The position numbers and the translations under genes are program-made. Positions 1 to 30,065 of a stretch of DNA of 30,065 bases are shown in pieces. Position 1 is the first letter of the stretch. The number at the start of each line of letters is the position of its first letter. The notes under the pieces are model-generated. The model did not search any database. It was not told where the DNA came from and saw nothing but the letters and a program-made list of their open reading frames with translations. Source of the stretch: a virus (taxonomy: Duplodnaviria > Caudoviricetes); IMG/VR virus record IMGVR_UViG_3300020017_000422, positions 1 through 30,065 of that record. One strand, written 5' to 3'.

Positions 1-21
1 AACGCTTTTGTAACTTAACTG

Positions 22-1422
22 TCATGCAACATTTTGGTTATTTGCAACAGTTTCCTTTCCTGGATTAGCAGCAGGGCTTAAAGCATTGAGGATTTCGACC
101 TGTTGCATCAGATGATCCAAGTCCATTCCCTTCAATTCTTTGAGCGCCTTGACAACATTCAGTAGGCTAGCCGTGTCTTCCTGGTGAGCTCGGCGTTTGT
201 CCTGAGCAACAGCCGAATCGGTTTGAATCTTGGCCACGCGCTCTTTGGCAAGCCCTTCCTGGCTATGGGCATAAGCCACTTTTGTCATGTTATCGATCTG
301 CATCTGCTGCATCTGTAGCTCTTCCATCTTCTGCTGTTGTTCCTGCATGCCTTTTTGCTTAGCCATGACCTTCTCTACGATGCGGTCTTTGTTTTGCAGG
401 GTCATGCATTCAAGCACTTCATCAGGAGGAATGAGGTCGGGGTAGAGCTGTTGCGCGTGCAGAATCTGAGCCAGTTCCAGTTGTTGCTGAGTCTCTGTAA
501 GGGCTGCCTGAACCACTTTACAGCCATACTTAAAGAATATTTTGCTATCAAATTCGGCTGTAGGCTCTTCGCCTATAACCTGCCTAACCTTTCCATAAGT
601 CCAATTCTTTTGAATGTATTCGACTTCGATCTCAGCGCAAAGTCTTTGGGCTTCGTCGGCCTGGTCGAAAAGTCTTTGAAGATTCCTAGCTGTAGCCGCC
701 TGCCTCATCATGGTGATGATGCCTGCCTTGTCATCGATATCCATACCCATAGCATTAGGATCGATGCCTGCTATGTTAAAGAAGATACCTTTCAGCATGT
801 CTTCCATTTGAAGCATTACGGGTGACGGGGGGACGATAGGCATGGCCTGAACGTCATCCATCTGGAACTCTGGGTCGATAGAAAGCACTCTGCCATGCCC
901 AGAGTTCAAGGCGTCGTCTGGTGTAACGAGAGCACCTTTTTTGACCTTTAGGCCTTGTTGCTGAGCATCAAGTATTTCAAGATTGGATACCTTCAAGCGG
1001 TTTAGAAGGTACTGGCAATCCCGGAGCATTGTCATCGGACTATTGAATTTGTACGCGTAGTAGGGCGAATCCATGTTGCAGAGCGACATAATAGGAACTA
1101 CGGGATAGCGATCCATGCCATATGGGTTAGGCTCGTCCACAATCACCCTGTCGTTGAGGATGATGCTTCTGCGTACCGTAGGAACGGGTTTCTTCATTAA
1201 CGCAAGCTTACCCTTGAACGCCTGCATGACTTCTTTGAGCTGCTCTTCGGTACCTGTGAATTCCTGACATTCTTCTGTCTTTTTATCGACTAGGAATTTA
1301 GCCTCTCGGCTTGTCAGGTACCAATACTCATCAAAAGCGATTAGATTGGGGAACTGAATCTGGTAAACCTCTGGCATATAATAGAACTTATCATCGCGAT
1401 AGGTACCCTTTGGTAGTGACAA
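22..1422 (-). CDS. Portal protein, C-terminal part (P22-like head-to-tail connector); same frame as 1444..2037
   Basis: Downstream of TerL; RYPVVP motif, EPNPY, Q-rich coiled-coil C-terminus typical of P22-like portals; continuous frame with the upstream fragment across a single TAA at 1444-1446. Confidence 0.8.
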   Translation of the reverse strand: MSLPKGTYRDDKFYYMPEVYQIQFPNLIAFDEYWYLTSREAKFLVDKKTEECQEFTGTEEQLKEVMQAFKGKLALMKKPVPTVRRSIILNDRVIVDEPNPYGMDRYPVVPIMSLCNMDSPYYAYKFNSPMTMLRDCQYLLNRLKVSNLEILDAQQQGLKVKKGALVTPDDALNSGHGRVLSIDPEFQMDDVQAMPIVPPSPVMLQMEDMLKGIFFNIAGIDPNAMGMDIDDKAGIITMMRQAATARNLQRLFDQADEAQRLCAEIEVEYIQKNWTYGKVRQVIGEEPTAEFDSKIFFKYGCKVVQAALTETQQQLELAQILHAQQLYPDLIPPDEVLECMTLQNKDRIVEKVMAKQKGMQEQQQKMEELQMQQMQIDNMTKVAYAHSQEGLAKERVAKIQTDSAVAQDKRRAHQEDTASLLNVVKALKELKGMDLDHLMQQVEILNALSPAANPGKETVANNQNVA

Positions 1423-1443
1423 GATCTCTTCGCCAAACTGTGG

Positions 1444-2037
1444 TTACATCAAAGCGGCTTCCTGAGCGTCGAAGAACGTCCTAACCCACCAAAAGCGCGC
1501 ATCGCTCATATCGTCTTTGCGGAAGTAAGGATCAAAAAGCGTCGCCTTCATATCGACATAACGCCATTTTGGATCTGGGCTTACGGGATCTTTGGTAGAA
1601 TCCGCGTACATGTACATGAATCCTAGGCCTTGGATTACTCCGCCTTGCTGAAAAGCATTACTAAACGTTTGGTGGAACCCGTTTTTGTGGTTGTGGTAAA
1701 GGCATTTGGTGAACTGGTCCGCTGTCTTTTGCATTCCATTATGCACGGGAATGACTGCTGAGCTCTTGCGCGTCTGTCGCTGCTGACCGCTGATAGCCTC
1801 GCTGATCGGGTTCATTATGTTGAAGTTCCATATCTTCCGGCGATAGGTTGCTACCCCTGGAAAGATCAAACCCCAAACTTCCTGATCGTTCATGGTAAAG
1901 CGCTGGTTCAAATCTGCTTGATACCATTGAGTTTGTAAGATGTTAATGCTGTCGGAATAGTTCTTTTCCATGCCCTGACGAAGAGACACGTTCAGCGAAT
2001 CTTCAGGCCAGAAAATAGGGTCGTTATTTCGCATCAT
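1444..2037 (-). CDS. Portal protein, N-terminal part (ends at an in-frame TAA)
   Basis: DQEVW..FNIMNPISEAISGQQRQTR and FDPY..DMSDARF resemble P22-like portal N-termini; reading continues PQFGEEILSLPKG after the stop. Confidence 0.75.
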   Translation of the reverse strand: MMRNNDPIFWPEDSLNVSLRQGMEKNYSDSINILQTQWYQADLNQRFTMNDQEVWGLIFPGVATYRRKIWNFNIMNPISEAISGQQRQTRKSSAVIPVHNGMQKTADQFTKCLYHNHKNGFHQTFSNAFQQGGVIQGLGFMYMYADSTKDPVSPDPKWRYVDMKATLFDPYFRKDDMSDARFWWVRTFFDAQEAALM

Positions 2038-2101
2038 TCACCATAGATCTTTATTAATCTCATCCTGTAGGATAAAATTTATAATAAGCAAGGGACTAAA
2101 G

Positions 2102-2356
2102 ATGGACTCATATTTCATTCCGCAAGACGATCTGATGGACGTCATGGAAATGACTCAGAAAATCGAAGCGCATATCCTTGCCACGATCAAAGGCAATGAT
2201 CGTAACCTAAGCATGTCGGCTATTATGAGCGCCTGCATAAACACTATGCTTGTCCAGTGCAATACCCTGGATGAGGTTTTGTTTTTCAGAAACCTTTTTG
2301 TCCAAATTCTCGATGGTTCAATAAGGTCGATAAACATTAAGCCGGCTGAGGAGTAG
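2102..2356 (+). CDS. Hypothetical protein (84 aa), opposite strand
   Basis: ATG with AAGGGA upstream; fills the gap between portal and upstream ORF. Confidence 0.55.
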   Translation: MDSYFIPQDDLMDVMEMTQKIEAHILATIKGNDRNLSMSAIMSACINTMLVQCNTLDEVLFFRNLFVQILDGSIRSINIKPAEE

Positions 2357-2840
2357 GCTTCTTAACCTTTCGCTTCTTAGGTGATTTTTTCTCGCAAACT
2401 TGCAGTTTTACCGCAATTTTACGCATTAATTTGCCCATAGAGTCGATTTTCTTGCTGTTTTCGGAGGCAAGATTTTCAATATATTCATTCATGCCCTTTA
2501 TGACGTCATTCAGTTCATCGCCTAGAGCTTTACGGTCCGCGACGGCACCGCGCGCCATACTTGCACATCCCTTAAGCTCATTAATCATGCCGTTTAGCTT
2601 ATCGACATTTTTCATGTAGTCTTCGAACTTATCGAGGGTCTTTTCTGCCAAAAAAACAGCACGAAGGCGATCTTTATCCTTTATCAAGCCATTCACCTTG
2701 TCATGAATGCTATCTAAAGTGCTTTCCATAGACTCAGAGGAAAAGAAATCTTTTGTTTCTTGAAGATATTCCTCAATTCTCACCAGCCGATCCGAAAGCC
2801 CTGCAACTGCTTTAAGAATATCTTTTTTGCTACTCCACAT
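2337..2840 (-). CDS. Hypothetical coiled-coil protein with basic C-terminus
   Basis: Start re-assigned to ATG at 2840 (TAATG coupling with upstream stop). Confidence 0.7.
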   Translation of the reverse strand: MWSSKKDILKAVAGLSDRLVRIEEYLQETKDFFSSESMESTLDSIHDKVNGLIKDKDRLRAVFLAEKTLDKFEDYMKNVDKLNGMINELKGCASMARGAVADRKALGDELNDVIKGMNEYIENLASENSKKIDSMGKLMRKIAVKLQVCEKKSPKKRKVKKPTPQPA

Positions 2841-3100
2841 TATAGCTCTCCTACCCATGCGCTTAGAAGAGCATCGAATACCGAGTTAGCTGCCGCTTCA
2901 TCGGCGAGTTCGATAAACGTTGCAGAATTGTAGAACTGAAAGGTAATCTTCTTTCCTTCAATGAACATCAAATTGACATGATCCAAGTTAATAGCCGTAG
3001 GGCGCTCGCCATTGAAGCGAAAGATTTCTCTTTTAGGTTTCGCTCGTGGGGGCACGCATGGCGCTTTGCTAGCTTCATCTAGTGGTATTTCTTCCGTCAT
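2840..3100 (-). CDS. Hypothetical protein (86 aa)
   Basis: Start MTEEIP at 3100 with GAGGAG upstream; tight operon packing. Confidence 0.65.
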   Translation of the reverse strand: MTEEIPLDEASKAPCVPPRAKPKREIFRFNGERPTAINLDHVNLMFIEGKKITFQFYNSATFIELADEAAANSVFDALLSAWVGEL

Positions 3101-3479
3101 TTTTCTCCTCAAAACATTTATCACATTTAACTTCCATCCAGCGAGTTCCCCGCATTTTTGCCAGGGCACCGCAATTTTCACACGTCTGAGACGACAAAGC
3201 CTCGGCTTCTGCGATGAGATCGGAAATTTCATCGGTCTCGCAAGACATATAGAACCGCAACGTTCCATACTTCTCTTTTACCTGCACAGCATGCATTTCA
3301 AGGCAGTCGTTGCAGGGACATTGCAAAGAGTCGCACGATTTTTTGGACGTTTCTAAAATCCTCTCGATCTTATTCGAAAGGCTATATAGAATATCATACC
3401 AGCCTGGACCGCATTCGAACGCAATACGCTTTTTGTACAAAAGGGGAAACTTATTTCTTAATGTATCCCACGGGCTCAT
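3075..3479 (-). CDS. Conserved phage hypothetical protein with CxxC motifs
   Basis: FECGPGW..QVKEKYGTLRFY..CENCG pattern familiar from phage proteins; ATGA coupling. Confidence 0.75.
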   Translation of the reverse strand: MSPWDTLRNKFPLLYKKRIAFECGPGWYDILYSLSNKIERILETSKKSCDSLQCPCNDCLEMHAVQVKEKYGTLRFYMSCETDEISDLIAEAEALSSQTCENCGALAKMRGTRWMEVKCDKCFEEKNDGRNTTR

Positions 3480-3691
3480 TTTCCTTCTCTCCGAATAGCA
3501 TCAAGGATCAGATCTGAGCGTAGTTCGTTCCAGCGCTTTCGGTATTCTTCGTAGTCTAAAAGGCTCATTGTGCCCTTTGGATCAAATAAAGGACACTCAC
3601 AGCGTCTATTGCAGTTTCCGCAAAAGCCATAGATTACGAAATATTTGGGATCGCAATAATTACACCAAGATTTCACTATGCTTTCACCCAT
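3476..3691 (-). CDS. Small Cys-rich hypothetical protein
   Basis: CNYC, CGNC, CEC; overlapping start/stop with neighbours. Confidence 0.55.
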   Translation of the reverse strand: MGESIVKSWCNYCDPKYFVIYGFCGNCNRRCECPLFDPKGTMSLLDYEEYRKRWNELRSDLILDAIRREGK

Positions 3692-3876
3692 TTTTGGCCT
3701 TTTTCATCTATGAAATGATCCTCTTCGGATCGTTCAACGGTGAACGTAAAAACAGGTTCGCCCATACCCTCGCAGAATGAAAAAGAGACAGGGAAGCTTT
3801 TAAGGTCGTCGCCCTCCCGTTCCAATAGAGATTTGATCTTGCTATTCAGCACTCTTTTACTTTTGATCAATTCCAC
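3676..3876 (-). CDS. Hypothetical protein (66 aa)
   Basis: GTG start after GAGGG; operon packing. Confidence 0.55.
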   Translation of the reverse strand: MELIKSKRVLNSKIKSLLEREGDDLKSFPVSFSFCEGMGEPVFTFTVERSEEDHFIDEKGQKWVKA

Positions 3877-4084
3877 GCTTGCCCTCTAGGTTTTGTATAG
3901 CTCTTTGCAGATACCAAATTGCTTTATTTAAATCTTCCTTAGCATCGCCCTTTTTGCCAGATCGAATGATGTATTTGACGGCATTGCCAAGATGGAAGCT
4001 TAAGCCAAAAGCCTCTATGATTTCGATGCATTCCATTTTAGAACTTTTATAGTGCGATGGGTGGTTAACGCTATCGCGGTACAT
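3857..4084 (-). CDS. DUF3310 family protein (T7 gp1.7-like nucleotide kinase family)
   Basis: VNHPSHY..ECIEII..LGNAVKYIIRSGKK..EDLNKAIWYL signature; start re-assigned to MYRDS. Confidence 0.85.
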   Translation of the reverse strand: MYRDSVNHPSHYKSSKMECIEIIEAFGLSFHLGNAVKYIIRSGKKGDAKEDLNKAIWYLQRAIQNLEGKRGIDQK

Positions 4085-4409
4085 CTTTTCTGCCGTCCTT
4101 TGGTTGAATACACGGGATAATACGTTCTTTGATGAATAAGCTTTTGATGGTGCGGTATAGCTTTCGCAAGCCTCGTTTTGTGTAGACAACAGGATGTCTC
4201 AGCCTAAATAACACTCTCTGCCGTTTAGTCATCCCAATGAGCATGAAGCCCCATGGATCTAAAAAGCGCACGCCTGTAGCGAATTTAAAACCCAATGTGG
4301 CGTGCTGAACTAGTGGTATTTGTGCATTGCCATCATTAGAAGGACGGTAGACAAAGCCTTGAGCATATCCATCATCAAACAAAAATTGATTGCCAGTCTC
4401 CTCTTTCAT
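4071..4409 (-). CDS. Hypothetical protein (112 aa)
   Basis: ATGA coupling to upstream ORF. Confidence 0.55.
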   Translation of the reverse strand: MKEETGNQFLFDDGYAQGFVYRPSNDGNAQIPLVQHATLGFKFATGVRFLDPWGFMLIGMTKRQRVLFRLRHPVVYTKRGLRKLYRTIKSLFIKERIIPCIQPKDGRKDVPR

Positions 4410-4624
4410 ATTTTTTCTTTTCCTGTCTTTTCCCCTAGCAGGGCTACAATCAAGTTCATCAGGTTTTCCTGTCTTTGCTGAGCTCTTATGATGTCTTGCA
4501 TTTGTAGTTCAAGCTGGTTGATGGCTACAAATATGTTATTACCATATTCATCTGACTCAAACATGTCGCTTAACCTCTGAATCTTGTCCGCTAGGCTATA
4601 TAGATGATTTTGTGGTGTTGTCAT
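4406..4624 (-). CDS. Hypothetical coiled-coil protein (72 aa)
   Basis: ATGA coupling on both sides. Confidence 0.65.
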   Translation of the reverse strand: MTTPQNHLYSLADKIQRLSDMFESDEYGNNIFVAINQLELQMQDIIRAQQRQENLMNLIVALLGEKTGKEKI

Positions 4625-4869
4625 CTATGCTGAACCTCACATATAACGCTCGTTAGCTCCTGAATGGAGTCTCTGATTTCCTGCGCTTTAATGCACATCA
4701 TTGCAGTATGAAAGTCTTGCGCCATAACCTTAGAAAGCTCAATAGCGTCGCTTATAGTCCAATCATCATATTTGCGTAGTATTTCATAAGCTTTGTAAAG
4801 ATAGTCGTCAGCGGTCATGCCCGCTTGTCTCATCGCGCTATCTCCATCTAGATTCACATCGTGATCCAT
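4621..4869 (-). CDS. Hypothetical protein
   Basis: GAGG RBS then ATG at 4869 just after the TerL stop. Confidence 0.65.
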   Translation of the reverse strand: MDHDVNLDGDSAMRQAGMTADDYLYKAYEILRKYDDWTISDAIELSKVMAQDFHTAMMCIKAQEIRDSIQELTSVICEVQHR

Positions 4870-5991
4870 GTTAACCTCAGTAACCATAATATTTACTTAC
4901 AGCTTTCAAATCATTATCTACACTAGTGTTGTCTTTACGCTCAAGTGCTTTCAAGCCTACAGCGAGATAACGGAATGCGTCAGCGGCATGTGAGTGCTCA
5001 TCATGCAATGGTGTGTTTTTATAACAGCCCAGGCGATCGTCCCAGACCTTTTTATATGCCTCCAAATGGCGGAATCCTTTTTCCGTCTTTGAATCGTCAA
5101 AAACACATCTTGAGAGCATTGAGCGCACTGTTTGTATACCCTCAAGCTTGTCACATTCCTTGATATCCAATACGATAAACTTACCATCGAGTAAAGGTGT
5201 AACGTGGTCAAGATATTGTGTCTTAGCTCCAGCGTCTCTTTTTCTTGCATCATGAGGGAATATGTGTCGGCCAAAACGGTATTTCTGCTTATTAAGCCAG
5301 TCGCAATAATGTGACGCGCCTTCGTCCCAATTTTCGTAATAATTGATAATTGATACATTGCCACCACGACCTACCTGAAAGCAAAATATAGCAGTAAAAT
5401 CATCCAGACCAATATCCCAGGCAGTATGCACAGGAATGGCGTCATCATAAGGCACACGGCATAAAGAACCAGTAGCCCTAAGTTTTGCAAGCTGCATGCC
5501 ATAGTAAAGGCCTTCATTAGCGCTTTCAAATGCTTCCTTTGGTGTAGATGGATACTCCTGCTTCATTGAGTCGCCTAGCATACGTTGCTTCATCTCGTAC
5601 CAGCGGCGTTGCTCCTCATCGATCTTGCGCTGCCTTTCGAGCTCTATGCGGTCTAGGTATTCGTTTGTTTCTTTGCTCACTGTGATTGACTCGCTTGGCT
5701 CTCTATAGGAGTGCTCTTCAAACCAGGGGAAAAAAAAGAAACGCTGTTGCATTGGGGACAATGCACATCCAGCCGCTGACAAACCTTCGGCTTGTCTGGC
5801 GAACTCATAGAAGTATCCCTCTCTGCCTTCCGCAGTTGACTCAATAGCAATGATCTGATCTGTAGAAACTGTATTAAGGCTGCCTGTGACGATTTCTTTA
5901 GCAACGTCAGGTGACTTAGCGCATATCTTTCCAAACTCTGAGACAAGCAGCCTTTGGTAAGTTCCTGATCGAAATCCTGTAGAGACGCGAT

Positions 5992-6056
5992 AAGAGCTTC
6001 CGTTTTCAAAAGCAAGTTCACCAGATCGGTCATTTGTTGCGCTGTTAAATGTTCGC
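5992..6056. repeat. 65-bp perfect inverted repeat, left copy
   Basis: AAGAGCTTCC...AATGTTCGC is the exact reverse complement of 6287-6351. Confidence 0.97.
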
Positions 6057-6286
6057 TTTAACCTCAATTGGGCGCAGCAGGAGCTCTACCATAAAGAATG
6101 GCATCAAATGCTAGTTCTCAAGGCTCGGCAATTAGGCGTAACCACTTACTTTTCAATAAACTTCTTGGATGAATGCTTTTGGCATGGTAATACTCATGCA
6201 GGCATCATCGCGCATAGAAAGGAAGATGCCGAGGATATCTTTAAAAAGAAGGTGAAGTACGCATATGACCGGATGCCCCAATGGAC
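6057..6286 (+). other. Inverted segment of terL (adenine-binding Q motif and Walker A)
   Basis: Plus-strand frame reads FNLNWAQQELYHKEWHQMLVLKARQLGVTT...YDRMPQWT. Confidence 0.9.
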
Positions 6287-6351
6287 GCGAACATTTAACA
6301 GCGCAACAAATGACCGATCTGGTGAACTTGCTTTTGAAAACGGAAGCTCTT
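6287..6351. repeat. 65-bp perfect inverted repeat, right copy
   Basis: GCGAACATT...GGAAGCTCTT; match ends at both flanks. Confidence 0.97.
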
Positions 6352-6512
6352 CGCCTGATTTGTTCGTAATGTAGTAGAGGTGTGTTAGGCGCCAGAGCTT
6401 ATCGTTGAGTTCCTCTTGAGTGGGAATGTATTCGTCCACGTTCTTTTTCCTTGCTTATAAATCCGGTATTCCGATACGCTCACTGCCATAACACCAAACA
6501 AAGGAATACAGC

Positions 6513-6695
6513 ATGGAAACAAAAAGCAATCGCATAACAATGACAGAAGCAGAATGGAACACCATCCATAATGATTTTAAAACCGTTATCATGGGCGCAA
6601 GGTTCCTGATGACGTGTAAAGATGATGTAGGATCTACGTTGGAGTATGTGCAGATAGTCAAAGAGGCTCAGCCTACTTCTTATGCATCTTTTTGA
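6513..6695 (+). CDS. Hypothetical protein (60 aa)
   Basis: AAGGA RBS, ATG; fills gap between terL and upstream gene. Confidence 0.45.
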   Translation: METKSNRITMTEAEWNTIHNDFKTVIMGARFLMTCKDDVGSTLEYVQIVKEAQPTSYASF

Positions 6696-6858
6696 GTGTC
6701 TCAGCTAATGCTGCACGCTTGCGCGTCTTAGGATTCTTGCTGTGTTCAGCCTTCTCAAGCTTCGCAGCAGGAATCCTTTCCCTTTTCTTGACATTAAGGC
6801 TTTCTCTAAGGGCCCCTGGCTTCTTTATAGCCCCCTGAATCCACTTCTTATCGCTCAC
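6673..6858 (-). CDS. Small lysine-rich phage protein
   Basis: KWIQGAIKKPGALR..ALAETLKK pattern recurrent in phage small basic proteins; GTG start overlapping the TerS stop. Confidence 0.7.
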   Translation of the reverse strand: MSDKKWIQGAIKKPGALRESLNVKKRERIPAAKLEKAEHSKNPKTRKRAALAETLKKMHKK

Positions 6859-7289
6859 TTAGGCACCTTCTTATTTCGCTGTACTTCGTCTAGTACCTTT
6901 TGCCTTTCTTGCTCGATGGCTCTGGCTTCGCTTTTAAGGGCGGAAGCTTTCCGAAGCTCGTTAGCATCTGCGTCATCATCTTCCCCTTCTTTGAGGTCGC
7001 GGAAGTAGATCCTTTGCCATCTTTGGCTGATGCTGTCGCGAACGTTACTGTTTTTGCTGACATACTTTAAACCTACTATCTTAAGTGCCTGCTCATAATA
7101 GGGAAGGAATTCCGGTTTTTGAATAAATGCTTTCCATTCTGCATAAATAAAACCCTTTTCTATTGTATACCATTCACTTAAATGCAAAATTGTCTTTTGG
7201 TTTTCTTTTACGTAGGCAACCATTTCTTTACCGAGCTCTATCATTTCTTTTTCAGAGAATGAGGTGCTTCTAGGTCTACCGGCTGGCAT
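6855..7289 (-). CDS. terS: Probable terminase small subunit
   Basis: MPAGRP N-terminus, 144 aa, upstream of TerL. Confidence 0.65.
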   Translation of the reverse strand: MPAGRPRSTSFSEKEMIELGKEMVAYVKENQKTILHLSEWYTIEKGFIYAEWKAFIQKPEFLPYYEQALKIVGLKYVSKNSNVRDSISQRWQRIYFRDLKEGEDDDADANELRKASALKSEARAIEQERQKVLDEVQRNKKVPK

Positions 7290-7474
7290 TATTGAATCTC
7301 CATATGCACTTTGATTTGAATAGACTCTGGATCACCATCAAAGTTCATTTTTGCTTCTGTGATGCACATGCGAATTACATCGTCATCATCTGACATTGTA
7401 TAGTTCTCATAGATCAGAAACTTCTGTCTATAAGTGCGGTGATCGTCTTTGAGTACTACGGTAAGTTCGGTCAT
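7289..7474 (-). CDS. Hypothetical protein (61 aa)
   Basis: TAATG coupling to TerS; possible leaderless start after TTGACT-18-TAGATT (7510-7481). Confidence 0.6.
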   Translation of the reverse strand: MTELTVVLKDDHRTYRQKFLIYENYTMSDDDDVIRMCITEAKMNFDGDPESIQIKVHMEIQ

Positions 7475-7541
7475 GAGCTCAATCTACGAAGTAAAAATAA
7501 ATTAAGTCAATGTCAAATGTTTCTTTTTTTCCTTCCTTTTA

Positions 7542-7570
7542 TTGACTTATATTAACTTGTGTTATACAAT
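7542..7570 (+). promoter_or_regulatory. Sigma70-type promoter
   Basis: TTGACT-17 bp-TACAAT upstream of the J-domain gene. Confidence 0.75.
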
Positions 7571-7601
7571 ATCCATCATACAATCCAAGAGGGGAAAAAT
7601 C

Positions 7602-8081
7602 ATGTTATATTTTGCAGGGCTTACAAGCGCACAGGAAATCAGGTCTCGCTACAAGGATTTAGCAAAGCAATATCATCCTGATAAGGGCGGTTGTGTTGAG
7701 ACCATGGCGGCGATCAACAATCAATATGAGCGCGTGATAGTGGGTTGCTATCAGGAAGCAGAAGACAACTTTGACTTAGGCTCTTTCGTTCGTGTAGAGC
7801 GTGAAATTATGGCAAAGACTGTGAAGGTGTCGGCTCTAACTAACGTAGAAGTGGAACTATGTGGTAGTTGGATATGGATCACCGGCAACACCTGGGAAGT
7901 GAGAGAGTTTTTGAAGTCAGAGGGTTTTAAATGGGCTAACAAAAAGAAGGCTTGGTACTGGCACAATGAGCCTATGGTGGCCAAACCTTATCGAGGAAAG
8001 ATGAGTTTAGATGAGATTCGCCAAAAACATGGTAGCGAGAGATTGCGTCAAGGTTTTAGTCAATCGCGGATGATAGCGTAA
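7602..8081 (+). CDS. J-domain (DnaJ-type) protein with C-terminal aromatic domain
   Basis: EIRSRYKDLAKQYHPDKGG with HPD motif; GAGGGG RBS before ATG 7602. Confidence 0.85.
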   Translation: MLYFAGLTSAQEIRSRYKDLAKQYHPDKGGCVETMAAINNQYERVIVGCYQEAEDNFDLGSFVRVEREIMAKTVKVSALTNVEVELCGSWIWITGNTWEVREFLKSEGFKWANKKKAWYWHNEPMVAKPYRGKMSLDEIRQKHGSERLRQGFSQSRMIA

Positions 8082-8087
8082 TTTTTT

Positions 8088-8121
8088 ACCTACATTGCTT
8101 ATGCAGTGTAGGTGTTTTTTT
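8088..8121 (+). terminator. Intrinsic terminator
   Basis: ACCTACATTGC-TTAT-GCAGTGTAGGT followed by GTTTTTTT. Confidence 0.8.
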
Positions 8122-8168
8122 ATGTGTCTATTAGTGCGAGTTAAAACAACACAAATCAATGAAAGGAC

Positions 8169-8465
8169 GTGAAAATGAACGATTTTACAAAAGCTTATAT
8201 TGAATGCATGCGATGGGCGCGCGAAGAGGATGAAGTAGATTTAACGGTATACGATCTTGAATCAATCATCGACGACTGCAATGACTTTCAAAACCTAGCG
8301 CATGATTTGATGAAAGGTTTAGACGTAAGACAATGTGGCCATGATTTCTACCTAACTAGAAATGGGCATGGCTCTGGTTTTTGGGATAGAGGTTATGACG
8401 CTCAGTTGTCCGATGCTTTATGCGCAATATGCAATGAGTTCGGCGAGTCTTATCAAGGGCTTTGA
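8169..8465 (+). CDS. Conserved phage hypothetical protein
   Basis: GHDFYLTRNGHGSGFWDR motif; AAGGA upstream. Confidence 0.7.
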   Translation: MKMNDFTKAYIECMRWAREEDEVDLTVYDLESIIDDCNDFQNLAHDLMKGLDVRQCGHDFYLTRNGHGSGFWDRGYDAQLSDALCAICNEFGESYQGL

Positions 8466-8701
8466 TCTATTTTCGCCAAGATGCACTGTTCATCGATCAC
8501 GAGGAATTTCTCCCCCTCGTGGTCTATTTCTACGCCGTAATGCTTTTCAAGATAGATGATATTACCTGGCGCGACTTTTGTTACTTCGTCGCCTATCGCT
8601 ATGACGGTATATTGGGAAGGCTTTTGATTCGTCACCAGTAAGGTTCCATGCTTGACTTCTATCGGCTTGATGATGACTCTTTTGGCTACAGGTGTGAGCA
8701 T
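8453..8701 (-). CDS. groES: GroES-like co-chaperonin
   Basis: LTPVAKRVIIKP..TVIAIG..YGVEIDHEGEKFLVIDEQCILAKI follows the Cpn10 pattern; AGGAG RBS. Confidence 0.8.
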   Translation of the reverse strand: MLTPVAKRVIIKPIEVKHGTLLVTNQKPSQYTVIAIGDEVTKVAPGNIIYLEKHYGVEIDHEGEKFLVIDEQCILAKIDQSP

Positions 8702-8749
8702 TCTTTTTGTCTCCTAAGTGACTCGTTTTTGTGAATAATTACAATACAT

Positions 8750-8778
8750 TTGCAAATAAACGCAAGGGCAAATATAAT
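8750..8778 (+). promoter_or_regulatory. Sigma70-type promoter
   Basis: TTGCAA-17 bp-TATAAT upstream of 8801. Confidence 0.65.
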
Positions 8779-8800
8779 CTCTTGCGCATGAGGTGAGGCA

Positions 8801-9007
8801 ATGGCGATACAATTAGACTTTTTCCAACCCGAACTATCGGAAGTTGAATATCTACGGCTCGATGTCAAAGAAGTCAAAGACAGCAATGACAAAGTACGTA
8901 AGAGCCTGTTCGCGAAGCACGGCGATTTGGCGCGCAAGTACATGGAATTGCACGAACGCATGCAGATTCTTGAAAGAAACATATGCTTGGGCACCATTAA
9001 AACGTAA
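8801..9007 (+). CDS. Hypothetical coiled-coil protein (68 aa)
   Basis: Own promoter, GAGGTGAGG RBS. Confidence 0.7.
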   Translation: MAIQLDFFQPELSEVEYLRLDVKEVKDSNDKVRKSLFAKHGDLARKYMELHERMQILERNICLGTIKT

Positions 9008-9512
9008 TTTCTATCCTTACCCCATAGGCTGCACTTTTAACCTGACCGCAGGCTATCGTAATGCGTTTATCGCTATCAGCCTTCCCTGCTCTATACTCGC
9101 CTGTGATAATGGCGCATACGGCATCCACGATGTATTTAAAGCTCATAGGCAAATTGTCAAAGACGTCGAGCTCGTCGGGAGCGAAGCGCGTAAGCATGAT
9201 CTTGCATGGCAGCGAGATTTTATCACGCAGCGGCTTGAGACCTAGGGTTACTACCCTTTGCTGGTCTTTGTGCCTGCCGTGCTTGACTTGCCAGGGTTCA
9301 AAGCAATTGGCTTCGCTTTTTGTCCTAATCGGCAGGTCCAAAAGCACCTTTCCCTCGTAAACCTCCGATTTCATGCTTATTTTGGCCACAGAGCGTTTTT
9401 TTCTACCGGTTGGTGTCTTTCCCTTACCCGCCCTCTTTTGACGCAATGGCGGTGCCTTTCTGTGCGAAATAGAGCTATCCTCATTTCTAATCACAGAATC
9501 AAAACGGCACAT
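8997..9512 (-). CDS. RusA-like Holliday junction resolvase/endonuclease (start uncertain)
   Basis: LDVFDNL..FKYIVDAV..DSDKRI..VRIEI resembles the RusA catalytic motif; position after replication genes. Confidence 0.6.
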   Translation of the reverse strand: MCRFDSVIRNEDSSISHRKAPPLRQKRAGKGKTPTGRKKRSVAKISMKSEVYEGKVLLDLPIRTKSEANCFEPWQVKHGRHKDQQRVVTLGLKPLRDKISLPCKIMLTRFAPDELDVFDNLPMSFKYIVDAVCAIITGEYRAGKADSDKRITIACGQVKSAAYGVRIEITF

Positions 9513-9810
9513 CGTTGCTTTTCGTCGCAACTTGACCTCCTTTGCGCTCCCACTCGCGGTTATCAAGAAAAGCTTTGATATCATCCTCTAGGAAGTTGCT
9601 ATCCTGAGCGAAGGATTTCAGGTATTTCTTTTCCCCGTGCTTCGTCACGGCTGCCGATATCTCCGACCAAAACATACCACCGTTCTTCATTTTCTTGCGG
9701 ACGTAGGTTACGCGGTATTTCTTGTCGAAGCATAGGCTTACGGCCTCCGCGATGTACTGGTCCTCTGGAAAAGCTTCGTGGTTTACAAAATCAAAAGTGC
9801 TCACAATCAA
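9499..9810 (-). CDS. Hypothetical beta-rich protein with SSB-like C-terminal DVPF tail
   Basis: AGGAG RBS; ends SNDVPF; follows the helicase loader. Confidence 0.65.
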   Translation of the reverse strand: MIVSTFDFVNHEAFPEDQYIAEAVSLCFDKKYRVTYVRKKMKNGGMFWSEISAAVTKHGEKKYLKSFAQDSNFLEDDIKAFLDNREWERKGGQVATKSNDVPF

Positions 9811-9828
9811 TCTCCTAGGTTTTTTTGT

Positions 9829-10455
9829 TTAAAAGATCATCGGTCTTCTATCTGGTCCATCATGCCTCACACAGCGACCAGAGGCCACACGGCTAACAAA
9901 AGCATCTCCAAACATCTCCCTCATCGAGGTTGAGTTTAAATTAGTTGTTATGATTGTACCATGTGTTGATTTAAGCTTATGTCGCTTATCTGCTATGATG
10001 TAAAGAAATTCCATGAAAGCTTCTGTAGGCCTTGTGGTCCCTATGTCATCCAAAACCAGCAATGGGGCTTTGATTAGCTCGTTGAGGAGGTAGTCCGTAG
10101 GGCCGTATTTGGCGAATATGGCCTGCTGCTTGAGCTTGAGGTCGGCTTGATTCCAAAACATGTTGTCATTCCAGGGATGGTAGAACTTGCCGAATATGGC
10201 CTCAGCGGTGAATGTCTTGCCATTGCCGTTCTTGCCTGAGATGAGAAAAAAGCCTTTAGGGTTAGCTACAAACTCGTTTACGTGCTTCATGTACGCCTCT
10301 GGCTTATCGTCTATCTCGCTGAGTTTGGGATACACTCTAGAACCTACCTGTGTGTGGGCTGTCGACGGGGTTGCCGTCGATGTCTTTGGTTCGTCTATCT
10401 TGCGAAGTGCCCCCGGAAGCAGATCGGTAAGCCTTTTTGTTTTCGATTCGCTCAT
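9829..10455 (-). CDS. DnaC/IstB-like AAA+ ATPase (helicase loader)
   Basis: Walker A GKNGNGKT, Walker B LLVLDDIG, TIITTN; start re-assigned to MSESK (GGGAG upstream). Confidence 0.9.
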   Translation of the reverse strand: MSESKTKRLTDLLPGALRKIDEPKTSTATPSTAHTQVGSRVYPKLSEIDDKPEAYMKHVNEFVANPKGFFLISGKNGNGKTFTAEAIFGKFYHPWNDNMFWNQADLKLKQQAIFAKYGPTDYLLNELIKAPLLVLDDIGTTRPTEAFMEFLYIIADKRHKLKSTHGTIITTNLNSTSMREMFGDAFVSRVASGRCVRHDGPDRRPMIF

Positions 10456-11134
10456 TTTCTCTCCCAAACCAGCCTGTGAGGTATTTCCTGTAGCTAGACC
10501 GCCTGCTCTTGGATTGATTGTTTTTAAACCATTGTGCTGCTTTGAGGGTTTCGACCTGGATGTCGATATGCGGGTACATGAGCTTCCAGTCGGCAACGTC
10601 CTTTTCGGCGATTCCAGTGAAAGACCAAGATTCGTGATCGAAAGACAAAGCATCGACTGAGCGAGGCCGCTTTGCGGTCCGAGGTCTATCTATCTTTGGT
10701 ATATCGTTAGATATACCTTCTTTACATTCTTGTTTGTCGTTGGTCGGTCGTTGGTCGGTCGTTGGTCGGTCGTTACTTCGGTCGTTACCCACTTCTGAAT
10801 TTATATCCCAAACGCTTGTGGATAAGAGCTTTACCTTAGTTCCAACGGTCGTTACTCCGGTCGTTGATTTTTTGCGTGTGCGGCACGTTTCCACGATTTC
10901 TATATGTTGGCGCTTCACCAAAAGGTCTTTCGCTGTTCGATAGTTTTGTTCGGTCATATCATAATTGGTGTGTCCGCCAATGAAGCATTCTCCAATGCTC
11001 AAACCATCGGGATCACCTTTATGGCGTCGAGCGGATTCGGCAATAATAGCTAGAAGTCGGAAGGCATGACCCTTCTTTTTTAAGAGCCACATAGCTTCAT
11101 CGGAAGGAATGAATTTTAGGAATCGTTCAGACAT
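10337..11134 (-). CDS. Phage replication initiator (lambda O-like organisation)
   Basis: Upstream of DnaC-like loader; N-terminal wHTH-like region, central repeat-encoded linker, C-terminal KAAQWF..KYLTGWF domain. Confidence 0.7.
   Translation of the reverse strand: MSERFLKFIPSDEAMWLLKKKGHAFRLLAIIAESARRHKGDPDGLSIGECFIGGHTNYDMTEQNYRTAKDLLVKRQHIEIVETCRTRKKSTTGVTTVGTKVKLLSTSVWDINSEVGNDRSNDRPTTDQRPTNDKQECKEGISNDIPKIDRPRTAKRPRSVDALSFDHESWSFTGIAEKDVADWKLMYPHIDIQVETLKAAQWFKNNQSKSRRSSYRKYLTGWFGRENERIENKKAYRSASGGTSQDRRTKDIDGNPVDSPHTGRF
10687..10866. repeat. Putative replication origin: iterons, DnaA box, AT-rich segment
   Basis: GTCGTTGGTCG x3 (10736-10768) plus GTCGTTAC variants to 10866; TGTGGATAA at 10817-10825; GGTATATC-GTTA-GATATACC at 10698-10717. 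Confidence 0.7.
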
Positions 11135-11312
11135 AGCGCTCCACAAAAACGTTGCGTGCTTTTGCGTGGAGTGCTAGAATGGAAGTACAAACACGTCCAT
11201 TCAAGCGTCTCCACGCTTCCCCGAATAAGCCTCGACTACCAATCGAGGCTTTTTCTTTGTCTAGACTAGCATATGCTGCCGATGCAAAGCAATAAAGGTT
11301 TATACTAATCAT
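11127..11312 (-). CDS. Possible leader peptide spanning the rep leader
   Basis: ATG overlaps the upstream stop and TGA overlaps the rep start; may be non-coding. Confidence 0.3.
   Translation of the reverse strand: MISINLYCFASAAYASLDKEKASIGSRGLFGEAWRRLNGRVCTSILALHAKARNVFVERYV
11152..11180 (+). promoter_or_regulatory. Antisense promoter 1
   Basis: TTGCGT-17 bp-TAGAAT with extended -10 TG. Confidence 0.65.
11187..11258 (+). ncRNA. Candidate antisense RNA 1 (about 70 nt) opposite the rep leader
   Basis: Bracketed by promoter and terminator on the strand opposite the operon; ends inferred. Confidence 0.55.
11227..11258 (+). terminator. Intrinsic terminator of candidate antisense RNA 1
   Basis: AAGCCTCGA-CTACCAA-TCGAGGCTT then TTTCTTT. 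Confidence 0.7.
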
Positions 11313-11580
11313 TCAGATGTGGCCCCAAAACGTCGATCTGAAACTCTTCATCACCTTCGACGAAATGGACGAGATTCAGAAACATCAGGGGTGCCAGCAG
11401 ATTCCTAAACATCGTTGGCGAGATCAGATATTCCTTGCGTACACTCTTTTTCTCAGTGACCAAGCACATCTGCTTACCTTTCTTTTTCCAGAGCTGGACA
11501 TAAAGAAGAGCCGATTTAGGACAGCTTTTTAAGACTCGATTGAAATATTTTAACGGGGGAAATTCCGAATAGTCGTGCAT
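11305..11580 (-). CDS. Hypothetical protein, possibly winged-helix DNA binding
   Basis: 91 aa between Cro-like gene and rep; ISPTMFRNLLAPL helix followed by a beta hairpin. Confidence 0.65.
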   Translation of the reverse strand: MHDYSEFPPLKYFNRVLKSCPKSALLYVQLWKKKGKQMCLVTEKKSVRKEYLISPTMFRNLLAPLMFLNLVHFVEGDEEFQIDVLGPHLND

Positions 11581-11596
11581 ATTCCTCTAAAAATTC

Positions 11597-11625
11597 TTGT
11601 TTTCTTTTAGGGGAAAGCATACGAT
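11597..11625 (+). promoter_or_regulatory. Antisense promoter 2
   Basis: TTGTTT-17 bp-TACGAT. Confidence 0.5.
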
Positions 11626-11631
11626 TTTCTG

Positions 11632-11765
11632 TAGAAACGTCCGCTTTCCCGAATTTGTGGGCTTATCGTGTCGCAATGTGGGCCTGCACCCCCTGGTAGG
11701 TTGGCGTTTTTGATGATGTTCCTGACTGGCGGCGTAGCTGATTGGCGTTAGCTACGCCGATTTTA
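11632..11765 (+). ncRNA. Candidate antisense RNA 2 (about 130 nt)
   Basis: Promoter above; ends in CGGCGTAGCTGA-TTGGCG-TTAGCTACGCCG followed by ATTTT; ends inferred. Confidence 0.45.
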
Positions 11766-11868
11766 AATATATTTATCAAATAAAGATTGCAAGCGATTTT
11801 CTTTATTCAGTAGCTTTTGCCTAGGGGAATTGTCAACCTAGGAAGTTATGTATGAAAGAAGTGTGGAC

Positions 11869-11900
11869 AGAAATCTGGCAAGGTTTGAGTTCCTCGCCAG
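11869..11900 (-). terminator. Weak terminator/hairpin after the Cro-like gene
   Basis: CTGGCGAGG-AACTCAAA-CCTTGCCAG-ATTTCT on the minus strand. Confidence 0.4.
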
Positions 11901-11907
11901 GGTTTCG

Positions 11908-12165
11908 CTACTTAGTGGTAGGCTTGGTTTTTGCTTTAGGCTTGGTTTTGGCAGCTTTTTTGCTGTCTGTATAAGATTGGTCGATCCAATCGTAGACTGT
12001 GATAGCACCTTTGGTGTACTTCTCTATTTCGTACGCCAGCTTCAAGTTTGGTGTCAGTCCCTTCCTCAATATGTCGTGGAGTGTAGAGGTGCTGATGCCC
12101 AGCTTCTCTGCCACCCCCCTTTGTTTTTTGTCATTACATTTCATCCATTCTGCAAACTTATTCAC
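11908..12165 (-). CDS. XRE/Cro-like HTH regulator with Lys-rich tail
   Basis: QRGVAEKLGISTSTLHDILRKGLTPNLKLAYEIEKYTKGAIT; GTG start after GAGGG. Confidence 0.85.
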   Translation of the reverse strand: MNKFAEWMKCNDKKQRGVAEKLGISTSTLHDILRKGLTPNLKLAYEIEKYTKGAITVYDWIDQSYTDSKKAAKTKPKAKTKPTTK

Positions 12166-12279
12166 TTGACCCTCTTTTCGAATGTTTTTATGGACAAAAA
12201 TACGGAATCGCGATACGTTTGTGAGCATACCAAGCAAACTTGTTAAGCGCAATGTTTTTGCTTAGTAAACGAAAAGGTG

Positions 12280-12308
12280 TTGACTTACGTTGCGTTGCAT
12301 GTAACAAT
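12280..12308 (+). promoter_or_regulatory. Putative early promoter of the recombination operon
   Basis: TTGACT-17 bp-AACAAT with TG at the extended -10 position. Confidence 0.5.
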
Positions 12309-12369
12309 GTGACCTTATACAACACAAAACGGAGGCGCCAACCTCCTCAATCAAAAAGGAAACCAGTCT

Positions 12370-12561
12370 ATGAATATCAGCAAAAACGTCATCGATGATG
12401 CGGTATCTAATATCGCCGCTACATCGGAAGCTCTGGAAAGATTCTGCCAAGATCCTAAGAACTACAACTCATACACGGCTCAGTTGTTAGAGCGCATGGC
12501 ATGGGAGCTGCATAAGCAAGCCAACGAGCTCAAAGAAATCAACTACTTGTATGGGGTGTAG
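12370..12561 (+). CDS. Hypothetical early protein (63 aa)
   Basis: AAGGA RBS; first ORF of plus-strand operon. Confidence 0.65.
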   Translation: MNISKNVIDDAVSNIAATSEALERFCQDPKNYNSYTAQLLERMAWELHKQANELKEINYLYGV

Positions 12562-12563
12562 CT

Positions 12564-12755
12564 ATGGGAGCATCAGCATATTGGGCACAATGGAGCCCGT
12601 CAGAGATTATGTCTATGCACGGCGTAGAGTTAGACGGCTGTCATGATGATGACGATCAAGATCATGATGATTGCCAAGACGACAGCGACGATGAAGAGCA
12701 TTGCTGTTCAGGCTGCATGGACTGCTTAGGTCTTTCTTGGAGAGACTTTATGTAG
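12564..12755 (+). CDS. Small acidic Cys/His-rich protein
   Basis: DDDDQDHDDCQDDSDDEEHCCSGCMDC; GGGGTG RBS. Confidence 0.6.
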   Translation: MGASAYWAQWSPSEIMSMHGVELDGCHDDDDQDHDDCQDDSDDEEHCCSGCMDCLGLSWRDFM

Positions 12756-12859
12756 TCAGGAGACCGGGAGGGACCACCCCTCCCGGTATGAAGAAACGAA
12801 CTGGAATTAATAACGCCAATATCATCAAAAACCCAATCTAAGACAAGGAAATTTATCAT

Positions 12860-13546
12860 ATGACACAATCAGAAACAATCAACGAGTTAGCCGCTGCCCT
12901 ATCAAAGGCTCAAGGCGAGATGCAGGCAGCAATCAAGGATAAGGTCAATCCATTCTTCAAGAGCTCCTATGCGGACTTAGGAAGTGTATGGGATGCAGCG
13001 CGTCCAGTACTCAGCAAGTACGGCCTTTGCATCATGCAAACGACAGAGCTTGCAGGCGACAGAAACCAGGTCATCATGGTGACTACGCTAGCTCATACAT
13101 CGGGCCAATGGATGAAGTCTTACCTGCCTCTTAATCCATCAAAGAACGATAGTCAGGGCATGGGCGCTGCTATCACCTACCTAAGAAGATACTCTCTCTC
13201 TGCTATCGTCGGCGTTGTTTGCGACGAGGATGACGATGGAGAAACCGCCGTTGGCCGAGGTAAGACACAGGACGAACAAAAGCCGCCAGCTCAAAACAAT
13301 CAACCGCCAGCGCAGCCACACGGCATCATTGAAAAGGTTGATAAGACGGAAATCTTTGCCTTAACAACACTAATCCAAAACCTAGATGAGGAAAGCAACA
13401 AATCCTTTTTCGACTGGATCAGCAAGAACTTCAATGCCAAATCCATACAGGATATTCCTAAGGCTTGTTACGAGAAATGCATGGTTTCTCTTAATGCTAA
13501 GATTAAATACCTAAAAGATCAGCAGCAATCAATGGCGGTGGCATAA
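12860..13546 (+). CDS. erf: ERF family single-strand annealing protein
   Basis: NPFFKSSYADL, QGMGAAITYLRRYSLSAIVG, DDDG signature. Confidence 0.92.
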   Translation: MTQSETINELAAALSKAQGEMQAAIKDKVNPFFKSSYADLGSVWDAARPVLSKYGLCIMQTTELAGDRNQVIMVTTLAHTSGQWMKSYLPLNPSKNDSQGMGAAITYLRRYSLSAIVGVVCDEDDDGETAVGRGKTQDEQKPPAQNNQPPAQPHGIIEKVDKTEIFALTTLIQNLDEESNKSFFDWISKNFNAKSIQDIPKACYEKCMVSLNAKIKYLKDQQQSMAVA

Positions 13547-13776
13547 TGAGAAGGGACGACATAATCAATATTCTTTGTAAGCTCAAATATAGCTGCGACG
13601 ATTTTCCTACCGTACAAACGAGTTTTCGTTATGACTTTGACGAAAGGGAATACGAAATTAAGTTCGAAAGGAATGAGGGAAGAATTGTCAACTTTCATCT
13701 AGCTGACATCGGTGCCACTAAAAAAGCTCAAGATAAACCCGAGGAAGCGTTGGAGGTTGTCAATGAAGATAATTAA
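13546..13776 (+). CDS. Hypothetical protein (76 aa)
   Basis: TAATG coupling after ERF. Confidence 0.6.
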   Translation: MRRDDIINILCKLKYSCDDFPTVQTSFRYDFDEREYEIKFERNEGRIVNFHLADIGATKKAQDKPEEALEVVNEDN

Positions 13777-14623
13777 TCTAGAGCAAGGATCACAAGAATG
13801 GCTGTCTTGGAGAAAGACAGTCATTACAGCTACCGATTGTTCCTGTATCTTAGGCAATAATCCCTGGACAACAGCCTATAAGTGCTGGCAGAGGAAGCTT
13901 GGGCATATACAAGAGCAGACTTCTAACGCTGCCATGGAGCGTGGTAAAAAACTGGAGCCCGAAGCGAGGGCCCAGTTCATCGAACGCTTCGGTCCTCATA
14001 TGACTCCCGTAGTAGTCGAGAGCTCAGAGTTCGATTTCCTAGGTGCTTCTCTTGATGGAATATCCGAAGACGGTCAAGCCATCTTAGAGATTAAATGCGG
14101 CGGTGAAAAGCTTCATCACATGGCCTTTAATCAAGAAATCCCGCAGTACTATCTCGACCAGATACAGCACCAGCTTTTTGTCACTGGAGCTAAGAGGTGT
14201 TTTTATTATAGCTACGATGGCACCAATGGCATATGCATTGAGGTTTTACCCGACCCTGAATTCAAGGCGAAGTTCATGCCTAAGGCACGGGAATTCTGGA
14301 AGTGCGTGGCTTTCAATGAGCCACCAGCTTTGCAGGATTCAGACTACAAGGACATGTCTGACGCTCCAAGCTGGAAAGGTTATGCTGAACAGTACCGCAA
14401 GCTCAATGAGCAGATTAAGAGCCTCGAAGATATCAAGGAAAGCTACCGTAAAGAGATTATAAAGCTCTGTAGCGATCAAAACTGCTTGGGGGGCGGCATT
14501 AAGGTCATGAAGACCAATATTCGTGGCCGCGTCGATTATGACGCTATTCCAGAGATCAAGGGTGTTGACCTTGATAAGTACAGAAAAAACTCAACATCAG
14601 CGTGGAAAATACTGATTGCCTAG
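13763..14623 (+). CDS. YqaJ/lambda-exonuclease family recombination nuclease
   Basis: QGSQEWLSWR, ASLDG, LEIKC, YLDQIQHQL; GGAGG RBS before ATG 13763. Confidence 0.92.
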   Translation: MKIINLEQGSQEWLSWRKTVITATDCSCILGNNPWTTAYKCWQRKLGHIQEQTSNAAMERGKKLEPEARAQFIERFGPHMTPVVVESSEFDFLGASLDGISEDGQAILEIKCGGEKLHHMAFNQEIPQYYLDQIQHQLFVTGAKRCFYYSYDGTNGICIEVLPDPEFKAKFMPKAREFWKCVAFNEPPALQDSDYKDMSDAPSWKGYAEQYRKLNEQIKSLEDIKESYRKEIIKLCSDQNCLGGGIKVMKTNIRGRVDYDAIPEIKGVDLDKYRKNSTSAWKILIA

Positions 14624-14665
14624 AAAAAGTGTTTATCCGATAGGATGACAATAAAGGAGCTACCT

Positions 14666-14827
14666 ATGAAATACTTTCTGATCTCATTAGTTGCTTTATT
14701 GTCATCCTGCACTTACTCGGTCATCATGAACCATTCCGAGGGAACGGCTACTGATATGGTTGATGAGGGACAAGCTCCATCCACAACTCTTACGCCTACC
14801 GTTACGTTGACTCCAGCAGCTCTATAA
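14666..14827 (+). CDS. Small lipoprotein
   Basis: MKYFLISLVALLSS-C lipobox; AAGGAG RBS. Confidence 0.65.
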   Translation: MKYFLISLVALLSSCTYSVIMNHSEGTATDMVDEGQAPSTTLTPTVTLTPAAL

Positions 14828-15493
14828 CTCGACTCTTATGGGCTTATTGACTGGTCTATAGCGCTTGTTCATGATGCTGCAATTGACAGAGATCATCATC
14901 TTGTTGTCATAGGTGGGAAAATGCTCTTCCCGCCCATACGCTTCATGTATATGGCTAAAGGCGTGTAGGCGAGGCCTCCCTACGTATCTGAGCCAGCCAT
15001 ATAGGGATGTGCTTCCCGCATGAAATAAAGAACCATCATCTATGGGTATGCCGTCTAACACGCCGAAAGGTGGGGTATGCGTGATCAAAATATCGGTATC
15101 CTGTGGAATTAAATCCCACTTATCCATAAGACCGTCGCCTTCACGAGAAGGAATAGGTAAAGTAAACGCGCAGCACTTAGGGTTTATTCCTTTAAACTGA
15201 GCCGTCCAAGGAGACCCCCAGATCTTTAACCCTTCGAATTCGGTGCCGGAGTCACAAAGGTAGGTAAAAGGTAAATGCTTACCCGAAAATCCCAGTGTGT
15301 GTTGTAGAACATTATCATGATTACCCGCGATGACGACCTTCAATGAATAGGATTGATTTTCTATCCAATCATGGAAATCTAGGTATTCATTTACCTGGTC
15401 ATTAGCGGTCAAATCACCGGTGATAATGAGAAGATCGCCGCCTTTAAGTTGAGGGCGAGCACCATGAAGGCAACCAATGCAGTCAATGATCAT
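14822..15493 (-). CDS. Calcineurin-like metallophosphoesterase (MPPED-like)
   Basis: xLHG, TGDLT, GNHD, THTPP, SHIHE motifs. Confidence 0.9.
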   Translation of the reverse strand: MIIDCIGCLHGARPQLKGGDLLIITGDLTANDQVNEYLDFHDWIENQSYSLKVVIAGNHDNVLQHTLGFSGKHLPFTYLCDSGTEFEGLKIWGSPWTAQFKGINPKCCAFTLPIPSREGDGLMDKWDLIPQDTDILITHTPPFGVLDGIPIDDGSLFHAGSTSLYGWLRYVGRPRLHAFSHIHEAYGREEHFPTYDNKMMISVNCSIMNKRYRPVNKPIRVEL

Positions 15494-15543
15494 ATAAAAC
15501 CCCTATATAAAGCATATAGGGATTCTATATGCGGTGCATATAT

Positions 15544-15690
15544 TTAGCAGCCCTTTTTCTTCATGGCCTTTTTTTCGCCAACCTTCTCGCCCATTTTCTC
15601 ATGCTTCTTATCATTCTTCTTGTCCATCTTTTCGAGCTTTTTCATGCCCTTATCGATAGCTTTCTTCTCTTTTCTGATTGCTTTATCCAT
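15544..15690 (-). CDS. Lys-rich 48-aa protein (not in the ORF track)
   Basis: MDKAIRKEKKAIDKGMKKLEKMDKKNDKKHEKMGEKVGEKKAMKKKGC; TAATG coupling. Confidence 0.65.
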   Translation of the reverse strand: MDKAIRKEKKAIDKGMKKLEKMDKKNDKKHEKMGEKVGEKKAMKKKGC

Positions 15691-15842
15691 TATTTCTTTC
15701 CCTTTCTTGGAATTTTAGCTCCGGCTTTTCGTGCAACGTTTAGCGCTATAGCCACGGCTTGTTTATGTCCTTTGCCCGCTTTCTCTTCTGTCTCTATATT
15801 ACGGCCTATCGCTTTCTTAGAGCCGCTCTTCACTAAGGGCAT
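15690..15842 (-). CDS. Basic 50-aa phage protein (DUF6496-like; not in the ORF track)
   Basis: MPLVKSGSKKAIGRNIETEEKAGKGHKQAVAIALNVARKAGAKIPRKGKK; TAAGGAG RBS. Confidence 0.75.
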   Translation of the reverse strand: MPLVKSGSKKAIGRNIETEEKAGKGHKQAVAIALNVARKAGAKIPRKGKK

Positions 15843-16057
15843 TTTGGGCACTCCTTATTAGTCTCAGCGGTGGCTGCCTTGTCTTTATGGCTCTGTAGTA
15901 TTTCGCAGATGGCATCGATTGCAGCGTTTTTACCGGCTTCATCTTTCATATATTGCGCATGGACGATGTTAAGGGTATTGGCAATCTGTTGCAAAAGACC
16001 GGCTGTGTGAGTGTATTCTAGGCCCTCTTTGAATAAATCCTTGATTTTGTCTAGCAT
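15833..16057 (-). CDS. Hypothetical protein (74 aa)
   Basis: AAGGA RBS; ATG start. Confidence 0.65.
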   Translation of the reverse strand: MLDKIKDLFKEGLEYTHTAGLLQQIANTLNIVHAQYMKDEAGKNAAIDAICEILQSHKDKAATAETNKECPKCP

Positions 16058-16140
16058 CTGTCTTCCTTTGTTTTTTTTGTGTTTCGCGATACGTCATTAC
16101 GTGTATCTTTTGCGAGTGATTTTATCAATAATTATTTCAT

Positions 16141-18678
16141 TTAACAAACAAGCCATCCGCTAAAACACGTCTGATTTGTGCCGCTTTGTATGTCGACCAC
16201 ATCTCCAGCCTCTCCGCTAACCGCCAAGACGAGTTTGGCTGTATCTCCCGCTTTCATAGGTATATTAGCTGATCCGCTTAGGCATAGGTTTCCTGACTGA
16301 GCTAAAGCTAATCCTCCCGTTCTAAATAGCTGGGCGATGATTGTTCCGCCTGAGTTTCGTAAAGTAATATCTACCGACGTAGCGGCAACGATCCCATACA
16401 TAAAAATTGTAGAATCAAAATGATATTTACCAGTAACGGGAGCGGTGAACGTATAGGTGGCATTGTTATAGTCCGCATTCTGGTCATAAGCTTCAGTGTT
16501 GCATGCCACAGTGTAAGCTGTACCTGCTCCCGTGACATTCGTAGCATCTGCACTCAGAGTTGCTCTAAAAGATGGCTGAACTGGGTAGGTCCACTCACCC
16601 GCTGCTGTGCAGTTCGATGATTGGGTAGCTGCGGCTCTATCTCCGACATAAACCTTGAATGTTCCTGTGCCAGCGTTGTTTAGAGCGGCCATATTCAGGC
16701 CTAGGCATTGCTCGTCCGTTTGCAACTCAGCCCGTCCCTGTACGCGTGCAAGAGGGTCGGCTGTATTTGCAACCACCAAGTTACAACTATTTGTACCGCC
16801 CGAAACAGTGTTCTTCAGGCTTAACTGAGCTTGCGCACTAGCGGCGTCTGTAGTGTTTGTCAAAATATAGGCAGTGGTTGCAGCTTGAGCTTTGAGCTGT
16901 GTTACCTGGCCGCCTGCGGCATTATAGGTGATAAAGGGGCTTGCATCGCTAGGTGTAGCACTACCTGAAGTCGCATATGTTAGTTTGAGAAGGTCCGAAT
17001 CGCTGTTGTCTATGCCTAAAGCGTAACTGGTTGTAGAACCCACACTCCATTGTGACCACGTATCCCCCGCTGTGCTTCCGGCTACTGAATGTAAAAAAGT
17101 GGACTGTGAGGAGGCTGTATTGCTGGTGTTAGTAACGCTCAGTGTTCTAGTGGCACCTGAGACAGATGACCTAAACTCGAAATCTCCGTCAGCGTAGGGT
17201 GTGGCCATTCCTACCGTTAGAGTGCTTCCTGAACCGGCTGTATCGATTCCGTTAGTAGATGTGGAAAGGATATTCCAGTTGCCTGCTGTTGGAGATAGAG
17301 GACCGCCAGTATCGCCAGTAATCGTTTCGCCCAATCCAGCACCATTGACAGAAACGAATCCATTGGCGTCTACAGTGAATCTTGCGCTATCAAAAGCTGA
17401 AAGACCTACCTTGGTGGCATCTGTGGACGCTATTGCTTGTGCTTTCTGTACTTGTACCGTAAGCGTGCTTACTGATCCTGATGTTCGTACCGGTGTAGTT
17501 CCAGCAGCAGTCGACGACCCTACAATATTCCAGTTTCCAGCCGTTGGAGACAGTGCCCCTCCAACATCGCCTGTGATGGTTTCCCCTATTCCCGCTCCAT
17601 TGATTGAAACAAATCCATTGGCATCTACGGTAAAAAACGAACTATTGAACGCTGCCAGACCTACGTTTGTAGCGTTAGTAGAGGCTATTGCTTGTGCTTT
17701 CTGTACTTGTACGGTCAATGTGCTTCCAGAGCCTGACGTCTGAACCGGAGTCGTTCCTGAAGCTGTGGAAGTGCCTAATATGTTCCAATTGCCTGCTGTT
17801 GGAGATAGAGCTCCTCCCACATTGCCCGTAATAGTCTCTCCTATGCCTGCCCCATTAATCGAAACAAAACCGTTGGCGTCTACAGTGAAATAGGTACTAT
17901 TGAAGGCCGCTAGACCTACATTTGTGGCATTTGTAGAAGCAATTGCTTGAGACTTTTGTACCTGAACGGTCAACGTGCTGCCACTTCCAGCCGTCTGCAC
18001 GGGTGTGGTACCTGGGGCTGTAGACGTTCCTAGTATGTTCCAATTTCCGGCAGTCGGCGATAGAGCGCCTCCGGTGTTGCCAGTGATGGTTTCTCCTACA
18101 CCACTTCCGTTTATGGATACAAAGCCGTTGGCATCTACAGTGAAATACGTGCTGTTAAAGTGGCTAACCCCGTTATCGCCTATGGTAGATGCCGCAACGG
18201 CCTGTGATCGCTGAATCTGGATTGTATAGGTATTAGCAGCCAAGGAAACGGTTCGAATGACGTTCGTTGTTGTCCCAGCCGTAACTTGACCCCCTGTGAT
18301 TGTTACGACACCAGAAACACTAGGTGTCACCGGATTGGTTCCTGGCGCTGTGAAAGCATCGACTTGGAACGACTCAACAGCCGCTGTTCCTAATAATGTT
18401 ACAAAGCCATTGGCGTCTACAGAGAAATCAACTGAATTGAAAGATGCTATACCCGCATTGGTTGCCACAGACGTAGCTGCCGCTGACGCGTACTGGACCT
18501 CAATGTTTATCGTATTGCCTGAGCCGACCGTCTCAATAGGTACACTATGCGCTGCAACGGCTGAAGCTAGAATTTCAAGCGTATTGGCTATAGGAACAGC
18601 GCTTCCTACATCGGCTACAAAGAGTATGGGGACTTCGGGGTGTGTCCCAATGAAGTCTACTGTTCCGGCTTGCGACAT
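16141..18678 (-). CDS. Tail fibre/adhesin with 85-aa repeats and C-terminal C1q-like domain
   Basis: G/T/S/A-rich; VDANGFV x5; C-terminal PSFRA..YTFTAPVTGKYHF..FSGWLV C1q pattern. Confidence 0.85.
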   Translation of the reverse strand: MSQAGTVDFIGTHPEVPILFVADVGSAVPIANTLEILASAVAAHSVPIETVGSGNTINIEVQYASAAATSVATNAGIASFNSVDFSVDANGFVTLLGTAAVESFQVDAFTAPGTNPVTPSVSGVVTITGGQVTAGTTTNVIRTVSLAANTYTIQIQRSQAVAASTIGDNGVSHFNSTYFTVDANGFVSINGSGVGETITGNTGGALSPTAGNWNILGTSTAPGTTPVQTAGSGSTLTVQVQKSQAIASTNATNVGLAAFNSTYFTVDANGFVSINGAGIGETITGNVGGALSPTAGNWNILGTSTASGTTPVQTSGSGSTLTVQVQKAQAIASTNATNVGLAAFNSSFFTVDANGFVSINGAGIGETITGDVGGALSPTAGNWNIVGSSTAAGTTPVRTSGSVSTLTVQVQKAQAIASTDATKVGLSAFDSARFTVDANGFVSVNGAGLGETITGDTGGPLSPTAGNWNILSTSTNGIDTAGSGSTLTVGMATPYADGDFEFRSSVSGATRTLSVTNTSNTASSQSTFLHSVAGSTAGDTWSQWSVGSTTSYALGIDNSDSDLLKLTYATSGSATPSDASPFITYNAAGGQVTQLKAQAATTAYILTNTTDAASAQAQLSLKNTVSGGTNSCNLVVANTADPLARVQGRAELQTDEQCLGLNMAALNNAGTGTFKVYVGDRAAATQSSNCTAAGEWTYPVQPSFRATLSADATNVTGAGTAYTVACNTEAYDQNADYNNATYTFTAPVTGKYHFDSTIFMYGIVAATSVDITLRNSGGTIIAQLFRTGGLALAQSGNLCLSGSANIPMKAGDTAKLVLAVSGEAGDVVDIQSGTNQTCFSGWLVC
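17213..18460 (-). repeat. 255-bp tandem coding repeats (three full units 18096-17332 plus degenerate flanking units)
   Basis: Equivalent Val codons at 17371, 17626, 17881, 18136; synonymous divergence between units. Confidence 0.9.
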
Positions 18679-19346
18679 GATTCACCCCTTTTATTTATTC
18701 TTTCTATTAGCGTGTAGAGATTCTCGATTTTCTTCTCGATATAGAAAACGGACTTTTTGTACCGGATAAGTTCTCCTTCTATTCCCTCTTTATCCAATCG
18801 AGACATCTGAAAATTGCTTTCGCTTTTTTCATTCATTTCAGAGAATCTAATTTCTACGTCACAACTGAACTTCATAAGATCATCTCTGAGAGAACTCAGG
18901 GAGGCCTTTAATTCTCTCTGGAAGTCTTGAAATGAGACCAGATAGCTAACGGTCGCCGCATCAATTTTCGCCACTATGCTATTCTCAATGTTTTTCACTT
19001 GGTCTTTGGTGAAGTGAAAATCTTCAAAATTCAGTAGATGCCTACATAGATCATCGATAGATTTCTTCTGCTCAACAATAGTACGTTCCTGGGCCTCTAC
19101 CTTACCTTTTAAAACGCCTATGATGTCTGTGGCATAAATCTTGAAGACCTTTAGGTCCTGCTCGCTCTTTTGGAATAAAGCGTCAAATCTATCCATGGCA
19201 AGAGATAGCTGATCCCTGAGGGCCTGCATTTCTTTGTTATGGGAGGAGATGAGGTGCTGGTGTTCCTCATTCTCCTTCTTAACAAGAGCATCGAACCTTC
19301 TATCCGCTCTAATAGCCGGCTGTGGGCATGTTCGTTGGTTGCGCAT
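18657..19346 (-). CDS. Coiled-coil hypothetical protein (start uncertain)
   Basis: Heptad-rich; start re-assigned to MRNQR. Confidence 0.65.
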   Translation of the reverse strand: MRNQRTCPQPAIRADRRFDALVKKENEEHQHLISSHNKEMQALRDQLSLAMDRFDALFQKSEQDLKVFKIYATDIIGVLKGKVEAQERTIVEQKKSIDDLCRHLLNFEDFHFTKDQVKNIENSIVAKIDAATVSYLVSFQDFQRELKASLSSLRDDLMKFSCDVEIRFSEMNEKSESNFQMSRLDKEGIEGELIRYKKSVFYIEKKIENLYTLIERINKRGESCRKPEQ

Positions 19347-19674
19347 ATATGACTTCAATGTAGACGGCTCCTGATGATGGTGCGGCGGCGTATTTGACGT
19401 ACCACTGCGTGCCCACCGCAAAGCAGAAGTCATCGTGATTGACAGGTCTATGATTGGTCGTTATGTCGAACAGTTTGAAGCTACCAGCGGGCACCAATAC
19501 TTGGTTCGTCGTACCATCCATACTCAAGAAAACATCTTGGTTTGTCGTGTTTGTGAAGCATATGATCCTGGCGGGATAGGCAAAAGGCGTACCTAAAGCC
19601 ACGTAGGACCCAGTTATGCTGCCAAAAGCTACGCTTCTGATAGCATCGGCTATTGCCCTAGTTGTAAAACTCAT
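19309..19674 (-). CDS. Probable virion structural protein (beta-rich, 121 aa)
   Basis: TAAGGAG RBS; composition and context. Confidence 0.7.
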   Translation of the reverse strand: MSFTTRAIADAIRSVAFGSITGSYVALGTPFAYPARIICFTNTTNQDVFLSMDGTTNQVLVPAGSFKLFDITTNHRPVNHDDFCFAVGTQWYVKYAAAPSSGAVYIEVIYAQPTNMPTAGY

Positions 19675-19684
19675 AGTTGACTCC

Positions 19685-20557
19685 TTATGCGTTGATGATC
19701 CACCAGTTAAATGTGCTGGTTTCGTTTGCTGTTGAAGTCAAGGTAAAGCCGGTTCCATCTTGTGCTGTAATGGATACTTCTCCCGGTGTTCCGCCAGTTA
19801 CATTTCTTGAGAAGAAAATAAGAGCAGTTCCACTACATGCCTTTGTAGCCACTGTGACAGCGCCTGGAGTGCCAGACATGGCGGCTGAAGTACCGGCCGA
19901 AGCGTTTGCTCCTGTTGGAACAATAATCTTATTCCCGGCCGTTCCCATGACGAGGTTGCCATTGGTAGCAGTGATGTTACCTAAGGTGGCTGTCATGGAT
20001 GTACCAGCATTGACCGCTCCGGCGGTTGCAACGATATTGCCTGTAGTCGCCGTAATGCCTGTTCCAGCAGTCATTGTGGTTCCTGCCGTGACTGAACCCA
20101 ATGTAGCAGCAATATTACCGGCCGATGCGGTGATATTTCCAAGGGTTGCTACGATGTTTCCTGCTGATGCCGTGACGCCACCAGTAGTAGCAATCAAACC
20201 TGTACCCGCAGTGACTGTTGTTCCTGCCGCTAAGGTAGTAGTTGTGGCCAAAGAGCCTGGCGCTGTTATGGCTGATGGGAGAGAGACTGTTGCGACTCCC
20301 GCGACTGTTGACACTGTGATTTGATTGGCAGTCCCAATAACTGATTGGACTGGTCCATTAGAGTCAGTGATTTGAATCCAATTACCACCACCACCATAAA
20401 TGTAAAATGCTGTCGGGTTCTTTGGAGGTGTGAAAACAATCTGACCGATTTCAAAGTTGGTTTGATTGCTATTTGGCGCAGTTTCAAAAGGCACTGGTGG
20501 GGGAAGAACAGGAATAAGCGCTTGTCCTATTCCGTAAACTTGAAACATCTTAGACAT
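19685..20557 (-). CDS. Probable fibre/decoration protein with short GNIxAT repeats
   Basis: 7-residue T/A/G repeats; AGGAG RBS. Confidence 0.7.
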   Translation of the reverse strand: MSKMFQVYGIGQALIPVLPPPVPFETAPNSNQTNFEIGQIVFTPPKNPTAFYIYGGGGNWIQITDSNGPVQSVIGTANQITVSTVAGVATVSLPSAITAPGSLATTTTLAAGTTVTAGTGLIATTGGVTASAGNIVATLGNITASAGNIAATLGSVTAGTTMTAGTGITATTGNIVATAGAVNAGTSMTATLGNITATNGNLVMGTAGNKIIVPTGANASAGTSAAMSGTPGAVTVATKACSGTALIFFSRNVTGGTPGEVSITAQDGTGFTLTSTANETSTFNWWIINA

Positions 20558-20603
20558 ACGAATGCTCCTGTTAGAGGTTTAAAATTGAAACTTGCTGTAT
20601 AAA

Positions 20604-20674
20604 ATTGACACGAGTCAATAGATATCTATATAGATACATGTTGATTTGACACATAATGATCTATATGTAACAAT
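20604..20674 (+). promoter_or_regulatory. Promoter and palindrome cluster of the plus-strand moron
   Basis: TTGACA(20646)-17 bp-AACAAT; palindromes ATTGAC-N4-GTCAAT, ATAGATATCTAT, TATCTATATAGATA. Confidence 0.55.
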
Positions 20675-20710
20675 ATGGCTGTATGTGTAACCAGAAACGG
20701 GAGATTAATA

Positions 20711-20920
20711 ATGAATTTTCTTACGATTGCAGAGTTCGCAAAATGCATTAAAATGCACCCTGGCACAGTGCGCAGGGCAATCAAGCAAGGAAAGATATAT
20801 GCCAGCCGTCCAAGCTTAGGCATAAAGGCACCCTATCGAATCGCGGAGTCGGAATTGGAAAGACTGCACCTGCAAGGTATGTGTGAAAAACCTAAGCCTA
20901 AAAAACAGAAAGGAGAATAG
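20711..20920 (+). CDS. Excisionase/MerR-like HTH (HTH_17-type) DNA-binding protein
   Basis: FLTIAEFAKCIKMHPGTVRRAIKQGKIYA; GGGAG RBS before ATG 20711. Confidence 0.8.
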   Translation: MNFLTIAEFAKCIKMHPGTVRRAIKQGKIYASRPSLGIKAPYRIAESELERLHLQGMCEKPKPKKQKGE

Positions 20921-20922
20921 CT

Positions 20923-21102
20923 GTGGATTGGACGCAAGTAATAACAATTCTTGGTGGTAATCTGGCTCTCTTTTTGTGGGCGACGCGTCAAGCTAGAACT
21001 GATTATTTGCATATATGCAAAATGATCGAAGGAATCCAAAAGGAGATGACTGACTTTCATGGCCGTCTTTGCACTATCGAGGAAAGAAATAAGATAAAGT
21101 GA
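20923..21102 (+). CDS. 59-aa membrane/coiled-coil peptide (not in the ORF track), paralogue of 22043..22264
   Basis: AAGGAG RBS, GTG; MDWTQVITILGGNLALFLWATRQARTD...QKEMTDFHGRLCTIEERNKIK. Confidence 0.8.
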   Translation: MDWTQVITILGGNLALFLWATRQARTDYLHICKMIEGIQKEMTDFHGRLCTIEERNKIK

Positions 21103-21111
21103 AGGTAAGCA

Positions 21112-21390
21112 ATGAAATTTGCAATGCCTTTGGGTGGCGTTTTAGAAATCAGGTCAGAGCCGGAATTGGATTTCGACGATGAAATGGGTATGCCTTATGA
21201 TAAAAAAATCGAAGGCGTTATTTGGCGGATATTCTGGAATGATAAGTCGTTGCCTTGGTGCACGGAAACAAAACTACAAGCTATGGCAATAGCTTTTGGA
21301 TGCCAATATGGAGCAATGCTGTCCCACAATCATCCAATAAGGAAGAGGAAGCCCGATGAACGATCAAGACAAAATGATCAAGTTGTTTGA
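21112..21390 (+). CDS. Hypothetical protein (92 aa)
   Basis: AAGGT RBS; operon packing. Confidence 0.6.
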   Translation: MKFAMPLGGVLEIRSEPELDFDDEMGMPYDKKIEGVIWRIFWNDKSLPWCTETKLQAMAIAFGCQYGAMLSHNHPIRKRKPDERSRQNDQVV

Positions 21391-22036
21391 TTCAGCGGAC
21401 GATGCTGTGCTTAGGAGTTTAAGCGCTGATCGCTACGCGATTCACATGCTCCGATGGATGAACGCAAAAAAAAATGCTTCAGTACTAGAATTGGCTTGTG
21501 GCAATGGCAGGGTAGCCAAATTCATAAAACAATTCAGGCCTGATCTAGATTATTCATGCATGGACATATGTCCTACTTTGACCAAAACAGCCCAGGAACT
21601 CAACCCTGAAATGAAGGTACATACCGGAGACTGTCTCAAAGGTATTCCATATAGTCGATACGATTTCATTATTAGTTGGAGTTTTGTCCAGTACCTATCT
21701 TTAAAAGAGTATACCGACCTGAATCGTATGCTCCTTGGACATTTGAATCCAAACGGAGAAATCTGGCACTTTTCTATCCCTGATAATACAAAAAGATGGG
21801 AGCACACCATGGCCCCGAGAAACACAAAGCTTGCCAAGGTGAAAGGCCTTGCCAGATATCTTCTAGATTCATTCAAACGCCCTTATGGGCCTGCATCTAT
21901 ATGGCATGATCCCGTGGAACTGTTGACTTCCTTAGACCATAAGAACATACAATCCACGTTTTTCCAACCAGGTGACGTGGGTTATCGCTTTCATATTCGC
22001 ATCAAAAAACGAATAAACAACAAAGATAATGGGTAA
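21356..22036 (+). CDS. Class I SAM-dependent methyltransferase (not a DNA MTase)
   Basis: VLELACGNG motif I, MDI, GD, YDFII, LNPNG; no DPPY/NPPY/PC motif. Confidence 0.85.
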   Translation: MNDQDKMIKLFDSADDAVLRSLSADRYAIHMLRWMNAKKNASVLELACGNGRVAKFIKQFRPDLDYSCMDICPTLTKTAQELNPEMKVHTGDCLKGIPYSRYDFIISWSFVQYLSLKEYTDLNRMLLGHLNPNGEIWHFSIPDNTKRWEHTMAPRNTKLAKVKGLARYLLDSFKRPYGPASIWHDPVELLTSLDHKNIQSTFFQPGDVGYRFHIRIKKRINNKDNG

Positions 22037-22042
22037 AAAATC

Positions 22043-22264
22043 ATGGAAACATTAGCAGTGATATTGGCGATGGCGGCCTTATTCTTATGGGTAAGATCTG
22101 AAGCAAATGCCGACCGTAGACATATCAGTGAGATTCAACGTCAAGATAGGAAAGACATCCTGTCTTTGGTTGAAGCTATTAAAGACGATGTACGCGCCAT
22201 TAAGGAAGAGATGAAAGACTTTCACAATAGGCTTTGCGCAATCGAAGAAAAAAGGACAAAATAA
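22043..22264 (+). CDS. 73-aa membrane/coiled-coil peptide
   Basis: N-terminal hydrophobic helix ALFLW, C-terminal EMKDFHNRLCAIEE. Confidence 0.75.
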   Translation: METLAVILAMAALFLWVRSEANADRRHISEIQRQDRKDILSLVEAIKDDVRAIKEEMKDFHNRLCAIEEKRTK

Positions 22265-22284
22265 AATGATTATGATTTTACAAG

Positions 22285-24084
22285 TTATTGGCGGGGCTCT
22301 TCTCTTTCTTTGGCTGGAGAGGAACGTGTTTTGACCAGCTCTTGAGCAAGGATAGCAGCTTTATCGACTGATTTGTTTTTAGCAGCTATGATCAGCTTCT
22401 TCATGATGTTTTGCTTGCTAGGATCGGTCAAAAGAGCTGTGGCAAGTCTTTTGGCGGCATCTAGAGTAATGATCCCTCCTAAAGTCTTGAAGTCTCCGGT
22501 AAAGAACGCTCGTATCCCCTCTAAAATCTTGAGGGACTGAACCGTCTTATCGTTCTTCGGTATCTGTTTGATCAGCGATTCGATAGCCTGAGCACCCTCA
22601 CTAATCGTCTTGATGTTTTGGACCTGCTCAGGACCTAAGACCTTTTTCGCGAGCTCATGATTGGCTGGATCATTTAGAATAGACGTGAGCTTTTTGAAGT
22701 TCATGCCATCGACGTTTTGAGCTTTCTCAATTGTCTGCATCAAGTCTCTGGCGCCTAACCATTGTTTCCATGCATCGTTGGTTGCATCGAAGTATTTGCC
22801 GAACTTGGCTGCGTCTGGACCGGATTCTGCAAATGTTTTCTTAATGCCTTCTTTAACCATTCCAAGAAGGTGTTCTTTCTGGCTAGGATTCCCCCAGTTG
22901 CCCGCCTTACCAAGATTACGATAAAATCCTGTGAAGAATTCGGCTGTGTCTGCTTTGTCTAATTTAGAGAGCCCGTCTTTCATAAACTCGATAAACTTCT
23001 TTTGCTCATCGAGAAGGGGGTATTTTTCTAGATAGGCAATGGCGCCTTCGACAGCTTTCTTTACAGGCTCTTTATTCTTTATGGGCACGCTGGAGGCCAG
23101 TTCTTCCATTGTGCTATAAACGTTTGAAGCTTGTTTTTCAAGGTAAGGCAACCCGCCTTCAGCATATCCAGGAAGCCCTTTTTTGACTTGTTCTTTGAAG
23201 AGTTCTTCACTGTTTTTTACTCCTTGTTGGATTGAATTTTCAGCCTCTGGAGTGAGTGACGCATATTTCTTCAAGATCTTACGTTCTTCGAGAGCACTCT
23301 TAGCCAAAGTAATGTCTTTTTCCGAATAGCCTGCTTTTCGTAAATCCTTGAGCACTTTTTCTACTTGAGGACTCCTAGAGGAAATGGCTGCTGTAGACTT
23401 AGGACCTGTCTTTAGTGCAGCTATGATCTCTGCTGTAGCTTGCATCCATGGAGGTGCCCCCATCTCTTCTAGCGTTTGACCTGCGGCGCCTGCAACAATA
23501 GGGGCTGTCAATCCTCCGGCCCCACCAAAAGCAGCCGTACCGCCAGCAAATTTGCCTATGCGTTTTCCATAGCGTCCGGCGGCCGTCTTAGGCTCTGATA
23601 CGATGCCTAACTCACCGCCTAGATTTTCTACGTCTTGAGATGAAGGAAGACGAGAATACCTCGGAACAAGATCATCATCACCGGAAAGGGCTGAAATATC
23701 AGAAAAAGAAGGCTTGTAACCGGGCTGATTCATCTTGTCCAAAATCTGCGATTCCATCTCATATGTGGCTTTTTCTCCTGGATGGACATCTTTAGATTGC
23801 AGCCCGAACATGTCAAGAATGTCGCCATAGGTACCTAGGAGACCGACACCAAAGCCTTGAGCTCCTTGTTTACCTAAATCGGCAGCATAGTCTCCGAACC
23901 CAGGTTCTTTTTCTTTTGGAGATGAGTTGAAGTATTTTAGGACCTCCTCAGGGCTATATCCAGCTTCCTGAGCTTTCATCATTTTATTCTCAAAAGCAGG
24001 ATCTTTGGTACCTAGATACTCCATGATCTCTTCGTCAGAGTATCCTGCTTGCTTAGCCCTTTGGTATTTATCCTGGTAGGTCAT
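22285..24084 (-). CDS. Probable DNA ejection (internal virion) protein
   Basis: Helical, A/G-rich hydrophobic segment, AGYSxEE repeats; third of three genes after tail nozzle, as in P22 gp7/20/16. Confidence 0.6.
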   Translation of the reverse strand: MTYQDKYQRAKQAGYSDEEIMEYLGTKDPAFENKMMKAQEAGYSPEEVLKYFNSSPKEKEPGFGDYAADLGKQGAQGFGVGLLGTYGDILDMFGLQSKDVHPGEKATYEMESQILDKMNQPGYKPSFSDISALSGDDDLVPRYSRLPSSQDVENLGGELGIVSEPKTAAGRYGKRIGKFAGGTAAFGGAGGLTAPIVAGAAGQTLEEMGAPPWMQATAEIIAALKTGPKSTAAISSRSPQVEKVLKDLRKAGYSEKDITLAKSALEERKILKKYASLTPEAENSIQQGVKNSEELFKEQVKKGLPGYAEGGLPYLEKQASNVYSTMEELASSVPIKNKEPVKKAVEGAIAYLEKYPLLDEQKKFIEFMKDGLSKLDKADTAEFFTGFYRNLGKAGNWGNPSQKEHLLGMVKEGIKKTFAESGPDAAKFGKYFDATNDAWKQWLGARDLMQTIEKAQNVDGMNFKKLTSILNDPANHELAKKVLGPEQVQNIKTISEGAQAIESLIKQIPKNDKTVQSLKILEGIRAFFTGDFKTLGGIITLDAAKRLATALLTDPSKQNIMKKLIIAAKNKSVDKAAILAQELVKTRSSPAKEREEPRQ

Positions 24085-25370
24085 TCAAAAATCTCATCTA
24101 ATGACTGACGTTTTTGCTTACCCGACTCTTCTTTAACCATGGATCTAGCTCTAGCATTGGTCTGTTTCAACTGATCTTCCAGTTGAGACTTCAGCCGCCT
24201 ATAGTTCTCTGTCGCGTGCTTCTTGACTAAAACTGGATCAGCTCCTGAACCATAGTGATCCATGGCAGCCTTAAACGTCTCGTCTTTGAGATAGGCTATG
24301 CGGTTGCCTAATGCGAGTTGCTCGGCGATCAAACGCCGCCCGTCTGGGCTATTAGCAAGAGTAGGAAACCCTTGCTTGAACTGATCCAAGTCGAAGTTGG
24401 TGACTCGCCCAGGGAAGAAGTCCTTAGCTCTTCTAGCCATACGCGCAATGGTTTTAACATAGTCTTGAGTTTCTGGAGTGGCGAGAGCTTTGACTCGCAA
24501 ATCACCTGTATCCCAGTCAACATTCCATTTCTCAATTCCAGTAGGCAGAGCTCCGGGCATTTCATTGAGGTCTTGAAGGTGTTTGACTTCGCGGTATTCA
24601 TCATCCAAAGCATTCAGACGGTCGACGGCATCGGTATATAAAGGCGTGTTGGTCTTTTCTCGGTATTCGTTTTGCTTGACGATATCAGCAGGTGTCATAC
24701 CAATGGGCTCTGGAAGCTCAGGGAAGTCTAACTCTAATGCGCCTAAGTTGGTTCCAGGAATGTCGATATTTGGCTTCACTTCTTCTTTTGTCGGCTGCTC
24801 TGCTCCAAGCCCCTTACCCGATTTTGATCGTCTAATTAAATCGTTAACATTCTTAATTACGTCAGATTGGCCTCCCGTTGGCGCATTTTCCATCTGATTT
24901 TGCCATATCTGTGCAGTTTCTTCGGGGTAACCGGCCTTAATTAACGATTCTTTAACGCTCTTCCCTGCTTCCCTTCTCTTCTGCAAATCCATGACTTTGA
25001 GCTGGTTTTCTGGCGTCAGCTTTTTTATGTCTTTAGCGGGCACATTCTCGCCAGAGACTACGCGGCTCAATACTTCTTGCTGAGCTTCGTTCTTAGCCAT
25101 CTCAGCTTCATTTCTTTCTTGCTGATCGATCATCATGCGTTGCTGGAATATTTCTTTGCCTTTCTCACCATAGGGACTCAATGCAGACCGAACAGCTTCT
25201 AGCTTTTTGGACTGTGGAGCTCCTCCCAATGCCTTATCATGAAGAACGCTGTCTAGGCTGCGATTAGCAAAGAAGGTGTTCAATCCATTGCCTATGCCTT
25301 CACCTAAACTTAGACCTAACATATCAGCAAGCTTCGAGCGTGGATCGCTTGTTTCAATGACTTGTACCAT
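24081..25370 (-). CDS. Probable DNA ejection (internal virion) protein
   Basis: Helical Q/E/K-rich; coupled to neighbours; position. Confidence 0.6.
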   Translation of the reverse strand: MVQVIETSDPRSKLADMLGLSLGEGIGNGLNTFFANRSLDSVLHDKALGGAPQSKKLEAVRSALSPYGEKGKEIFQQRMMIDQQERNEAEMAKNEAQQEVLSRVVSGENVPAKDIKKLTPENQLKVMDLQKRREAGKSVKESLIKAGYPEETAQIWQNQMENAPTGGQSDVIKNVNDLIRRSKSGKGLGAEQPTKEEVKPNIDIPGTNLGALELDFPELPEPIGMTPADIVKQNEYREKTNTPLYTDAVDRLNALDDEYREVKHLQDLNEMPGALPTGIEKWNVDWDTGDLRVKALATPETQDYVKTIARMARRAKDFFPGRVTNFDLDQFKQGFPTLANSPDGRRLIAEQLALGNRIAYLKDETFKAAMDHYGSGADPVLVKKHATENYRRLKSQLEDQLKQTNARARSMVKEESGKQKRQSLDEIFE

Positions 25371-25951
25371 TAAGCTATGCCTCCACCAGATCGTTTAAAG
25401 AGACTGCTAATGCCTCCTCCCATAGCACCACCAATAGGTCCAGCCATAGATGTCCCAATGCCTCCTAAAAGAGGAGCTAAGAACCCTGTCGAACCCTGCT
25501 GTTTATTATAAGCAAAAGGTTGGTAACCGAGTCCTTGTTGGGAAAGCTGATTGTACTGATTGTATTGCTGACCAGCCGATTGCCCTTGAAGCTGAGAAAA
25601 GAGCTGTGCCAGTTGTGATTGAAGACCAGCCGATGCACCTCCTAACGCCTGCCCGAAACCGCTAGAAGATAGAGCACCCATACCAGCGAATCTCTCTGCG
25701 ATCTGAGGAAGCATTTGCTCGTCGAATTGCTGAAGATATGGAGATGAGAATTGGTCGAAAGCTTGCTGCTGATTGCCACCTAAAAGGCTGTTGAAGTATT
25801 GCTGAGCAAGGTCATAACCACCTCCCTGCTGAGACATGCCCATAGCCTGAGAAAGGATATCATTATGCAATCCCTGTTGCTCAGGAGAGCCCGTAGGCAC
25901 TTTCTTTAACTTATCTTTGCTACCGAAGAGCCAATCGCTGAAGCTTGCCAT
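25370..25951 (-). CDS. Probable DNA transfer/pilot protein (P22 gp7-like)
   Basis: Gly/Gln-rich, G.LSSSGFG motif, Gly-rich hydrophobic C-terminus. Confidence 0.65.
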   Translation of the reverse strand: MASFSDWLFGSKDKLKKVPTGSPEQQGLHNDILSQAMGMSQQGGGYDLAQQYFNSLLGGNQQQAFDQFSSPYLQQFDEQMLPQIAERFAGMGALSSSGFGQALGGASAGLQSQLAQLFSQLQGQSAGQQYNQYNQLSQQGLGYQPFAYNKQQGSTGFLAPLLGGIGTSMAGPIGGAMGGGISSLFKRSGGGIA

Positions 25952-25961
25952 AAAAGTTCAC

Positions 25962-26465
25962 CTAGTTTTTTAAGTACTCCATGACCCAAGTACACCAGGT
26001 CAGAGCGTTACCTGAATTGTTTTGAATAATAATCGTATTTGTCGAGTTTTGATACCTTACATAAATATCGGGATCATTTAAGAAATATGACAGCCCGCCT
26101 GTGTCTACTGCACCCCCAAACCCCTGAACAGGGTATAAGTATCCCGTAATATTTTGCGGTTGAGTTGAAGTGGATAAAACAATATTCGTTGTGCCAACAG
26201 GGATATTTCCGCCGTTTAAATTGACTAAATCAACAGTGATTCTGTAGGCGTTTCTATTCTGCTGAGGATTCCCTATCTGATACCATTGACCGAAGTTAGC
26301 GTTTTCTTGAAGAAGGAAAAGGCCACTAGCTTTTGTGTTGACGGCATTGGCGACACGGCGAAGATAGAGCAACAGGATATTTTCGAAATCCTTCTCTTCA
26401 GGATTCACGTCCAGCGAGATAGGTAATTGGTTTGTATTGAGAGGTTCGTTGCTTGAAAAGGTCAT
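25962..26465 (-). CDS. Probable tail-associated structural protein
   Basis: Follows the nozzle gene; beta-rich C-terminus ending EYLKN. Confidence 0.6.
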   Translation of the reverse strand: MTFSSNEPLNTNQLPISLDVNPEEKDFENILLLYLRRVANAVNTKASGLFLLQENANFGQWYQIGNPQQNRNAYRITVDLVNLNGGNIPVGTTNIVLSTSTQPQNITGYLYPVQGFGGAVDTGGLSYFLNDPDIYVRYQNSTNTIIIQNNSGNALTWCTWVMEYLKN

Positions 26466-26506
26466 TCTATATGATTCCTGTATGCGCGATATATGCTATC
26501 CATATA

Positions 26507-29251
26507 TCAATTAATCAACCTGCCACCTTCTCTGAACCAAACATTCATAGCGTTTAATTCCATCGTCGTTTGGTGGGTAGCAAGCTGATTCATCAAATTG
26601 TCATCGTAGGTCAAGCCAATACGCAGGTACTGCCCGAATTGAGTGCTGTAGAATCGGTACCATGCATATTCAGACCCTGGAATATAGGTTTGACCGTTGA
26701 TGGGAGACGTATTCCAAATACCCCCTGTAGTGTAGGGGGTGAATCCGGTAGAGTCAGTGTTGTCCAGCGTAAAGTTGTTTGCATCTACGACGGTGATAGA
26801 GTAAATGGCTGAATTAAGCTGAGTCATTCCCTTGACGTTGCCAATATAAATCAGTGTGCCTGTAATTAGGCTATGGTTAGGACTCGTGATTTGGCAAGGA
26901 TTGGCTTGCGTGGCATTGGTGATAAATCCACACCCTTGAGAAGAGTTAATCAGTTCTTGGTTGGTGTTCAGAAGATTGGCTTGCTCGCCTAGATACGAAT
27001 TTACGAAAAGCTGAATTGTCGTTGCCGTTATAGCTGGAGAGGCAATATTGGCATCCATTTGGAAGTCTATAAAGGAAAGCTTGAACTGCTTACCGTCTTT
27101 TTGAAATGGATTAAAGTCTTTGCCTTGAATGTTCATCTTAGGAAATAGCGTAACATTTCCTCCTCCAATATAAACCGCCGAGGATGTGATGTCGACGGCA
27201 TCATAGCTTTGCGATTCGAAATCCCATACGGCTAACGTGATTGTGTTTGCATCTACCACTGTAACGTTATAGATGATGTTATTGAGACCTGGATCAGTGC
27301 CACTCCACAGTGTCCCCTGAATGTAGATAGTCTCTCCATTAGCCAAATTGTGACTTGGGATAGTGATCCGCGTGGGATGGACTCCAAAATTGACACCTGT
27401 AATAGCCATTGTTGGTGCATAGAGACTGGTAATGGCCTGAGGGGTCTGTGCGTTGGGATTCTGGTAAATATTGATAAAGCCATGCTGTGTGCCAGCCGTC
27501 ACATAATCGACGTACTGTTGGTCGTCCACATTGTCCCAAGAAACGCTGCTCTCCCAATAGGTTGTTAAACTATCCCATGTAATTCCAAACTGAAACTGAG
27601 AGGTGCCAAAACAGGTAATTGTATCTCGAAACTTAGCCCACGTATTGTTTCGATAATTAAACAATAGAACTTTATTTGGATATGTTTGGGTTGTTGAGGA
27701 GTCTGATGTGTCGACATAATTCCAGTAGACGAGTTCCTTTTCGAAATCTCTCACACCATGCACAAAATCAGGCGCATTATTCTGTATCTCGAAACTGAAA
27801 ACCTGGTCGGGTATCTGATCGTCTAACCGGCTAATTCCATTAGCGGCTGCCTGTATAATACCTCGATCGCTTATGACCATAACGCCCTGATCGAACAAGA
27901 TAGAACTAAAAGTGCTCACAGATCCGAAGTCTGAGGATATCCTCTCCCAGATGAAGGGAACACCATATTCCCCTATGTAACGAAGCTGCCAAGTGGAGTA
28001 TTCAAAGAAGACTATCAACGTGTTTCTGAAAAAGGCTGCGCTGACGATAGCTTCATTGGTTGGAGCATCAATGAAACCGCCTCGTCCGAAGATATCTGAC
28101 CTCCACGCATTGGTCTGATCCGTAGGATCTCCAAGCTGACTAAATCGACACCTAGCGAAGTAGTTCACCGCACCAGTATATCCTGATGCTGTTACTCCTT
28201 CCCACGTATTTAGGGCTAAGAGACGCCCGTAATAGGGTATTAGGATAAGAGCCTGCCATAGAGTGTTTGTCGCTGTTACGAGAGGTTGTAGGTCGGTCCA
28301 CGTGCTATTGTTGAAATATCGTATGGGGTCGTATGAAAGAGTCGCTATGTTGATATTGTAATTGGTAGTAAAGAAGTAGCGTAGGTTAGACGTGGCTCCT
28401 TGATAGTTGGCAGCCCAAAAGAAATCGGTATTGTTACCCGTCCATATCTCACCTGGGACCAACTCTTGAAACCCGCTTACATACTGGTAAGCATATGTCG
28501 TGTCGAAAAATACTGTGGAGTCGATGCCAAGAGTAGATATGTCCCTTTTTAGAATACCCATGACAGGCAGCGTAGGATAATAAGAGAACGTCGCTGTCGC
28601 CGCATGACCTGCACCTACGGTCGTCGTCAGCGTGATTACACCCGTCACATAGTTGATTACCCCGCTGTTTCCAGGAGTAGCATTCGTCAGGGTACCATCA
28701 CCTTGATCGATAAATGTGGTCGCAAGGGTGGCGATAGAAATGATCACAGTACCTGGAACGATTTGAGCATAAGGTTGATTCACCCATAGGCCACCAGTAG
28801 TGTAGACACCGTAGGCTGTGGTATCGACCCCAATACTAAAGCTGTTTGCGTTTATCCTGGTTATCGTATAGGTGTTCCCATTTAACTGCGTCATTCCGCC
28901 AATGGCGCTGAAGGTCACCTGCATGCCCGTTTGTAGACCATGATTGGTGCTTGTAATGACGCCAGGATTGGCATTAGTCGCCCCCGTCACCGTTCCAGAA
29001 ACGCCCGTTCCAAAATAATAGAGTGTGAATGTCCACGGTGATGCCCCGCTATTTCCTATGGACTGAGAAGAAAATGACCGTGAGAGCCTGCCCATGGGGA
29101 CCTCTCCATCTCTTTTCTTCGTCCTTTCACGATACACGTATGCATTGGCTAATTCCGAAAAAGCCTCATTGGCCAATAAAGCGGGCTTCCGATCTTGGGT
29201 AAGACCGCCTCCTGGGTATCCTCCAATAAGTACTTGATGAAATCCATTCAT
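26507..29251 (-). CDS. Tail nozzle/stabilisation protein (P22 gp10 / T7 gp12 position) with FCCH-like inserts
   Basis: 914 aa beta-propeller-like; three ITxxxHxLxxG domains resembling the E1-FCCH-like domain of phage proteins. Confidence 0.7.
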   Translation of the reverse strand: MNGFHQVLIGGYPGGGLTQDRKPALLANEAFSELANAYVYRERTKKRDGEVPMGRLSRSFSSQSIGNSGASPWTFTLYYFGTGVSGTVTGATNANPGVITSTNHGLQTGMQVTFSAIGGMTQLNGNTYTITRINANSFSIGVDTTAYGVYTTGGLWVNQPYAQIVPGTVIISIATLATTFIDQGDGTLTNATPGNSGVINYVTGVITLTTTVGAGHAATATFSYYPTLPVMGILKRDISTLGIDSTVFFDTTYAYQYVSGFQELVPGEIWTGNNTDFFWAANYQGATSNLRYFFTTNYNINIATLSYDPIRYFNNSTWTDLQPLVTATNTLWQALILIPYYGRLLALNTWEGVTASGYTGAVNYFARCRFSQLGDPTDQTNAWRSDIFGRGGFIDAPTNEAIVSAAFFRNTLIVFFEYSTWQLRYIGEYGVPFIWERISSDFGSVSTFSSILFDQGVMVISDRGIIQAAANGISRLDDQIPDQVFSFEIQNNAPDFVHGVRDFEKELVYWNYVDTSDSSTTQTYPNKVLLFNYRNNTWAKFRDTITCFGTSQFQFGITWDSLTTYWESSVSWDNVDDQQYVDYVTAGTQHGFINIYQNPNAQTPQAITSLYAPTMAITGVNFGVHPTRITIPSHNLANGETIYIQGTLWSGTDPGLNNIIYNVTVVDANTITLAVWDFESQSYDAVDITSSAVYIGGGNVTLFPKMNIQGKDFNPFQKDGKQFKLSFIDFQMDANIASPAITATTIQLFVNSYLGEQANLLNTNQELINSSQGCGFITNATQANPCQITSPNHSLITGTLIYIGNVKGMTQLNSAIYSITVVDANNFTLDNTDSTGFTPYTTGGIWNTSPINGQTYIPGSEYAWYRFYSTQFGQYLRIGLTYDDNLMNQLATHQTTMELNAMNVWFREGGRLIN

Positions 29252-29875
29252 TTAATTTCCTATTGCAAGCCAATAAATAGCAATGGCACCTGATCCGCTA
29301 TCTTGGTAAGAAAACCCGGTGGTCGTGGGAGGATTTTTCAAATAAATACCTTGTGCAGAGGTGGTGCTGCCTCTGTTGGCGGTTATTTGAACGTTGAAAC
29401 AATTATTGGGAAACGCTACAGGAAAGATTACCGTACCACTGGAACCAGGAGAGGTTTTGAATCCCCATTGAGTGAGTACGCCGCCAGACCAGGTGTAGCC
29501 AACGCCTCCATTGACAGTTTGCGTATTTATTAATCCGGTAAGCTGTGAGAGAACTCCGGACCCGCTTAACGAATAGAGCTGCTGGTCACCATTTGAAGGG
29601 ATGGCTGGAGTAGTAACCGCATCCACTATAAGTGTTCCCGGGACACCCGAAAACACTTGATTGTATCCGCTAACAGTGGTGACAGAGGATTGAGGAACCT
29701 GGTGTATCACTTTATGATACCCAGCAGGCTGTGAACCTGGTGAACCGTTGTTATCGATATGATCTATCGCAAGCGTTTCAAAAGTACCGTCAAGGTTGTT
29801 CCTAATGGTAGATTTTGTCTGTCCCAATGATGACCCATCTGGAGGGTACCCCTGAGTGTATGTTGGAATGACCAT
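29252..29875 (-). CDS. Tail fibre-type protein with gp53-like C-terminal domain
   Basis: QWG..VIFPVAFPNNCFNV..IYWLAIGN. Confidence 0.75.
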   Translation of the reverse strand: MVIPTYTQGYPPDGSSLGQTKSTIRNNLDGTFETLAIDHIDNNGSPGSQPAGYHKVIHQVPQSSVTTVSGYNQVFSGVPGTLIVDAVTTPAIPSNGDQQLYSLSGSGVLSQLTGLINTQTVNGGVGYTWSGGVLTQWGFKTSPGSSGTVIFPVAFPNNCFNVQITANRGSTTSAQGIYLKNPPTTTGFSYQDSGSGAIAIYWLAIGN

Positions 29876-29889
29876 ATGAAATTTCCTCT

Positions 29890-30027
29890 TTAGCTAACAG
29901 CGACCGTTGGGATGGGCTGCACATCCTGAGGCCTGCGCAATTTCTTTTTAGCCTCTTTGCTAAGCTTTGCTTTTGCAGGGGATAGAGGCTTTTTTAGTTT
30001 CTTTTCTTTGCCCTTGATGACTGCCAT
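29890..30027 (-). CDS. Lys-rich 45-aa protein (not in the ORF track)
   Basis: MAVIKGKEKKLKKPLSPAKAKLSKEAKKKLRRPQDVQPIPTVAVS; AGGA RBS. Confidence 0.55.
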   Translation of the reverse strand: MAVIKGKEKKLKKPLSPAKAKLSKEAKKKLRRPQDVQPIPTVAVS

Positions 30028-30065
30028 ATGCGTTATCCTGTCGTATGCCGCCCTACAAATGGACC

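Follow-up and report, generated by a model that had tools for sequence, protein, structure and literature searches.

The leader of a probable replication initiator gene (rep) in a tailed phage contains a promoter and a terminator that point backwards, against rep, and judging by comparison with related phages this element is real. Its predicted product, an antisense RNA of about 72 nt, would lock a hairpin that hides the rep ribosome binding site (RBS), and we give a probability of roughly 60% to the reading that this is copy-number control of a prophage that likely persists as a plasmid. Antisense control of rep is textbook knowledge for plasmids. An earlier interpretation of the same DNA made from its letters alone (the sequence-only reading) had suggested plasmid-type replication control in a tailed phage, and this suggestion is now well supported by conservation, covariation and strand bias. 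An internal sense promoter and a second switch, both described below, were absent from it.

Locus and comparative set

The window, i.e. the whole 30,065-nucleotide stretch of DNA analyzed, is a linear virus record of 30 kb (77% complete by a tool's estimate) with portal, terminase, Erf, RecE and tail genes. On its minus strand, a Cro-like helix-turn-helix (HTH) gene is followed by orf91, a 61-codon ORF, rep and the gene of a DnaC-like loader:

11908..12252, minus strand: Cro/XRE-like HTH gene, head of the module (HTH_3 E 1.7e-4, under the curated cut-off; PHROG regulators E ~1e-4)
11305..11580, minus strand: orf91, a conserved small protein, possibly HTH (atlas leads only), with a stop that overlaps the start of the 61-codon ORF
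11127..11312, minus strand: 61-codon leader ORF that spans the whole switch and overlaps the orf91 stop and the rep start
10337..11134, minus strand: rep, probable replication initiator of 265 aa (putative role), with N-terminal winged helix and internal repeats
10736..10866, no strand assigned: GGTCGTT repeats of iteron type within rep; at 10736-10786 they form 4.5 copies with an 11-bp period
9829..10455, minus strand: DnaC-like helicase loader (phrog_50, E 5.8e-21)

One search returned 204 Rep relatives, and the longest contig among the 120 matches listed is shorter than 41 kb. We gathered 134 records including the window, to which a metagenome scan contributed the best 80 of 186; removal of 26 duplicates and of 17 records without a start or enough upstream DNA left 91 loci. 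A rapidly built tree from the N-terminal part of Rep, for which the leader was not used, yields a core clade of 67 rows that includes the window (SH-aLRT 98), next to 22 outgroup rows and 2 rows that are too short. Finer tests were restricted to 53 loci with terminator and promoter at the canonical position. As the core loci are mutually related, p-values overstate the support.

Other parts of the window have peculiarities of their own. The large terminase (4877-6540) is in pieces, with minus-strand ORFs at 4877-6067 and 6194-6439 and a plus-strand ORF with terminase-like residues at 6108-6374, which suggests a local inversion or an assembly artefact, and the portal (22-2037) is split into 1444-2037 and 22-1422 where relatives have one ORF of ~671 aa, by frameshift or sequencing error. 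A plus-strand island at 20675-22264, amid minus-strand structural genes, contains an excisionase-like HTH_17 gene without integrase, two small hydrophobic proteins of the same family and a methyltransferase; the same island of relatives carries an RtcB tRNA-splicing ligase (L136:3765-4943, E 1.4e-67), with similar ORFs at L138:9309-10487 and L142:10792-11970. A plus-strand DnaJ-domain protein (7542-8081) lies between early and packaging genes, and a probable tail fibre of 845 aa (16141-18678) has long internal repeats.

The probable initiator

Rep is probably a replication initiator, a label that we use because of its winged-helix fold, the repeats within its gene and the adjoining loader. It has no Pfam match at E <= 0.1, no PHROG match, no PDB sequence match and no match among 72,556 plasmids; a sequence search returned one distant Vibrio phage. 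The Rep model has an N-terminal winged helix with generic Z-scores of 7-8 and a top Z of 8.2 (VIA-align; the C-terminal half was barely tested), and its similarity to 4pta ('MDR initiator'; Z 7.2, rmsd 3.1, 86 aligned) is tied with that to many unrelated winged helices. GGTCGTT occurs in six copies within 10601-10900, and these repeats are the likely origin. The loader was found 3' of rep in 23 of 67 loci, some loci being cut short.

Behind a persisting leader, the rep genes differ in three loci (L160, L166 and L172), and in another (L176) an ORF is inserted there. One genome (G018, L144:16492-17764) has a Rep homologue shortened to 118 aa and then a different, 307-aa rep-like gene, an apparent replacement of the initiator behind the same leader. 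Another (G016, contig L036; rep at L151:4408-5400) has a different backbone, with Rep and leader convergent between portal and terminase and no loader, and carries the sole tyrosine recombinase of the 20 genomes surveyed.

An antisense unit in the rep leader

The unit in the leader of rep, which we call B, has these parts:

11152..11180, plus strand: antisense promoter B, TTGCGT-17-(TG)TAGAAT, with a spacer that on the mRNA is the anti-SD
11187..11258, plus strand: predicted antisense RNA B, ~72 nt, start placed from the -10 box
11227..11258, plus strand: hairpin H1, the intrinsic terminator at the end of RNA B, with a likely kissing loop at 11236-11242

What the sequence-only reading had picked out in the letters is there. 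This holds for the promoter (TTGCGT at 11152-57, 17 nt ending in TGC, TAGAAT at 11175-80) and the terminator (11227-11258), for the mRNA segments CUCCACGC (11171-64), GCGUGGAG (11216-09) and GUGGAG (11144-39), for the mRNA loop UUGGUAG (11242-36) and for the 61-codon ORF (11127-11312, minus strand) that overlaps both the upstream stop and the rep start. The short SD-ATG spacing that it had remarked on (rep ATG at 11134, 4 nt after GGAG) turned out to be the family norm (31/53).

Judged in the window alone, promoter B is no better than chance, since a scan omitted it and gave 4 promoter-like sites against 5.3 expected. The picture is different in the comparison. A sigma70-like promoter and a terminator in the correct order are present in 55 of the 67 core loci, in 0/22 outgroup loci and in 0/1,340 shuffles, at a promoter cut of 9 (lowered from 10, with the controls re-run at 9); an earlier, stricter detector with a promoter cut of 10 and a partly faulty stem search had given 43/67. 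Promoter B by itself scores at least 9 in 58/67 core loci, 1/22 outgroup loci and 99/1,340 shuffles, and its -10 box keeps a near-constant distance to the rep ATG while the spacer sequence varies. Antisense RNA B has a computed fold z-score of -6.3, and in H1 97% of cells are paired, with double changes in 7/8 pairs. Rfam covariance models gave 0 matches at gathering score, and sub-threshold matches only, in the window plus four loci that represent two complete relatives. When a viral collection was scanned for the leader pattern, 10 loci were returned, nine on contigs already found via Rep, plus L160. No RNA data set was listed as containing this DNA, and one sequencing run with a small share yielded six short pieces, none on the leader.

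The wobble pairs place the terminator hairpin on the antisense strand, and on the mRNA the switch helices described below. Mismatches in the core of H1 are A-C on the mRNA, i.e. G-U on the antisense strand (10 vs 0, with 8/10 in one column), and wobbles in the switch helices are predominantly G-U on the mRNA (22 vs 9 for the ON helix, 25 vs 8 for the OFF helix).

The window's loop, UUGGUAG, had been likened to the U-turn loop of ColE1 RNA I by the sequence-only reading. A YUNR motif at the 5' end of the 7-nt H1 loop is found on the sense strand in 29/49 loci and on the antisense strand in 18/49, and of the distinct loops 31/33 have one (null mean 5.0, maximum 15). The placing of the motif on the mRNA thus stood for the 29 sense loops, but not for the 18 loci that have it on the antisense strand instead. 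A U-turn in the sense or the antisense recognition loop is a hallmark of loop-loop antisense pairing according to the accessible part of PMC4485353, and one or the other strand has it in 47/49 loci. Six H1 loop types are found both ways round, suggestive of micro-inversions, by which specificity would change.

Mutually exclusive helices at the ribosome binding site

Downstream of H1, the mRNA can form the following hairpins:

11203..11218, minus strand: small hairpin H2 with the SD-like upstream partner GCGUGGAG (11216-11209), stem 58% in one fixed register
11177..11202, minus strand: middle hairpin H3, stacks under the ON helix, 71% paired, double changes in 5/6 pairs
11139..11174, minus strand: OFF hairpin H4, anti-SD (11174-11164) with rep SD (11144-11139), 82% paired

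Two mutually exclusive helices are thus present, of which one (OFF) hides the SD and the other (ON) sits under the antisense RNA. In a MAFFT alignment of 41 of the 53 loci (12 with divergent layout were left out, and the counts ignore relatedness), pairing amounts to 82% in the OFF helix and 78% in the ON helix, double changes are seen in 8/8 and 7/8 pairs, respectively, and 0/500 shuffles reach the ON/OFF covariation score. Pairing energies tell the same locus-specific story: across the 53 loci, the energy of pairing between the anti-SD and the upstream segment is -11.9 kcal/mol within a locus and -7.6 kcal/mol between loci, and that between the anti-SD and the SD is -11.1 and -7.2 kcal/mol, respectively. 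Masking the region covered by the RNA raises the mean cost of opening the RBS by 6.9 kcal/mol, compared with 2.1 for a shuffled and 2.2 for a swapped upstream segment, and the real value lies above all eight shuffles in 36/53 loci. Covariation among related phages, one of the checks that the sequence-only reading had named, came out in its favor, as the anti-SD covaries with both partners.

In predicted folds the nascent prefix is ON in 47/53 loci and the bound form is OFF in 52/53, and the free full-length leader is also OFF at equilibrium in 35/53, the window included. The ON state would therefore be co-transcriptional and metastable, and the switch kinetic. The proposed logic, in which binding of the antisense RNA favors the occluding fold, is well supported by conservation, covariation and strand bias, but has to accommodate a free leader that is already OFF in these 35 loci. 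H4 runs into the rep start codon, and a U-run after the induced hairpin, as in attenuators of the pT181/pIP501 type, is absent.

An internal promoter and a leader ORF kept open

Inside the 61-codon ORF lies a conserved sense promoter:

11263..11292, minus strand: internal sense promoter P_rep, TTGCTT-18-(TG)TAGTCT; the short rep mRNA would begin just before H1

In most loci the pattern TTG-18-TGnTAnnnT is found 12-13 nt 5' of H1. P_rep scores at least 8 in 55/61 loci with terminator, compared with 469/3,050 shuffles (15%), and an extended -10 TG is present in 47/61 loci, compared with 162/3,050 shuffles.

The 61-codon ORF is open across the switch in 44/53 loci, but only in 6.6% of 10,600 shuffles, 4/22 outgroup loci and 18/159 antisense frames; the open leader ORF is lacking in 9/53 loci. 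A spurious chance ORF was considered and rejected on the strength of this difference (44/53 open vs 6.6%). While the distance from H1 to the promoter varies from 49 to 83 nt, one frame is kept in 45/49 loci, with indels in threes, and loci with a slipped frame have a stop on the start codon in 8/9 cases, compared with 3/34 otherwise. Because the ORF is open, its frame kept and slips compensated, translation through the switch is, by this comparative record, under selection. By eye, the peptide itself looks conserved only at positions dictated by DNA motifs. The sequence-only reading had seen in this ORF a counterpart of the R1 tap leader, and this mechanism did not survive: the ORF starts ~55 nt beyond the reach of the antisense RNA, on the 5' side of the internal promoter, so that the antisense RNA cannot block its initiation. 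A role of the ORF as a translational bypass is likely.

A predicted second switch before orf91

Upstream of orf91, a unit of the same design (A) is predicted:

11597..11625, plus strand: antisense promoter A, TTGTTT-17-TACGAT, with a spacer that is the anti-SD of orf91
11632..11766, plus strand: predicted antisense RNA A, ~135 nt, with terminator hairpin at 11730-11759 (loop AUUGGCGUU)
11766..11792, minus strand: TTGCAA-N15-TATATT motif, AT-rich inverted repeat, conserved

Promoter A is found in 22/23 loci with direct leader (null 7.6%), and the fold z-score of antisense RNA A is -3.7. Its terminator stem is 89% paired over 30 loci, with double changes in 9/9 pairs and wobbles that again lie on the antisense strand (22 vs 2). 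A hairpin with a CGCCA loop is present in 38/48 evaluable loci, and most of the remaining ones have a hairpin with another loop; on the antisense strand the loop reads UUGGCG. The spacer has two possible partners, an upstream copy and the orf91 SD, pairing with either being above shuffles in 15/17 loci, and the weak cross-locus covariation of the long helices (mean rank 0.36) is explained by the conservation of the sequence. The TTGCAA-N15-TATATT motif is a predicted sense promoter with odd spacing and/or an operator. The stretch 11597-11792 of the window also holds a second copy of AAAACGCCA at ~11700-11710. A pattern scan for switch A returned 27 loci, of which 17 belong to the Rep/leader family; the 10 without a family gene were taken as chance.

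Lifestyle and host

Twenty records of these uncultured phages, 19 of them at least 90% complete, were surveyed by loose first-look searches that can miss genes, with a tyrosine recombinase (PF00589) in 1/20, serine recombinases (PF00239 and PF07508) in 0/20 each, an S24 (CI-type) repressor domain in 0/20 and ParA in 5/20. ParA is missing in 15/20; the window contig ends at that position. In the two genomes that were inspected, ParA and a small downstream gene come after the portal (L135:7410-8372 and L141:14349-15253); there, the ParA is short and the small gene is ribbon-helix-helix-like (by eye; no Pfam match). Traits of phage-plasmids are thus present, with virion genes (portal, terminase) and an integrase in 1/20 records, and a plasmid state of these phages is likely.

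Among 120 matches listed in one search, one capsid record is labeled Rhabdochlamydiaceae, in keeping with a presumed resemblance. Disagreeing labels are those of one 4.3-kb contig in a Puia MAG, from a genome scan, and of Alphaproteobacteria for 1 of 120 matches listed in another search.

Model and alternatives

Comparison among relatives establishes both promoters, the terminator, the exclusive covarying helices, the U-turn loop and the kept-open ORF as sequence elements, and together they suggest a model for the control of rep. The short mRNA from the internal promoter would fold ON first, with the anti-SD held by its upstream partner, which would open a brief window for translation, after which the mRNA would relax or be switched OFF. 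If the antisense RNA binds the nascent mRNA, it would remove the upstream partner of the anti-SD, and the resulting hairpin would hide the rep ribosome site; the variable H1 loop may set incompatibility. On the longer transcript, ribosomes would pass orf91 and traverse the 61-codon ORF, thereby melting the switch, and then start anew on rep. Such a bypass may lead to uncontrolled (lytic) synthesis of the initiator, and the second unit, before orf91, would gate it.

A more far-reaching version of this model is put forward only tentatively, and we regard it as rather doubtful. These phages, possibly of environmental Chlamydiota, would decide between lysis and the plasmid state by a stacked pair of antisense switches rather than by a CI repressor and an integrase. 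Switch A, with its near-invariant UUGGCG loop, would confer family-wide immunity by shutting the ribosome relay from orf91 over the 61-codon ORF to rep, and switch B, with a hypervariable loop flipped by micro-inversions, would set copy number and incompatibility; one initiator would serve lytic and plasmid replication, and the leader ORF would exist only to melt the switch.

A real antisense switch could also work in a purely lytic or carrier-state phage, where it would throttle or time initiator synthesis without a stable plasmid state, end theta replication and exclude co-infecting kin, all from the position of lambda OOP. That the order of HTH gene, small ORF, antisense RNA, initiator with internal repeats and loader mirrors cro-cII-oop-O-P (in the accessible part of PMC3349717) speaks for this, as do the absence of ParA from 15/20 genomes and of a CI-type repressor (0/20). 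However, OOP overlaps the 3' end of cII according to the same partial source, whereas RNA B covers the rep leader and the leader ORF only, and the dedicated internal promoter and variable kissing loop make most sense as steady-state control. With ParA and a small downstream gene in 5/20 genomes in addition, we consider a phage without plasmid state unlikely.

It is a good deal less probable still that the antisense RNA acts mainly via mRNA decay, transcription interference or termination at H1, and that the alternative fold is a self-closing timer, or a coupling device that makes rep depend on the leader ORF. The antisense RNA covers the covarying upstream partner completely, the effect of masking is specific, and H4 ends at the start codon without a U-tail. 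These observations have to be set against an OFF hairpin that is dominant at equilibrium without any RNA (35/53), convergent promoters 70 nt apart, a TTTT tail of H1 that is also on the mRNA strand in 16/53 loci, and the terminator induction reported for repABC ctRNA in the accessible text of PMC3155836. As promoter-like hexamers are frequent by chance, one might finally suspect that the elements act as DNA (operators, cruciforms) or as a bidirectional terminator, with no functional antisense RNA at all; a promoter fixed in position with a variable spacer, strand-specific wobbles, U-turn loops in either strand and the three-way covariation make this very improbable. We therefore retain copy-number control by an RBS-locking antisense RNA as the preferred reading.

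In that case the layout would be a compact answer to an open question, namely how a single initiator lets a phage-plasmid pass between controlled and runaway replication. Some 50 natural switch variants of ~70 nt, apparently orthogonal, would be available, and, if the host hint is true, possibly a replicon for environmental chlamydiae. The basic logic is probably common; the unusual part is the bypass ORF together with the stacked pair of switches. A literature search that missed most subscription journals returned no title on an antisense-switched phage initiator with a bypass ORF, and the word 'antisense' is absent from the accessible part of a phage-plasmid review (PMC11652158).

Relation to known systems

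Comparisons with published systems refer to those parts of the cited papers that were accessible. In I-complex plasmids (ColIb-P9 Inc RNA, IncK RNAI), the loop sets incompatibility and rep is activated via a pseudoknot (PMC10724649). The title of a ColIb-P9 paper among the references of that source names a 5'-rUUGGCG-3' loop motif, the same as in the loop of switch A, but it is named there for the target loop, whereas in the phage it is on the antisense strand. The repABC ctRNA resembles the phage unit as a small antisense gene directly upstream of an initiator, with the SD open in the free mRNA (PMC3155836); it differs in that the ctRNA is reported there to induce an intrinsic terminator, and the phage has neither a repAB operon nor a RepC match.

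R1 shares with the phage a pair of sense promoters and a leader ORF that is coupled to rep; there, tap is present on both transcripts and its translation product is kept down by CopA (PMC5717011). An R1-type leader ORF that overlaps the rep start is present in 44/53 loci, but the short phage transcript, from the internal promoter at 11292-11263, is without the ORF start, and the antisense RNA, which ends at ~11258, does not reach that start at 11312. Mycobacteriophages with RNA-based prophage origins are integrase-free as prophages, have par genes and use a non-coding RNA in replication (PMC7157519), but according to this source it is phages lacking RepA that need the RNA to initiate, whereas here the RNA would repress a protein initiator.

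Plasmid pSK41, one of the staphylococcal RepA_N plasmids, comes nearest in mechanism. Its RNAI of ~83 nt binds upstream of the RBS and induces an RBS-sequestering stem-loop without termination (PMC5703833), and the likeness extends from antisense RNA size and RBS sequestration to origin repeats inside rep and a winged-helix N-terminal domain. There is, however, no sequence or Pfam link between pSK41 and the phage element. The phage element also differs in its setting, a tailed phage, and in its design: the spacer of the antisense promoter doubles as the anti-SD, the switch is traversed from end to end by a translated ORF, and another switch is located upstream. In position, the phage unit matches lambda OOP, an antisense RNA of 77 nt that terminates itself and lies directly before a phage initiator gene; OOP opposes cII expression, and the accessible part of the source (PMC3349717) mentions no RBS switch on O. 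An OOP-type overlap with the 3' end of the upstream gene is absent here, as orf91 ends at 11305 and the RNA spans ~11187-11258. A member of neither of these two systems nor of any Rfam family, the phage switch combines a logic like that of pSK41 RNAI with a position like that of lambda OOP.
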